Made by a program: the position numbers and the translations under genes
DNA from: Nitrospinaceae bacterium
GTDB lineage: Bacteria; Nitrospinota; Nitrospinia; Nitrospinales; Nitrospinaceae
Assembly: GCA_965237905.1 (NCBI GenBank)
Contig: OZ250172.1
Coordinates: 1,568,001 to 1,632,000 of the forward strand
DNA: 64,000 nucleotides
Direction: 5' to 3'
Notes under the pieces: generated by a model
The model's input: only the letters and a program-made list of their open reading frames with translations
What the model was told of the DNA's origin: nothing
The model's database searches: none
Part shown: positions 1 to 64,000 of the stretch, one piece after another
Layout: every line of letters begins with the position of its first letter
Numbering within the stretch: the stretch's first letter is position 1

Positions 1-106
1 AATCATCGAACGCCTCATAGTAAGGCACACCCCCGCAATTGGAGAGGGTCAAGCCCAGCACCAGGCAAAGGGCGAAGCGAACCAGAAGCTGTCGGGGGGA
101 GATCAT
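1..106 (-). CDS. 5' part of a probable lipoprotein gene, running off the window
   Basis: Reverse strand from ATG at 106 reads MISPRQLLVRFALCLVLGLTLSNCGGVPYYEAFDD, a signal peptide with lipobox LSNC. Confidence 0.6.
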   Translation of the reverse strand, partial: MISPRQLLVRFALCLVLGLTLSNCGGVPYYEAFDD

Positions 107-411
107 GGCGGGATGACGTTAAATTATTGTTAATAAATAGCTTAAGATATAGAAAAGCACTGTGTCAAGGCGATTCCCGGCTTTACAAGGTCTGCCACAT
201 CCTGTATAAGTCGGGATCAGCGCGAAGCGGTTTGATTGCAACAGCTTGCGCCTCCCCACACGGGGAGGGGAAACTGGCTAAAAGGTAACTGCAAGAGAAA
301 CCTCTTGAGCGCAAGCGGAGTACCTCTGCAGGCAATTTGAAAATTATCTCCGGCGATTCGCCGGGCGTCGCGCTGGCTGGCCTCAACCCTCTTCATCAAC
401 AGAGAATTCAT

Positions 412-1551
412 GTGACTCGTTTGATCCTGATTGGTTTCATCGCCTCGGTGGTGCTCGGCGCCTTTGCGGGATGCGGACCCAGCGCCAGGGACCCGCAACC
501 GTTCGGCATCCCCTCCGCGTACAAGGTCGGCAAAAAACCCGCCACGCTGGTCGCCCACGACATGAACAACGATGAGTTTCCGGACCTCCTGATCCCAAAT
601 ACGGACGACCACACATTAATGTTTTTTGAGGGCAACGGCGACGGTTCGTTCAAGGAACCGTTCGTGATGAACACCGGTCGAGAGCCGGTAGCTCTGGCGG
701 TGGCGGATTTCAACAGTGACCGCATCCCCGATGCCGCCGTGTGCAATTACGGCGACGGTAATTTCTCCGTCATCCTCGGACAAGTAGATGGCGTGTTCAA
801 AATGCTCGACCCGGTGAAGACCGGCAAGCTTCCGATCGCCATCACCACCGGCGATTTCAATAACGACCGCAAGGCGGATCTGGCAGTGACCTTGCGATTC
901 GACAAGCTGATTATTTTTCTCGGCAACGGCGACGGCACCTTCAAACACGCGGAAGCCTATATCGCACCCGGCACACCGTCGCGACTGGTTGCAGGCGATT
1001 ACAACGGCGACAACAACCAGGACCTCGCCATCGCCTTCAACGCGATGAAGATGAATTTCATCCGCATCTACGACGGCAATGGCGACGGCACCTTCCAGCC
1101 GCCGAGGAAAGTCTTCGGTGGCAAGCAGGCAAGCTTCATCACCCAGAGCGACATGAACGGTGACGGCCATCTGGACCTGATCATCTCCAGCGCCCTTGCG
1201 GACAGTTTGACTATATTTCTAGGCGACGGCAAAGGTGATTTTAAGAGACAGGAAGATTTCGCCGCGGAAAAGGGACCGGGATACATCGTGCCGGGTGAGT
1301 TTACGGGCGACAAGATACCGGACTTGATCGTCGGTAACGTGCGCGACGGCGACATCTCGTTACTGCAGGGGCGGGGCGACGGGTCGTTCATCTTTCCGCA
1401 TTTCAATTATGCAGTAGGGCGCCAACCGCGCGCCATCGCCGGCGCCGACTTCAACAAGGACGGATTGAAAGATCTCGCAGTTTTACTCTACGATTCCGCC
1501 ACACTCCAAATCTTCATGCGCAAAATCGACAACGGCCGCATCGAGTCCTGA
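412..1551 (+). CDS. FG-GAP/VCBS repeat (beta-propeller) lipoprotein
   Basis: Seven repeats of D-F/M/Y-N-x-D-x-x-x-D-L...GNGDGTF; lipobox FAGC after GTG at 412 (ORF track starts at 337). Confidence 0.88.
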   Translation: MTRLILIGFIASVVLGAFAGCGPSARDPQPFGIPSAYKVGKKPATLVAHDMNNDEFPDLLIPNTDDHTLMFFEGNGDGSFKEPFVMNTGREPVALAVADFNSDRIPDAAVCNYGDGNFSVILGQVDGVFKMLDPVKTGKLPIAITTGDFNNDRKADLAVTLRFDKLIIFLGNGDGTFKHAEAYIAPGTPSRLVAGDYNGDNNQDLAIAFNAMKMNFIRIYDGNGDGTFQPPRKVFGGKQASFITQSDMNGDGHLDLIISSALADSLTIFLGDGKGDFKRQEDFAAEKGPGYIVPGEFTGDKIPDLIVGNVRDGDISLLQGRGDGSFIFPHFNYAVGRQPRAIAGADFNKDGLKDLAVLLYDSATLQIFMRKIDNGRIES

Positions 1552-1654
1552 CCTCCCCGCACCACAAAACAAAAAACATCTGACAGGACAACAGGATAAA
1601 ATCTGAATAACCCGGAACAGGGAAAAGGGGAACAAAGGAAGAATTGAAAAATCC

Positions 1655-1743
1655 AAACACAGATTCTTCGTCGCCTGCGGCTTCTCAGAATGACACACCC
1701 TTTTCAATTTGTCATCCTGAGCGTTAGCGAAGAATCTGTGTTT
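1655..1743. repeat. REP-like inverted-repeat element (GATTCTTCG..CAGAATGACA / TGTCATCCTGAGC..CGAAGAATC family)
   Basis: 16-bp perfect terminal inverted repeat aaacacagattcttcg/cgaagaatctgtgttt; related copy at 20403-20477. Confidence 0.8.
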
Positions 1744-1901
1744 TCCCTTTATTCCCCCTCTAATTTATATTCACCCTTTTTAATCGGCTTGCGGAATATG
1801 TGAACCTTTGTTAAGTTTGGGCAACCGTTCTTAACAAAGGGAAAGGCCTATTTTATGAGAAAGCTACCCCTCTTATCAGAGTGAAATAATAGAGGTCGAT
1901 T

Positions 1902-2369
1902 ATGTCAAGCCCCGTATGGGTTGGTCTTTTTAAAATTAGAGATTTACTCGAAAATATCCACAGTGCAAATCAGCAATGGCCCCCAAAAGCAAACGGTGTG
2001 TATATAATTTCTAAGCGGCTTTGGAGAACAAAGCCAAATACTAATAGTGAAATTTTGTATGTTGGAGGCAACACAGGAAAGAGCGAACGGTTCGTTACGA
2101 GAATAGGAGACCTTATGGCAGACCTATTTGGTTTTTATGGAGGAAATACAGGGCATCATTCTGGCGGACAATCAATTAATAAATACTGCCATGAAAATAA
2201 GATACACCCACTAAATTTATTTTTAGGCTGGAAAAAATATCTCATAAGTCCAGAATCAAAATCAAGCGCTCCTAGTAATTGCTCTCGTTGCCAAGAAGTT
2301 CTATTACATGCAGACCTAAGTCCAAAGCTAAATAAAAATAAACCCTCTAAATGCAAATGGCATAGTTAG
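1902..2369 (+). CDS. GIY-YIG-like nuclease-fold protein
   Basis: GVYII...ILYVG, downstream R..R, and C-terminal E-x6-L-S-P-K-L-N; AT-rich; RBS-like gagg upstream. Confidence 0.65.
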   Translation: MSSPVWVGLFKIRDLLENIHSANQQWPPKANGVYIISKRLWRTKPNTNSEILYVGGNTGKSERFVTRIGDLMADLFGFYGGNTGHHSGGQSINKYCHENKIHPLNLFLGWKKYLISPESKSSAPSNCSRCQEVLLHADLSPKLNKNKPSKCKWHS

Positions 2370-2374
2370 CCAAA

Positions 2375-3040
2375 TTGATGGTATTAAAAATAGTTCAAAT
2401 TCTAAAATCTTTTTTAATTAAATTTTTGAACCTAAAAATGGATAAGACTAAGAAAGATATATTTATTTCACCAGCCCCAGCAGTAGCAAAGACAACTGCA
2501 TTATCACCAACTGTATGGGTTTCAGCGAATTTCTCACATAAATGGTTCGAAGATGCCTTACATGAGGCAACAACAGAAAACACTGAAAATTCAATGCGGC
2601 GCGAAATAATCTTTTCTGTTTGTTTTTTAGAAAGCTACATTTTTGAATGGGTTAGAAATATAGACATTGGTATTATAAATAACTACTTCCCAGCTCAATC
2701 AAGATATCAGGGCGATACTCGCTATCGCAGAACTCTTAAAAATAAGTGGAAAGGAATTCCAAAAGAATTATTCGGTGAGGGCAAACTAACCTGCGAGCCA
2801 AGCTTGAATCTTTCAGAACTAGGAATATTAATTAAATACCGAGATGGGCTTGTTCATGCCGCAGCCAGCCGTCCATCAACAGACGTCCAAGCTCCTAATG
2901 AAAAACCTGTACCACCAATCGATGAATTAAAAAAGCTAAGTTCAGGATGGGCTCTTTCAATAGCAGTAGAATTAGTTAAAAAGTTGCATAATGATTTAGG
3001 AACAGACCCCCCAGATTATTTTGAAAACTGGAAAAAATGA
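2375..3040 (+). CDS. HEPN-like protein (start may be ATG 2438)
   Basis: Helical protein with FLESYI and Rx4H motif RDGLVH; AT-rich. Confidence 0.6.
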   Translation: MMVLKIVQILKSFLIKFLNLKMDKTKKDIFISPAPAVAKTTALSPTVWVSANFSHKWFEDALHEATTENTENSMRREIIFSVCFLESYIFEWVRNIDIGIINNYFPAQSRYQGDTRYRRTLKNKWKGIPKELFGEGKLTCEPSLNLSELGILIKYRDGLVHAAASRPSTDVQAPNEKPVPPIDELKKLSSGWALSIAVELVKKLHNDLGTDPPDYFENWKK

Positions 3041-4224
3041 AAATATCCATACAGTCTTACAGAATCTATGGTTCTAAAAAACACTACCGGCAGGAATCAC
3101 CGAGAACACCTTCCGCAAAACCACTTGTAATCTCCAATTACCCTCAAGCAAACGAGAAATCAGAAATAATCTTGGGAGAGTTTCCAAAAGATTATGAGAT
3201 AGCCTTCCAGGCCAGGAAAGCATTTGTAAGAAGTCTTGCTGATTCTTTCATTATCCAAGCTAACCGAGAGGGAGAAGATAATGTTTTTGACGATTATATT
3301 CAAAAAACAATAGAAACATCAGAACTCAAAGTTTCGGAGGAAGATTGGAATTGTTATATAACTTTTATAATTGATAAAGAAATTGAAATTGAGGATGAAT
3401 ATATTAAAAACCGGAAATATCTTTGGTTGAACGCTAGAATAGCTACCCAATTAAAAGAAGAATTTCATCAATACTGTCAATTGTACCTTGATAGGCTGAC
3501 CTCCCTCGGAATTATAGTTTTCGGAGAAGATATTATTTCAAATATTGTCGTAGAGGATGAAATTTTCTGCGCCCCAGATAAGATGCCGTTTAGCCAATTT
3601 GAAATTAAGGGTGGTGAAGCGAGTATTTCTCTAGAATTAGACCCTATTGAAGAAAAGTTGGATCAAAAAACTATCGAAAACTTATTAAATAATTTTTGCA
3701 AACTATCAAGTCGCGTCCATAAATTTTTCGATTCTGCAAGGCATTGGTATCTTGCCGCAGAAAAAGAAACCGATCCTTGGAAAAGGTTTATGTGGGGTTT
3801 CTTGGTAATGGAGATACTGGCAAGTAAAATATCTAACCAACTATATGATCATGTTATGGGGAGCTTAACTATTGAATACGATGCAATTGATAACGATGAT
3901 GACAGGAAAATTGAACCTTGGATTTCTCTAAAAGAATTATATCCTCCTAAGGATCGTTTAAATTTGACCCAAAAATTCACAATAATGGCTATCGGATTGA
4001 AAAGTAAAACAATATTAAAAGATATTGAAGCTTTTAAAAAGATAAAAAAATCCAGAGACCGATTATCTCATGGAGACCTCAAAAATGAATCTGAGTTACC
4101 ATTACATGAGTTTTTGCCTTTATTAAGAAGATATTTTGTAGAAGCAATAAAATTTAATTTAGAAAAAGGTAAAATTTCTCCTTTAGAGCCTCCTGATAAT
4201 ATGGAAATTAGGGTGAGTCTTTAA
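3037..4224 (+). CDS. protein with C-terminal ApeA-like/HEPN domain
   Basis: RF.W.F...E.L helix then Rx4H motif RDRLSHG; ATGA overlap with previous gene; AT-rich. Confidence 0.62.
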   Translation: MKISIQSYRIYGSKKHYRQESPRTPSAKPLVISNYPQANEKSEIILGEFPKDYEIAFQARKAFVRSLADSFIIQANREGEDNVFDDYIQKTIETSELKVSEEDWNCYITFIIDKEIEIEDEYIKNRKYLWLNARIATQLKEEFHQYCQLYLDRLTSLGIIVFGEDIISNIVVEDEIFCAPDKMPFSQFEIKGGEASISLELDPIEEKLDQKTIENLLNNFCKLSSRVHKFFDSARHWYLAAEKETDPWKRFMWGFLVMEILASKISNQLYDHVMGSLTIEYDAIDNDDDRKIEPWISLKELYPPKDRLNLTQKFTIMAIGLKSKTILKDIEAFKKIKKSRDRLSHGDLKNESELPLHEFLPLLRRYFVEAIKFNLEKGKISPLEPPDNMEIRVSL

Positions 4225-4303
4225 GCGAGGTGAAAAATCCCCCGGCCCCCTTCAAGAAGAGGAAGGTTCTCTCTGTGTCCTCTACGGTGAGTTAAGTCTT
4301 TTT

Positions 4304-6382
4304 TTATCCCCCGGTGAGTTTGGGGGCGGGGTAAGAGGGCAGGCGGTTGTAGAGGATCATTTTGGTTTCGGTGTCGAGGCGGCCGTGGTCCTTGAGGTTG
4401 TAGTAACGCTGGAACTTAGCCACAGCATCGGCGGTGCGCCGACCGTACCGGGGATCGGGCTGTTCGTTGTAGTAACCGAGCAGGTTCAACTGCTGTTGCA
4501 GCCATTTAGCAGGCTCACCTTTGTAGCCGGTTTTCATATCGCCGGGCAATTCTTCAAAATTTTTCCAGGGCACCCAGGCCTTGTGTGTCCACAGCGATTC
4601 AAATAGAGACAACGGAATTTCAAACGTCTCGTTGGAACGAAACACCCCCACATTGCCCTTGAGCGCCACCAACGCCAGGTAACGCGCGCCTTTGCCGTCC
4701 GGCAGGGTGAGCTCCACCAGAGCGGGATAGTTGAGCGTCGTTAACCGGTTCAGGTTGCTATTCGATTCATAAACGGAAAGCCCGTAATCGGTTTTTAGAA
4801 TTTTCTGCGCCTGCGGCGTCAGGGTGACCGTTTCTTTTTTGAAAGCGCGCCACCGTTTCAACACCCAGCGCGCGGCTTCGATTTTACTTTCACCGGTTGT
4901 CAGCGTGGACAGCTCCTCGACCAACTCTTTTTCTTGAGAAAATTTGACCGGAATTTGAGAATCCGCGGACTCATTGACCGGGCTGTCGCCCACCGAAGAC
5001 AGGGTGCGCGTTTGGGGCGACGCCTGGGGCACCAGTTGTCCCGACTGAGACAAATTCAGGGGTGTCTGCTCGATCATGTCGGTAATCTTGGTATCCTGCG
5101 GAACCGGATCAGATGATGAAAACTGGGTTTGAAAATAAACCGTGATCGCCGCCAGTCCACTGATCACCAAAAAAGCGGCGGCCAGCCTTCGAAGCGATCT
5201 GTTCCTCAAGGGTTTCGGTTGGATGTCCTCCAGAGTCTTCTCTGCCAGTCCGATAATAATGCGGTCGATCTTTTTCACTCCCCGAAGATGCGCCTCCGCC
5301 AGCGCCTGGTCGGCAAATCGGTTGATCAACCGGGGAAGGCCGCCGGAGGCCCGGAATACGGCATCGGCCGCAGGACGGCTGAAAGCCACCTTGCCCTTGC
5401 CGCCCGCCACATTCAGGCGATGCTGAATATAACCGTGCGTTTCTTCAAGGTTCAACGGATGCAGTTCCCACTGGGCACCGATGCGTTGCTGAAGTGATGC
5501 CATGGAGGACCGGTTCAGAGTTTTGTCCAACTCCGGCTGGCCGATCAAAACGATTTGGAGCAGTTTATCTTTTTCGGTTTCAAGGTTGGACAGGATGCGC
5601 AACTCTTCGAGCATCCCGGGAGCCAGGTCCTGCGCCTCGTCCACCACAACGGCGACGTACCGTCCCTCTGCTTTTTTCCTGATGAGGAACTTCCTTAAAT
5701 GAAACAACAACTCTTTTTTGTTTTTGCTGTGCGACGGCAGATTGAACTCGGCGTTGATGGATTGTATCAGCTCCACCGCGCTGTCGCAGGGATGAATCAG
5801 AGTGGCGAAATCGATGCCCGAATTCAGTTCCCTTAAGAAACTGCAACAGAGGATGGTTTTTCCAGTCCCCACGGCACCTACGATTTTCACGACTCCCTTG
5901 TTCTCCTGAAGAGCCAGCACCAACTGGGCCAGCACTTCCTTGTGCCGGGGAATCAGGTAAAAGTATTCCGGGTCGGGGGTGAGCTCAAACGGCTTTGCGC
6001 TCAATCCAAAAAATTCCAGATAAGACTGTGCCTGCTTGCGTTTGGCGATCATCACTTCCACGTCGCCTACTGCACGGGGAGGAGCCGGAACCTCGTCCGG
6101 TTCACTTGAAGTGTCCGGTTGGATATCTTTAAGATAGGGTGTGGGATCTATTCGCGCGTTATATTCCTCGCGCTTGGCATCATCCGAAAGCAGATCAAAC
6201 GCCTCCTGAACCTGTTCGATCTGCTCGATCAGCGAACCTTCCAAGGGACCCGGTTTGGGACGCTCCTGGGGATGATCGAAATATCGGATCCAGCCCAGAT
6301 ACGATTCCTTGATCTCACGCGGCGAGGCCTGGGGAGAAATTCCCAGCGCCTGGTAGTAATCGGTATATTTGACAGGGGACAC
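4304..6382 (-). CDS. ExeA/GspA-like AAA ATPase with N-terminal J-like domain and C-terminal peptidoglycan-binding domain
   Basis: DYYQALGI J-like start; YLEFFGL..PF..TPDP; Walker A GAVGTGKT; Walker B VVVDEAQ; LIGQPEL; TM helix; AVAKFQ...L...G PG-binding motif. Confidence 0.85.
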   Translation of the reverse strand: MSPVKYTDYYQALGISPQASPREIKESYLGWIRYFDHPQERPKPGPLEGSLIEQIEQVQEAFDLLSDDAKREEYNARIDPTPYLKDIQPDTSSEPDEVPAPPRAVGDVEVMIAKRKQAQSYLEFFGLSAKPFELTPDPEYFYLIPRHKEVLAQLVLALQENKGVVKIVGAVGTGKTILCCSFLRELNSGIDFATLIHPCDSAVELIQSINAEFNLPSHSKNKKELLFHLRKFLIRKKAEGRYVAVVVDEAQDLAPGMLEELRILSNLETEKDKLLQIVLIGQPELDKTLNRSSMASLQQRIGAQWELHPLNLEETHGYIQHRLNVAGGKGKVAFSRPAADAVFRASGGLPRLINRFADQALAEAHLRGVKKIDRIIIGLAEKTLEDIQPKPLRNRSLRRLAAAFLVISGLAAITVYFQTQFSSSDPVPQDTKITDMIEQTPLNLSQSGQLVPQASPQTRTLSSVGDSPVNESADSQIPVKFSQEKELVEELSTLTTGESKIEAARWVLKRWRAFKKETVTLTPQAQKILKTDYGLSVYESNSNLNRLTTLNYPALVELTLPDGKGARYLALVALKGNVGVFRSNETFEIPLSLFESLWTHKAWVPWKNFEELPGDMKTGYKGEPAKWLQQQLNLLGYYNEQPDPRYGRRTADAVAKFQRYYNLKDHGRLDTETKMILYNRLPSYPAPKLTGG

Positions 6383-6614
6383 AGCGCACTCTCCAGAAGT
6401 TCAGTTGCCGATTCGAAATCAACAGCCTTTTTTTGCCGCCGTATCAATATACAAATTCTGGAGAGAACTGTAAACAAAAAATAACGGACAAGTCCTTAAA
6501 AAACAATAATATGAGTGAAAATCCAGCGGTCTGGGCCGAATTTGCCCCAATCGGAGTGATGGGCTGAGAGCGGTTGACCGGAAAGGCTGGATAGGGGTAT
6601 GGTGTGGCCCAACG

Positions 6615-6711
6615 GCTCCCTTGACAGGGAGGGGACCGGGCCAAGCCCGGTGTGAATATATCCGGAGTAATCTCTGTTTAAACTGGGTCCAGCATCACGT
6701 TGACCGGTAGC
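6615..6711. repeat. ~100-bp dispersed structured repeat, copy 1 (diverged)
   Basis: gctcccttgacagggagggg ... tgggtccagcatcacgttgaccggtagc matches copy at 6884-6984. Confidence 0.75.
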
Positions 6712-6735
6712 TCATGGTGACAGGACTCTGCGATT

Positions 6736-6921
6736 ATGACCTCAAAGCCCAAACCCAAACCGAAATGTCCCGCCTGTGGAAAACCGGCGGTCAAGAAGGA
6801 CAATGCCTTTTTTCCGTTCTGCTCCGAGCAGTGCCGGTTGATTGATCTGGGACATTGGCTGGCCAGCGGCTATTCCGTACCCAGCTCCCTTGACAGGGAG
6901 GGGAAAGATGCTGACCGTTAG
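6736..6921 (+). CDS. yacG: DNA gyrase inhibitor YacG
   Basis: CPACGK...PFCSEQCRLIDLGHW...Y.VP zinc-finger signature. Confidence 0.92.
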   Translation: MTSKPKPKPKCPACGKPAVKKDNAFFPFCSEQCRLIDLGHWLASGYSVPSSLDREGKDADR

Positions 6922-6984
6922 CGGCTATTGACATCTACTGGGCGCAATTTAAAATTTGGGTCCAGCGTCACGCTGGCCGGTAGC
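6884..6984. repeat. ~100-bp dispersed structured repeat, copy 2
   Basis: gctcccttgacagggagggg...gctgaccgttagcggc...cgcaatt...gtccagcgtcacgctggc; overlaps yacG 3' end. Confidence 0.8.
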
Positions 6985-7194
6985 GATTCTCCCTTGTCAC
7001 CGGACCCCGAATCCCCAGAAAACAATTAAATGAAGAATCCCCCCGGCCCCCTTTACAAGGGGGAGCAAAATCAAAAATCCTGTTCATCCTGCTGATCCCG
7101 TTATTCGTTCCTCCAGGATGTTGATGGTTATCACCTGTTTGGGAGGACCTGTCTGCGTTTGGTTTTCTCTGTGCCCTCTGTGGTAATCAATCAG

Positions 7195-7662
7195 CTAGGG
7201 TTTGATGTAGAGGTAGCCCTGTTCCTGCAGGTCGGCGATGCGCTTGACAGCAACCGGGTGCGCGGTCGGTTTGAATCCCGGTGTCAGTTTATCCAATGGA
7301 CGGTTGAACAGTTTCATGGACACCTGGCACATTTCCGGTTTCACGCCTATATCCAGAATCTTTTTCAGTTTGGCCTTGAGGGCGGGATCGACGCTTTCCT
7401 TATCGAACAGCATCAGAGCGGGTCCGTGCACAACGACCTTCACGTCGATTTTGTCCAGCCCGCCTTCCGCTTCGATGTGTTTGTTGATGAGCGCCATGGC
7501 GTACTTGGCGGTGCCGACATCCGAACTGTCGATGTGATACAGCACCTTCAATTTACCATCAGGTGTGCGATGGTTGTCCGCTCCCGCCTGCGCGGAAATC
7601 ACTCCGGACAACAGGAAAATGCCAATCAGTAATATTCGAAATACCAGCTTGCGTTGCGACAT
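7195..7662 (-). CDS. exported DsrE-family protein
   Basis: Signal peptide; KVLYHI...VVVHGPAL...MCQVSM...IADLQEQGYLYIKP pattern; RBS ggagga. Confidence 0.8.
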   Translation of the reverse strand: MSQRKLVFRILLIGIFLLSGVISAQAGADNHRTPDGKLKVLYHIDSSDVGTAKYAMALINKHIEAEGGLDKIDVKVVVHGPALMLFDKESVDPALKAKLKKILDIGVKPEMCQVSMKLFNRPLDKLTPGFKPTAHPVAVKRIADLQEQGYLYIKP

Positions 7663-7776
7663 ATGATCCTCCTGGAACTGCGTTCCAAAGTTTTTTAAGA
7701 TGAGCCCCGACCCGACCGGGGACGAAAAGTATGTTTGTCTGAGTGTACCACGGCTGAAATTTCCGCACGCAAATAC

Positions 7777-7863
7777 TCAGCGGCTTTTTTTGGGTTCGTC
7801 AGAACGGGGAATGGCGGGCAGGTCGTTGAAACTCAGGAGATATCAGGAGTAGGTATACTTAAG
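7777..7863 (-). pseudogene. displaced 3'-end remnant of the gene at 8599-8973
   Basis: Reads LKYTYS*YLLSFNDLPAIPRSDEPKKSR* versus LKYAYPGYKLSFNDLPSIPDK*; 20-nt exact match 7817-7836 = 8618-8637. Confidence 0.8.
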
Positions 7864-7871
7864 CGATCTGA

Positions 7872-8522
7872 TTACTTTACAGGGCAGTTCTGATTGTAAC
7901 GGGTAAAAACAAAATTTGGTCCTTGACCGGGATGGGCGTTCCGTATCTTTAAGGCTTCGGCTTTCGCCAACTTGGCTTCCTCATTTCTGCCAGAAAGATC
8001 GAGGGCTTCCCCATACTCTTCAAAGAGAAGAGCTACCCCTATCGGATCACTTTTTACTGCGCCCAATTTTTTGATTGTTTCCAAACCGCTTGTGAAATAT
8101 TGTACAGATTCTTTTTTTCGGCCTGTATCGTAAAATAAATGTGCCAACTCGAAATAATTGGCGCTTAAATTTCCGGGAGCCCTGTCTCCAGGAGACATTT
8201 TAAGATAAAGATCAAGCGCCTCTTTTAAAAATTTTTCAGCCTCCGTATGTTCACAAAGATAACCCGTCAACCGACCATATTCGTACTTTATCAAAGCAGT
8301 TTCATAGTCTGAAAGATGTCCCATCTCTGCATTGGCCAAGGCTCTGCTATAATTCTTTCTGGCTAATTCTAAATCCCCCATGTTTTCGGCCTGGATTCCT
8401 GCACGGTAATAATTTTTGTAGGTCCTTCGATTAATAGGATTTGCACAAGCAGTAATCCAACACAACACTAAAATAAGGGCCACCAAAGCAAATCTTTTTT
8501 GACCATAAAGAAAATGATCCAT
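7872..8522 (-). CDS. TPR-like lipoprotein (AT-rich insert)
   Basis: Lipobox ITAC; helical TPR-like repeats. Confidence 0.75.
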   Translation of the reverse strand: MDHFLYGQKRFALVALILVLCWITACANPINRRTYKNYYRAGIQAENMGDLELARKNYSRALANAEMGHLSDYETALIKYEYGRLTGYLCEHTEAEKFLKEALDLYLKMSPGDRAPGNLSANYFELAHLFYDTGRKKESVQYFTSGLETIKKLGAVKSDPIGVALLFEEYGEALDLSGRNEEAKLAKAEALKIRNAHPGQGPNFVFTRYNQNCPVK

Positions 8523-8598
8523 ATCGAAAATTCCCCTAATTACAAATCATATGAAGTTTGGAGTTAACAATACTACATATCTGATTTTTTTGTCTTTT

Positions 8599-8973
8599 TT
8601 ATTTATCCGGAATTGACGGCAGGTCGTTGAAACTCAGCTTGTATCCGGGATACGCGTATTTCAACAGAAGGTCGATCACCTGCCGAATAGCGGCGACGTG
8701 GTATTTGCGCGCGTGGGCGCCGTCGAAGTGCGGATCGTCTTCCTCAATGGAAATGGTTCCCGGATTGAGGTAGTTCAAATAGAACGCGCCGAGCGGGCGG
8801 AACTTCTCCAGCGGCTCGTCCTCCGGGCAGGAGTTGACGATGATCATGTGGATATCCTGCCCCGGCGTGGAATACACCTCGAACAGGCCGCCTTCCTTGA
8901 TGGTGTAGCGGCGGCAGTAATCCAGAATCCGGCGCGCGTCCTGGACCGAAACCTCCTTGTAAACAACATGCAT
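8599..8973 (-). CDS. hypothetical protein
   Basis: Host-like codon bias from ATG 8973 (MHVVYKEV...); ORF track extends to 9120. Confidence 0.7.
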   Translation of the reverse strand: MHVVYKEVSVQDARRILDYCRRYTIKEGGLFEVYSTPGQDIHMIIVNSCPEDEPLEKFRPLGAFYLNYLNPGTISIEEDDPHFDGAHARKYHVAAIRQVIDLLLKYAYPGYKLSFNDLPSIPDK

Positions 8974-9140
8974 GAGCGTCCCGTGGCTGTATTGGTAATC
9001 CCGATTATGAGTTTTGGCGGCCCGGTTTGCAAACAAATAAAATAATGATATGGTTAAGAGAATCGAAACCGCGCGCCGCAATTTCGAAGACCTCAAACAA
9101 GAAAATTCATGAAAACGCAAACCACAGCCGGAGTTCTGTT

Positions 9141-9668
9141 ATGAGATCAAACCTTTATTCAAAAATTGCCGGGTCCGCTGTGGCGGTTTTCCTGTGCCTG
9201 ACCGTTGTCAACCTGGCGTTCGGGGTGACCCCGCACTTTGGCAACACAAAAACCGAGGACATCCGGCGACTGCTGAAAGTTTCGGGCATTCACGATCAAT
9301 TGCGCATCGTGAAGAACAATCTGCTGAATCAATACTCGATGGGGTTTTCGGGAGCCTACCCCAAAACGCCGGACGCCTTCTGGGAGGAGTATTATGAACT
9401 GATCGGACAACAGGACGTCGACACCCTGGTGGAGCGGATGGTTCCGGTGTACGACAAAAACATGTCGCACGAGGTGATCCGCAAACTCATCGAGATGTTC
9501 GAGACACCGTTCTGGGAAGAATGGAAGGTGAAGATGCCCGCCATCAGCCGGGAGGCGGGACAGATCGGCAGTGAATGGGGGCAGGCACTGCTCCAGTCTG
9601 ATGCCTTCAATAAAAAGCTGGAAGGGCTGATCAAAAAGCACGACCTCGAAGGCCTGAACAAAAAGTAA
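9141..9668 (+). CDS. DUF2059-like exported protein
   Basis: Signal peptide; VYDKNMS..I.KLI..F.TP...W..KMPAI..E...G..WG pattern. Confidence 0.75.
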   Translation: MRSNLYSKIAGSAVAVFLCLTVVNLAFGVTPHFGNTKTEDIRRLLKVSGIHDQLRIVKNNLLNQYSMGFSGAYPKTPDAFWEEYYELIGQQDVDTLVERMVPVYDKNMSHEVIRKLIEMFETPFWEEWKVKMPAISREAGQIGSEWGQALLQSDAFNKKLEGLIKKHDLEGLNKK

Positions 9669-9811
9669 TCGGAAAGTTGTAAGGCATCGCATTTTAATTC
9701 CCTTCAAACACCTTCCGCCGCTTCCGACGATCTTCTAAATATTTTTCGGCTCCACCCTCTTCCGTCTTATAATACTCAGAGGAAATATAAACAGGCTCAG
9801 GAGTGATACCG

Positions 9812-10276
9812 ATGTTCGACGACCTCACAAATATATTTGAAATTCCCATCGCCGAGAAAGATCACAAAAAGGTGGCTCAGTTGATTCAGTTTATCGGCAA
9901 GATGTCGCTCAAGGGCGGTGGCAAGGTACCGCTCCTGCATATTCTGAATATTGCCGGATTCGATCAAAAAGAGGGGATACGCATTCAAAAGATCAGAGGC
10001 GACCTCATCCTGAAAAGCGAAAAAGGAAAACTGGAAGGCCTGTTTCTCAACACCGGCAAAAAACTACGCGAGAAGATTCCCAACGTGCCACTATTCACGC
10101 CGGAGATCATCGGCGAGAAAAAAATCGGCGGCAATTTCAAAGTCACCAAGGACCGGCTGGACCTCAGCAAAATTCGGGGACTGACCGTCATCAAATCTCT
10201 CGGCGAAGACCTGTTCGACCTGAAATTCAAAGTCCAGAAAGTCGTCCTCACCCCTAAGACCGTAGCCGTTATTTAA
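9812..10276 (+). CDS. hypothetical protein
   Basis: ORF with aggag RBS before ATG 9812 and host-like codon usage. Confidence 0.7.
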   Translation: MFDDLTNIFEIPIAEKDHKKVAQLIQFIGKMSLKGGGKVPLLHILNIAGFDQKEGIRIQKIRGDLILKSEKGKLEGLFLNTGKKLREKIPNVPLFTPEIIGEKKIGGNFKVTKDRLDLSKIRGLTVIKSLGEDLFDLKFKVQKVVLTPKTVAVI

Positions 10277-10292
10277 GACTCGGACAATAGGC

Positions 10293-10514
10293 ATGCCTTT
10301 AAATAAAGTCCAAGCTCTTCTTATTTTCGTTTTTGCAGGATTGCTGGGCTACTACATTTTTACCAACGATATTGTAGCGCTTCTAATGGCTCTGATTTTT
10401 TTAGCGGTTGCCACTACTCTATTTATTCGGAATATTTTGAAAGGCAGGCCGTTCTGGAAGAGCTTCAAAAAATGGCTCGGTGAGGTGTGGGATATTATAA
10501 GCGGAATAGGTTAA
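10293..10514 (+). CDS. small membrane protein
   Basis: Two hydrophobic helices, 73 aa. Confidence 0.55.
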   Translation: MPLNKVQALLIFVFAGLLGYYIFTNDIVALLMALIFLAVATTLFIRNILKGRPFWKSFKKWLGEVWDIISGIG

Positions 10515-10546
10515 ATAGATTTACCAATGGTTTTCAGGTAACGCAT

Positions 10547-10981
10547 TTAACTCTTCAATCCAAATTCTTCCGGATATTTTTTTCTGTAATAAAACCAATA
10601 AGCGATAGCAATAAGAAAGGCAAATACATAAGCCGCTTCTGAGGTTATTCGTAGCGCAGTGGGTTCGTAATAAATAAGATCTTTCAAAAAAGTTGTGGTA
10701 AAAAAAATCATAAATGGAATAAAAATCCAAAAACGGGACCAAATGTGAACCGATTTTTTATAACAAACAAGAAGCCCAATTCCCAAAATAACCGTATCAA
10801 TTGACCAGGTAATATTCAAAATGGCCCAACCTAAAATCACCTGTTTTGAAATGGCCATGGGAAGATGCAGATACAAACCATAGAGCCCAGCACAAATAAA
10901 GGCTATCCCCGCTATTTTAACAAACAAAAATGCGTATCTTTCTGTCTTGCTGTTTCCTGGATTTTTTTCGTATAAAGCCAT
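10547..10981 (-). CDS. AT-rich membrane protein (about 4 TM)
   Basis: Four hydrophobic segments; ATG at 10981. Confidence 0.55.
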   Translation of the reverse strand: MALYEKNPGNSKTERYAFLFVKIAGIAFICAGLYGLYLHLPMAISKQVILGWAILNITWSIDTVILGIGLLVCYKKSVHIWSRFWIFIPFMIFFTTTFLKDLIYYEPTALRITSEAAYVFAFLIAIAYWFYYRKKYPEEFGLKS

Positions 10982-11090
10982 ACACCTAATATAAAGGCTA
11001 AACAAGCCAGCGGATATAAAAATTTAACATTTTTTTCAGAGGCTCTCTGGACAGTTGACATTATGACTATTTCCCGGTTAAATACCCGCC

Positions 11091-11957
11091 ATGAACTTTC
11101 AGGATGTGATTTTGAAGCTGGAGAAGTATTGGGGGTCGCGCGACTGCGTCATCCACCAACCGTACGATATCGAGGCGGGGGCGGGCACCTTCAATCCGGC
11201 GACGTTCTTCCGCGTGCTGGGACCGGAGCCCTACCGCGCGGCCTATGTCGAGCCGTCACGGAGGCCCACCGACGGGCGGTACGGTGAGAATCCCAACCGT
11301 CTGCAACATTATTACCAGTACCAGGTGATCCTCAAACCTTCGCCAGAGGACGTGCAGGAGCAATACCTCGACAGCCTCAAGGCGCTGGGCATTGATCCCC
11401 TGAAACACGACATCCGTTTCGTGGAGGACGATTGGGAATCGCCCACCCTCGGCGCGTGGGGCCTGGGCTGGGAGGTGTGGCTGGACGGCATGGAGATCAC
11501 CCAGTTCACTTACTTCCAGCAGGTGGGGAGCATCGACCTCGATCCCGTATCGGTGGAGCTGACCTACGGGCTGGAGCGCATCACCATGTACCTGCAGAAC
11601 GTCGACAACGTGTACGACCTGCAATGGAACGACACGGTCAAGTACGGCCATGTGCATCTGGAAACGGAGAAACAGTTTTCGAAATACAACTTCGAGGTAT
11701 CGGACAAAGACCGCTTGTTCCAGTGGTTCGACATGTACGAGGCAGAAGCAAAGACTCTGCTGGAGCAGGACCTGGTCCTCCCCGCCTACGACTACACCCT
11801 GAAATGCTCGCATGCCTTTAATCTGCTGGACGCACGCGGAGCCATCAGCGTGACGGAACGCACCGGCTTCATCGGGCGGGTGCGGAAGCTGGCGCGGCTG
11901 TGCGCCGAGGGTTACGTCCGCCAACGCGAAGAACTCGGCCACCCCTTGCTGGCCTGA
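11091..11957 (+). CDS. glyQ: glycine--tRNA ligase alpha subunit
   Basis: [47 protein letters not shown] motifs. Confidence 0.98.
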
Positions 11958-12088
11958 TTTACCTCTTTGCCCCCTCCAGAACCACAATATATAGACATAA
12001 AACCTTAAAAATACCGCAATATGATGTATAATTTCCAGATTTTACCTAATCCCATAACTAATTGATTTTTAATGAGTTTTTATTGTCT

Positions 12089-12232
12089 CTAACTTTAATC
12101 TCCTTAAGTTATCAAATTCTAACTTTAAAAATTGATAAAATTTTAAAGTTAAAACAAAAAAGTGCGCTATAATTTCAAGTAATTAAAGTTAGAATTAGTT
12201 AACTTTAATTTTTTGCAAAAATTTAAAGTTAG
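12089..12232. promoter_or_regulatory. array of TAACTTTAA/TTAAAGTTA boxes (putative operator) upstream of Fic gene
   Basis: Six 9-mers; two identical-geometry inverted pairs with 14-bp spacers (12120-12151, 12200-12231). Confidence 0.6.
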
Positions 12233-12261
12233 GCTTGGAACAAAAAGAGGATTCCTAAAAA

Positions 12262-13404
12262 ATGAAAATTCCCAACCGTGCGGGAAGATACATACGGCAA
12301 ACTGCAGGTTTTAGCGCCTTTATCCCGGAGCCCCTGCCTTCCAACCCTCCGTTGGAGATGACCGATGACCTGATGTTGCTTCTGTCGCAGGCCGATCAGG
12401 CTCTGGCGCGTTTGGATGGGGTGGCCAGCATTCTGCCTAACCCCGATTTGTTCGTACTTATGTATGTAAGAAAGGAAGCGGTCCTCAGTTCGCAAATTGA
12501 AGGGACCCAGAGTTCCCTGGACGATCTCCTGGAATATGAAACCAAAGTCACCCGGAAAAGTATTCCTTTTGATGTGGGCGAGGTATCCAATTACGTGCAG
12601 GCGATGAATTACGGCCTTGAACGATTAAAGGATTTGCCTTTATCGCTACGATTGATTCGTGAGATTCACGAAAAACTGATGGACAAGGTGCGCGGCGGAA
12701 ACAAAACGCCCGGTGAATTCCGGCGCACGCAAAACTGGATCGGTCCTTCTGGCTGTTCCCTAGAGGAAGCGATCTTTGTGCCGCCGCCTGTTCAGGAAAT
12801 GGAGCAGTCCTTGAGCCAGTTTGAAAAATTCCTTCACCAGCCCGACAAAATCCCGGTGTTGATACAGTGTGGACTGGCCCATTGCCAGTTTGAGACGATT
12901 CATCCCTTTTTGGATGGAAACGGAAGAATCGGAAGGTTATTAATTACCTTCCTTCTGTGCCAGAAAGAGGTTTTGCGGTATCCTCTATTATACTTGAGTC
13001 ATTATTTCAAAAAACACAAGCAGGAATATTACGACCGCTTGATGATTGTCCGAAATAATGGCGACTGGGAACAGTGGATCGCATTTTTTCTGAATGGAAT
13101 CCTAGAAGTCAGCCGCCAAGCTCATGAAACCGCTCAAGCCGTTATAAACCTCGAAAAAGACCAAAGAGAAAATCTGGCTCATAAATTTGGCCCCAGATCC
13201 TCTACCATGAAATTATGGAGCCAGTTGTTTGAGCGCCCGCGCCTAAACAGTAACCTCGTCCAGCAGTTACTGGGATGCTCCCAAGCGGCTGCCATCAACG
13301 CTCTGAACAAGCTCACCGATTTAAAAATCCTGGAAGAAATCACCGGAAGTCAAAGATACCGTGTGTATCGTTTCTCTCCCTATTTGGATCTGTTCAAAAA
13401 TTGA
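12262..13404 (+). CDS. Fic-family protein (N-terminal inhibitory motif, C-terminal wHTH-like region)
   Basis: Canonical HPFLDGNGRIGR; SSQIEG motif; EITGSQRYRVY C-terminus. Confidence 0.95.
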   Translation: MKIPNRAGRYIRQTAGFSAFIPEPLPSNPPLEMTDDLMLLLSQADQALARLDGVASILPNPDLFVLMYVRKEAVLSSQIEGTQSSLDDLLEYETKVTRKSIPFDVGEVSNYVQAMNYGLERLKDLPLSLRLIREIHEKLMDKVRGGNKTPGEFRRTQNWIGPSGCSLEEAIFVPPPVQEMEQSLSQFEKFLHQPDKIPVLIQCGLAHCQFETIHPFLDGNGRIGRLLITFLLCQKEVLRYPLLYLSHYFKKHKQEYYDRLMIVRNNGDWEQWIAFFLNGILEVSRQAHETAQAVINLEKDQRENLAHKFGPRSSTMKLWSQLFERPRLNSNLVQQLLGCSQAAAINALNKLTDLKILEEITGSQRYRVYRFSPYLDLFKN

Positions 13405-13426
13405 TGCGCACGAAAAACCATATGCC

Positions 13427-13499
13427 GAAGCTGGCAGGGCTGTACGCCGAAGGCTACGTCCGCCAGCGCGAAGAACTCGGCCATCCCCTGCTGGCATAA
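13427..13499 (+). pseudogene. displaced second copy of the glyQ 3' end
   Basis: 73 bp, 10 mismatches versus 11885-11957; encodes [23 protein letters not shown]. Confidence 0.9.
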
Positions 13500-13560
13500 A
13501 CTCAGCGCACAAAAAAACCGGATCGGCGTTGGCCGGAACCCGGTTAATTATATCAATACT

Positions 13561-13722
13561 TGGTACGCTTAGACGAAAGAAGTTCGAACCAAAACCAGAA
13601 AGCATCACACCGCGTGAGTAAACTCGCCCTCCGCGGAGGAGTGGTGTCGAGGGACGAAAAAGGCTCGCACCAAACCACAGGCGCTCTGTCCGTCGTCAGC
13701 AAGCTGCCCCTACGGCGAGTAG
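13561..13722. repeat. two tandem 81-bp units abutting the tRNA-Leu 3' end
   Basis: Units start with tggt at 13561 and 13642, tRNA CCA end at 13723; 46/81 ungapped identity by manual count. Confidence 0.7.
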
Positions 13723-13809
13723 TGGTGCCGAAGAGAGGACTCGAACCTCCACAGGGTTGCCCCCACATGGTCCTGAACCATGCGTGTCTACCAATTCCAC
13801 CACTTCGGC
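13723..13809 (-). tRNA. tRNA-Leu (CAG)
   Basis: gccgaagtggtggaattggtagacacg-catgg-ttCAGga-ccatg-long variable arm-ggttcgagtcc-tctcttcggcacca. Confidence 0.97.
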
Positions 13810-14053
13810 TTTTGAAGGTGACGCTTAAAATATCATACCCGCCTCAAAATTGTAAAAAATTTTTGATCCGCATAAATTAAATCTTTTTTTTAAAAAGTGA
13901 TCGTTCACCAGAATTGAAATCAACCTCTAACCTATTCATTTAATTGCCCCTATTTGGTTGATAGCGCTTGCTTTTAAAAAAGCGCCGTCGGATAATTACA
14001 GGGACCGAGTACCGTCTTGAACGATGGTTTGATAACTTTTTTCCGAGGGGGAT

Positions 14054-14236
14054 ATGATTCCTGCCAGCTCACGTTCCAACAATCGCGCCGCGCAACAACC
14101 CGTGTTCATCGTCTCGCATTCGAAACAGGAAAAAATCTGCAAAGAAGTGTATGACTATCTGACCCGCAGAAAGATCCAGCAACTGAAGGAAGCGGTCCTG
14201 CAATTCAATAAAACCATCAAGCGGCTTCTCAATTAG
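14054..14236 (+). CDS. small hypothetical protein
   Basis: 60-aa ORF with gagggg RBS. Confidence 0.45.
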   Translation: MIPASSRSNNRAAQQPVFIVSHSKQEKICKEVYDYLTRRKIQQLKEAVLQFNKTIKRLLN

Positions 14237-14243
14237 CCTGCCT

Positions 14244-15269
14244 TCAGGCATCCTCTTCAATGTCCACCAGCTTCCTCACGGAGATGTGGTCGTGAAGAAT
14301 GAAATAAACCCCGCCCAAAACGATGACCGCGAAGTTCACTCCCCACGCAACGAATCCGAAACTCACCGTGGCCACTTCCGCTTCGCCCATAATTTCATGC
14401 AGGGCAATCAACACCCCGGCATTGAACGATCCCAGAAACGCCGGGGTCGGCAGAACGGTGATCAGAATACAGACCATAACTGTCAGCAGGATCAGCGACG
14501 TCGCGGACTTGTCCTGCAGGCCATAGGCCCAGTACAGGGGATAATATTGCAGGACGATCAGCGCCCACACGCCCACCGTGGCCACTGCGATAAAAACCAG
14601 CGCTCTTAAATTCCGGAACACCCCCAGACCCTGACTGAAGGTTTCTGTCATTTGAATCAGTTTGTATTGCCATTTCTCGGGAAGCGGCCGGACCAGCCAG
14701 TGCACCAGCGCCATCGCTCTTGCATTGTGAAACGTCAGCAGATAAATGAACGCGATCAATCCCAGTACCAGAGCCAGGCTGAAGATGCCGAACTGGAACG
14801 CCAGGTCTCTGATCGAGATGCCCGACCACGCGATGTTGCCATCGAATATTTCTCCGTGAAATACCAGAATCCACGAGAACAGAAACAACAACAGAATCAG
14901 ATCGAACAACCGTTCGACCACAATGGTGGCGAGCGAACTGGCGAAGGACAACTCGAATTTTTTCCCCAGAAGGTAGGCCCGGATCAATTCCCCCGCACGG
15001 GCGGGCAGAACCCCGGCCATGAACCCGACCATGAGCGGCGAAAATAAATCCCACGTCTTGACTTCCCGAACAGGCAAAAGGAGCACCCGCCAGCGGATCG
15101 CCCGTGCCACGTACGTCAGGCACATCAATATAAATGTCGGCATCAGCCAGATATAATTGACGTGCCGGAACGAATCCATCAACTCAGAGACCGACACGTT
15201 GCGCATCGTGTAGTACACAGCGGCAAAGGCAACGATCAGCCCGATGATCAATTGTCCGGATTTTTTCAA
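14244..15269 (-). CDS. lysylphosphatidylglycerol synthase TM-domain / flippase-like protein (UPF0104)
   Basis: RAIRW, LPARAGELIR, ERLFD motifs; multi-TM. Confidence 0.88.
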   Translation of the reverse strand: MKKSGQLIIGLIVAFAAVYYTMRNVSVSELMDSFRHVNYIWLMPTFILMCLTYVARAIRWRVLLLPVREVKTWDLFSPLMVGFMAGVLPARAGELIRAYLLGKKFELSFASSLATIVVERLFDLILLLFLFSWILVFHGEIFDGNIAWSGISIRDLAFQFGIFSLALVLGLIAFIYLLTFHNARAMALVHWLVRPLPEKWQYKLIQMTETFSQGLGVFRNLRALVFIAVATVGVWALIVLQYYPLYWAYGLQDKSATSLILLTVMVCILITVLPTPAFLGSFNAGVLIALHEIMGEAEVATVSFGFVAWGVNFAVIVLGGVYFILHDHISVRKLVDIEEDA

Positions 15270-16198
15270 AGCGGATTCCTGGATAAAATGGTTTTGGCAG
15301 TGGCGATATCTTTCTGGATCTGCGCGACCAGGTCCTCCGCCGATTGAAACTGGATTTCCCCGCGAATGCGTTCGATGAAGGTGACCTCGATTTCCTCTCC
15401 GTAAATGGTGTCGCCAAAATCGAATATGTGCACCTCCACACTCAGCCGGTCCCGGTTGAACGTCGGGTTGAAACCGATGTTGACCGCACCCGAATACACC
15501 ACCTTTTCAGAGGTCACGTAAACGGCATAGACCCCGGTGCCGGGAATCTGCACCTTGCTGGTATCGATGTTCGCCGTGGGAAACCCGATCCCACGTCCGG
15601 TTTTGTGACCGTGCACCACCGGTCCCTGAATGGAATAATAGCGTCCCAGAAAATCGCGCGCGCGGACCACGTCCCCTTCTTCGATCAATTCCCGAACGTA
15701 GGAACTGCTCACCCGGTGTCCCTCAAATTCCACCGGATCGATCACGTGCACCTTGAAATGAAATTCCTCCCCCATTTTTTTCAGATAAGCGATGGTGCCC
15801 TCACGTCCCCGGCCAAACGCATAATCGTAACCGACCACGATCTCCTTCACGCCGATCTTTCCGATCAGAATATTTTCGGCAAATTCCCGCGGTTGCTGGT
15901 CGGCAAAACTTTGATTGAAATCCGCGCAGATGACCTGCTCGATACCACACTGTTCGATCAATTCCATTTTCTTGCGGAAGCTCGTCAACAGCGGCGGCGC
16001 CTTTTCCGGCGCGATGATTTTCAACGGATGCGGTTCAAACGTGAATACGATACCCGTTCCGTTATTTTCGCGGGCGATCTCCGCCACCCGGCGGAAGATG
16101 ATCTGGTGCCCCAGATGCACGCCGTCGAAGTTACCGATCGACATCACCGGGTACGGGCCGGGATCGGGGATATGTTTGGTGCCACGAATAATTTGCAT
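15266..16198 (-). CDS. ribF: bifunctional riboflavin kinase/FAD synthetase
   Basis: IGNFDGVHLGHQ, TFEPHP, VSSS, GRGIGFPTAN, EVHIFDF. Confidence 0.97.
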   Translation of the reverse strand: MQIIRGTKHIPDPGPYPVMSIGNFDGVHLGHQIIFRRVAEIARENNGTGIVFTFEPHPLKIIAPEKAPPLLTSFRKKMELIEQCGIEQVICADFNQSFADQQPREFAENILIGKIGVKEIVVGYDYAFGRGREGTIAYLKKMGEEFHFKVHVIDPVEFEGHRVSSSYVRELIEEGDVVRARDFLGRYYSIQGPVVHGHKTGRGIGFPTANIDTSKVQIPGTGVYAVYVTSEKVVYSGAVNIGFNPTFNRDRLSVEVHIFDFGDTIYGEEIEVTFIERIRGEIQFQSAEDLVAQIQKDIATAKTILSRNPL

Positions 16199-16241
16199 AA
16201 ATGGATTGGGCCTAAAAGAAAAAGCAGGAGTGGGTCGGCCC

Positions 16242-16469
16242 GGCTCCTGCCCGGAGGGGGAAAAGGCTGACCGCTAACGGCAACCGAGAATCCCTGAGCG
16301 CAATTCAGAATTTGAGTCCAGCGTCACGCTGGCTCCTGCTCCTGCCCGGAGGCTCCCTTAAGAGGGAGAGGAAATTTGCTGACCGGTAACGGCCAGAGAA
16401 AATCCTTGGACCGCAATTCAAGGTTTTAAATTTATCCGCGGCGATTCGCCGCCGTCACGCTGGCTCCTG
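16242..16469. repeat. ~100-bp dispersed structured repeat, tandem copies 3 (16242-16338) and 4 (16351-16469)
   Basis: Both carry gctcc..ggag, gctgaccgNtaacggc, cgcaattca and cgtcacgctggctcctg blocks shared with 6884-6984. Confidence 0.8.
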
Positions 16470-16617
16470 TACCGCAAGTCCTTATTTCATAATAGTCAAG
16501 AAGCATGGGGGTGTCAATTGCCGGGTGCCCGGACTACCCCTAGTCCTGCCTTGCCGATGGTCCGGGAGTTTGATATGATCGACCCATACACGAATATTAA
16601 CCCCATCAGGGTTCCTT

Positions 16618-16905
16618 ATGTTTGATATCGGTTTTTTCGAAATCATGATTATTATGGTGATCGCCGTGATCGTGATCGGTCCCGCCAATCTACCCAAACT
16701 GGCCCGAGCCGTCGGCCGGGGCTGGGGTGAATTCCAGAAGACGTTCAACGAACTGAAACAGGACGTGCTCGACGAAACCGAAGGCGTGAAGCAAAGTGTC
16801 GGTCTCGACCAACTCGAACAGGAAGTCTCCGCCGCCACCAAGGTGGATGTCGACGTCAACCTCGACCTGAACGAGGAACCGGATATCAAACCCGACCAGA
16901 ACTGA
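16618..16905 (+). CDS. tatB: twin-arginine translocase subunit TatB (TatA/B family)
   Basis: MFDIGFFE...[13 protein letters not shown]. Confidence 0.85.
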
Positions 16906-16981
16906 AAACCCGGTCCTTTCAACCGCACCGGCCTGAGCGCGGAATGCTCCAAACCCCTGATCCCGGCAACGCCATCATCCT

Positions 16982-17365
16982 ATGCTGAGCACCCCCACCC
17001 TGCATCCGTTCTTCTCGCATTTTTCGCCGGCCCTGTTTCTAGCAGGACTGGCGATGCTGGGCCTCGCGCGACGCCGTCCTGACTCGCGCTGGGTTCAGGG
17101 GGCCTGTCTGAATTTTAGTATGGGATTGTTGATGGCGATTCTCGCCGTGTTGACCGGCATGTTTGCCGCCGACCTCTCGCAGTGGCCGATTGTCGAAGTA
17201 GAAGGTCATCAGGGATATTCGTTCTTAACGGTCATTTCTTACATCTTCTGCACGGTTTACGTATACACCCAACCTTTCAAGCCGGCCGCTCTGTTTTTTT
17301 ATGGGCTCGCGGTGCTGTCCATTGGCGCTACCGCCTGGTCCGGGTACCAGTTGGTTTTTCATTGA
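16982..17365 (+). CDS. DUF2231-like membrane protein
   Basis: LHPFFSHF, TG, central H, TAWSGYQLVF. Confidence 0.7.
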   Translation: MLSTPTLHPFFSHFSPALFLAGLAMLGLARRRPDSRWVQGACLNFSMGLLMAILAVLTGMFAADLSQWPIVEVEGHQGYSFLTVISYIFCTVYVYTQPFKPAALFFYGLAVLSIGATAWSGYQLVFH

Positions 17366-17829
17366 ACCGGAGTCGGCGCGGGCAGGCCGAACCGATGCAC
17401 CAGTTCCCCACCACAATATCCTGTCGCCAGTACGGTGGCCAAGCCCACAACCAACAACGAAAAGTAAACGATTGCCCCCAGTTTCTTTTTGCGGTAACGC
17501 GCCGCGACCAGAGCCAGAATAAAAATCACCACCGTCGAGCAAGCGAAAAGGATATGGTAAGACAAAAACTTCCGCATGTGGGTTTTGACCTCCGGGCTGA
17601 CTCGCGGATCGGCCTCGGAAAAAATATCACCGATACCGATGACACCCAGAAATCCGACGACTACCGCCATTACGGCAAACGCCAAACCGAGGCGGATGTT
17701 GAACCCACCCGCCGTCCGTGCCGACTCTTCATTTTGAAACTTGCCGTAGTACTCGAACACCACCCCTGTCACCAGAAGAGCGACTGCAAAGGGAACCAGC
17801 ATGGGATGTATTTGGGCAAAGAAGGCCAT
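17359..17829 (-). CDS. DUF2231-like membrane protein
   Basis: IHPMLVPF, central H, TGYCGGELVHRFG. Confidence 0.75.
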   Translation of the reverse strand: MAFFAQIHPMLVPFAVALLVTGVVFEYYGKFQNEESARTAGGFNIRLGLAFAVMAVVVGFLGVIGIGDIFSEADPRVSPEVKTHMRKFLSYHILFACSTVVIFILALVAARYRKKKLGAIVYFSLLVVGLATVLATGYCGGELVHRFGLPAPTPVQ

Positions 17830-17834
17830 GATTC

Positions 17835-18662
17835 CTACGAAGGGGTTTTGGATGGTCGGGGCGCTTTCCGGGAAAGCTCCCCTAACAATACCCCGGCCGC
17901 CACCGATGCGTTCAAGGATTCCATATCACCGGCACCGGGAATGCGCACCAGCGTGTCACACCGTTTCTTAACCGGATCGGAAAGTCCTTCCTGCTCATTG
18001 CCGACGACCATGACGCACGGATACTTGAGTTTCATATCATAAAGACTCTGCTTGGAGGAAGGGTCGGCACCGGCGATAAACACGCCGTGCGTCTTCAATT
18101 CTCTCAAGATGGACGGCAGGCTTTTGCATTCGTACAACGGCACCATTTCCAAGGCCCCTTCCGCCATCCGCACCGCAGACGAATTCACCGCCGTGGCGTT
18201 CTCGCCCAGTCCGACCAGCAATCCTTCCGCTCCGAAATAGGCGCACGACCTTAGAATGGCGCCGACATTATGCGAATTTTCCACCCGGTCCAGCGCCAGG
18301 GCAAATTGATGTTTCGCAAGACCCGCCTTCACCCAATCGTGAACCGACGGTTGTTTCAAAGGCCGCACCACCATCACGTAACCTTCATGATGCACGCTGG
18401 ATGCAACTTTGTTCAGGGATTCCTGATCCAGTTTGCGGTAGGGCAATTTATGATTGTGACACCACTCCTTGACCTTTTTCAGTTGATGAGACCGGCTTTG
18501 ACTGAAAAATACGCGCAAAATATCCTGCGGCCGGGTTTCAAAAACCCGCTGGCAGGCATTCCATCCATAGACCGTGAATTCTCTTTGCTTGAGGGATGAC
18601 CGTGAAGATCCGGCGCGGGGAGGCTGGTTAGAGCCGGTTTTTTTTGACGGGGCTTGAGACAA
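17835..18662 (-). CDS. TrmH/SpoU-family RNA methyltransferase
   Basis: LDRVEN.HNVGAILRS, VGNEQEGL, ESLNASVAAG. Confidence 0.92.
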   Translation of the reverse strand: MSQAPSKKTGSNQPPRAGSSRSSLKQREFTVYGWNACQRVFETRPQDILRVFFSQSRSHQLKKVKEWCHNHKLPYRKLDQESLNKVASSVHHEGYVMVVRPLKQPSVHDWVKAGLAKHQFALALDRVENSHNVGAILRSCAYFGAEGLLVGLGENATAVNSSAVRMAEGALEMVPLYECKSLPSILRELKTHGVFIAGADPSSKQSLYDMKLKYPCVMVVGNEQEGLSDPVKKRCDTLVRIPGAGDMESLNASVAAGVLLGELSRKAPRPSKTPS

Positions 18663-18721
18663 CTAATTCGCTCTTTCGTTAAAAGGCGATCCCTGAAAAC
18701 CAGGGATAATTCGATCTGGAG

Positions 18722-19168
18722 TTACCGGATGAAACTGCTCAACCGGTTGTTCACCTCGTCCAACCGAGTGATGACCAGATTGATAATCTGATCCTTGATT
18801 TTAATTATCATTTCCGGGGACAACTGATCCATCAGCGGGCTGTCCACCTTGAAGACCGTAACATCATTATCCGCCTCGATAGAACTGGAGCGTGGCCTTT
18901 TGGCTTTCATGGTGATTTCTCCAAATATGGAACCAGACACCAACTGAGCCAGAGAAACTTCCGCGGGTTTACTGCGCATCACGCTGACTTGTCCTTCCAG
19001 CAATACAAAAAATCCGTAATCCACTTCATCCTCTTTAAGGATTTTTTCCTGAGGCTTGAATTGCATCCAATGGTTTTTGTGAGAGAGCAAATTTTCACGG
19101 TCCGCTTTATCCATTTCCTTGAAAAAAGGAATTTCATCCATGAGCCTGACGAGTTTATCTTTATTCAT
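18722..19168 (-). CDS. cyclic-nucleotide-binding domain protein
   Basis: IPFF, FFVLLEGQV, FGEI...RSSSI.A. Confidence 0.85.
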   Translation of the reverse strand: MNKDKLVRLMDEIPFFKEMDKADRENLLSHKNHWMQFKPQEKILKEDEVDYGFFVLLEGQVSVMRSKPAEVSLAQLVSGSIFGEITMKAKRPRSSSIEADNDVTVFKVDSPLMDQLSPEMIIKIKDQIINLVITRLDEVNNRLSSFIR

Positions 19169-19276
19169 TGCCGATATCCAAATGGGTTAATATCCGTATA
19201 CATTATTAGTGTAAAGACAAACTCGTCCAAAAACCACAACCCAATAGAAAAACTTCCCGCCGGGTTTTCCAGGCGC

Positions 19277-20344
19277 TTAACCGTGCCCGCCCATCATAAA
19301 CGCTTCCGACTCATCAAACCGGGGAATCGGCAAATCGTCCACCCCCGTGAAATATTCTTCCGCCCTCTCCAACACCTCGCTGGTCGTGGGTGTCTGGAAC
19401 ATGGCGCCCCGAAAGGCAGCGGCTCCCGGATACCCAAAGGCCAGCCAGACCGCCAGTTTTCGGAGGTACAGCAGGGTGCGCCGGGTATCATAACGCGGAT
19501 GCAACAGTTCATGGAAACGACGGAGCAGAGCCATCCGGGTTGGGTCCAGCGTCTCCCCCGGCTCTCCCGTACATTGTTTGAAAATCCAGGGATTGCGCAG
19601 CGCGCCCCGGCCGATCATCACCGCATCGACCCCCGTTTCATGAAGCAGGGTGCGGGCCCGCTCGGGATCGCGAATATCTCCGTTGCCGATGATGGGGAGC
19701 GTGGTCCGTTGTTTGACCTCAGCCATCAAATCCCAATCCGCCAATCCATGATAGCCCTGCACACGGGTCCGCCCGTGAATGGCGACCCATTCGCAACCGG
19801 CGTTTTGCGCGGCGGCGACGCACTCGTGGATGGTCAACTCCTGCTCGTTCCAACCGGTGCGCATTTTGACGGTGAGAGGCAAATCGATATTGCGGCGAAT
19901 CTTCGTCAGAAAGGATTCCAGGTATGCCGGATCGCGCATCAACGCCGACCCGCAACCTTTTTGAACCACCTTCCTCACCGGACAACCGAGATTGATGTCC
20001 AGAAAATCCGCGCCCTCCTCCTGAACCAGATGAGCCACCTTGATAAAATCGTCTGCATAGTCCCCAAACAATTGCAGGCCCACCAACGTACCGGGGTTTT
20101 TATGAATCGCAATCATCCGCCGGGTTTTTTCCGAATTGAACACCAGCCCCTTGGCCGAAACCAGCTCGGACACCAGAACGCCCGCCCCCATTTCATCCAT
20201 CAACTGCCGGAAGCAGACATCGGTGATGCCGGACATTGGTGCCATCCAGTAAGCGTTGCGGGCGCGATCGATCAAACGCCCGCCTTTCGTCGGAACGTTT
20301 AATTTGTCCGGCTTCTCTTTTTCCGCTAAAACAGTTCGATTCAT
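19277..20344 (-). CDS. dusB: tRNA-dihydrouridine synthase (DusB-like)
   Basis: APMSGITD, DINLGCP, TVKMRTGW, IHGRT, GNGDI, MIGRG. Confidence 0.9.
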   Translation of the reverse strand: MNRTVLAEKEKPDKLNVPTKGGRLIDRARNAYWMAPMSGITDVCFRQLMDEMGAGVLVSELVSAKGLVFNSEKTRRMIAIHKNPGTLVGLQLFGDYADDFIKVAHLVQEEGADFLDINLGCPVRKVVQKGCGSALMRDPAYLESFLTKIRRNIDLPLTVKMRTGWNEQELTIHECVAAAQNAGCEWVAIHGRTRVQGYHGLADWDLMAEVKQRTTLPIIGNGDIRDPERARTLLHETGVDAVMIGRGALRNPWIFKQCTGEPGETLDPTRMALLRRFHELLHPRYDTRRTLLYLRKLAVWLAFGYPGAAAFRGAMFQTPTTSEVLERAEEYFTGVDDLPIPRFDESEAFMMGGHG

Positions 20345-20402
20345 TTTGTTCCCATATAAAAAAATTCACCGCTCATGGAGAGAGGATAATAAAGGAAAAC
20401 TT

Positions 20403-20477
20403 GGATTCTTCGTCACTCTGTTCCTCAGAATGACATAATATATGCAATTTGTCATCCTGAGCGCCAGCGAAGGATCT
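20403..20477. repeat. REP-like inverted-repeat element, same family as 1655-1743
   Basis: gattcttcgtc..ctcagaatgaca..caatttgtcatcctgagcg..agcgaaggatc. Confidence 0.78.
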
Positions 20478-20515
20478 GGGGTTTTATCCTGTCATCCTGT
20501 CGAAATGATTTTGCC

Positions 20516-21415
20516 TTACTCAAAAACCGCATCCCAATAAGGTTGAAAATGTTCCGGCCAGGGCGCCTGAAGATCGACCTCGCCGTCTACTCCGTTAAAG
20601 CGCAACCGGTGGGCGTGCAATCCATAGCGATGCGCGTCGTCCGTGCGCTGGCCATACACTGGGTCATTGACCACCGGTAGGCCCACACTGGCCAGATGCA
20701 CGCGAATCTGGTTGGTTCTGCCGGAACGGGGAAACGCTTTGAGCAAGGTCCTGCCATCCAGCGAACTCAACTCTTCAAAATGAGTGACCGCCTCTTTCGG
20801 ATTCCGGGTCTGATAGCCCACCGCCCGTGCCGCGCCTTTGACTTTACCGATGGGCGCGTCAACCATAAAACTTTTTTGGGGAGGAATGCCTTCGACCAGT
20901 GCCAGGTACCCCTTATCGACCCGGTTCTGCTCGAACTCCCGCATCAAATGCGTGGCCACCTCTTTCGATTTCGCGAACACCACGAGGCCCGTGGTGAGAG
21001 CGTCCAGACGCTGAACCGGGCGGGGTGTCTCGTCCGGATATACTTCTTTCAAAATCTCGGTCAAACTGTTTTTGAAATACCGTCCGCTGGGATGTACGGC
21101 CAAAGGCGCGCCCTTGTTGAATACGCGGATGGCGTCATCTTCATAAACCACATCCAGAGTGCGGTCGGCGAGAGGCTCTTCACGGACTCCCATGCGAGTC
21201 ACGATATAATCGTGTTGCTTGAGAAGTGCGCCGGGGCTCACCCGCTTGCCATTCACGGTAATCCGCCCGTCAAGAATGCGGTCTATCCACTCCTCTTCAC
21301 TCAAATAGGGAAACCGATCGGTAAAATAACTAACGACGGTATATCCGATGTACTTGCCCGGAAGATAAGACTCGTAAACTTGTTCGGCAGGAGGGGGACG
21401 ATACAATTTCACCAT
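20516..21415 (-). CDS. RluA-family pseudouridine synthase with S4 domain
   Basis: VQRLDALTTGL, GRTNQIRVHL, DPVYG, LHA. Confidence 0.92.
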   Translation of the reverse strand: MVKLYRPPPAEQVYESYLPGKYIGYTVVSYFTDRFPYLSEEEWIDRILDGRITVNGKRVSPGALLKQHDYIVTRMGVREEPLADRTLDVVYEDDAIRVFNKGAPLAVHPSGRYFKNSLTEILKEVYPDETPRPVQRLDALTTGLVVFAKSKEVATHLMREFEQNRVDKGYLALVEGIPPQKSFMVDAPIGKVKGAARAVGYQTRNPKEAVTHFEELSSLDGRTLLKAFPRSGRTNQIRVHLASVGLPVVNDPVYGQRTDDAHRYGLHAHRLRFNGVDGEVDLQAPWPEHFQPYWDAVFE

Positions 21416-21492
21416 GCAATAACCTCAAAAACTGGAAACGTATCAAACGGCTGATGCACGGTTCGCCTCACACAAGGGTTCAACGACGGGAG

Positions 21493-22062
21493 TCAATTGT
21501 TTCTGGGATCGACCGGGGCGTGCAACAGATATTCATAGTCCTTGCCCAGGGATTGGACCACCTTCGGCCAGATATGCAGTTCCGGTGAGGTAAACACAAA
21601 CGGGTCCGTGGCATCGCAGGTCAACCAACTGCCCTGGTCCATTTCTCCCGCCAACTGCCCGGCACCCCAGCCGGAATACCCCATGTAAAACCGGAGATCC
21701 TCATTCGGATTGGGCAAGTCCGGCAGAACTGCCTCCAACGCCTCCCAACTCAACCCCATATGAACGCCGGGGCAGACTTCTTCCATCTCCGGCAGAAGCC
21801 GCGGAGACCGGCACAGATAAAACACCTGAGAGGGTGCCACCGGACCGCCGATGAACACCTCGCCCTCGTAATTTGTCAGCAATTCCGATGAGGCGAATAC
21901 TTCGCTCGATTTCAATCCGGAATTACGGTTGACGACCAGACCAAACGATCCTTCCTCCTCATTGTGGTTGCACAGTAGAACCACCGTCCGGGAAAAATTG
22001 GGGTCCGGCAAAACGGGGTTGGCGATTAAAAAGGATCCTTTACCGTACGAACCGTTTTCCAT
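21493..22062 (-). CDS. YqgE/AlgH family protein
   Basis: DPNFSRTVVLLC, GGPV, GYSGWGAGQL..E. Confidence 0.92.
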   Translation of the reverse strand: MENGSYGKGSFLIANPVLPDPNFSRTVVLLCNHNEEEGSFGLVVNRNSGLKSSEVFASSELLTNYEGEVFIGGPVAPSQVFYLCRSPRLLPEMEEVCPGVHMGLSWEALEAVLPDLPNPNEDLRFYMGYSGWGAGQLAGEMDQGSWLTCDATDPFVFTSPELHIWPKVVQSLGKDYEYLLHAPVDPRNN

Positions 22063-22098
22063 GGCGAAGTTTTGAAATGACGCGGTCGGCCGCGTCGG

Positions 22099-22719
22099 CT
22101 AAAGATTCAGTGATTGCAGTTTTTTGAAATTGGGACCCTGACGGGCGGTTTCCTTGCCCTCACGGGTACCGAAATTATTGTCCAGATAAAGAGCGACCAG
22201 GTTGGGAAACCGGCTCGAATTGGACAACGCTATAAAACCTTCATCTCCGATTTCATTCTGCGCCAGATCCATTTCCTCGATTTTCTCCAGTTCATTTTCC
22301 CCGGCCAGGACTTTGGCCCCCTCATCCTTGAGGTAATTGCGGTACAGGTTGAGGGTTTTCAATTTCATGAGAATCTTGGATTTTATGATCATGCGAATCC
22401 CCTCCGTCCCCAGATCGTTGCCGCCCAACTCCAGCCAATTGAGCTTGGCGAAGACCTCACTTTCGGCCAGATAATGGGCTCCGGCATCACCGATCTTGTT
22501 GCCGCCCAGATTCAAGCGCTTGATAGTGGCAATCCGGGGGTCCTCCCCGATAACCTGCAAGCCGTTGATCCCGACGCAGCATCCTTTGAGATCCAGCTCC
22601 CGCTGGTTTTCGGAGAGCCGGTCATCCACGACCTTGGTCATGGCGTCGACCAATTTCTGCCCTGTATAGTTACAAGGCTCATCTGTATCATAGATCTTGA
22701 TTCCACTTAAAGAAGGCAT
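22099..22719 (-). CDS. leucine-rich repeat protein (RI/GALA-like)
   Basis: 28-aa repeats L.L..N.IGD.GA..LA. Confidence 0.85.
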   Translation of the reverse strand: MPSLSGIKIYDTDEPCNYTGQKLVDAMTKVVDDRLSENQRELDLKGCCVGINGLQVIGEDPRIATIKRLNLGGNKIGDAGAHYLAESEVFAKLNWLELGGNDLGTEGIRMIIKSKILMKLKTLNLYRNYLKDEGAKVLAGENELEKIEEMDLAQNEIGDEGFIALSNSSRFPNLVALYLDNNFGTREGKETARQGPNFKKLQSLNL

Positions 22720-22906
22720 AACACCTCAAATTCCGGGTTTTTAAAATGATTCCTATTGCCCGATTTTAACTCAAAAACGCACAAATATTTCACAAAATCG
22801 GGGGATAAGGGGCAAATTACACGTTTTCAATTGAGTGCGGACAGGCTATTATAATGTTGACAGAAAATCAATATAATTTAAAATCGCCTGTTTACCCGGG
22901 GATTCT

Positions 22907-23278
22907 ATGGAACTGGATTTTGACAAAATGGGGGGTCTCGTCCCCGCGATCATACAAGACCATGCCACCGGCAAGGTGCTGATGCTGGCCTACATGAACA
23001 AGATCGCCTGGGAAAAAACCCTGGAAACGGGAAAAGCCTGGTTTTACAGCCGTTCGCGCGACAAGCAATGGATGAAGGGCGAGGAAAGCGGAAACGTACA
23101 GGTGGTCAAGGAAGTGTTCGTCGACTGCGATGATGATACCGTCCTCCTCAAAGTCGAGCAGGTGGGCAAAGCCGCCTGCCACAAAGGCTACACCAGCTGT
23201 TTCTTCCGCAAGCTCAACGGCGAGATCACCACGGTCGAAGAAAAAGTGTTCGACCCGGATAAAGTCTATAAAAAGTAA
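22907..23278 (+). CDS. hisI: phosphoribosyl-AMP cyclohydrolase
   Basis: [37 protein letters not shown]. Confidence 0.96.
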
Positions 23279-23309
23279 CGTCAACCTTAAAAATGGCAGG
23301 AATGAATTA

Positions 23310-24188
23310 ATGAGTGGCAATGTTTTGAAGTTAGGAATTCCAAAAGGCAGTCTGGAAGAGGCAACAGTCAATCTGTTCGCCAAGGCAGGGTACCAAATTA
23401 AAATCAGCAGTCGGTCCTATTTTCCAAGCATCGACGATGACGAAATAGAGTGCATGTTGATCCGCGCGCAGGAAATCGCCCGTTATGTAGCCGATGGCGT
23501 GCTGGATGCAGGACTCACCGGTAAGGACTGGGTTCAGGAAAACCGGGTGGATGTAGAAGATGTCGCCGATCTGGTGTACTCCAAGGTTTCGGCACGGCCC
23601 GTCCGTTGGGTGCTGGCGGTTCCCAATGATTCACCCATCAAAACTGTCAAGGATTTGCAGGGAAAGCGCATTGCGACAGAGGTCGTCAACATGACCGTGG
23701 ACTACCTGAGGAAACACGGCGTCACCGCCTCGGTCGAATTTTCCTGGGGCGCCACCGAGGTGAAACCCCCGAAGCTGGCCGACGCCATCGTGGAAGTCAC
23801 GGAAACCGGCAATTCCCTCCGGGCCAACAACCTCAGGATCCTGGATACCCTGATGGAATCGAATACCAAGTTCATTATGAACAAGGACGCCTTCAAGGAC
23901 GAGTGGAAGAAAAACAAAGTCGACCGCCTCGTCCTCATGCTCAAAGGCGCCATGGCCGCCAATAAAAAGGTGGGGTTACTGATGAACGTTCCCAAAAAAT
24001 CCCTGGACGCGGTGATGAAAATTCTGCCGCCGGAAGTGAAACCCACCCTCGCTAATTTGACTGATGAAAACTGGGTGGACCTGACAGTCATCCTTGAGGA
24101 AAAACTAGTACGGGAAATTGCTCCGGATTTGAAAAGCGCCGGCGCGGAAGATATCGTCGAATTTCCACTGAATAAAATTATCCATTAA
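23310..24188 (+). CDS. hisG: ATP phosphoribosyltransferase (long form)
   Basis: [34 protein letters not shown] 23310 (ORF track starts at 23130). Confidence 0.96.
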
Positions 24189-24202
24189 ACCCAGAGGGAC
24201 TC

Positions 24203-24907
24203 TTGGCCAGTAAAGGAAAAAATCCGAAGCCTGAAAAGGACTCTGCGAAACCCGATCCGGCTTCCAAAAAAGCAGTGCCCCCCGCGGAAGAGCCGGAAGT
24301 CATCCCTTCCAAGGAATCTCTTCCGCCCGCTCTGGCACCGTCTAGTGAACCCAAAAAGGAAAAACAATCTTCCAGTCTCTGGGGAGTTTTACTTTTCGGT
24401 TTTCTGATCGTTGCGGGAGGCATTGGAGGCGGCGGATTCTATCTGTATCAGGAGCAGATGAAATTTCAAAACGAGACCCTTGCCGCACTCTCCCAACTGG
24501 AAGCCCGGTTGAACGCGTTGGATACCGAAGCGGACCAGGCCCGTCAAAACCAACAGACGATCGATAGCCTGAATCAGGAATTACAGCAATTCAAAACCGA
24601 AATGGACGCCACCCTGAAGTCCCACCAAAGTTCGCTGTCCACTCTCGACGAAGATGTGATGCGGCTGAAAGAAAAAGTGAACCCCCCCGCAGAAGCGCCT
24701 CCGACGCCGCTCTCCACTATAGATGAGGCAGGCACCGAGGCCGGACCCGCACCGGGAGAGCTTCTTCCCGAAAGTCAGGATGGAGAAGCCTCAGAGGACA
24801 CCGAGGCCGAAGAAGACGACTCAGACCAGGAATCTATGCAGTTTGTTCAGTGGATAGAAAACTTCTTCGGCGCCATCTGGAACTGGTTCGCCGGTCTGTT
24901 CAGCTGA
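24203..24907 (+). CDS. membrane-anchored coiled-coil hypothetical protein
   Basis: Low-complexity N-terminus, single TM, coiled coil, acidic tail. Confidence 0.7.
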   Translation: MASKGKNPKPEKDSAKPDPASKKAVPPAEEPEVIPSKESLPPALAPSSEPKKEKQSSSLWGVLLFGFLIVAGGIGGGGFYLYQEQMKFQNETLAALSQLEARLNALDTEADQARQNQQTIDSLNQELQQFKTEMDATLKSHQSSLSTLDEDVMRLKEKVNPPAEAPPTPLSTIDEAGTEAGPAPGELLPESQDGEASEDTEAEEDDSDQESMQFVQWIENFFGAIWNWFAGLFS

Positions 24908-24928
24908 AACCCTTCTAATATTTTCGAA

Positions 24929-25744
24929 TTAAACCTCAACGAATTGAATGGCTTCCTTTTGGTCGAGGATGCCTTTTTCAAAACAGACGTCGCGGAAATG
25001 CTGGAGGCCGGTCATTTCTTCCTGACCCAGATCGTAGATGATTTTGGTCGACAGATAGTCGAGGCAGGTTTCAAAAGCGATCCCTAATTTTTCCGATTCA
25101 GTTTGCGCAATACTCTCAAGCCGTGACAGCCCTTCCGTTTTAGTTTCCTGAACCGTCGTTAGAAATTCCTGATCCAGCTCAATGCCGTTGCGCACCGCCA
25201 CGACGGCATGGACAAAGGTTTTACCGGTTTGCTCGAACCACTGTTCGCTCAGGTCATAAATTTGAAGGTTGGGATAAGCGGACCGCAAGCCAAACGCGGG
25301 GTCGCCGATGATGAGGGCGGCATCGTGCGTCTTCAACATGGCCTGCGGATCGGGATCGGCGGACTCCAAAGATACGCTGGGAAGAAACACTTCCCCGAAC
25401 AAGACCTGCAACAGCGCCGCGGAGGTTCGTGACCGGACGTCCAACGCGATCGATTGCACTTCTTTGAGCGGCAGGCGGGACGCAAACAATACCGTATCCA
25501 CCGGTCCCCGGGAAGCCACGGCGATGCCGGGAAGCAGGCGATACTGCTCTGAATCCTTCAGGTATTCAATGGAAGGAATCATCGCCAGGTCCAACTCTCC
25601 CGCTCTCAACCGCTCAGCAAGACTGGCCGGGGACCCGGTGACCATAGTGATCCCCAGTTGCTGTTGCTTCTCCTTGAGAGGAATGAGCAGAGGCTGGGCA
25701 TTGATGAAATCATGAAAACCGAATTTTAACTTCTTTCCGGTCAT
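24929..25744 (-). CDS. mqnA: chorismate dehydratase (futalosine pathway)
   Basis: INAQPL, SRTS, DAALIIGDPA, YDLSEQW...TG..FV.AV. Confidence 0.88.
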   Translation of the reverse strand: MTGKKLKFGFHDFINAQPLLIPLKEKQQQLGITMVTGSPASLAERLRAGELDLAMIPSIEYLKDSEQYRLLPGIAVASRGPVDTVLFASRLPLKEVQSIALDVRSRTSAALLQVLFGEVFLPSVSLESADPDPQAMLKTHDAALIIGDPAFGLRSAYPNLQIYDLSEQWFEQTGKTFVHAVVAVRNGIELDQEFLTTVQETKTEGLSRLESIAQTESEKLGIAFETCLDYLSTKIIYDLGQEEMTGLQHFRDVCFEKGILDQKEAIQFVEV

Positions 25745-25763
25745 GTTGAATTCCCTTTAAAAT

Positions 25764-25796
25764 AAAAAAACCGGGATGGAGAAACTCCATCCCGGT
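25764..25796 (-). terminator. intrinsic terminator after hppA
   Basis: 12-bp stem accgggatggag/ctccatcccggt followed by T-run on the minus strand. Confidence 0.8.
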
Positions 25797-25813
25797 GAAA
25801 ACTTTTATGGCTC

Positions 25814-27889
25814 CTAGATAAAGAGCGGTGCCAGAACCAGAGAAACAATGGACATCAGTTTGATGAGGATGTTCATCGCCGGTCCCGACGTGTCTTTCAG
25901 CGGATCGCCGACGGTGTCACCCACGACGGTGGCCTTATGCGCTTCAGACCCTTTGCCGCCCAGGTGGCCGCTCTCGACATACTTCTTGGCGTTGTCCCAG
26001 GCGCCGCCGCCGTTGGACATGAACAGGGCCAGTAGAACACCGACCAATGTCGCGCCGACCAGCATCCCGCCCAGAGCTTCCTTGCCCATCAGAAAACCAA
26101 CGATGATGGGCATGAGGAAGGCAATGACGCCCGGTGCCACCATTTCCCGCAGGGCGGCTCGGGTGCTGATGTCGATACATTTGGCGGTATCGGGTTTACC
26201 GGTGCCTTCCAGGAGACCGGGGATTTCCCTGAACTGACGGCGGATTTCTTCGATCATAATAAACGCGCCTTTGCCGACGGAAGTCATGGTGATAGCCGCT
26301 ACCAGATACGGAATCGCACCGCCGATCAACAAGCCGATGATAACCTTGGTGCTGGTGATATCGATGACTTCAATCCCTGCCGCTTGCCTGTACGCTGAAA
26401 ACAGTGCCAATGCGGTTAACGCCGCCGAACCGATGGCGAAACCTTTTCCGATGGCGGCAGTGGTGTTGCCCAACGCGTCGAGGCCGTCGGTGATTTTTCG
26501 GGTTTCTTCACCGAGGCCCGCCATTTCGGAAATACCGCCGGCGTTGTCGGCAATCGGTCCGTATGCATCAACTGACATGGTGATGCCTACGGTAGCCAGC
26601 ATGCCAACTGCCGCCAGGGCCACGCCATACAAACCGGCTGAATAGCCGCCAACGAAAATTGCCAGACAGATGACCAGAATCGGCGCGACACAACTTTCCA
26701 TAGCCACGGCCAATCCGGTGATCATAACAGTCGCAACACCCGTCTGACTCGATTCAGCTATTTTGGTAACGGGTTTACCAGCCGTGTAGTATTCGGTGAT
26801 CAATCCGATCACGATACCCGCCAGACAACCGAACGCCAACGCTACGAATACGCCCATCGGCAGACCCATGATGGAGATGGCGATGAATCCGGCCAACAGC
26901 AGGACACCGGCACTGACGAAGGTGGAATTACGAAGCACAGCGGCCGGGTCCATCTTGGCCATGACGCGGATGGAGCGGATACCGATAATGGAGGCAACGA
27001 GACCTGCCATAGCGATGATGATGGGAAGCGCCATATATTCTATTTTCTGTGCGCCCATTGTGCTTGCAATGGCAATAGTGGCGATCATAGACCCAACGTA
27101 AGATTCAAAGATATCCGCGCCCAGTCCGGCAGTATCACCCACGCAGTCGCCCACGTTATCGGCGATGACGCCGGGGTTGCGGGGATCGTCTTCGGGAATC
27201 CCGGCTTCGACTTTACCAACGAGGTCGGATCCGACGTCGGCGATTTTGGTATAGATGCCGCCGCCGACACGGGCGAACAGGGCAATGGAACTGGCACCCA
27301 TGGCGAATCCGCTGATGATGCTGGCGTTGTCGCCGCGTCCGAACATCAGGAACAACCCGCCGACGCCCAGCAAACCGAGGCTGGCCACGCACAGGCCCAT
27401 CACGGCCCCGCCGTTAAACGCAACATCAAGAGCTTTGGCCTGGCCGGAATCGTTGGCGGCCTGCGCGGTGCGCACGTTGGCGGTGGTGGCGGCGTTCATG
27501 CCGAAGAACCCGGCGGCCATGGAACAAACCGCTCCTAAAACATAAGCCACGCCGGTCCAGAACCCGACCCACATGGTTGTCTGTGAGCCGATAAAAACTA
27601 CCAATAGGACAGACACGCCTCCTACAAAATACGCCAGAATACGATACTCTCGGGAGAGAAACACCATGGCGCCTTCGTGGATGGATTCGGCAATTTCCAC
27701 CATTTTCTCGTTGCCCTCGGGCTGATCGTCGACGTATTCATAAACCTTCCACGCGATGGCCAGTCCGAACAATCCAAAGAGCGGGCTCAGCCAGACGAAA
27801 TTGTGCGCCACCTGGAAAACCGCAAATACCACATATAGGCCCACGGCAAGAGCAACGAAAAGAAGCTCCGTCTTATATTCCTTTATCAT
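25814..27889 (-). CDS. hppA: membrane-bound ion-translocating pyrophosphatase (K+-dependent type)
   Basis: [68 protein letters not shown]. Confidence 0.97.
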
Positions 27890-27894
27890 TCTGC

Positions 27895-28452
27895 TTATTC
27901 CTCCGTTTGTTGAGATTTCTTATTGAGTTCTTTCAGCGTCTCTTCGATCCCGCGCACCGCTTCTTCCAGGATTTCGTTGACCTGGGGAATTTCTTCATCG
28001 GAGAAAGTGGAGAGTACATAATCGACGACCTCTCCCCCGTCTTCCGGGCGACCCACTCCGATACGGAACCGTGCGAATTCGCCCGTTCCCAGTTTTTCAA
28101 TAATGGAACCGATACCGCCGTGACCGGCGTTGCCCCCTTTGAATTTTTTTTTGATCTTTCCCAGAGGCAAATCGATCTCGTCATGAACGACGATCATCCG
28201 CTCCGGGGGGATGTCCAAAGCATGCAGGAGTGCTTTGGCGGCCACTCCGCTTTTATTCATATACGTCATGGCCTTGGAGACAACTACGGGGCACCCCTCG
28301 ACTTCACCCCGGCCACTCAGAGCCTGGTGTTGATGCTGACCGAGTTTGATCCGATACTTTTCAGTCAGGGTATCGATGACCAAAAACCCCATGTTATGCC
28401 GCGTCAACTCGTAACGGGGACCGGGGTTTCCCAACCCTAAAATCAGGTACAC
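27895..28452 (-). CDS. pth: peptidyl-tRNA hydrolase
   Basis: GLGNPG..Y..TRHN.GF, TYMN.SG, HDEID, GHGG. Confidence 0.96.
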
Positions 28453-28457
28453 GTGCT

Positions 28458-29141
28458 TTATTTCTTTTCGGCTTCAGCCGATGCATCCTTATCTTCGGCT
28501 TTATCGGCCGCCGGGGCTTCCGCACCTTCCTCTGCATCTACCTCAGCGCCTTCAACCAATTCTTCCTCTGCCGGTGCTTCTTCTTTCACTTTCACTTCAT
28601 GGACCGAAACCACGGACTCGGACAGGTTATCCAAAATTTCAGCATTTTCCGGCACCGACAAGTCGGAGACATGGACCACCTGGTCCAGCTGAACCTGAGT
28701 CATATCTATTTTGATGGACTCAGGAATTTCGCCGGGAAGACATTTGACACTCAACGTATGCAGATTAAGCTCGACCATACCGCCTAATTTTTCTCCGGGA
28801 GAATGTCCTTCCAAAATAATGGGCACATCCACTTTGATCGCCTGCTTCATATCCACTTCCAGAAAATCGGCATGTTCCCATCCATCTCGAATGGGATGTT
28901 GCTGATGTTCCTTAATCACCACGACCCGTTTGGGTTCGGAGTCGCCTTCGATGGCAAGCTCGATCAAACTATTGATGCCTTCTTTTTCGATGAGTTTTTT
29001 GAGTTCCTTGGGGTTCACCATCAGGCTGACGTTGGATTTTCCTCCGTACACGACTGCCGGCAACATGCCTTCGCCGCGTAATCGGCGGTTGGCGCCTTTG
29101 CCCCGGCCTTCTCTGATTTTTCCTTTCAATGCAACTGCCAT
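28458..29141 (-). CDS. rplY: 50S ribosomal protein L25 (Ctc long form)
   Basis: GKGANRRLR..G.LPAVVYG, HADF; ATG 29141. Confidence 0.95.
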   Translation of the reverse strand: MAVALKGKIREGRGKGANRRLRGEGMLPAVVYGGKSNVSLMVNPKELKKLIEKEGINSLIELAIEGDSEPKRVVVIKEHQQHPIRDGWEHADFLEVDMKQAIKVDVPIILEGHSPGEKLGGMVELNLHTLSVKCLPGEIPESIKIDMTQVQLDQVVHVSDLSVPENAEILDNLSESVVSVHEVKVKEEAPAEEELVEGAEVDAEEGAEAPAADKAEDKDASAEAEKK

Positions 29142-29142
29142 T

Positions 29143-30105
29143 TTACAAATCTCCGTCTGAATCAAATAAGGAACTCACAGACGATTCGCTGTGAATTCTG
29201 ATGATCGCCTCCCCAAACAAGGGGGCGACCGATAATATTTTAATTTTGCCGATTGCCTCCAACTCCTTAGACAACGGAATGGTGTTGGTGGAAATCACCG
29301 ATTTGATCGGCGAATTTTCTATCCGTTCCCCAGCCGGTCCTGACAGGACGGGATGGGTACACAACCCGTGCACTTCCGCGGCGCCGGCATCGAGCAGGGC
29401 GTTGGTGGCTTCAATCAAGGTACCGGCCGTGTCGATCATATCGTCTACGATGATGGCGACCTTGCCTTTGACATCGCCAATGATGTTCATGGCTTTGGCA
29501 ACATTGGGCCCTTCCCGCCGCTTATCAATAATGGCGAGAGACGTCCCCAACCGCTTGGCATACGCCCGGGCGCGTTCCACACCGCCCGCGTCGGGAGAAA
29601 TAACTACCGGATCCTTGTAATTGAGCTTCTTAATGTATCCGATCAACACGTTAATGGCAAACAAATGATCCACTGGAATGTTAAAAAATCCCTGTATCTG
29701 TCCGGCATGCAAATCCATCGTCAGCACCCGGTCGGTTCCCGCCGTGTGCAGGATATCGGCTACCAGTTTCGAGGTGATGGGCACCCGTGGCTCGCATTTG
29801 CGGTCCTGACGCGCGTATCCGTAATAGGGGATGACGGCGGTGATGCGCTTGGCCGAGGCCCGTTTGAGCGCGTCGATCATGATGAGCAGTTCCATCACAT
29901 TGGTGTTGCCGGGGGTGCAGGTGGACTGGATGACGAATACGTCTCCACCGCGCACATTTTCCTCGATACGGACAAAGATTTCCTCGTCGGAAAAGGCCTT
30001 GATGGCCGAATTGCCCATATGGATGTCCATATAATTACAGATTTCCTGAACAAGACCCGGATTGGATCTTCCGGAAAAGACCAGAACTTTGCCGTTATCA
30101 CCCAT
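29143..30105 (-). CDS. prs: ribose-phosphate pyrophosphokinase
   Basis: [45 protein letters not shown] 30105. Confidence 0.98.
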
Positions 30106-30137
30106 TGTGTGTGTCTTCCCCTTGATGAAAGAAAAAA

Positions 30138-30213
30138 TGGCTGGGGCGGGAGGACTCGAACCTCCGAATGCAGGAATCAAAATCCTGTGTCTTAGCCACT
30201 TGACGACGCCCCA
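30138..30213 (-). tRNA. tRNA-Gln (TTG)
   Basis: tggggcgtcgtcaagtggctaagaca-cagga-ttTTGat-tcctg-cattcggaggttcgagtcctcccgccccagcca; usual ispE-tRNA-Gln-prs position. Confidence 0.97.
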
Positions 30214-30435
30214 GTAATTGTATGGCTATCCTTAAAAATTCAAAGTTATTGACTGCCTTATATTCCTCGAGAAGGCCATTTCTGTCCTCCCGAAACCTAT
30301 CATAAAACGGATGTTTACTAAAAGCGATTGTAATCGTTGCTAACCGATAGACGAGTGCTTAGAGAAATTGGGCAGGCTTGTGTGAATCAGAATATCATGA
30401 CATCTTGTGCCCCACAATGCTCGGGGACATGTATT

Positions 30436-31335
30436 TCAGGGATAATTGAGGAGATTCTCCGGCATAAACTCGGAAAAGCTGGATACGGTCTCGGTCAGAA
30501 ACGTATCCCAATCCTCCTCACAACATCGGGCATAGGCCTCCTGGGCCCTTTGTGGATTCTCAAAAATACCAAAAACCGCAGAACCGCTGCCAGAAAGCAG
30601 GGCTCCGTCCGCATTCAGGGAATTCAATTTCTGCTTGATGCTGGCAATTACTGGAATCCTTTTAATAACAATAGGTTCCAGATCATTATGCAAATGCGCA
30701 CCCAAACTTGTTATATTCGACTGGGAGAGAAATTCGCGCAAAATACTAATATTTTTTGAGTTTTTTGTCAAATCGAAATTGAGAGCCTGGTAGACCTCTG
30801 AAGTGGCCATGGAGACCCTCGGAAAAACCAAAATAACATGAAATTTTTTAGGCGGTTGCAAAGGAGTCAAACGTTCGCCCCGACCCTGCCCTAAAGCCGA
30901 AGGCGCGCACAGGAAGAAGGGTATATCTGATCCTAACTGAGCGGCTATTTTAGAAAGTTCAGCGGACTTCAGTTTCAGATCCCAGAGCCGGTTCAACCCG
31001 CTCAGGACTCCGGCCGCGTTGCCACTGCCGCCTCCCAACCCGGCGCCCATGGGTATCTTCTTTTTCAGAACCATGCGACAGCCCAGCCCGGTCTTCTCCG
31101 GAACGGCCCCCCGCAACAGACGAGCGGCCCGGATCATTAGATTGCTCTCATCAACGGGCACCTTCGGATCGTCGCACACCAGTTCGATCTTGTTCTCAAG
31201 GGACTCCAATTCCACGGTATCGTACAGGCTGACCATTTGGAAAAGAGTCTCCAAATCGTGATATCCATCGGGGCGTTTGCCGAGAATGAAAAGTCCGAGA
31301 TTGATTTTGGCGGGGGTTTTAAAAACAAGTTTCAT
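30436..31335 (-). CDS. ispE: 4-diphosphocytidyl-2-C-methyl-D-erythritol kinase
   Basis: PAKINL.L...KRPDGYH, IPMGAGLGGGS, LGSDIPFF, LSGSGS. Confidence 0.96.
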   Translation of the reverse strand: MKLVFKTPAKINLGLFILGKRPDGYHDLETLFQMVSLYDTVELESLENKIELVCDDPKVPVDESNLMIRAARLLRGAVPEKTGLGCRMVLKKKIPMGAGLGGGSGNAAGVLSGLNRLWDLKLKSAELSKIAAQLGSDIPFFLCAPSALGQGRGERLTPLQPPKKFHVILVFPRVSMATSEVYQALNFDLTKNSKNISILREFLSQSNITSLGAHLHNDLEPIVIKRIPVIASIKQKLNSLNADGALLSGSGSAVFGIFENPQRAQEAYARCCEEDWDTFLTETVSSFSEFMPENLLNYP

Positions 31336-31350
31336 GGGTCGGGATGGGGT

Positions 31351-32136
31351 TCAATGACTTTCGGGCATATTCAATTGAAAGGCGTCTTCCGGCACCCCTT
31401 GATTGATGAGGGGATTATTGAATTTCATGACCAGCTCATCGCCTATCAGCGGACGTTGCACGGTAATGGTATGGGGGAACAGGTGCCCTTCCGCTTTTTG
31501 GTAATCTTCCCATCGCACTGTGTAAACCTGTTTCCCATCTTTCCATTTAACCAGCCGAACGGGAAGAAGGGTCTTCGTCTCCACTTCAATCTCCAGCGGG
31601 TCGTTGCGCTCGGAATCAACGGCGGTAATTTGATAGTTTCCGGTTTTGGGGTTCCAGCGGACGCCTTTCAGGTTGAGCGAAGCGAGCCGGGGAATCTTGC
31701 CCGAAAACACGCTGATGTATTCGCGAAAATCGAAAACCGTTCCAAACGTCCGCATCATGATATCCCACACCTCCCTATTCCGGTACAGTTTGTTGCTTTT
31801 GGTATCGTACAGAAGAATTTGAGTTTGATCGGAAATCAACACGCCGACCGGTTGACTGAACAGATTCAGGGTATCCAGCCGCAACGAGGTGTCTCCATCA
31901 ATTAAGAGCGCCTGTTTGAGGTTGTGGCTCCTCTCCGGAGTCTTGATCGCGGACTTGACCCTGGATTTGACATTATGAATGCCCTCCTGCTGGGTCGTCA
32001 ATTGTTGGGAAATCTCATCGAGAGTGAGGAACTGTGCCGGAGGTTCGACCGGTCTGGGAGGCGGAAGGGTTTCACAGGCTGTCAGAACACCTGCCAAAAG
32101 ACACAGGAAGACCGGGAGTTTAAGTTTTCGTCTCAT
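31351..32136 (-). CDS. LolB-like/DUF4292-like outer-membrane lipoprotein
   Basis: Lipobox LTAC; beta-rich; sits in the TPR-lolB-ispE position. Confidence 0.65.
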   Translation of the reverse strand: MRRKLKLPVFLCLLAGVLTACETLPPPRPVEPPAQFLTLDEISQQLTTQQEGIHNVKSRVKSAIKTPERSHNLKQALLIDGDTSLRLDTLNLFSQPVGVLISDQTQILLYDTKSNKLYRNREVWDIMMRTFGTVFDFREYISVFSGKIPRLASLNLKGVRWNPKTGNYQITAVDSERNDPLEIEVETKTLLPVRLVKWKDGKQVYTVRWEDYQKAEGHLFPHTITVQRPLIGDELVMKFNNPLINQGVPEDAFQLNMPESH

Positions 32137-32163
32137 CAAAGTGATTGGCAGGAGGGAAAGAAA

Positions 32164-34461
32164 TCAAAAACTTTGTAACATCAATTGGTCCGCCTTACGG
32201 ATTTTCTCACGGAGTTTGTCCGGATCGGGTATTTCTCCGGCCGGGTCCTCCAGCTTCTTCAGAGTCAACGCCAGGCTGGTTTTCCAGGCTTTACGGGCTT
32301 GCGTGACATCATCCATGGAAAAATACACGTCTCCCAAATGGTCATAGAGCACGGGATCGGGCTGGGCGTACACCATGGCTTTTTTAATGTGCACCAAGGC
32401 CTGCTTCGGCTCGCCCTTTTTGTGATAAATCCATCCCAGGCTGTCCAAAAAATATCCGTTTCGGGGCTGAATATTCAACGCCTGCTTCAAGTGACTCAAA
32501 GCCTTGTCGAGGTCTTCTCCCTTCGTCGCGTAAATATACCCGATGAAGTTGTGCGCATTGGAATGGTGCGGATTGATTTCCAAAGTCTGTTTCATGCTGG
32601 CAATGGCCTTGTCGTATTGCCCCAACCGTTCAAGGAGGGCTCCCTGCTCAAAATAATACGTATCTTTTTTGTCATTCAGTTTGATGGCCTTGTTGATATT
32701 CTGGTAGGCCTCTTCATTTTCATTCAGAGACATGTGGGCCAGTGCCAGCGCATGATAAAACCGGTCATTAGCAGGGTCTATGATCACCGCCTTTTTCAAG
32801 AGCTCGATCGATTTTTTCATCTCCTTGTTGAGTCCGTAAAGCCGGGCCAGGTTCAACAGGATATCAACCGATTCTTCACCGGTGTCGTCCTTTCGATAGG
32901 CTTCCACTTCGGTGATGGCTTTATCCATTCTTCCGAACAACTCATAAATTTTGGCGATGACGAGGCGCAATTCCTTGTCTTCTTCATTGGCGAGCGCCAA
33001 GCGAAACTCGTCTACCGCTTCGAGATAAATCGCCTGCTCATAAAAAATGATGCCGATCTGGGTATGGATGTTGGCCTCATCCGGTTCGAAAGGAGGCATT
33101 TTTGCTACTTCCACGTTGTCGGTCGATTGGGCATCAGCGGCAAAGTTGAACCGTTTTAAATGTTCGTTGATTTTTTTATCGCCGGGTTTCAGTTTCAAAA
33201 TAATTTTGTACTGCTCCATGGCCTCCGGATATTTTTTCTGAAGCTCCAGCACACTGGCCAGGTTTTCCCGGGCTTCGATGAAACTGGGGCGAAGGGTCAG
33301 GGACTTCTTGAACTTCTCTTCCGCGCTTTGCATTTCACCGGTACGCGCCAGGGCCGATCCCAAGTAGTGATACCCCAGAGGGTTGGCCGGTGCGACCACG
33401 GTGGCCTGATGGAACAGTTCGCGCGCACCCTTGTATTGCTTTAACGCCCGCAGGTTGTACCCGGCGAGCAAATAAGTGCGGGCGTTGGAAGGTTCAACTT
33501 CCATGACTTTTTTATAGTGATCCAAGGCCTCCTGATATTTGCCCTGACTGGATAAAATGTCACCCATGGCCATATGGACCCGCACATTATTTGGAAAACG
33601 GCTGATCGCGTCCTTTCCGGCTTCCAGCGCCTGCTGAAATTGACCGGTGCGCAAATACAGGCTGACCAGATGGGTGTGTAGACTTTCACGGTTCGGATCG
33701 AACTGAACAACCAGCGCATAGCGCCGGGCGGCTTCGTCAAAATCTCCTTCCCGCTCGTACTGGTACGCTCTTAAATAATGATAATACGCGCGCGGATCAC
33801 GGTAATTTCTGTCGGGATATTTTTTGTTGAGCGCCTGAACCTGCCGGACAGCATAGGATGATTTGGATGAACCGAGGGTCATCGAAGGCATCTCAGTACG
33901 CGCATCCACTTGTATCGCTTTGGAATGGCTGGAGGGTTGCAACGAAGCACAATTGGCAAGGATAAACACACTCACCAACGCCAGGGCGACAAAGCGGAGT
34001 TTTGTACTGAGGCGGGCAAGACGCTCCCGTAACTCGGGGTCCGTGATCGGCTTCAAGTGTTCCTCTCGGGCAACAGTATTCTTATCCATAGGTTGATTAT
34101 AACTCGGGGATGCCGAGATTTTTAAGGGTTTGTTGGAGTGAATGGGGACACCTTCGACTTGTTTAACTATTATCTCCTTAAAGCCTTTAGAATCAAACAT
34201 TTTATTCAATTTAGCCAGGATTTTCCGCTCGTAGGTGTGCAATACAGGCACCCATTCCTGCCCTTTAACCTCCACAAAAAGAGTGCTTTTGGCCACTTTA
34301 ACGACCCGCGACCAGCTCCCGATTTCCTCTCCGACCACCAGGCTCCAGAGCAGGTTGATCTGGTTTAACTCCGAGTCGGGAGTTGCGGGCAGCGATTTGA
34401 TCGATTCGGCTAGAACTTCACCCATCGAACTCCAGCCGAAGGATTTTTTCTGTTGCGCCAA
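32164..34461 (-). CDS. DUF721/DciA-like domain fused to lipobox-bearing TPR protein
   Basis: N-terminal W..VVG..I.......L.V.V....W...L......I..KLN pattern; internal hydrophobic stretch ending LANC; many TPRs with NAHNFIGY and LDSLGW. Confidence 0.8.
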   Translation of the reverse strand: MAQQKKSFGWSSMGEVLAESIKSLPATPDSELNQINLLWSLVVGEEIGSWSRVVKVAKSTLFVEVKGQEWVPVLHTYERKILAKLNKMFDSKGFKEIIVKQVEGVPIHSNKPLKISASPSYNQPMDKNTVAREEHLKPITDPELRERLARLSTKLRFVALALVSVFILANCASLQPSSHSKAIQVDARTEMPSMTLGSSKSSYAVRQVQALNKKYPDRNYRDPRAYYHYLRAYQYEREGDFDEAARRYALVVQFDPNRESLHTHLVSLYLRTGQFQQALEAGKDAISRFPNNVRVHMAMGDILSSQGKYQEALDHYKKVMEVEPSNARTYLLAGYNLRALKQYKGARELFHQATVVAPANPLGYHYLGSALARTGEMQSAEEKFKKSLTLRPSFIEARENLASVLELQKKYPEAMEQYKIILKLKPGDKKINEHLKRFNFAADAQSTDNVEVAKMPPFEPDEANIHTQIGIIFYEQAIYLEAVDEFRLALANEEDKELRLVIAKIYELFGRMDKAITEVEAYRKDDTGEESVDILLNLARLYGLNKEMKKSIELLKKAVIIDPANDRFYHALALAHMSLNENEEAYQNINKAIKLNDKKDTYYFEQGALLERLGQYDKAIASMKQTLEINPHHSNAHNFIGYIYATKGEDLDKALSHLKQALNIQPRNGYFLDSLGWIYHKKGEPKQALVHIKKAMVYAQPDPVLYDHLGDVYFSMDDVTQARKAWKTSLALTLKKLEDPAGEIPDPDKLREKIRKADQLMLQSF

Positions 34462-34664
34462 GTGGATAACCCCGCTTCAATCACATAGAGTGTTAATAAT
34501 AGTAGTTTAGATAGAATTGCGCGCTTTTCATAGTTTAAATTAGTCTAAATTTCTCTTGCCGGTTCACGGTATCGAATAAGTACTTGTTTTTGTATTTATA
34601 ACTCCAATTGAGTGGGCTCCGATATTACAATGGAAGAGAACCTTTAGAGTACTCTTTGACTTAT

Positions 34665-36155
34665 ATGCGACCACGAATCCTCCTGATCCTCCTCGGCATC
34701 CTCAGCACAGTCCTCTACCTTGCGATGTGGCATATTTCTTACCAGTTCAACTGGGGAGAAGGTTACCGCGACCGCCCCATCCTGATTTACCTGGCGATCT
34801 ATTTCAGCTTGTTCGCCAGTTACGCGGGGGCCGTCTGGATCATCTGGCAACGGACGAAGGAGGACTCACGACTGTTGTGGACCCTGATCGTGCTCGGCCT
34901 CTTGTTCCGCGCCGCCCTCCTGCCCGCGCAACAGATTCAGGAAGACGACGTGTATCGCTATTTGTGGGACGGCAAGGTGTTCGCCCACGAGGTCAACCCC
35001 TATAAGTTCTCGCCGATGGAAGTGACACGCTTCAAGCAGTTCCTCATCCAGGACCCGGAGACGTTTGAACAAACGTACGACACCCGGAGCATAGCCGAGT
35101 TGTCCCAACTCTACGATCTGAAATGGGCAAGTCCGGAAAGTATGGTGTATCAGGAGCGCATCAACCACCCCCAGGTGGCGACGATCTATCCGCCGCTGGC
35201 GCAAATGGTGTTCCGGCTGGCACACCATATCCAACCCGACAGCATCATCACCCTGCGGCTTTTATTTCTGGTGTTCGACCTCGTGGCACTGATGTTCATC
35301 GTGTTGACGTTGCAGGCGCTAGGCATCAACCGGCTTTGGGCGATGGTGTATTTCTGGTGCCCGCTGGTGATTAAGGAGACGTTCAACTCGACGCACCTCG
35401 ACATCATCGGGATCGCCATGTTGTGCGGCATGTTGTACTGTCTGGTGCAGAAACGATTCTTTTCCGCCAACGCGTTTCTGGCGCTCAGTGTGGTGGGAAA
35501 ACTCTACCCCGCCATCCTGCTTCCTCTCATCCTCAAACAACAGTGGGCGGGCAAGGCCCGCAGCAAAAATTCCCTACTGGAATGCAGTCTTAGTGTTTTG
35601 TTCTTCGGTGGGATCGTTGCGCTGTTTTACCTGCCATTTATCGAGATCGGCGCGCAAAATTTTTCCGGCCTGGCGACATACGCTACGCGCTGGCAACAGA
35701 ACGACAGCATCTTCGCGCTTCTCGTCGGATTCTTCGGCCTGTTTGTGGAGTCGAACGGACCCGTCCCCTTCTCCTACGACCTGCCGTCCTTGCTGGCAAA
35801 GATTGCCGTGGCGTTGATGCTTGGCGCAGTGATGCTGTATCTGCTGTTCTGGAGAAAGGAAACGGAGAACCCGGAACCCAAGGCGGTACTAGAACCGCTC
35901 TTCATTATAATGGTGCTCGTGTTCCTGCTGAGCCCGGTGCAGAATCCCTGGTACCTGTGCTGGGTGGTGCCTTTCCTGTGCGTCTTCCCCTGGCGCGCGG
36001 GGATTCTATTGACCGGCCTCGTCGGCCTCTACTACCTCGACTTCTACTTCGACTACCAGGATATCAACCAATACGCCCCCTGGATCCCCTGGTTCGAATA
36101 CATCCCGTTTTATCTTTTCCTGGGATTGGAATTAAAATCTAAAAAACTCTCATAA
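34665..36155 (+). CDS. polytopic membrane glycosyltransferase-like protein (GT-C / GT87-like)
   Basis: EDDVYRYLWDG, INHP...TIYPP.AQ, NPWY; many TM helices. Confidence 0.75.
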   Translation: MRPRILLILLGILSTVLYLAMWHISYQFNWGEGYRDRPILIYLAIYFSLFASYAGAVWIIWQRTKEDSRLLWTLIVLGLLFRAALLPAQQIQEDDVYRYLWDGKVFAHEVNPYKFSPMEVTRFKQFLIQDPETFEQTYDTRSIAELSQLYDLKWASPESMVYQERINHPQVATIYPPLAQMVFRLAHHIQPDSIITLRLLFLVFDLVALMFIVLTLQALGINRLWAMVYFWCPLVIKETFNSTHLDIIGIAMLCGMLYCLVQKRFFSANAFLALSVVGKLYPAILLPLILKQQWAGKARSKNSLLECSLSVLFFGGIVALFYLPFIEIGAQNFSGLATYATRWQQNDSIFALLVGFFGLFVESNGPVPFSYDLPSLLAKIAVALMLGAVMLYLLFWRKETENPEPKAVLEPLFIIMVLVFLLSPVQNPWYLCWVVPFLCVFPWRAGILLTGLVGLYYLDFYFDYQDINQYAPWIPWFEYIPFYLFLGLELKSKKLS

Positions 36156-36179
36156 TCGAACTCAGCCCTACGGATCCAG

Positions 36180-37670
36180 CTAATCCGGTTTTTTGAGGCC
36201 GAGTTTTTTGATCTTGGAGTGCAGGGTGGTGGGTTTCATTCCGAGGATTTCTGCCGCGCCATCGGGTCCGGTGATTTTCCAGCCGCATTGATTGAGGGCG
36301 TTCAATAGATTCTCCCGGTCCCGCTGTTTCATTTCCTCTTCCGTCAAGACAGGCTTTTCAGCATCGGACGCTCGCCGTCTATCCTCTTTTCCGCGTCTGC
36401 CATTGCCCTTTATTCCCTGGGTCAGGTGAAACGCAAGTTTGCCGGAACGTGCGGTGATGATGGCGCGTTCGATCACGTTTTGCAATTCCCGCACATTGCC
36501 GGGCCAGTCGTAACCCTGAAGCTCAAGCATATTGGCCTTTGTGAATTGAGGAAGCGGGAGGTTTAACTTGCTGGCCGCCTGATTAAGAAAACGGTTCGCC
36601 AAGCTGGGGATATCTTCTTTCCGATCGCGCAGGGGCGGCACCTCTATGGGAAATACGTTCAGACGGTAAAACAGGTCTTCGCGGAAACGTTTCGCCAGCA
36701 CCTCCTCTTTCAAATTGCGGTTGGTGGCGGTAATGATGCGCACATCCGTCTTGCGGGTTTGTTCATCGCCGATACGTTCATAAGTACCTTCCTGCAAAAC
36801 GCGCAGTAATTTGCTCTGGAGATCCAAAGGCACCTCTCCAATCTCATCCAGGAACAATGTCCCGCCATCGGCCAGTTGAAAACGGCCCGCCCGGTCTTTG
36901 ATGGCTCCCGTGAACGCGCCTTTGACATGCCCGAAGAATTCGCTTTCATACAGTTCTTTGGGGATGGAAGCGCAATTGACTTTGATCATGGTGCGTTTCC
37001 GGCGGGCGCTGCGATTGTGAATCTCCCGCGCCACCAGCTCCTTGCCGGTGCCCGACTCGCCGGTAATCAGCACACTGGCGTCGGTCGGTCCCACCATCTC
37101 GATTTGTCGCAGGATGCTTTCCAAGGCCGGACTGCTGCCGACAATTTCCCCATAAGCCTTGGCTTCCAGGACCTCTTCATTGAGATAGGCGTTTTCCAAT
37201 TCCAATTGACGCCGCAGGCGCTGGATTTCCTCTTCCGCCTGTTTGCGCGCGCTGATGTCCCGGAACACGACCACGGCTCCCCGCAATTTCAGATTTTCCC
37301 AAATGGGAGTGCTGACATACTCCACCGGGAAGGAGGTGCCGTCTTTCCGCCAGAACACCTCATTGGAAACCGTATGGACTTTGCCATCTTTGAAAGCCGC
37401 ATAAATAGGACATTCCAAATTGGAATAGGCTGTTCGGTCGGATTTCGAATGGTGAATCAGTTTATGTTGGCAAACTCCAATCATTTCCTTGGCGGTGTAT
37501 CCGGTCATTTTCTGCGCGGCGGGATTCACAAAGGTGGTCTTACCTTCTGTATCAATACCGTAAATTCCCTCACCCGCCGACTCCAGAACCAGCTTGTTCA
37601 GGTGGCGGACACCTTTTAATGCTTGATCGGTAAGTTCTACCTGCGCTTTGTTTTCGGGACGCATTTTCAT
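36180..37670 (-). CDS. PAS-domain sigma-54-dependent transcriptional activator (bEBP)
   Basis: PAS (EGIYGID..G....VNPAA..MTGY...RKDG..FPVE), GESGTGKE, GAFTGA, LFLDEIGE, WPGNVREL, HTH; start supported by homologous remnant at 40907. Confidence 0.96.
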   Translation of the reverse strand: MKMRPENKAQVELTDQALKGVRHLNKLVLESAGEGIYGIDTEGKTTFVNPAAQKMTGYTAKEMIGVCQHKLIHHSKSDRTAYSNLECPIYAAFKDGKVHTVSNEVFWRKDGTSFPVEYVSTPIWENLKLRGAVVVFRDISARKQAEEEIQRLRRQLELENAYLNEEVLEAKAYGEIVGSSPALESILRQIEMVGPTDASVLITGESGTGKELVAREIHNRSARRKRTMIKVNCASIPKELYESEFFGHVKGAFTGAIKDRAGRFQLADGGTLFLDEIGEVPLDLQSKLLRVLQEGTYERIGDEQTRKTDVRIITATNRNLKEEVLAKRFREDLFYRLNVFPIEVPPLRDRKEDIPSLANRFLNQAASKLNLPLPQFTKANMLELQGYDWPGNVRELQNVIERAIITARSGKLAFHLTQGIKGNGRRGKEDRRRASDAEKPVLTEEEMKQRDRENLLNALNQCGWKITGPDGAAEILGMKPTTLHSKIKKLGLKKPD

Positions 37671-37684
37671 GCCAGCAATATATC

Positions 37685-37818
37685 CCAATCTTCGTAACTT
37701 GCCCACTAAATCTCGCTATTAACGAAATTTCGCTACTTCCTCAACCTCCCCTATAACCCAATAATCCGTTTAGAAATAGCAGTTTACAAGATATCTCCAT
37801 TTTGGCACGGGACCTGCT
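37685..37818 (+). promoter_or_regulatory. sigma-54 promoter 1 with three upstream activator-like boxes
   Basis: TGGCAC-gggac-CTGC at 37803-37817; boxes at 37685, 37706, 37723 (consensus CNAAATTTCG). Confidence 0.85.
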
Positions 37819-37909
37819 CTATACCAGTCAATGCTGCAAAGAAAATAAGAAACCGTTTCGATCTACTTCCCTTAGGCGAAACCTTTAAAACTTTCAAAAG
37901 GAGAACAAC

Positions 37910-38326
37910 ATGCCTCTTACACTCACACTTACCGAAGGTGTTCTTCCACGCAGTTCAGAAAAACAAGCAGTCGAGCAACTCACTGACGCCATGCTGGAAC
38001 GACACGGCCTCACCGGCAATAAAGTCATGACACCCAACATCACCGCGAATGTTCATGTGGTGCCCAAAGGATCCTCGTTTTCTGGCGGCAAAGAATTCGC
38101 CGGCGCCTGGGTTGAATGGAAAGTCCCTTCGTTTGCGTTTAACACCCGAGAGCTCCACCAGGGCTATTTCAAGGACGCCACCGACATCATTCAAAAACTG
38201 TCAGGCGGCAAACAACCTCGAGACAACATCTACGTGAACGTCGTCCACACGGTCGATGGCGCCTGGAATCTCGATGGCAAAGCGATGACCAACGAAGAGC
38301 TGGGTCAGGCAATTTCAGAAGGCTAA
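37910..38326 (+). CDS. tautomerase-superfamily (4-OT-like) protein
   Basis: N-terminal Met-Pro; beta-alpha-beta pattern; RBS aggag. Confidence 0.75.
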   Translation: MPLTLTLTEGVLPRSSEKQAVEQLTDAMLERHGLTGNKVMTPNITANVHVVPKGSSFSGGKEFAGAWVEWKVPSFAFNTRELHQGYFKDATDIIQKLSGGKQPRDNIYVNVVHTVDGAWNLDGKAMTNEELGQAISEG

Positions 38327-38406
38327 CCGCCTGAGTTCCTGTGGCCCTCATTTGGGGCCACTTATAAACAGATTAGGGCCGAAGGGTCCATAAGGAGGAT
38401 AAACAA

Positions 38407-39138
38407 ATGAGCCACTACATCCTAATTCACGGAGCCTGGGAAGAATCACGAGCCTGGGACGACGTTTTACCGGTTCTGCAGCAAAACGGTCATACGGTAA
38501 CGGCCATTGATCTGCCTGGTAATGGCAAGAATAAGCAACCGATCCCGCAAGTGACGATGGCAAGTTACATACAAACCGTTGTCAATGTGATCAAGCAGCT
38601 TGACCATCAGATTATTTTGGTGGGTCACAGCATGACCGGTGCGGTTATCTCGCAGGTGGCTGAACAGATACCTGAGAAAATCGAAAGACTGATCTACGTT
38701 GCCGCATTCTTGTTGAAAAACGGTGGATCTGTTTTGGAAGCAATGCAAAGCGACGCCGAGGGCGAGTTCCTTCCGGAAATAGTGTTTTCAGATGATCAAA
38801 CCTACGCCACGGTTCCAGAGCAGGCACTGCGGAGTATCGGTTTTCATGACGTCGAAGAAACGGTCATTCAACGCGTTCTGCCGCTAATGACTGAACAACA
38901 AGCGACTGAGCCATTTATGGCCAAGGTCGTGGTGAGTGAGGAAAATTTTGGTTCTGTGCCAAAAACTTACATTCGCACCACCATCGATAAAGTCACTTCC
39001 CCTGCATTACAAGACACGATGATTGCCAACTGGGGAGTCGAAACCGTTCATGATTTAGAGTCTGGACATTTCCCAGCGTTTTCAGTACCGGAAAAATTAG
39101 CAGGGTTAATGCTTCAAAGAAAGTTAGAAACGGTTTAG
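38407..39138 (+). CDS. alpha/beta hydrolase (methylesterase-like)
   Basis: LIHGAW, DLPGNG, GHSMTG, D..SP..Q, SGHFP. Confidence 0.9.
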   Translation: MSHYILIHGAWEESRAWDDVLPVLQQNGHTVTAIDLPGNGKNKQPIPQVTMASYIQTVVNVIKQLDHQIILVGHSMTGAVISQVAEQIPEKIERLIYVAAFLLKNGGSVLEAMQSDAEGEFLPEIVFSDDQTYATVPEQALRSIGFHDVEETVIQRVLPLMTEQQATEPFMAKVVVSEENFGSVPKTYIRTTIDKVTSPALQDTMIANWGVETVHDLESGHFPAFSVPEKLAGLMLQRKLETV

Positions 39139-39277
39139 TCCGACTTCCCTTAGGTGAAACTTTTAAAACTTAACCGATCCGTCCCCTGCTTTTCGCAGGG
39201 GGCGGATGAAAGGAAATGACCCTGAACCCGACTGAGTAGGAGAAGGTCATTAAAAAGAGAAAAAAGAGGAAAAAATC

Positions 39278-39706
39278 ATGAACAGAATTCAAATCCACTC
39301 AAAAAAATTTAGTGACAACAGAGCGATATTGTTGACTTCAAAGATACTTTTTGCTTTGACTCTGTTCATTATCCTGGGCTTGCCTAATTCAGGCCGGGCT
39401 TATGAATGGGATAGGAAAGCTTTGGAGGAAGCGGGCAATATGGATTTCCCCAAACAAAAGGCATTCACTCCGTTCTCTTACAATCAGCTCCAAAAGAAAG
39501 GTTATATTTTCGGTATCAAAATGGATTTCGAGGTCAATACCATTTGGTCCACGTCTAAGAATAAACTTAAATCAGAACAACTGAGCCATAAATTTATCGG
39601 CGAGGATTATTTCTCTGACGGGAATGATTTCTCGAATGAGTTGCCTCTTGCATCGGAGATGTCGATCGGCGCAAAACCGGCAAAATTACTTGAAGTTCGA
39701 TTTTAG
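39278..39706 (+). CDS. hypothetical exported protein
   Basis: RBS gagga; signal-like hydrophobic segment. Confidence 0.6.
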   Translation: MNRIQIHSKKFSDNRAILLTSKILFALTLFIILGLPNSGRAYEWDRKALEEAGNMDFPKQKAFTPFSYNQLQKKGYIFGIKMDFEVNTIWSTSKNKLKSEQLSHKFIGEDYFSDGNDFSNELPLASEMSIGAKPAKLLEVRF

Positions 39707-39757
39707 AAAACTTCACATTACCGTGTGTTTTTAAATAGAGTGCACTAATCCAATACG

Positions 39758-40423
39758 ATGATAAATATTAAAAAACATTTAGCTTTGATCCTGGTGTTTT
39801 TGACTCTGCCTCTTTTGTATTCTTTGTCGAGTCATTCCTTTTACCTGCCGGGGCTGACTTCCCTCTCTTCGGCACCGCCGGAGTTGAGCAAAAGGGTAAT
39901 TTCAAGACCGAAACAAATGCCCAGCAACGAGATACTGGAGGAACAGCGGGTTAAAAGTAAGATTTGGAAGGTAATTGCCAAGTACCAAACCGGATTGGGA
40001 ATGAAATCGCTCAAACAAGTTTCCCATCAGAGCTATCAGGAAAGCAAAAAGTATGACTACGATCCGCTGTTTTTAACGGCGTTGATTGTAACGGAGAGTT
40101 CGTTTAATAATCGGGCCAAGTCCCACAAAGGGGCACTGGGCTTGATGCAGATCAAACTCGCTACGGGTCAGGCCATGGCATCCGAAATGGGCGCCACCTG
40201 GGCCGGCCAATCGACGCTTTTTGATCCTGCCACGAATATTGCTTTGGGGGCTTTTTATCTCAACAAGCTCAAGAGACGGTTCAAGGATATGAAAATTGCA
40301 CTGGAAGCCTACAACCACGGGCCCTCCCGAATCTCGCGTTATCTGCGCAAAGGCAAGCTTCCGGAGGATTATTCCAAAAAGGTTTTTCACATTTACGATT
40401 TGATCCGGTCGCAATCGATTTAG
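39758..40423 (+). CDS. lytic transglycosylase (SLT domain)
   Basis: ALIVTESSFN..A.S.KGALGLMQ, ALEAYNHGP. Confidence 0.92.
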   Translation: MINIKKHLALILVFLTLPLLYSLSSHSFYLPGLTSLSSAPPELSKRVISRPKQMPSNEILEEQRVKSKIWKVIAKYQTGLGMKSLKQVSHQSYQESKKYDYDPLFLTALIVTESSFNNRAKSHKGALGLMQIKLATGQAMASEMGATWAGQSTLFDPATNIALGAFYLNKLKRRFKDMKIALEAYNHGPSRISRYLRKGKLPEDYSKKVFHIYDLIRSQSI

Positions 40424-40449
40424 AAAGCTCTACACGAAGGAGAATAAGA

Positions 40450-40707
40450 ATGAATCAAGCGCAACTAACTATTGAAAATAAAGTGACAGCTCTATCGGAT
40501 TCCGATCTTGAGGCATCATGGATCCCCCTGGGGAAATCGTTCCAAGCACCTGATTGGGATACGACATCCCACCTGGTCAACATCGAAAATTTTCATATCG
40601 AGGGCCCGTCCGTCTTGTTGTTTTTCTGGGACGGTAAAAAGGTCCACCGGGTCACGGATGAACGGCTCAAGGAGGAAATGACCCGCATGATCGATTATAG
40701 TCTTTAA
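40450..40707 (+). CDS. hypothetical protein
   Basis: 85-aa ORF with aggag RBS. Confidence 0.6.
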   Translation: MNQAQLTIENKVTALSDSDLEASWIPLGKSFQAPDWDTTSHLVNIENFHIEGPSVLLFFWDGKKVHRVTDERLKEEMTRMIDYSL

Positions 40708-40739
40708 TTATTTTGGACTATTTTCCAGACTCTCTTGAG

Positions 40740-40907
40740 GTAAATCCAGTCATTCTCTCCGAGACAGAATCCACAAACCGATTTTCCCTTCCATATCAAG
40801 ACCCTACCACTCACCCCCCAACTCAATATCAGCCTGTTACGTGACGACACCCCTTAATACCTGATCCTTGGTTCCACCTGCGTGCTGTTTTCAAGATGCG
40901 TTTTCAT
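40740..40907 (-). pseudogene. decayed 5' fragment of a paralogue of the PAS-sigma54 activator
   Basis: Aligns to 37497-37670 with indels; reads MKTHLENSTQVE versus MKMRPENKAQVE. Confidence 0.8.
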
Positions 40908-40921
40908 ATCTCCAATACATT

Positions 40922-41055
40922 CCAAATCTCGTATTAGGCTCACTAAATTTCGCTATTAACGAAATTTCGCCATAAATTTCAAACGCCCTCTAGCCCAATA
41001 ACTGCTTTAAAAATAAGGTGTTATTGGATATCTCCATTTTGGCACGGGACCTGCT
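40922..41055 (+). promoter_or_regulatory. sigma-54 promoter 2 with three upstream activator-like boxes
   Basis: TGGCACgggacCTGC at 41040; boxes at 40922, 40943, 40960; same spacing as promoter 1. Confidence 0.85.
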
Positions 41056-41131
41056 CTATACCAGTTAATGATTCAAGGAAAACAGGAAACAGCTTATCTC
41101 TACTTCTAAAACTTAAACAAGGAGAAACATC

Positions 41132-41824
41132 ATGGCACTTCCAAATCCCGGTATGCAAATCGACACAACCAACACGGCACTCGTGATCACCGATCCGCAA
41201 AACGATTTTTTAAGTCCGCAAGGCGTGACCTGGGGTGTGGTCGGCGAGAGCGTTACGGAAAACAACACGGTCGCCAATATTGAAACGTTACTCAAGGCCG
41301 CCCAAGACAACGGCATCCCGCTTTTCATTTCCCCTCATTACTACTACCCCACCGACCACCAGTGGAAGTTCGAGGGAGCACTCGAGAAGCTGATGCACGA
41401 CATCAATATGTTCGACCGCAAGGGTCCTTTGAATCTTGAAAACTTCCAAGGGTCAGGTCCCGACTGGCTGGAGCAGTACAAACCTTATATCGAGAACGAA
41501 AACACCGTGGTGGTGAGTCCTCATAAAGTGTACGGACCGGAAACCAATGATCTCGTTCTTCAATTAAGAAAACGCGGAATTGACAAGGTGGTTCTCGCAG
41601 GAATGTCGGCCAACCTCTGTGTCGAAAGCCATATGCGGGAACTTTTAGAGCAAGGTTTTGAAGTGGCTGTGGTGAAGGATGCCACCGCCGCCGCCATAGT
41701 TCCGGAAGGCAACGGCTACGACGCCGCCCTGACCAATTTTCGTTTTCTGGCCAATACCGTTTGGTCCACCGAGGAAGCTGTTGCAGCGCTTTCCCAACAG
41801 GAAACCGTAACCGCACTTTCTTAA
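41132..41824 (+). CDS. isochorismatase-family cysteine hydrolase
   Basis: ALVITDPQNDF, PHK, AGMSANLCVESH.R, VVKDAT. Confidence 0.92.
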   Translation: MALPNPGMQIDTTNTALVITDPQNDFLSPQGVTWGVVGESVTENNTVANIETLLKAAQDNGIPLFISPHYYYPTDHQWKFEGALEKLMHDINMFDRKGPLNLENFQGSGPDWLEQYKPYIENENTVVVSPHKVYGPETNDLVLQLRKRGIDKVVLAGMSANLCVESHMRELLEQGFEVAVVKDATAAAIVPEGNGYDAALTNFRFLANTVWSTEEAVAALSQQETVTALS

Positions 41825-41863
41825 TAAAAAAACTTTAACCAACTTAAAAAAGGAACCACTCAA

Positions 41864-42226
41864 ATGAAAACGGCAATCATCATTTTATCCGATCCCAAAG
41901 GAGACTCTGAGGAATCTTTAGGGCGCCTATTTAACGGTCTGGCGGCGGCTTACGATTATAAAAGCGCCGGCCAGGAAGTATCGATTCTCTTTCAAGGCGC
42001 CGGCACACGATGGCCGGAAGTTCTGCAAAAAGAAAACCATCCGGCTCATGAATTGTTTGAAGCGGTGGCGGATAAAATCCAGGGCATTTCCTGCGCGTGT
42101 GCCGACGTGTTCGGCGCGGATACTACAGGATACGACCTGATCAAGGACAATTCCGTTCCCAAAACCACCGGACTGCCCAGCCTGAGCAAGCTTCAGGAGC
42201 AGGGTTTTAATGTCCTTACTTTTTAA
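41864..42226 (+). CDS. DsrE-like protein (copy A)
   Basis: GR.FN.L, ILFQGAGTRW, SCACA; paralogue of 44960-45334. Confidence 0.78.
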   Translation: MKTAIIILSDPKGDSEESLGRLFNGLAAAYDYKSAGQEVSILFQGAGTRWPEVLQKENHPAHELFEAVADKIQGISCACADVFGADTTGYDLIKDNSVPKTTGLPSLSKLQEQGFNVLTF

Positions 42227-42303
42227 ACGCTGATACGCCCCCTGCTAATGAGGGGGCTTTCACAATTTATTCCATATTGGAAAAACATTAAAGGAGAAAC
42301 ACA

Positions 42304-42651
42304 ATGAATCAAGAAAACACAGTCGTAAACAATGCAGTGATTCATCTGGACGACGATGATTTTGAAGCATCGGTGATCCAATCCAAAAAACTGGCCTTGG
42401 TCGACTTCTGGGCCGACTGGTGTCAACCCTGCCATGTGATGGCTCCAACCGTGGAAGCACTGGCTGAGGAATACGGCGATCGCATTCTGGTGGCCAAACT
42501 GGATGTGGATGCCAACCCGATGGCCACTCATAAATATGGGATCCGTGGCATTCCCGCTCTTCTGCTGTTCAAAGACGGGCAATTGGTGCAACAAATCGTG
42601 GGCGTAAGGCCTAAGGAAGAAATCGCCCGCATCATCGAAAACCATCTTTAA
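42304..42651 (+). CDS. trxA: thioredoxin
   Basis: VDFWADWCQPC, IRGIP.LLLFKDG. Confidence 0.93.
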   Translation: MNQENTVVNNAVIHLDDDDFEASVIQSKKLALVDFWADWCQPCHVMAPTVEALAEEYGDRILVAKLDVDANPMATHKYGIRGIPALLLFKDGQLVQQIVGVRPKEEIARIIENHL

Positions 42652-42668
42652 TTGGAAAGGAAAATATC

Positions 42669-43406
42669 ATGTCCAACACAACTCAAACCGTATTGATCAC
42701 TGGAGCGTCGAGCGGTATCGGCCTCGACGTCGCCAAGGGATTCCTGGAAAGGGGATCCAATGTCGTTCTGAATTCCCGTCACGGTGAAAAACTTGCCGCC
42801 GCCGCACAGGCATTAGGTGGCGGAGAAAAAATCGCGCTGGTGCCGGGAGATATCAGCAACAAAGAGACCGGTGAAAAAATGGTCCGCACGGCGGTCGAGC
42901 GCTTCGGCAGTGTCGATGTGCTTGTCAATAATGCCGGGATCTTCGGACTCAAACCCTTCCTGGAAACCAGCGAAGAAGATATCGACAACTACATCCGCAT
43001 CAACCTGAAGGGGACTTACTTCGTCACTCAGGCGGTGGTGCGGCAGATGAAACAACAGGGTGGCGGCAGTATTGTCAACATCGGCACCGCCCTCATCATG
43101 CATTCGATGGCCGGGGCACCCGCCAGCGCAGCGCTGATCACCAAAGGCGGCGTGCACGCCCTGACCACCAGTTTGGCCAGCGAACTGGCGGCGGATAACA
43201 TCCGCGTCAACGCGGTGGCCCCGGGTGTCATCCGGACGCCGATTCACGGGGAAGCGGATGTCGATGCGTTCGGCGGCGTCGCCCTCATGAATCGGGTCGG
43301 GGAAGTGCGGGAAACCACCGAAGCGGTGATTCATTTAGCAACGGCTGGTTTCACTACCGGCGTCATCCTTCCCGTAGACGGAGGCTTTGTCCACGGCCGA
43401 GCTTAA
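42669..43406 (+). CDS. SDR-family oxidoreductase
   Basis: TGASSGIG, NNAG, VNAVAPG, VDGG; catalytic Tyr of YxxxK appears replaced (ALITK). Confidence 0.92.
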   Translation: MSNTTQTVLITGASSGIGLDVAKGFLERGSNVVLNSRHGEKLAAAAQALGGGEKIALVPGDISNKETGEKMVRTAVERFGSVDVLVNNAGIFGLKPFLETSEEDIDNYIRINLKGTYFVTQAVVRQMKQQGGGSIVNIGTALIMHSMAGAPASAALITKGGVHALTTSLASELAADNIRVNAVAPGVIRTPIHGEADVDAFGGVALMNRVGEVRETTEAVIHLATAGFTTGVILPVDGGFVHGRA

Positions 43407-43504
43407 GGGGTGAAAGCATTACAGAAAAATCAGAGCCATCGTCACTGGGCGATGGCTCTCATTCTAAAATACAAACAATTGAATATTGATCGGAGGAAAC
43501 TCAA

Positions 43505-44161
43505 ATGAAAAATAAAAACTTTACTCTTTTGGCAATCGTATTTGCTTTCACACTGATGTTGGCAGGTTGTAAGGATCCGACCTATTCCAGTCATAGTCCG
43601 CAATTATCTGGGGGTTGGATATTTGACCCAGTGGTAGCGGAAAAGATCCATAAAAACCCGGCCCGTGGAGAAGTGGCAGTCGGACTTTCCCGGCTCGAAC
43701 AGCGAATGCTCGAAAAATATGGCATTGGATTCGGCAAAACTTTTATCACTCAAGTTCAGGCTGAGCTGTGGACGGTAACGCGGACCAGCACCGGCTTGCG
43801 GTTTGAGAGGCCGATAGGACCCTTGGCGGCTGTAAATCTGCAATCGCTTCCCATGATTCGGACTCATTACAGGATCGCTCCCGCTTCAGTTGGGGGACCG
43901 AATAGGGCACCGAACCTGGCCTGGGTATTTGACGAAGCCCTTCAGGACAAAATTCAAAATCGAATTTTTTTAAAGGGTATCCCCAGCGCAATTGGCCTGA
44001 GCCGTTTCCAACAAAAAGTCCTGCAACGCTATGGGGTTCAAGTAGGCCAATCCTTCCGGACGACCGTGGGTGGGAGAGTACTGACAGTTAAAAGGGTGAG
44101 CCTCGGCCTGCAGATCCAGAGCTTCGCTAAAGACAAGATGGCCTCCTACTTTACCAGCTAA
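43505..44161 (+). CDS. lipoprotein with an internally duplicated ~65-aa domain
   Basis: Lipobox LAGC; two copies of W.FD....KI...GLSR..Q..L..YG...G..F.T.V.....TV.R.S.GL. Confidence 0.72.
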   Translation: MKNKNFTLLAIVFAFTLMLAGCKDPTYSSHSPQLSGGWIFDPVVAEKIHKNPARGEVAVGLSRLEQRMLEKYGIGFGKTFITQVQAELWTVTRTSTGLRFERPIGPLAAVNLQSLPMIRTHYRIAPASVGGPNRAPNLAWVFDEALQDKIQNRIFLKGIPSAIGLSRFQQKVLQRYGVQVGQSFRTTVGGRVLTVKRVSLGLQIQSFAKDKMASYFTS

Positions 44162-44292
44162 CCGGGGAAAGCCATATGATAGTCAAACTCCTAAAAGATC
44201 AATAGTTTATGAATCAAGTCGGTGTTCCTGGCTCGGTCCCGGTGACTCGGGAGGGGGGCGCGAAATTTTTTAAAAAAAACCCAAAAAAAACC

Positions 44293-44321
44293 TTGACTGT
44301 TTACCGAACGTTCGGTAAAGT
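44293..44321 (+). promoter_or_regulatory. sigma-70-type promoter with TetR-type operator palindrome
   Basis: TTGACT-17 bp-TAAAGT overlapping perfect 20-bp palindrome tttaccgaacgttcggtaaa (44300-44319). Confidence 0.8.
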
Positions 44322-44360
44322 AGACACCGAGTTCTAAAACCGAGTGAAGGAGGATCATAT

Positions 44361-44963
44361 ATGCCTGTTAGAAAAATCGATGAAGACCATCTACTGGATC
44401 GGCTGACCGAGGTATTCCGTCTGCACGGCTATCAAGGCGCAAGCCTCAGCCTTATTGCGGAAGCAACCGGACTCAAGCGCGCCAGTCTTTACCACCGCTT
44501 TCCGGGTGGTAAGAAGGAAATGGCCGAGGCCGTACTCCAGCGTGCCGACACCTGGTTCGTATCCCACATCCTCGCGCCCCTGACCGAGCCCGGGGAACCC
44601 TCGGCCCGCATTCGGGAGATGGCTAATCGCCTCAGTGATTTCTATGGCGGGGGTCACCACTCTTGTCTGCTCGATTCGCTATCGCTGGGTGACGAGGACG
44701 TCGCTATTCGCAGGCATATCGAGCGGTCGTTCACGGCCTGGCTTGGCGCATTGGTTGGTATCGCCCGTGAATCGGGTTTGAGCCCGGCCACTGCCAAACT
44801 TCGTGCCGAGGAGGCACTGGTCCATATCCAGGGCGCCCTCGTCATGGCGCGAGCCACCGGCGAAACCCAACCGTTTGCACGGGTCCTCCAGAACTTACCG
44901 GAACTTTTAACGTTTGATTCAAAAAAACCTAAACCTAAAACAAAGGGGAGTAGCAAATCATGA
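44361..44963 (+). CDS. TetR/AcrR-family transcriptional regulator
   Basis: F...GY...SL..IA...GL..ASLYHRFPGGK. Confidence 0.93.
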   Translation: MPVRKIDEDHLLDRLTEVFRLHGYQGASLSLIAEATGLKRASLYHRFPGGKKEMAEAVLQRADTWFVSHILAPLTEPGEPSARIREMANRLSDFYGGGHHSCLLDSLSLGDEDVAIRRHIERSFTAWLGALVGIARESGLSPATAKLRAEEALVHIQGALVMARATGETQPFARVLQNLPELLTFDSKKPKPKTKGSSKS

Positions 44964-45334
44964 AAACTGCAATCATTATTCTTTCCGATCCAAAAAATGG
45001 TGGCGAGGAAGCATTCGGTCGTGCGTTCAATGGATTGGCCTCGGCCTACGACTTCAAGCAGAAGGGCGACGACGTGACGATCCTGTTTCAAGGAACCGGC
45101 ACACGCTGGCCTGCTGAACTTTCCAGGTCTAAAAACCCCGCCCATGAACTGTTCGAAGCGGTGAAGGACAAGATTGCCGGAGTTTCGTGCGGCTGTGCAG
45201 ACGCATTCGGCGCCACTGAAGACGCCGAGAAGTCGGGCTGTGACCTTGTCAAGGACAATCCAGTTCCCAACACCGGTGGCATGGCCAGTCTGCAAAGACT
45301 GCGATCCGAAGGCTACACCGTCATGACTTTTTAA
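44960..45334 (+). CDS. DsrE-like protein (copy B)
   Basis: ATGA-coupled to TetR; ILFQGTGTRW, SCGCA. Confidence 0.78.
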   Translation: MKTAIIILSDPKNGGEEAFGRAFNGLASAYDFKQKGDDVTILFQGTGTRWPAELSRSKNPAHELFEAVKDKIAGVSCGCADAFGATEDAEKSGCDLVKDNPVPNTGGMASLQRLRSEGYTVMTF

Positions 45335-45335
45335 A

Positions 45336-45509
45336 ATGTCATTTGAAGCAGTGCAGGCAGTACCAAAGGCAGGATTCAGCGAGGGCGCAATCGTCGAGAT
45401 TGTTGGTCATGCAGGCCTCAATGTCTTCGCGAATTATTTTTACAAAGTTTATAAAACAATAATTAATTTTTGCTTCGTTTGTAAGGAATCAACTTTTAAC
45501 GTGACATAA
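45336..45509 (+). pseudogene. C-terminal remnant of an AhpD/carboxymuconolactone-decarboxylase-like gene
   Basis: 57-aa frame with KAGFSEGAIVEIVGHAGLNVFANYFYKVYKTIINF, resembling the AGF....IVEI...V.LN.FTNY.N....T.IDF tail of that family; no CxxC part. Confidence 0.6.
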
Positions 45510-45578
45510 GTTTCTAACCAAATTGATTTTTGCTTAATTCGTATGAATCAATTTCTAACGCAACATAACTTTTAAATC
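45461..45578. repeat. imperfect tandem duplication, 60-bp period
   Basis: aattRatttttgctt..tt.gta.gaatcaa.tt.taacg..acataa at 45461 and 45521. Confidence 0.75.
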
Positions 45579-45597
45579 TAACCAAAAGGAGTCAACC

Positions 45598-46173
45598 ATG
45601 AAGTCCATGTTTAAAAGCAACGCTCGTTTCTTTACCATCTTTTCTTTATTAGTCATTTTGACGACAGGTGTTGCCTGTGCAGGGCAAGACAAAATGATGA
45701 AAAAAGAAGGCAGTATGAGTAATCAAGAACATAGCAAAATGATGAAAAAAGACCACATGATGAAAAAAGAAGGAAGTATGCATACCACTGGGATTGCCAA
45801 CAGTATTGTCGGTGTCCAGGGGTATGACCTCGTGTCCTATCGCACCAACGAAAAGCCTCTGCGAGGGAACGGCAACCACATTGTTGATCATCACGGCATC
45901 ACCTATTTGTTTGTAAATAAAGAAAATCAGGAGAAATTTGCACAAGATCCTCACAAATATCTGCCTGAATTTGGCGGTTACTGCGCCTATGGAGCGGCAG
46001 TGGGCAAGAAGTTTGTGGGCGATCCTGATGTTTGGAAAATCGTAGACGGCAAACTTTACCTCAATCTTGACAACAAGATTCAGGGAATCTGGAATAAAGA
46101 CATTTCCGGAAACATCGTGAAAGCAGAAAACAATTGGACGAAGATCAAGGACAAAAATCCGGAGGATTTGTAA
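45598..46173 (+). CDS. exported YHS-domain protein with Met/Lys/His-rich N-terminal repeats
   Basis: GYDLVSY, YLF....N...F..DP.KY.PEFGGYCAYG, IVDGKLYLN. Confidence 0.85.
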   Translation: MKSMFKSNARFFTIFSLLVILTTGVACAGQDKMMKKEGSMSNQEHSKMMKKDHMMKKEGSMHTTGIANSIVGVQGYDLVSYRTNEKPLRGNGNHIVDHHGITYLFVNKENQEKFAQDPHKYLPEFGGYCAYGAAVGKKFVGDPDVWKIVDGKLYLNLDNKIQGIWNKDISGNIVKAENNWTKIKDKNPEDL

Positions 46174-46277
46174 TCCAGCGGAGAATTCTATAGAGCGGCC
46201 TTGCAGGATGCAGGGCCGCTGTTCTTGCAAAACTCAATTAAACCTACTTATAAACTTTAAGCAAAAGGAAATTCCCA

Positions 46278-46655
46278 ATGAATATTCGTAATGTATGTTT
46301 TGTTTTAGGATGGACGTTTGTTGCCGTCGGCATCCTTGGATTTATCCCCAATCCTTTGGTTTCTTCCGACGGATTCTTTGTTGTCAACGCGCTACACAAT
46401 CTTGTCCACCTCCTCACCGGGGCCGCATTTATTTTTGGCGCGATCCGGTTTGAAGGCAAAGAAGCGCTGGTCGTAACGAGTATTGGTGTCGCGTATTTGG
46501 CGGTGGCGGGCCTGGGGTTTGTCACTTCCGGAAATATGATGCTCGGAATGATCCACATCAATGAAGCGGACCGTTGGCTGCATCTGGGGTTGGCATTCGC
46601 CATATTGTTGCCCGGAGTACTGCTTCGGCCCACTCAGCGGAGTATCAATGCCTGA
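46278..46655 (+). CDS. DUF4383-like membrane protein
   Basis: VGILGFIP, VNALHNLVHLLTG, N.AD.WLHL. Confidence 0.8.
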   Translation: MNIRNVCFVLGWTFVAVGILGFIPNPLVSSDGFFVVNALHNLVHLLTGAAFIFGAIRFEGKEALVVTSIGVAYLAVAGLGFVTSGNMMLGMIHINEADRWLHLGLAFAILLPGVLLRPTQRSINA

Positions 46656-46791
46656 CGATGGAATGACTACTAGAGAAGGAGAGGGACTATCCCATTACGG
46701 ATTCCCCTCTCCCCTCTTTCTTAAAATTATTAACTGAACAGGAAAGAATTACTGGGTGGATACCATGACAGAAAATAGCATTGAATACATT

Positions 46792-46924
46792 CCAATTTTC
46801 GTATTCTACCCACTAAATGTCGCTAATCACGATATTTCGTCAGCCACCAGAATCCTTTATAACCCCATAAATCATTAAAATTTAAAGGATTAATAGCTCG
46901 CTTAACTTTGGCATGGAACCTGCT
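46792..46924 (+). promoter_or_regulatory. sigma-54 promoter 3 with three upstream activator-like boxes
   Basis: TGGCATggaacCTGC at 46909; boxes at 46792, 46813, 46830. Confidence 0.8.
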
Positions 46925-46989
46925 CTATACATATTAAGAAATACTGATCACAAGCCAAATTATGAGGACCGATCAAAATGGAGGATGTC

Positions 46990-47631
46990 ATGACCGAGAA
47001 TTTTACTGAACTCGCTTTTACTGAAAGTGTCAAGGCACAGCAGGAAAAGTACGGGACGCGAACCGCCTATTCGAGAATGGAACGGGGCGGGAAATTTCGC
47101 AACCAAATCACCTGGCAGGAGCAAAGGCATATTGAAGACCGGGACGGTTTTTATCTTTCCTCGGTGGGTGAAAACGGCTGGCCTTACATGCAGTTCCGGG
47201 GCGGTCCCAAAGGTTTCCTGAAGGTGATCGACGACAACACCCTGGCTTTCGCCGATTTTCGCGGCAACGGACAATACATCAGCACCGGTAACTTTAATGA
47301 CAATAAGAGGACGATGCTGTTTCTAATGGATTACCCCAATAAAACGCGGCTTAAAATCTGGGCGGACGCCGAAGTGCTGGACCCGGCGGAACATCCGGAG
47401 TTAGCGAAACAATTGATCATGCCGGATTACAAAGCCACGGTGGAACGGATCATCGTATTCAAAGTTCATGCGTTCGACTGGAACTGTCCGCAACACATCA
47501 CTCCCCGGTACACGCAGGAGGAGATCAAGGAATCCCAGCAAGTGCTCACGGCTCGTATCGCAGAGCTGGAAACCGAAAACAAGAGTCTGCGGCAACAGAT
47601 CGAATCATCCGGAAAACCGCAGATTTCTTAA
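46990..47631 (+). CDS. pyridoxamine 5'-phosphate oxidase-like FMN-binding protein
   Basis: GWPY.Q.RGGPKGFL, FADFRGNGQYISTGN, FDWNCPQHITPRY; alternative start 46978. Confidence 0.88.
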   Translation: MTENFTELAFTESVKAQQEKYGTRTAYSRMERGGKFRNQITWQEQRHIEDRDGFYLSSVGENGWPYMQFRGGPKGFLKVIDDNTLAFADFRGNGQYISTGNFNDNKRTMLFLMDYPNKTRLKIWADAEVLDPAEHPELAKQLIMPDYKATVERIIVFKVHAFDWNCPQHITPRYTQEEIKESQQVLTARIAELETENKSLRQQIESSGKPQIS

Positions 47632-47650
47632 AAAATGAGGGAGGCAGATC

Positions 47651-48067
47651 ATGTTCAAGGCAATGATTGGATTTAACAAAGCGATTCTCGCCATGCCAAA
47701 ACCCTGGCAGGTATGGATGATTCTTCTTGTGTCAGCAAATATAGTTTCACCATTTTTCTTTCTGGGAAAACCGGAAGCAATAGTAGTGCTTGTCGCTGCA
47801 ACAGCCAGTGGGTTCATCATGACGGCCTTATTTGCAAGATTTGGATTTGTGAGGCTTCTGGGTCTTGGCCATATACCCTGGCTGTTCACCGTCCCCTGGC
47901 TTGGCTTGCAATTGGGTCAGACGATAGAAAGCGGCTCCTTTTATTATTGGCTACTTTCCGTAATTGTACTCGATAGCATTTCACTGGTAATTGATGCGGT
48001 GGATGTCGCCCGATATTGGATGGGTGAACGGCAACCCACTATCACGACGGACATAAACGCATTTTAA
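47651..48067 (+). CDS. membrane protein
   Basis: Four TM segments, RBS ggagg. Confidence 0.72.
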   Translation: MFKAMIGFNKAILAMPKPWQVWMILLVSANIVSPFFFLGKPEAIVVLVAATASGFIMTALFARFGFVRLLGLGHIPWLFTVPWLGLQLGQTIESGSFYYWLLSVIVLDSISLVIDAVDVARYWMGERQPTITTDINAF

Positions 48068-48121
48068 AATTAAACCAACGAGAACATTCACTCAACTCAA
48101 AAATTAAAAAGGAGAAATACC

Positions 48122-48529
48122 ATGAACCTCACCGATAACGTCATACAGGACACGACAGTGTCCAAGTTTGCAGACAACCAAAGGAATATTGAGGCCATTT
48201 CATCCGTCATCCAGATTTATAGCGAAGGCGGACGCCGGGGCGATGCGGCGATCATGAAACGCGCGTTTCGTAAAAACGCGACGATCCACGGGTACATTGG
48301 CGGCGGCCTGCTTGCCGGACCGATCCAGATGCTGTTCGACTGGGTCACCGAAAATCCGCCTGCCCCGAATCTGGAGGCCGAAATCGTCGACATTGATCTC
48401 GCGGAAACCGTTGCCACTGCGCGGGTCGAGATCGCCGACTGGCTTGGATTCCGCTTCACGGATCAGTTCACGCTGTTGAAGGAAAACGGCGCATGGACAA
48501 TCACGTCCAAAGTGTTTCACGCTTATTAA
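48122..48529 (+). CDS. NTF2-like (putative lumazine-binding family) protein
   Basis: Y..G...GD...M..AF, FTD.F.LLK..G.W.I..K.FH. Confidence 0.82.
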   Translation: MNLTDNVIQDTTVSKFADNQRNIEAISSVIQIYSEGGRRGDAAIMKRAFRKNATIHGYIGGGLLAGPIQMLFDWVTENPPAPNLEAEIVDIDLAETVATARVEIADWLGFRFTDQFTLLKENGAWTITSKVFHAY

Positions 48530-48578
48530 TTAATGATTGCTATTAACAAAACAAAAACCAATTTAAAGGAGATCAGCC

Positions 48579-49460
48579 ATGACTAAAACCATCCTCATCA
48601 CCGGCGCATCTACCGGTTTTGGTCGCGACACCGCCGAGACTTTGGCGCGCGCCGGCCACCAGATATTTGCTTCGATGCGCGATCCGGAAACGAAAAACCG
48701 AACTCACGCAGAAGCCCTCAGAAATCAAAACATCGAAGTAGTCGAGCTCGATGTCACCAACTCTGAATCGGTCGATCGCGCTGTCGCCACAGTTATTGCA
48801 AAGGCAGATCATATCGATGTCCTAATTAACAATGCTGGAGTTTTAATGGCCGGTGTTTCGGAAGCATTCACACCCGAGCAAGTGAACGCGCTGTTCGATG
48901 TCAACGTCATCGGGCTCCATCGGGTAACCCGTGCGGTACTGCCGCACCTCCGTCGCCACAATGACGGCTTGATCATCAACATTGGCTCCGTTCTCGGTCG
49001 CGTTACTTTCCCATTTTTCGGGCTTTATGGTGCCAGCAAGTTCGCGGTGGAGGCTCTGACCGACAGCTACCGCTACGAGGTCTCACAGCTGGGAATCGAC
49101 GTTACTCTGGTGCAACCCAGCGCCTATCCCTCACAGTTGTTTGACAGTGCAACACTGCCAGCAGATACGGAGCGAACCACGGAATACGGTACCGTGGGAG
49201 AGATCCCTGACGCCATGTTCCAAAATTTCAACACGATATTGTCAGCGCCTGGCGCACCCGACCTTCACGATATCGCCGAAGCGGTCGCCAAGCTGATCGA
49301 CACTCCCAAAGGTGACCGGCCCGCGCGAACCGTAGTGGGCGCCAGCTATGGTGCCGATACCGTGAACGATGCGACAGAACCTGTTCAGGCGGCCACTGTC
49401 GAGGCACTCGGACTCGGCCATCTTGCGACGGTACCGGGCGTGCTTGCGAAAAGCGCATGA
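48579..49460 (+). CDS. SDR-family oxidoreductase
   Basis: TGASTGFG, NNAG, YGASK. Confidence 0.94.
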   Translation: MTKTILITGASTGFGRDTAETLARAGHQIFASMRDPETKNRTHAEALRNQNIEVVELDVTNSESVDRAVATVIAKADHIDVLINNAGVLMAGVSEAFTPEQVNALFDVNVIGLHRVTRAVLPHLRRHNDGLIINIGSVLGRVTFPFFGLYGASKFAVEALTDSYRYEVSQLGIDVTLVQPSAYPSQLFDSATLPADTERTTEYGTVGEIPDAMFQNFNTILSAPGAPDLHDIAEAVAKLIDTPKGDRPARTVVGASYGADTVNDATEPVQAATVEALGLGHLATVPGVLAKSA

Positions 49461-49494
49461 TCACACGTTTTTAATTTAACAAAGGAGATGAACC

Positions 49495-49932
49495 ATGACG
49501 ATTACAAAAAAAGTTAAAGCTTTGGATTTAAATGTTGCCGTGCCGCGAAGTTCGAAAGACACACTGGCGGGTATTGTTCATCTGCCGCGCATGATCGATA
49601 AAGCGCGCGCTCTCAGGAATAACACCCTGGGGGAATACATTTATCCCTGCCCGCTCGACCGGCACGTTTTGAACTTTCTGGCAACAAACGCGGAGGATTT
49701 CGCGGATTTGGCAGAAGTGAACGACAATGGGCAAATAGCCGAGTGGGCCGAAGAAACCGGCTGTTTCCGAAACGCGAAGGAACGGGATCTTTTGAACGGC
49801 AAAATCCTGGATAGAAAACCGGACGCCGAAACCATGGCTGAATTCCTGGGCCAGAGAAACCAGATCGATCTCACCCGCACGGATGTAATCACCTGGGCCG
49901 ATCTTAGGGACCTGGAGGAAGGCCATATTTAA
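49495..49932 (+). CDS. DUF5069-like protein
   Basis: PRS....LAG..HLPRMIDKARA.....LGEY.YPCPLD, DLEEG. Confidence 0.8.
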   Translation: MTITKKVKALDLNVAVPRSSKDTLAGIVHLPRMIDKARALRNNTLGEYIYPCPLDRHVLNFLATNAEDFADLAEVNDNGQIAEWAEETGCFRNAKERDLLNGKILDRKPDAETMAEFLGQRNQIDLTRTDVITWADLRDLEEGHI

Positions 49933-49961
49933 TGACGTGCGAGTGAACTTAGGAGGGGATT

Positions 49962-50357
49962 ATGTCATCGATTAATATCATTGAAACTTTTTACCGTGCA
50001 TTTCAAAACCAGGATTACGATTCATTCCGCGGCATCTGTTCCGATGATGTGGAATGGATACAAAACAAGGGTTTTCCAAATGGCAGCCACAATCATGGAG
50101 CCGACGCCGTCATTAACAACGTTTGGAAACAATTTGGAAAAGACTGGAGTTATTTTAAATTTCAGGTTGAGGAAATATTTGAATCCCAGGACGGATCCAA
50201 GGTAACCGCCATCGGCGCCTATCTCGGGGAGCATAAACAAACCCTGAAAACAGTAGAGGCCGCGGCGGCGCATATTTTCGATATCGATCATACAAAAATT
50301 AAACGATTTCGGCAGTTTACCGACACGGTGTTGATCAAGTCCGCCACGGAAAGATGA
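49962..50357 (+). CDS. SnoaL/NTF2-like protein
   Basis: FY.AF...D, DV.W....GFP, KI.RF.QFTDT. Confidence 0.85.
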   Translation: MSSINIIETFYRAFQNQDYDSFRGICSDDVEWIQNKGFPNGSHNHGADAVINNVWKQFGKDWSYFKFQVEEIFESQDGSKVTAIGAYLGEHKQTLKTVEAAAAHIFDIDHTKIKRFRQFTDTVLIKSATER

Positions 50358-50450
50358 CTTATTGATTTAAATGGGCAACCTTGACTGGTATGTTGATGGG
50401 AAACATCATTATGTCCGTCGTTTGAACAACTGCTCGAAAGGAACACAGTC

Positions 50451-51161
50451 ATGAAATTTTCCATGTTGCCGCTACTGTACCTGATTCAAATCGTGGCGAT
50501 TTACAGAGTGACCAAAAATACATATGATTCGGGGCAAATCAGCGCAAACCAAAACAAGCAGATTATTCTCATTCTGGCTGCTCTCACTTTATGGGGAGGT
50601 TTGAGCACCTACTTAGGGTTGAGTGGTTACTATCAAAGCGAAGGCTTCCTAAGCTCGCTCCCTGGGTTGTGGATTACACAACCTGCTGTCTTGATCGTTA
50701 TCATTCCCTGGCTGGCTTCAAAAAATTTGCGCCAGGGAATCAATAGCATCATTGATCACACTCCACTTTATCTAATCATGGGCTTCGAAGGATTAAGGAT
50801 CTTGGCCATAGGCGGTATTCTCAAGGGTTACAAGGGTGAATTTTCTTTATTTTATGCCCAGTTTATTGGAATTCCAGATTTTCTTTATGGAGTGACAACT
50901 TTGATCGCGGCGGTTTTAATTTATAAAAGAGTTTGGAAAGAGAAGTCGGCGATTATTATTAATTTAATTGGTTTTATAATTATTGTTCCGTTTGGGACGG
51001 TATTAATAAATGTAGGGTTACCGGGGGCGATGTATATGATTGAAGAGACCCCCAGCTTGAAAACTATTTTTGAATTTCCTATGGCTTTAGCGCCCACTCT
51101 GGTCGTTCCTATATTTGTAATGATCAATTTGTTTGTGGCCCTGCGATTGATCAAACGTTAG
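50451..51161 (+). CDS. AT-rich polytopic membrane protein
   Basis: About 7 TM; R....G, G..D...G, FP..L.PT..VP pattern. Confidence 0.72.
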   Translation: MKFSMLPLLYLIQIVAIYRVTKNTYDSGQISANQNKQIILILAALTLWGGLSTYLGLSGYYQSEGFLSSLPGLWITQPAVLIVIIPWLASKNLRQGINSIIDHTPLYLIMGFEGLRILAIGGILKGYKGEFSLFYAQFIGIPDFLYGVTTLIAAVLIYKRVWKEKSAIIINLIGFIIIVPFGTVLINVGLPGAMYMIEETPSLKTIFEFPMALAPTLVVPIFVMINLFVALRLIKR

Positions 51162-51208
51162 CGCAGGGAACCTACGCGAACTTAAATTGCTCTGAAAAGG
51201 AGAACACA

Positions 51209-52207
51209 ATGAATAAAGTAGCAGTTAAATGGTTGGTTATTGCAATAGCAATTTTAATCGCGGGATACGCTTGCGACTCGAACACCGGTACGGTCGCTAA
51301 TAAGAATGCCTCATCGGTTAACAATGAGGAACCCCTTGGGAACCATGCCACGCTTCACAAAACGATTGAAGTGAATGGATTGAAAATATTTTATCGTGAA
51401 GCCGGTCCCAAAAATGCCCCGACCCTCTTGTTGCTGCATGGGTACCCCACTTCATCGCACATGTTTCGCAATCTCATAGAAGATTTGTCCCATCATTATC
51501 ACTTGCTTGCTCCCGATTATCCCGGATATGGCAGAAGTGAACAGCCGCCGATGGCCGATTTTGCGTATACGTTCGATAATATGTCAAAGATTGTGGAAGG
51601 CTTTTTAAAAGCTTTGAACGTAGAGAAATTCAGTATTTACCTGATGGACTACGGCGCTCCCATTGGTTATCGAATTGCGGCAAAATATCCGGAACGGGTG
51701 GAGTCCCTGATCGTGCAAAATGGTGGCGCTTACGAGGAAGGTCTCAGGAAATTTTGGGACCCTATCAAAAAATACTGGAATGAATACACGGTTGAAAATG
51801 GCAAGGCCCTGGAAGGATTCCATTCTCCTGACGGATTGAAATGGCAGTATACGCATGGCGTGCAGAATGTTGAAAAAATCAGTCCTGATAACTGGACTAT
51901 TGATTTACAACATTTGACCCGGCCTGAGAACAACGCCATCCAGTTAGCCATGTTCTATGATTATCGCACTAATGTTGCTCTTTACCCGAAATGGCAGGCC
52001 TATCTCCGCAAACATCAGCCGCCAACTTTGATTGTCTGGGGAAAAAATGACCACATCTTTCCACCGGAAGGAGCACATGCTTACAAGAAGGATTTAAAAA
52101 CCATCGATTTTCATTTGCTCAATACAGGCCATTTTGCTTTAGAGGAAGAGGGAGATGCCATTGCGGAACATATTCTCCGGTTCTTGGCCAAGCACAATAT
52201 CAAATAA
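51209..52207 (+). CDS. alpha/beta hydrolase (epoxide hydrolase/dehalogenase-like), probable lipoprotein
   Basis: LLHGYPTSS, APDYPGYG.S, Asp nucleophile DYGAP, WGKND, TGHFALE; GYAC lipobox-like. Confidence 0.9.
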   Translation: MNKVAVKWLVIAIAILIAGYACDSNTGTVANKNASSVNNEEPLGNHATLHKTIEVNGLKIFYREAGPKNAPTLLLLHGYPTSSHMFRNLIEDLSHHYHLLAPDYPGYGRSEQPPMADFAYTFDNMSKIVEGFLKALNVEKFSIYLMDYGAPIGYRIAAKYPERVESLIVQNGGAYEEGLRKFWDPIKKYWNEYTVENGKALEGFHSPDGLKWQYTHGVQNVEKISPDNWTIDLQHLTRPENNAIQLAMFYDYRTNVALYPKWQAYLRKHQPPTLIVWGKNDHIFPPEGAHAYKKDLKTIDFHLLNTGHFALEEEGDAIAEHILRFLAKHNIK

Positions 52208-52423
52208 GAAAAAATAATCTGATGGATTTTAGGTATTAATCATTAACCGTACCAAGGAGTAGCAATAACATAAAATTCAAATAATTAGACCTGATCTGTT
52301 GCTAAATAGGGAATCGGGACCATATTAAGGAAATAGTAATTCTATAAGACCCGGGAGCCGGGCGAATTCTTGATTTCTGATCTGCCTTCCGGGCCCAACC
52401 ATGCCGCAATTGGAGGCAGTATT

Positions 52424-52846
52424 ATGAATATAAAATTTTCTATTCTATATATTCTTATTGTAATAATGGTTGTTGGAGCGCCCACAAGCCTTTGGGCGGG
52501 GGATATGGGCACCAAGGTGGAAAAAGTCCGCATCATCGAACCGGGAGAAGCCGAACGGTGCGCTAATGACTTTTTCATAGATAATATCGGCAAGGAGGAT
52601 GCCGATCTCAAAGTGGTTCTCGGCAACAAGGTGTATGTGAGTGAGATCCTGCAACCGGGAGAGAAAAGGGCATTTGATCTGCCCGCGACCATTAACGTAG
52701 CCCGACTCCGGGGAAGAGAGAATGTGTCGTTCGACGACATCGCCGTCATCATCAATCTCGGTCCGAAAGCTCATATGCGCGTGCGTTGTATGGATCTGAA
52801 GGAAAATCCTTTAAAGAGAAAAGACCCGTTGGCCGTTTTTAAATAA
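52424..52846 (+). CDS. hypothetical exported protein
   Basis: ggagg RBS before ATG 52424; signal peptide; two Cys. Confidence 0.68.
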   Translation: MNIKFSILYILIVIMVVGAPTSLWAGDMGTKVEKVRIIEPGEAERCANDFFIDNIGKEDADLKVVLGNKVYVSEILQPGEKRAFDLPATINVARLRGRENVSFDDIAVIINLGPKAHMRVRCMDLKENPLKRKDPLAVFK

Positions 52847-52925
52847 GCGGACCGGGTAATACCGGAGCTTAATTTTAAACCTTGGCATGCAGAAGCTAAC
52901 GGTTCTATTTGTTATGGTGCCTCAG

Positions 52926-53633
52926 CTAAGCTGGCCCTGCGCCTAGTAGCTCGTGGAAAGATTGCACCCGGGTGACGGCTTCGCCATTGTGGTGGCCTTT
53001 GCGGTCGATCAGGATGGAATGCATTCCGACATTGCGCGCGCCTTCAATATCGGTTGCCGGTTCGTCGCCGATGTGACAGGCCTGCTCCGGCGGCACTCCC
53101 GCACGTTGCAACGCTTCTTTGAAAATTGCGGCGTCCGGTTTGGCGGAACCGACCACGGTGGAGGCCAGGATAAAGTCGAAGTAAGGTGCGAGGCCCGTGT
53201 TCTTAAGAATTTCCGGCAGGCGGGAATCCCAGTTGGAAACCACTCCCAATACGATCCCATTATTTTTCAATTGATCGAGCAGGCCCGATTCGGTGACGTC
53301 CTCAAACACCCGCCAGCTTTCCTTACTACGGAATACGTCATAAATGTGATCGAAGTAGCGGTCGAAATCATCAAGACCGCCATGCGACTCGAACACCCGG
53401 CGCACCAGCTCCTTCCAGAACGCCCGCTCCACTTCCAGGCCCTTTTGTGTGCCCAGGGATTCCATGCCTCCCATGTTGGACCACTCCTGACGGAACTCAC
53501 GGTTAAGATCGTCCGCACTGCCAATAAAGCCAAAGTCCCGTGCGTGGGTGGCATACACGTCACCTACAGAGGGATGAACGCGGAGCAGGGTGCCCCCGAC
53601 ATCAAAGAACACGGCTTTATAATTTTTCAGCAT
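52926..53633 (-). CDS. HAD-superfamily hydrolase (IA)
   Basis: FFDVGGTL, VVSNWD, KPD..IF, HIGD....DI.GA. Confidence 0.93.
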   Translation of the reverse strand: MLKNYKAVFFDVGGTLLRVHPSVGDVYATHARDFGFIGSADDLNREFRQEWSNMGGMESLGTQKGLEVERAFWKELVRRVFESHGGLDDFDRYFDHIYDVFRSKESWRVFEDVTESGLLDQLKNNGIVLGVVSNWDSRLPEILKNTGLAPYFDFILASTVVGSAKPDAAIFKEALQRAGVPPEQACHIGDEPATDIEGARNVGMHSILIDRKGHHNGEAVTRVQSFHELLGAGPA

Positions 53634-53775
53634 GAGACGGTATTTTTAAAAATAGAATAACCCGAACACACGATAGCAACGTGCGCATTTGGACGGCGAA
53701 GTGCCGACACCGGGGTCGTAAGACCCCGGTGCCTCTGATTATAGCACTTGGAGAAGAGGAGGTAATTCCGGAAAG

Positions 53776-54039
53776 TTAGCGCCTTTCCGGCATCAGGTTA
53801 ATGATGGCCAGCAGGATACTGCCGAGTCCAACTGCGGCGGCTCCCGACCAGTAGAAGGCGTTCTGACCAATCATTTGGAGAAGGTCCGTTTGGTACAGGG
53901 TGTATACCCAGTACATTGAAGACAAATAAACAAGAAACAAAGCCGTTTTATAATGCGACCAGAGAATGCTTAGCCCCAGCAAACCGAGCACGAGAACGAT
54001 CATGTCAAGGGTGACGGCGCAATTCGTAACGTCAAACAC
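53776..54039 (-). CDS. small membrane protein, paralogue of 54075-54362
   Basis: 3 TM; shared W...K, YW.Y, T.L.QM...N. Confidence 0.65.
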   Translation of the reverse strand: MFDVTNCAVTLDMIVLVLGLLGLSILWSHYKTALFLVYLSSMYWVYTLYQTDLLQMIGQNAFYWSGAAAVGLGSILLAIINLMPERR

Positions 54040-54074
54040 GGTAGTTTAATCTCCCCGAAAATAAACCGTCCGTT

Positions 54075-54362
54075 TTACCTGTTGGAAGAAGGTAAACCCC
54101 AAGCATAAAGCAACAGAAATCCCAAAAACAGACCGAGAAACAGGGTCCAAAAAATACCGTAGACGTTGGTCATGGCCATCTGAAACAATACCGTTTTATT
54201 AGCGGCATATTCCCAGTAGGCAAAGGTGCCCAGCGAAAGAAGCATTCCTATTTTCATACGGCCCCAGATAGCCCCCAAGGCCAGAATGCCAAAGCTAATA
54301 ATCATTTGACTCATGGTCAGAGAAAAATGAAGTTGACCTGCCAGTGCCTGCAACGCTTCCAT
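54075..54362 (-). CDS. small membrane protein
   Basis: 3 TM; ggag RBS; sigma-54 promoter upstream. Confidence 0.68.
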   Translation of the reverse strand: MEALQALAGQLHFSLTMSQMIISFGILALGAIWGRMKIGMLLSLGTFAYWEYAANKTVLFQMAMTNVYGIFWTLFLGLFLGFLLLYAWGLPSSNR

Positions 54363-54423
54363 TTTCTTTCACTCCATACATTTCAAGAGGTTATAGAAAA
54401 AATTCGGAAATCTTTTATAACAA

Positions 54424-54440
54424 AGCAAACACCGTGCCAA
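54424..54440 (-). promoter_or_regulatory. sigma-54 promoter
   Basis: Minus strand TTGGCACggtgtTTGCT, consensus -24/-12; IHF-consensus aatcaataagtta at 54570-54582. Confidence 0.8.
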
Positions 54441-54720
54441 AAATATTACACCAAACTAAAAAGATGCAATTTTCAGTTACCCACTGTAAATCGCTTATTA
54501 GAAAGGATTCATATTGATGTAAAAATGTATAAAATATTAGCTATATGTATTTATTGTATTATTTTTTTTAATCAATAAGTTATAACGTATATTTTTTTAC
54601 AATTTTTACGAGGATCAGATCAGAAATGCGCAAAATTGAGGAGATTTATCCTGCTAATAGCATATTTATCAGATAATTAAAAAACTAGCGGAAACCGAAA
54701 TAAAGCTAATGAGTGGATTT

Positions 54721-55467
54721 TCAATATTTTTCGGGTTGGGATTGGTATAGACGGAGCGCTTCTTCGTAGTCTTGCTGTGTATCTATTTCTATGCATCCCC
54801 CGCTTGGGATAGGGTAGGGAAGGATTTCATTATGGGGAGTGATTTCATTGAAGATGATTTCCCAGAGTGCCTGAATGAAACGGGCTTCCTCTCTGTCATA
54901 AAGAGCCACTATGTTGCGCGCCACGGTCTGGGTCAGCATGAAAAATCCGATTGCCTCACCTGCCATCTGAAACTTCGATTTTTCTTCCTTCGTTAAATCC
55001 CGCTTGGTCACGAACGATTCAATGGTTTGATCGTCCCGCAATAGCACCTTGGTGGCCTCGGTATCATCGATGTCCACGGGAGTGACTGCAAAGGAGGAGG
55101 GTTGAGATTGCCGAACATATTCTTCCAAGGCCGCCCGCGGATACAGCACGTCCCCGTCCATCACCAGGATTTCACCTTCCCGGTTTTTCAGCCCCATCAC
55201 CAGTGACAACGTATTGCCGGTGGTTTCGTACCGGTCATTATCCACGAACTCGACCGGCATATTGAGATTCAGGCTTTGGGCATAGCTTTTAACCGCCTCT
55301 TTATTATACCCCACGACCAATACCGTCTGCTCCATCCCAAGCGACTCCAAAACGCTGAGGTGGCGGGACAACAGGGTTTCATCCCCAAAGGGCAAAAGAC
55401 ATTTATGCGGAATATCGTCGCGCTTCAGACGCGACCCATAGCCGGCCAGTAGGATCACTGCTTGCAT
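54721..55467 (-). CDS. nucleotidyltransferase (phosphocholine cytidylyltransferase/LicC-like)
   Basis: AVILLAGYGSRL....PHKCLL, VVGY, MDGDVLY, EIDT..DY. Confidence 0.82.
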   Translation of the reverse strand: MQAVILLAGYGSRLKRDDIPHKCLLPFGDETLLSRHLSVLESLGMEQTVLVVGYNKEAVKSYAQSLNLNMPVEFVDNDRYETTGNTLSLVMGLKNREGEILVMDGDVLYPRAALEEYVRQSQPSSFAVTPVDIDDTEATKVLLRDDQTIESFVTKRDLTKEEKSKFQMAGEAIGFFMLTQTVARNIVALYDREEARFIQALWEIIFNEITPHNEILPYPIPSGGCIEIDTQQDYEEALRLYQSQPEKY

Positions 55468-55594
55468 CGGGCATTCCTTCAAAAAACGCGGAAATCCTGA
55501 TGTTGTATCAGATTTTAAATTTTAAAAGGGAAATTTTTAAAAGACAGGAAGGGGGTTTATCCGTAGCAACACAATCAGACCACCGAACAGATTT

Positions 55595-58012
55595 CTAAGG
55601 ATCTTGAAGGAAGGACGATTCCAAATTCATCTTGCCGGAAAATTTTTGGCTGACCCAGCCGGATTGACCATCCTGAAGTTCAACTTGATACCACTCGTCC
55701 GTTTCTTCCAGCAGGGGCCGCATATCCCCACTTTTCAAACTACCCATCACTGTGCCCTGCGAAGACGGCACGGAACGTACATTCAAGGAAGATCCTTCCG
55801 GAACCTTGATCAGGACCACCGTAGTTACCATCTCATTCGATTGTCGAGCCGAAGTCTTAGAGCTCGTCTTTTTTGCTTCCGGCACAGGCAAGGAAGCTTT
55901 TGTAGTCCCCCCTTCCAGAACGGAGAACTTTTTACTGATCCAGCCGGTGGTTTCGTCTTCAAATTGAACCTGATACCATTCGCCCTCTTCCTTCACCAAA
56001 GGCAGTTTATCTCCCCCGAACAGCATGTCCACTATGGCGCCACTGGCAGACGGAAGGGAGCGCACATTCAGAGTCGAGTCTTCCCCCACAGTGACAAGGA
56101 CCATAGCATCTGCAGACGGCTGTTGATCCGATTGATCAGGTTCAAGGGGAGCCAATTCGCTCGTCATATCTTCTTCCGGCCCGGGCAAAGAAGCCTCCGA
56201 AGAAACACTACGGGTGGTTGAAAACTGTTTGCTGACCCAGCCGGACAATTCTTCTTCAATTTTAATCCTATACCAATCCCCTGATTGACCCATGAAAGGC
56301 ATCATGTCGCCATTTTCCAGATAACCCAGAATTTCACCTTGCGTTGAGGGCTGTGCCCGTACATTCAGCTTCCCCCCTTCACCCATCTGGACCACCACCA
56401 TCGTGTTCGAGGCATCCATGGAGACCGCGGGGGTTTCCAATGCTTTAGCAGGAGGAGGCGAAGGGATGAGGGCCGCCACGGTTTCGGATATGGTCTCCTG
56501 GCTTATTTTTTTCTGTTCTTCCGGCTCCGGTGTAGAGGGAGCCTCCTCTACCGGAGCGCTTTCAGCCGGGGCTGTTTCCTGTTTCGCATCTTGATCCCCT
56601 GGGTCGACGCTGGCGACCTCCATAGGCTGTTCTTGAGAACTTTCCTTATCCTCTTGCATCTCCTCGGCAGGCTCAGGCGGTGCCTGTTCTGCGCTTTCGG
56701 CATTGGCGATTTCTTCCCTTACGATGCGCGCAATTCTTTCGCTTTCGGACTCACCGGTTTCCGGTTTAGCGTTTTCTGCCTGGGCCATTTCCGTTTCAGG
56801 TTCTTCCTGCTTCGTTTCTTCTTTGTTGGCTGGCTCGACAGTTTCTTCAGCGGCGGCAGTTTCGGCCTTCGCTTTTTCCTGCTCGGCCGCTTGCATTTTG
56901 ATATCTCCCGCCAAAGTATCGTCTGATTGGGGAACATCCATTTCCGCTGGAAGGACCGCAACTTCAGATGGTTTTAAATCGGGGAGGGTATCCAGACCCA
57001 TAGCCACCTCATCCGGTTCGCCACGGATGGGGTTGAATGCGCCCGCGACCGTGCGACTTTCCTTACCATCAGCCGGTTCCTTCGCGGTAGCCTGCTCTCC
57101 GCTGGACCTTTCGGGTTTTTCAAAATCCTCAAACGGGATAGCGGCCACTGGATCGATTTCCTGCGCCGCGGTTACATTTTCATCAGGGGTCTCCTCCACA
57201 GCGGCGGAATCCGTACCAAAAAAATCGCCCGCTTTTTTCATTTTAGCGCCTGCCGGAGGAGGCGTATAGACCGCTGTGGGACGGGAAGAACTGTATTGAG
57301 GAGGCTTTCCCGAATCACCGCTCGGATTGGTGACTGCCTTACCGGAGGAAATCCAACTTTTAGTTTGCGAAGTTGACTTGGAAACCTTATGGGGATGCTC
57401 GCCGAGATATCCCCGGGCTCGTACGGCGTTTAATCCGTCTGGAAAACGGTTGATAAAATCCCGGTAGGCGGCTGAGTTATCCGCCTTGATCACCTGCAGA
57501 AAAATCTGGTCCTCCACCTGTTCCTGCTTGAAAAGGATCGCCTGTTTTTCCTCGGGTTCGACAATCTTCTCCAACCGGGCCAGGATTCCCAGCGTCTTAA
57601 AATACTCCCGGTTTTCGTGGAGCATGCTGACCTTGAACCGTAGCGCACGGGCCAGGTTTTGTCGGATTCTCTCGTCGACCGGTTCCAACCGATAGGCGGT
57701 CTCGAACTCCTGCAGAGCTTGTGACAGCATATCCTGGGTGTAATAAATCAATCCCAGGTTGTTGTGCCCCTCAAAAGAGTCGGGGTGTTTGGCTAGGAAT
57801 GCCTTCCACAACTTGGTCGCGGATTCAAACTGTCCTTCGTTCTGAGCCTTTAAGGCCTGCGAAAACAAATTCTTGTCAGGTCCGGGTGCAACGGTTTGGG
57901 GGGCTGCAAACTGCTGATCCGTCGGCTTGCTTCCGTCGGAGGCACAACCTGAAAAAGCCAGCACCAGTACCCCCAATAAGGCGATAAGGTGTTTACTCTC
58001 AAATAGTTTCAT
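55595..58012 (-). CDS. lipoprotein with TPRs, long acidic linker and three bacterial SH3 domains
   Basis: Lipobox FSGC; TPR; three LNVR..PS..G.......G......E...WY.......GW.S..FS repeats. Confidence 0.88.
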   Translation of the reverse strand: MKLFESKHLIALLGVLVLAFSGCASDGSKPTDQQFAAPQTVAPGPDKNLFSQALKAQNEGQFESATKLWKAFLAKHPDSFEGHNNLGLIYYTQDMLSQALQEFETAYRLEPVDERIRQNLARALRFKVSMLHENREYFKTLGILARLEKIVEPEEKQAILFKQEQVEDQIFLQVIKADNSAAYRDFINRFPDGLNAVRARGYLGEHPHKVSKSTSQTKSWISSGKAVTNPSGDSGKPPQYSSSRPTAVYTPPPAGAKMKKAGDFFGTDSAAVEETPDENVTAAQEIDPVAAIPFEDFEKPERSSGEQATAKEPADGKESRTVAGAFNPIRGEPDEVAMGLDTLPDLKPSEVAVLPAEMDVPQSDDTLAGDIKMQAAEQEKAKAETAAAEETVEPANKEETKQEEPETEMAQAENAKPETGESESERIARIVREEIANAESAEQAPPEPAEEMQEDKESSQEQPMEVASVDPGDQDAKQETAPAESAPVEEAPSTPEPEEQKKISQETISETVAALIPSPPPAKALETPAVSMDASNTMVVVQMGEGGKLNVRAQPSTQGEILGYLENGDMMPFMGQSGDWYRIKIEEELSGWVSKQFSTTRSVSSEASLPGPEEDMTSELAPLEPDQSDQQPSADAMVLVTVGEDSTLNVRSLPSASGAIVDMLFGGDKLPLVKEEGEWYQVQFEDETTGWISKKFSVLEGGTTKASLPVPEAKKTSSKTSARQSNEMVTTVVLIKVPEGSSLNVRSVPSSQGTVMGSLKSGDMRPLLEETDEWYQVELQDGQSGWVSQKFSGKMNLESSFLQDP

Positions 58013-58101
58013 ATCAGTAGAATAACTGATTTTAGTTCAAGGTCAATATCTCTTGACTTGTTTTTTAATTCAAGTAACCTGACCCCTGAAAATTGAGTGG
58101 G

Positions 58102-58183
58102 AACTAGGGGTGTTATTTCGAACTGAGAGTCCATCAGGACAACCCTTTGAACCTGATCTGGTTAATACCAGCGAAGGGAAGTT
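58102..58183 (+). ncRNA. TPP riboswitch
   Basis: aggggtg..ctgaga..acccttt-gaacctgatctggttaataccagcgaagggaa upstream of thiSGEC. Confidence 0.95.
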
Positions 58184-58209
58184 AATTTATAATGTTTCAT
58201 TATAAATCG

Positions 58210-58242
58210 GCTGTAGTCCTTTCCTGGATTACGGCTTTTTTT
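58210..58242 (+). terminator. riboswitch expression-platform terminator
   Basis: gctgtagtcc/ggattacggc stem plus T7. Confidence 0.8.
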
Positions 58243-58264
58243 ATTTAAGCCCCCTTCGGTGATT

Positions 58265-58465
58265 ATGCAACTTGTCATCAACGGTCAAGAGAAGGCTCTG
58301 CAATCCAGCGCAACCATCACTCAAATGCTCAAGGAACTGGATATCACAGGCTCCCATATTGCCGTGGCGCTCAACTTCCAAGTGGTGCCCCGTTCCAATT
58401 ACGACCAGACTCCGCTCCACGAGGGAGACAAGGTGGAAATCGTGCATGCCGTCGGGGGCGGCTGA
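58265..58465 (+). CDS. thiS: sulfur carrier protein ThiS
   Basis: INGQ, IAVALN..VVPR, GDKVEIVHAVGGG. Confidence 0.95.
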   Translation: MQLVINGQEKALQSSATITQMLKELDITGSHIAVALNFQVVPRSNYDQTPLHEGDKVEIVHAVGGG

Positions 58466-58532
58466 TCCTTTTAATACATAACGCCCCTCTCCTGCGGGTG
58501 GAGAACCGTTTAATCATTATTTGAGACAGAAT

Positions 58533-59324
58533 ATGGAAACCGTCGTAGAAACTGAAAATACACTTAAGATCGCCGATAAGGTGTTCCATTCCCGGCTGAT
58601 TGTCGGCACGGGTAAATACGCTTCGTTCGAACAAAACCGCCAGGCCCTGGAAATTTCCGGCGCGGAAATGATCACCGTGGCCGTCCGCCGGATCGAACTC
58701 GACAAAACCAAAGAATCGATCCTCAACTATATCGATCCCGAAAAATACACGCTACTGCCCAACACCGCCGGGTGCTACAGCGTCAAGGAAACGGTGATGA
58801 CCGCCGAATTGGCACGCGAAGCGGGCCTTGGCAATTTCGTCAAGGTCGAAGTGATCGGCGATGAAAAAACGCTGTTCCCGGATAACGAAGCCACACTGGA
58901 AGCTTCCAAACTGCTCGTCAAAGACGGTTTTCACGTTCTTCCGTATTGTTCCGACGACGTGGTGCTGTGCAAAAAGCTGGAGGACATTGGCTGTGCCGCC
59001 GTCATGCCTCTGGCCGCGCCCATCGGGTCCGGGCTCGGCATCCGCAACCCATACAACCTCAAACTGATTTTGGAAGCGGTCAATGTCCCGGTCATCGTCG
59101 ATGCCGGGGTAGGTACCGCCTCCGACGCAAGCCGCGCCATGGAATTAGGAGTCGCCGGCCTGCTGATGAATACCGCCATCGCCGGAGCGAAGGATCCTCT
59201 GAAAATGGCGCAGGCCATGAAACTGGCAGTGCAAAGTGGACGGCTGGCTTATGAAGCGGGACGGATTCCAAAAAAACTGTACGCCACCGCCAGCAGTCCC
59301 ATCGACGGCCTCATCGATATTTAA
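58533..59324 (+). CDS. thiG: thiazole synthase
   Basis: [34 protein letters not shown]. Confidence 0.97.
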
Positions 59325-59349
59325 ACCGCAAACGGGCAGGGTTCGCACC

Positions 59350-61946
<2,597 letters not shown>

Positions 61947-61967
61947 CCAGCGTGACGCTGGACTCAA
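61947..61967. repeat. truncated inverted copy of the ~100-bp repeat family
   Basis: ccagcgtgacgctggactcaa is the exact reverse complement of 16312-16332. Confidence 0.7.
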
Positions 61968-61969
61968 TG

Positions 61970-62002
61970 AACCCCTCTTCTTCCGAAGGAGAGGGGTTTT
62001 TT
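61970..62002 (+). terminator. intrinsic terminator after thiC
   Basis: aacccctct..agaggggtt stem plus T-run. Confidence 0.75.
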
Positions 62003-62259
62003 ATTTCCAGCAATTCACCCGTTATCCTGAGCCTCTCGAAAGATAACAGTTCTCCCTTTATTTACTGCAGGATTGCATTCTGTAGCTCTGTAAAAAAGTC
62101 TTCCATTCAACCTCCAATTTTTCAAAGATTTTCCAAAATAATGCCCCAAGTGGGGTTGAATTTATGTGCGGAATGGACTTCACCCTTTATACTGAAACAG
62201 TCAGAACGAGATGAAAAAAGAGTTTTCGGAATGGATATCCAAGGCAAGAGGAGGAGGCT

Positions 62260-62925
62260 ATGAAACAGTTATTGATCGTGTCCCTGCTGGCGTTCGGCCT
62301 GGTCGGAGCCACCAGCGGATTTGAGGAAAGCCGCCAAAGTAACAAGTTTTTCAACCGGGATGTCGGGTTTGCCCTCACCAAGCACCCCGATTGGCATTTT
62401 CTGAACCTGGATAATGCGGAAATCTGGATGACGAGCCCCGATAACAGCGAAGAGGGAAAACTGAAACTCAAACAGCATATTCAGAGCTTGAGGGAGCAGG
62501 AAGCCACAACGGGTATGGCACCGCTGTTCATTGCAAAACACGAGGAACCTTATCCTGATCTCAATCCCACGATCAAGGTGTCTTTGCACTATATCGACGA
62601 TCTACCGAAGGACGTCTCCCCGCTGGCGATCGCGGCGGTCATGGCCAAAAGCGTCTCAGAGAACAATGAAGGCTTCAAGATGATGGACCGAATCCGGTTG
62701 GTCCGGGTTTCCAATTTTAAAGCGGGTTATCTGAGCTTCACCCTTGATGGAGAACTCAACTCGGGAGAAAAAAAGGCCGCCATGAACCAGGTGTATTTGA
62801 TCCCGCGGGGAAAATACGTCTTTGAGATCACCATCTCCACTCCTTTGAAATGCGATGTCAACACGGATGCGGACCTGGAGGAAATGATGGAATCGATTTT
62901 TATCTTAAAACCTTTCGAAATATAA
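62260..62925 (+). CDS. hypothetical exported protein
   Basis: Strong ggagg RBS, signal peptide. Confidence 0.72.
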   Translation: MKQLLIVSLLAFGLVGATSGFEESRQSNKFFNRDVGFALTKHPDWHFLNLDNAEIWMTSPDNSEEGKLKLKQHIQSLREQEATTGMAPLFIAKHEEPYPDLNPTIKVSLHYIDDLPKDVSPLAIAAVMAKSVSENNEGFKMMDRIRLVRVSNFKAGYLSFTLDGELNSGEKKAAMNQVYLIPRGKYVFEITISTPLKCDVNTDADLEEMMESIFILKPFEI

Positions 62926-63164
62926 ACAGCAGGACACAAACGCGCCCCGCCTTGGTAAGGTAAGGAGGGGATACAGGGGAGGTGGATAAAACCCTCCTCT
63001 TGCCTTTTTTGGTGTGTCCGATCGGATGCATCCCAAAGAATATCTTTGAAAATCAGCACTTTAAGGGCATCCCACCCAAAATTTATTAAATTATCCTATT
63101 ATTACCTTTACAATAAATGGGTTCGGTTCGAACCCATTTTCTACTCACCAGACAGAGGAATTCC

Positions 63165-63728
63165 ATGACCGGAAAAAAGAAAAATAAAACCATTTTAATC
63201 ATTGTTGCCGCGCTGGTTCTGGCGGGAGCGGGCGTGTACGGTTTCATGAACATGGAAACACTGGAAATCCTGGTCAAAAAAACGACGGGGAGTGATTCCC
63301 AGGACCTTCTGGCACTGGCTAAGGAAGCGGAACAGGACGGCGACAACGATAAGGCTCTGGGCTATTATCAGGGATTTCTCGACGTTCATTCGGATACCGA
63401 TCCCGCTACGGGCTTCGCCTATGCTGGCATAGGGAACATCTACTTGAAACAGTTGAAATACAACAAGGCCATCGAATATTTAAAGAAGGGACTCGACCAT
63501 TCCGCCCAATTCGCAGGTAAGCAGAGCCAGCAGGCGGCGGACCAGTGGTTCATCCTGGGTTCGGTATACGACAAACAGGGAGAGATCCAAACGGCCCTCG
63601 ATCATTACAAAAACAGCCGTGAGATCCAGGTCAAGCTGGATGGGGATACTGAAAAAGTGGACAAAATGATTGATGCGCTGGAAGACTACATGGTCAACGC
63701 CAACCTGCATACCAGTTCTTCGTCATAA
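63165..63728 (+). CDS. membrane-anchored TPR protein
   Basis: N-terminal TM; TPRs AY..IGNIY.....Y.KAIEY; ATG 63165. Confidence 0.8.
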   Translation: MTGKKKNKTILIIVAALVLAGAGVYGFMNMETLEILVKKTTGSDSQDLLALAKEAEQDGDNDKALGYYQGFLDVHSDTDPATGFAYAGIGNIYLKQLKYNKAIEYLKKGLDHSAQFAGKQSQQAADQWFILGSVYDKQGEIQTALDHYKNSREIQVKLDGDTEKVDKMIDALEDYMVNANLHTSSSS

Positions 63729-63750
63729 CCCCTGATTATCACCTATGAGT

Positions 63751-63802
63751 TGTCACCCTGAGCCCTTCGACAAGCTCAGGACGGGCTCTATTGAAGGGCG
63801 AC
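63751..63802. repeat. REP-like palindromic element
   Basis: tgtcaccctgagcccttcgacaagctcaggac..gaagggcgaca, related to the gtcatcctgagc family. Confidence 0.6.
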
Positions 63803-64000
63803 ATTAATCTACCCTTCCACCCAACTTCTCCACTGGGTGGAGAAGAGATATTCCTCGCTCCGTGTTCCGGTTTTCTCCATGTTTCTCTGCATTCAGTAGC
63901 AGTTCATATTGACTTTTCCCACCAAATAGTTCAACATGCTGTTTTTTAAGGGTTTTTAGACCTTTCGCCCGCGGGAATTCGCCCTTGACAAAATGGCGGC

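Follow-up and report, generated by a model that had tools for sequence, protein, structure and literature searches.

A variable slot in a Nitrospinaceae genome holds three AT-rich genes for predicted nucleases, probably gathered as separate cassettes

HEPN ribonucleases are metal-independent and act as dimers with a composite active site, and GIY-YIG homing enzymes carry an added DNA-binding region. Conserved-gene sites that hold varying defence-type genes have been described, in the available parts of the sources, as cDHS1/2 of Pseudomonas aeruginosa (bioRxiv 10.1101/2022.11.11.516204) and as the P2/P4 hotspots (PMC9122126). In the T6SS arrays of Vibrio cholerae, sequential displacement is attributed to homology-facilitated illegitimate recombination, which the available part of that account treats as a rare route (PMC5361080). 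A recent preprint suggests, in its accessible part, that the ApeA ligand may come from T4 endonuclease II (bioRxiv 10.64898/2026.01.26.701840). We analysed a window of 64,000 nucleotides from a Nitrospinaceae bacterium, in which three adjacent genes occupy a site that, like cDHS1/2 and P2/P4, lies between conserved genes and varies in content, here with candidate defence-type genes. A literature search that took in few subscription papers and no bioRxiv supplements gave nothing relevant on the gene trio or on the 38-mer described below.

The features of the locus are collected in Table 1. A sequence-only reading of this DNA had described a tightly packed block, more AT-rich than the convergent host genes around it. 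The difference in composition is borne out by the GC content (0.30-0.39 in the block vs 0.50 in the genome) and by GC3 (0.27-0.28 vs 0.65-0.74 in the two flanking genes). The tight packing holds for the co-orientation and for the ATGA overlap at 3037-3040, where the ORF3 start supplies the ORF2 stop codon, but not for a 5-bp gap between ORF1 and ORF2, which needs the TTG start; because ORF2 homologues start at or a few residues before the ATG at 2438, the two genes are probably separated by 68 bp. Of the host genes, the right-hand one is convergent with the block as described, but the left-hand FG-GAP gene is co-oriented with it. The FG-GAP gene may start at 412 instead of 337. No paralogues of ORF1-ORF3 were found in the same genome. 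A comparison with the Atlas also gave a match to T4 Ndd (0.92) at rank 29. One contig of a metagenome run (X2) is identical over 200-6500 and may be the source of the present DNA.

Table 1. Features of the slot and its flanks (positions in the window)
Feature	Position	Strand	Description
FG-GAP-repeat host gene	337-1551	+	Left anchor of slot; Pfam FG-GAP_3, E 3e-41
Dispersed intergenic repeats	1557-1750	.	Many blastn copies elsewhere in genome
Promoter-like element (38-mer)	1782-1819	+	AATCGRCTTGCGGAAT-N14-TAARTTTG; common to different cassettes
Inverted repeat, 11-bp arms	1805-1840	.	Spans left breakpoint; z -3.4
ORF1	1902-2369	+	155 aa; predicted stand-alone GIY-YIG-fold protein, uncatalogued family
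ORF2, longest frame	2375-3040	+	221 aa from TTG
ORF2	2438-3040	+	200 aa from ATG 2438; predicted stand-alone HEPN-fold protein
ORF3	3037-4224	+	395 aa; N-terminal part without assignment + predicted C-terminal HEPN (Apea/MAE_28990/MauJ-like)
Second dispersed repeat family	4229-4265	.	Right end of insert; blastn copies elsewhere in genome
DnaJ-AAA(ExeA-like)-peptidoglycan-binding host gene	4304-6382	-	Right anchor of slot; Pfam

The predicted structure of ORF1 (pLDDT 92.9) had T4 EndoII as its top fold match (Z 7.8, rmsd 3.5, 113 aligned), followed by I-TevI (Z 7.3) and UvrC (Z 7.2); PD-T4-3 (Z 5.0), Eco29kI and Hpy188I were in lower rows and unrelated rows began at 2.6, so that all Z values are below 8. 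No Foldseek match had an E below 0.001. Among 67 family members Y34, Y53, G55 and E132 are each completely conserved, as nearly are R63 (64/67), R67 (66/67) and N144 (66/67). The Tyr, Tyr-x-Gly, Arg (R63 or R67), Glu and Asn thus occur in the expected GIY-YIG order in 64-67 of the 67 members, and we take them to be the catalytic set. C127 and C130 (64/67 each), C151 (63/67) and H154 (59/67) form a predicted zinc site. The top three fold matches and the ordered residues support the GIY-YIG assignment made earlier from motifs, here as a stand-alone domain, and fold and motifs together predict a DNA endonuclease. ORF1 has no Pfam match at E 0.1 and no NCBIfam match, none of the 67 members matches Pfam GIY-YIG, and the sole PADLOC match is a weak one below cut-off (PDC-S02, E 0.015). 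A search of solved-structure sequences with the ORF1 profile returned unrelated weak rows only. The family was found at three loci in viral contigs and in no plasmid record or annotated phage, and 5 of its 26 loci in genomes are flanked on both sides by prophage tail genes that run on the other strand. The homologues in G024 and G073 resemble ORF1 in the coding part only and do not share its leader; the one in G073 stands alone between two IS copies.

The top fold matches of the ORF2 model (pLDDT 90.9) are HEPN domains, led by that of sacsin (Z 8.5, rmsd 3.5, 126 aligned) and HepT SO_3166 (Z 8.2), and no Foldseek match had an E below 0.001. Since such Z values are modest for a helical protein, the HEPN call rests on rank order and motif. 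R135 and H140 are invariant among the 32 members, all of which have D, N or H at 136. A bare Rx4H motif arises by chance in 17% of ORF2 shuffles and 29% of ORF3 shuffles, but the motifs quoted in the sequence-only reading are all present and are conserved beyond chance in all three families. A stand-alone HEPN domain, as had been proposed for ORF2, is thus supported by the model's top rows and by the invariant motif. The earlier remark that an MNT antitoxin is missing also holds, as none was found in the window or in Pfam scans of 150 of the 152 selected neighbours, and a crude motif scan covering 101 near neighbours gave none either. ORF2 has no Pfam match at E 0.1, no NCBIfam match and none reaching the PADLOC cut-off, and the RiboL-PSP model matches 5 of the 32 members, weakly. 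The family was found in neither plasmid records nor viral contigs. The gene has no clear ribosome-binding site, and its product is two residues shorter at the C-terminus than the eight closest homologues.

ORF3 has 235 relatives. Among 86 members, R340 is conserved in 85, H345 in 84 and D or N at 341 in 77; an upstream glutamate, E259, is conserved in 85, and the strict Ex3[KR] spacing is absent. Some members match HEPN_Apea (5/86) or MAE_28990 (2/86), with a best E of 1.5e-5, and 16% of members match MauJ in the Atlas at 0.93. At the sequence level, motif conservation and member matches support the earlier HEPN call, in a protein where the domain is probably fused to an N-terminal part without assignment. 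Both ORF2 and ORF3 are predicted to be metal-independent RNases. Their family profiles match each other weakly (E 0.0036, probability 9%). ORF3 itself has no Pfam match at E 0.1, no NCBIfam match and none reaching the PADLOC cut-off; no member (0/86) matches at E 0.01 the ApeA models that the PADLOC library presumably contains. Solved-structure sequences searched with the ORF3 profile gave unrelated weak rows only. The family occurs in one plasmid record.

The three families were not found together outside the present genome (G000). None of 28 ORF1-family loci (24 of them with 600 nt or more downstream) adjoins either other family, nor does any of 80 ORF2-family loci (52 with at least 600 nt upstream and 47 downstream), these being the loci placed out of 138, with the close relatives (61-69%) not among them. 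None of the 27 genomes that carry the ORF1 family gave a match to the ORF2 or ORF3 profile, and none of the five that carry the ORF3 family gave one to the ORF1 or ORF2 profile. Among 240 loci, two families occur together only in those cut from G000, and among 120 genomes of the phylum ORF1 was found in three, ORF2 in one and ORF3 in two, overlapping in G000 only; many genomes in these comparisons are incomplete and many contigs short. Conserved co-occurrence of components, the mark of a multi-gene defence system, was seen in no set, and the ORF1 and ORF2 families have a conserved partner only among near-identical or same-prophage loci.

The slot between the FG-GAP and DnaJ-ExeA genes varies in content among congeners. 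In seven of them both flanking genes were found, in convergent orientation: four have an empty slot (65, 77, 252 and 329 nt, no gene), two have unrelated genes, and one (G033) has an ORF3 orthologue, 67% identical, behind a different gene and without ORF1 or ORF2. The filled slots measure 709 nt (one gene), 2547 nt (a 313-aa gene and ORF3, in G033) and 2998 nt (a Dam-type methylase, ParB and an unknown gene). When the occupants (methylase, ParB and unknown, Rx4H proteins, unknowns) were compared with PADLOC, the methylase alone matched; the 313-aa gene of G033 is HEPN-like by motif only, with no Pfam or PADLOC match. The FG-GAP gene was matched in 92 of the 120 phylum genomes, and contigs of two metagenome runs join 1551 to 4302, one of them with a short side of 27 letters. 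No integrase was found near the slot. Two DUF559 genes exist, with no link to it. Conserved flanks with variable content are one mark of a core defence hotspot, and the slot is best read as a small candidate one. Of the 76 low-GC blocks of the genome, 64 are single genes.

Comparison with G033 places the breakpoints. On the left, blastn homology ends at 1819, just past the -10-like box of the 38-mer; on the right it resumes exactly at the ORF3 ATG, where the ATGA overlap and the clipped ORF2 end coincide. ORF1 and ORF2 fill one replaced segment, and since no strain was found with just one of them in the slot, they may have arrived together.

The 38-mer has a -35-like box (1789-1794) and a -10-like box (1812-1817) with a 17-nt spacer. 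It occurs five times, in four of the 21 family genomes, every one of this genus, and not at all in the control. They sit 29-93 nt upstream of AT-rich genes, five different ones at four sites, one of which is the PADLOC candidate PDC-S34. A sigma-70 scan did not list the element, which is a putative promoter. With three mismatches allowed, matches in 25 of 120 genomes are at chance level, with many in the control too, and the single one-mismatch match (G105), at the end of a coding region, was set aside. The right arm of the inverted repeat was not seen in the other four copies, and the repeat is possibly an operator or an insertion scar. A strong hairpin (about 1655-1743; DNA fold z -7.2) lies within the left dispersed repeats. 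Capture driven by such repeats found no support: an intergenic repeat is close to 5 of the 76 low-GC ORFs and to 95 of the 1999 high-GC ORFs, counted with strict patterns and crude ORF calls. No Y1 transposase was found, and the junctions contain no palindrome with a core of 6 bp.

The variable slot, and families not found together, make separate genes that piled up likelier than a three-part system. We therefore think it probable that the three genes are independent single-gene toxin or defence cassettes stacked by recombination behind a promoter-like sequence. ORF3 would have arrived first, with ORF2 and ORF1 inserted later in front of it. The promoter/repeat leader would have served as homologous anchor and the far end as illegitimate joint, which would have clipped the last two ORF2 codons and produced the ATGA overlap; this route is drawn from two alleles only. 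Each protein would act alone upon infection, ORF1 cutting phage DNA and the two HEPN proteins sensing a phage cue and cutting tRNA or mRNA in abortive infection. The genes would be co-transcribed as a consequence of sharing the slot. A more speculative extension, which we regard as doubtful, is that the 38-mer belongs to a portable promoter of about 45 bp that has spread to several intergenic sites of the genus and acts there as a landing pad. It would be an integrase-free gene-capture device in which promoterless defence genes enter at the transcription start, are expressed immediately and accumulate with the newest in front, as in an integron that lacks IntI and attC. The three uncatalogued nucleases of the window would then be a stack three genes deep.

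Neighbourhoods make an anti-phage role plausible. Defence-type neighbours include, as raw occurrences, CBASS, Abi_C, SMODS/SAVED, AbiEi, Fic/RES, methylase-Mrr, TIR, AIPR and Mrr, and many other neighbours are housekeeping genes. At one locus (L038) an ORF2-family gene follows a GIY-YIG gene of a different family.

A single co-evolved system of one DNase and two RNases, as the sequence-only reading had proposed, would explain the co-orientation, the overlap, the uniform GC3 and the lack of an antitoxin-like partner. That reading had itself named failure of the homologues to co-occur as the result that would tell against it, and they co-occur in no set examined. G033 retains ORF3 alone of the three, the overlap falls on a breakpoint and a clipped ORF2 end, and ORF1 and ORF2 are probably 68 bp apart, so we consider such a system very improbable. 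The alternative raised at the same time, independently captured cassettes, fits better.

Two other explanations were weighed. ORF1 could be a free-standing homing-type endonuclease, with the HEPN proteins as orphan or inactive toxins, all selfish or neutral cargo in a recombination-prone spacer. I-TevI as second fold match, the prophage-tail and IS settings of ORF1 homologues, the many housekeeping neighbours and the lack of a clear ribosome-binding site for ORF2 are in keeping with this. We find it unlikely, given that the residues predicted to be catalytic hardly vary across families 20-70% identical, that ORF1 is a nuclease domain without an added DNA-binding region, and that other occupants of the slot or of 38-mer sites are defence-type. 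The modules could also have been acquired separately and yet cooperate, if an ORF3-type HEPN works best beside an exchangeable second HEPN, or if an EndoII-like ORF1 produces short pieces of DNA that activate ORF3 in the way deoxydinucleotides activate Ec2ApeA, or both. At G000, G033, G1091 and plasmid locus L190 the ORF3-family gene has an Rx4H protein beside it; outside G000 these make up 3 of 6 loci, vs 0/20 and 8/55 in the other two families. The G1091 partner is weakly like that of G033 (14.9 bits, small set), in G1216 DUF5677 and AIPR lie upstream, and T4 EndoII heads the ORF1 matches. Against this, the loci number six, the partners are not one family and ORF2 is the sole HEPN among them with a tested fold; ORF3 falls far short of Ec2ApeA in length, no member matches the PADLOC ApeA model, and ORF1 was not found in any of the five other ORF3-family genomes. 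Cooperation of this kind therefore seems improbable to us.

Independent cassettes being preferred, a false candidate system is removed and three uncatalogued nuclease families remain as single-gene defence candidates, in a lineage of nitrite-oxidisers on whose immunity the literature searched has very little. The slot flanks and the 38-mer are simple markers for finding more solo candidates in nitrite-oxidisers, and an ATGA overlap can be a joint scar and is not proof of co-evolution. If the landing pad were real, it would show how slow-growing marine bacteria can draw on defence genes with no recombinase dedicated to the task. As proteins the three extend known kinds, and of the features described here the portable promoter-like element most deserves further study.

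The following comparisons extend to the available parts of the cited sources. ORF1 shares fold and Tyr, Tyr-x-Gly, Arg, Glu and Asn with T4 EndoII, I-TevI, UvrC-N and CMoRE/PD-T4-3 (PMC12923530), but consists of the 155-aa domain only, in which GHHSGGQ and Cys/His residues are conserved. It is not a CMoRE/PD-T4-3 protein, having V, I or L at position 36 in 67/67 members (no GIYxY), no C-terminal sensing domain and no PD-T4-3 match. ORF2 resembles HepT of HEPN-MNT pairs, AbiV, HepS and RiboL-PSP-HEPN (PMC3710099) in its helical fold and in its R[DNH]xxxH, which is invariant, but has at most 16% identity to the matched HEPN structures and no MNT partner; with no adjacent minimal nucleotidyltransferase in the window or scanned neighbours, a HEPN-MNT toxin-antitoxin was rejected. 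ORF3, like ApeA (bioRxiv 10.64898/2026.01.26.701840; 10.64898/2026.03.20.713152), combines an N-terminal part with a predicted C-terminal HEPN in which Rx4H is intact, and its members weakly match HEPN_Apea of the wider Apea/MAE_28990/MauJ families. ApeA itself was rejected, as ORF3 has 395 aa against at least 583 in Ec2ApeA (a three-domain protein of about 600 aa) and no PADLOC match.

The locus also resembles an integron, where genes are likewise added behind a shared promoter and older ones pushed downstream. An integron was rejected, as the best TIGR02249 score in the genome, 90.6 bits against a cut-off of 265, gives no IntI, and the ORF2-ORF3 overlap leaves no room for attC at that junction. 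The V. cholerae arrays (PMC5361080, available part) also have a conserved upstream anchor, a new module in front and the older gene moved downstream; here the anchor is short, non-coding and present at several loci, and the cargo consists of unrelated nuclease genes. Compared with cDHS1/2 and P2/P4, as far as the accessible parts of those sources go, the slot is very small (0.07-3 kb), frequently empty, limited to the genus and without a nearby integrase, and its promoter-like element recurs at several slots.

The block comprises three new families of known superfamilies within a variable slot of a 3.09-Mb single-contig genome, where the window occupies C1:1568001-1632000. The sequence-only reading was right about the three ORFs, their ATGA overlap and their low GC content; GC3 is 0.27-0.28 in the ORFs versus 0.65-0.74 in the flanks. 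The 5-bp gap given there between ORF1 and ORF2 probably does not stand, since homologues of ORF2 start at ATG 2438 or a few residues before; with this likely start the gap would be 68 bp. None of the three proteins matches Pfam or NCBIfam, and PADLOC gave a single weak match across them. The domain calls (GIY-YIG for ORF1, HEPN for ORF2 and ORF3) were supported, by models for ORF1 and ORF2 and by sequence for ORF3.

Features of the block, its surroundings and compared loci (window positions unless a contig or locus is named)
Feature	Coordinates	Remark
FG-GAP gene	ends 1551	left anchor of slot
38-mer	1782..1819	promoter-like element
ORF1	1902..2369 (+)	behind 38-mer copy
ORF2	2438..3040 (+)	longest frame from 2375
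ORF3	3037..4224 (+)	N-terminal part + predicted HEPN
DnaJ-ExeA gene	4304..6382	right anchor of slot
Two related non-coding copies	6690-6990	
AT-rich TPR gene	7872-8522	solitary insertion
AT-rich membrane protein gene	10547-11005	solitary insertion
Fic gene	12262-13404	solitary insertion
AT-rich DUF4062 gene	G000 C1:1563041-1564140	behind 38-mer copy; ~5 kb ahead of window start, slot upstream of gidA
313-aa gene of G033		behind 38-mer copy
HAD protein		behind 38-mer copy; PADLOC PDC-S34 match, E 1.6e-118
Unknown 348-aa gene		behind 38-mer copy
Slot of G032	L146 2852-5481	
CBASS island of G024	L005 700-10900	
ORF2-family gene behind GIY-YIG gene	L038 716-2296	
ORF3-family gene and Rx4H or DUF5677 neighbour	L244 2378-4628; L145 12666-14831; L190 5968-8991; L245 2716-5117	

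The ORF1 family has 70 members including ORF1, 67 of them aligned; one homologue is named as a Nitrospina gracilis protein, so the host probably belongs to the nitrite-oxidising Nitrospinota. The predicted ORF1 structure (pLDDT 92.9) best matches T4 EndoII (Z 7.8, rmsd 3.5, 113 aligned), followed by I-TevI (7.3), UvrC (7.2), PD-T4-3 (5.0) and Eco29kI (4.9); unrelated structures begin only at Z 2.6 and below. Residues Y34, Y53, G55, R63/R67, E132 and N144 are conserved in 64-67 of 67 sequences and a Cys/His set in 59-64; their roles are presumed from what is known of the GIY-YIG family. Ndd, which disrupts the nucleoid in T4 infection, is among the Atlas look-alikes of ORF1 (rank 29, score 0.92).

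ORF2 (33 proteins in the family including ORF2, 32 aligned) is predicted to be all-helical (pLDDT 90.9), and HEPN domains top its fold ranking (sacsin, Z 8.5; HepT, 8.2), although such scores are modest where the protein is helical. Every aligned member has R135 and H140, and the residue following the arginine is D, N or H, the pattern given for the HEPN motif in PMC3710099. The ORF3 family has 235 representatives, and among the 86 full-length ones aligned R340 is conserved in 85 and H345 in 84; its sequence supports ORF3 as a HEPN-type protein. Five of the 86 match HEPN_Apea and two MAE_28990 (best 1.5e-5), and Atlas assigns MauJ in 16% of one cluster.

The sequence-only reading proposed one three-gene system and called for a co-occurrence test of the homologues. 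That proposal was not upheld, the families not being together in any set examined. Neither of the other two families lies beside ORF1-family genes in 28 loci (24 extending at least 600 nt downstream) or beside ORF2-family genes in 80 loci, out of 138 (at least 600 nt upstream in 52 of the 80, downstream in 47). Among 240 loci, two families occur together solely in those cut from the window's own genome. Many of the genomes are incomplete, and within this limit ORF2 and ORF3 profiles hit none of 27 genomes carrying the ORF1 family, nor ORF1 and ORF2 profiles any of five carrying the ORF3 family; phylum occurrence, likewise with many incomplete genomes, is 3, 1 and 2 of 120 for ORF1, ORF2 and ORF3. 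Outside the phylum, ORF3-family genomes number 1, 1 and 2 of 401 sampled. The ORF1 and ORF2 families have no conserved partner gene besides same-prophage or near-duplicate loci, and the neighbours scanned include no MNT partner.

The slot was compared in eight of ten congeners, with both flanking genes visible in seven. Four of these have a gene-free gap of 65, 77, 252 or 329 nt, G028 has a single 184-aa gene, G032 has three genes on the opposite strand (a Dam-type methylase, one with a ParB domain and an unknown one of 275 aa), and G033 has a 313-aa gene and an ORF3 orthologue. In two metagenome runs, contigs connect 1551 directly with 4302 (85% likeness; one contig has a short side of 27). 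DNA homology with G033 covers 5-1819 and 3037-6609 with nothing between, placing the left breakpoint directly behind the 38-mer and the right one at the ATG of ORF3; identity is 67% in ORF3 versus 91% and 81% in the flanks. The C-terminus of ORF2 is two residues short of its eight closest homologues and its stop codon is supplied by the ORF3 start, so the ATGA overlap is most plausibly a joint. Another variable slot lies 5-7 kb upstream, ahead of gidA, with a DUF4062 gene in this genome, other genes in G032 and G034, and no gene in five of seven congeners. Single genes make up 64 of the genome's 76 low-GC blocks. Three solitary insertions also lie among host genes further along the window (Table).

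The 38-mer consists of two conserved blocks around a variable 14-nt middle, and it is laid out like a promoter (TTG-box, 17 nt, TG-n-TA-box); it fails a sigma-70 scan. Five copies occur, in four of 21 family genomes and all in this genus (control matches, 0), and searches of 120 phylum genomes and of the window's own genome added no convincing copy. Every copy is preceded by dispersed repeats and followed after 29-93 nt by a different AT-rich gene (Table). The genome has no integron integrase; no Y1 transposase was found, nor a tyrosine recombinase within about 550 kb, and repeats are not enriched beside the genome's low-GC genes. Downstream of the slot, one of two related non-coding copies has a near-consensus TTGACA...TAAAAT promoter ahead of it, and a 27-41-nt piece of them is matched several times in the G033 region; they may represent another dispersed element or a small RNA.

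Most likely, ORF1, ORF2 and ORF3 are solo cassettes, putatively anti-phage, added in turn. The leader would serve as a homologous anchor, the far joint would be illegitimate and the cassettes would be inserted one after another; PMC5361080 proposes such an anchor and joint for V. cholerae T6SS arrays. Counting against solo cassettes, ORF1 and ORF2 lie within one replaced segment relative to G033, and in L038 an ORF2-family gene directly follows a GIY-YIG gene of another, LEM-3/PD-T4-3-like family. ORF3 may also cooperate with an adjacent HEPN protein: three of six ORF3-family loci outside this genome have an Rx4H neighbour, versus 0/20 and 8/55 for the other two families after removal of near-duplicates, which leaves room for such cooperation. 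In a small sample, the gene next to an ORF3-family member often encodes a further Rx4H protein or a DUF5677 protein (Table). Cross-talk between ORF1 and ORF3 is conceivable, since T4 EndoII is named as a possible source of the ApeA activating ligand in 10.64898/2026.01.26.701840.

The families' neighbourhoods elsewhere are given here as description. In G024 the ORF1 homologue is placed between a CBASS cluster (cyclase, E2-E1, JAB, patatin) and an Abi_C gene in an integrase-linked island that also encodes an HTH protein. Other ORF1-family neighbours are SMODS/SAVED, AbiEi, Fic/RES, an integrase with HEPN, and prophage tail genes. ORF1-family genes lie on the opposite strand within prophage tail modules (L008, L013, L015, L024, L026; L187, L188), and in Myxococcales between the tail tube and the following tail gene; this is a typical accessory-gene position. 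Among the neighbours of ORF2-family genes are methylase-Mrr, TIR, Mrr_N and integrases, along with many housekeeping or unassigned genes. Members of the ORF3 family are found close to AIPR, to Mrr, or to a methylase with a helicase.

Single-gene precedents are described for both folds: CMoRE for GIY-YIG (PMC12923530) and ApeA for HEPN (10.64898/2026.01.26.701840; 10.64898/2026.03.20.713152). ORF1 differs from CMoRE in having neither its motif nor its sensor domain, and ApeA models do not match ORF3. The slot itself is most likely a miniature version of the core defence hotspot (bioRxiv 10.1101/2022.11.11.516204).
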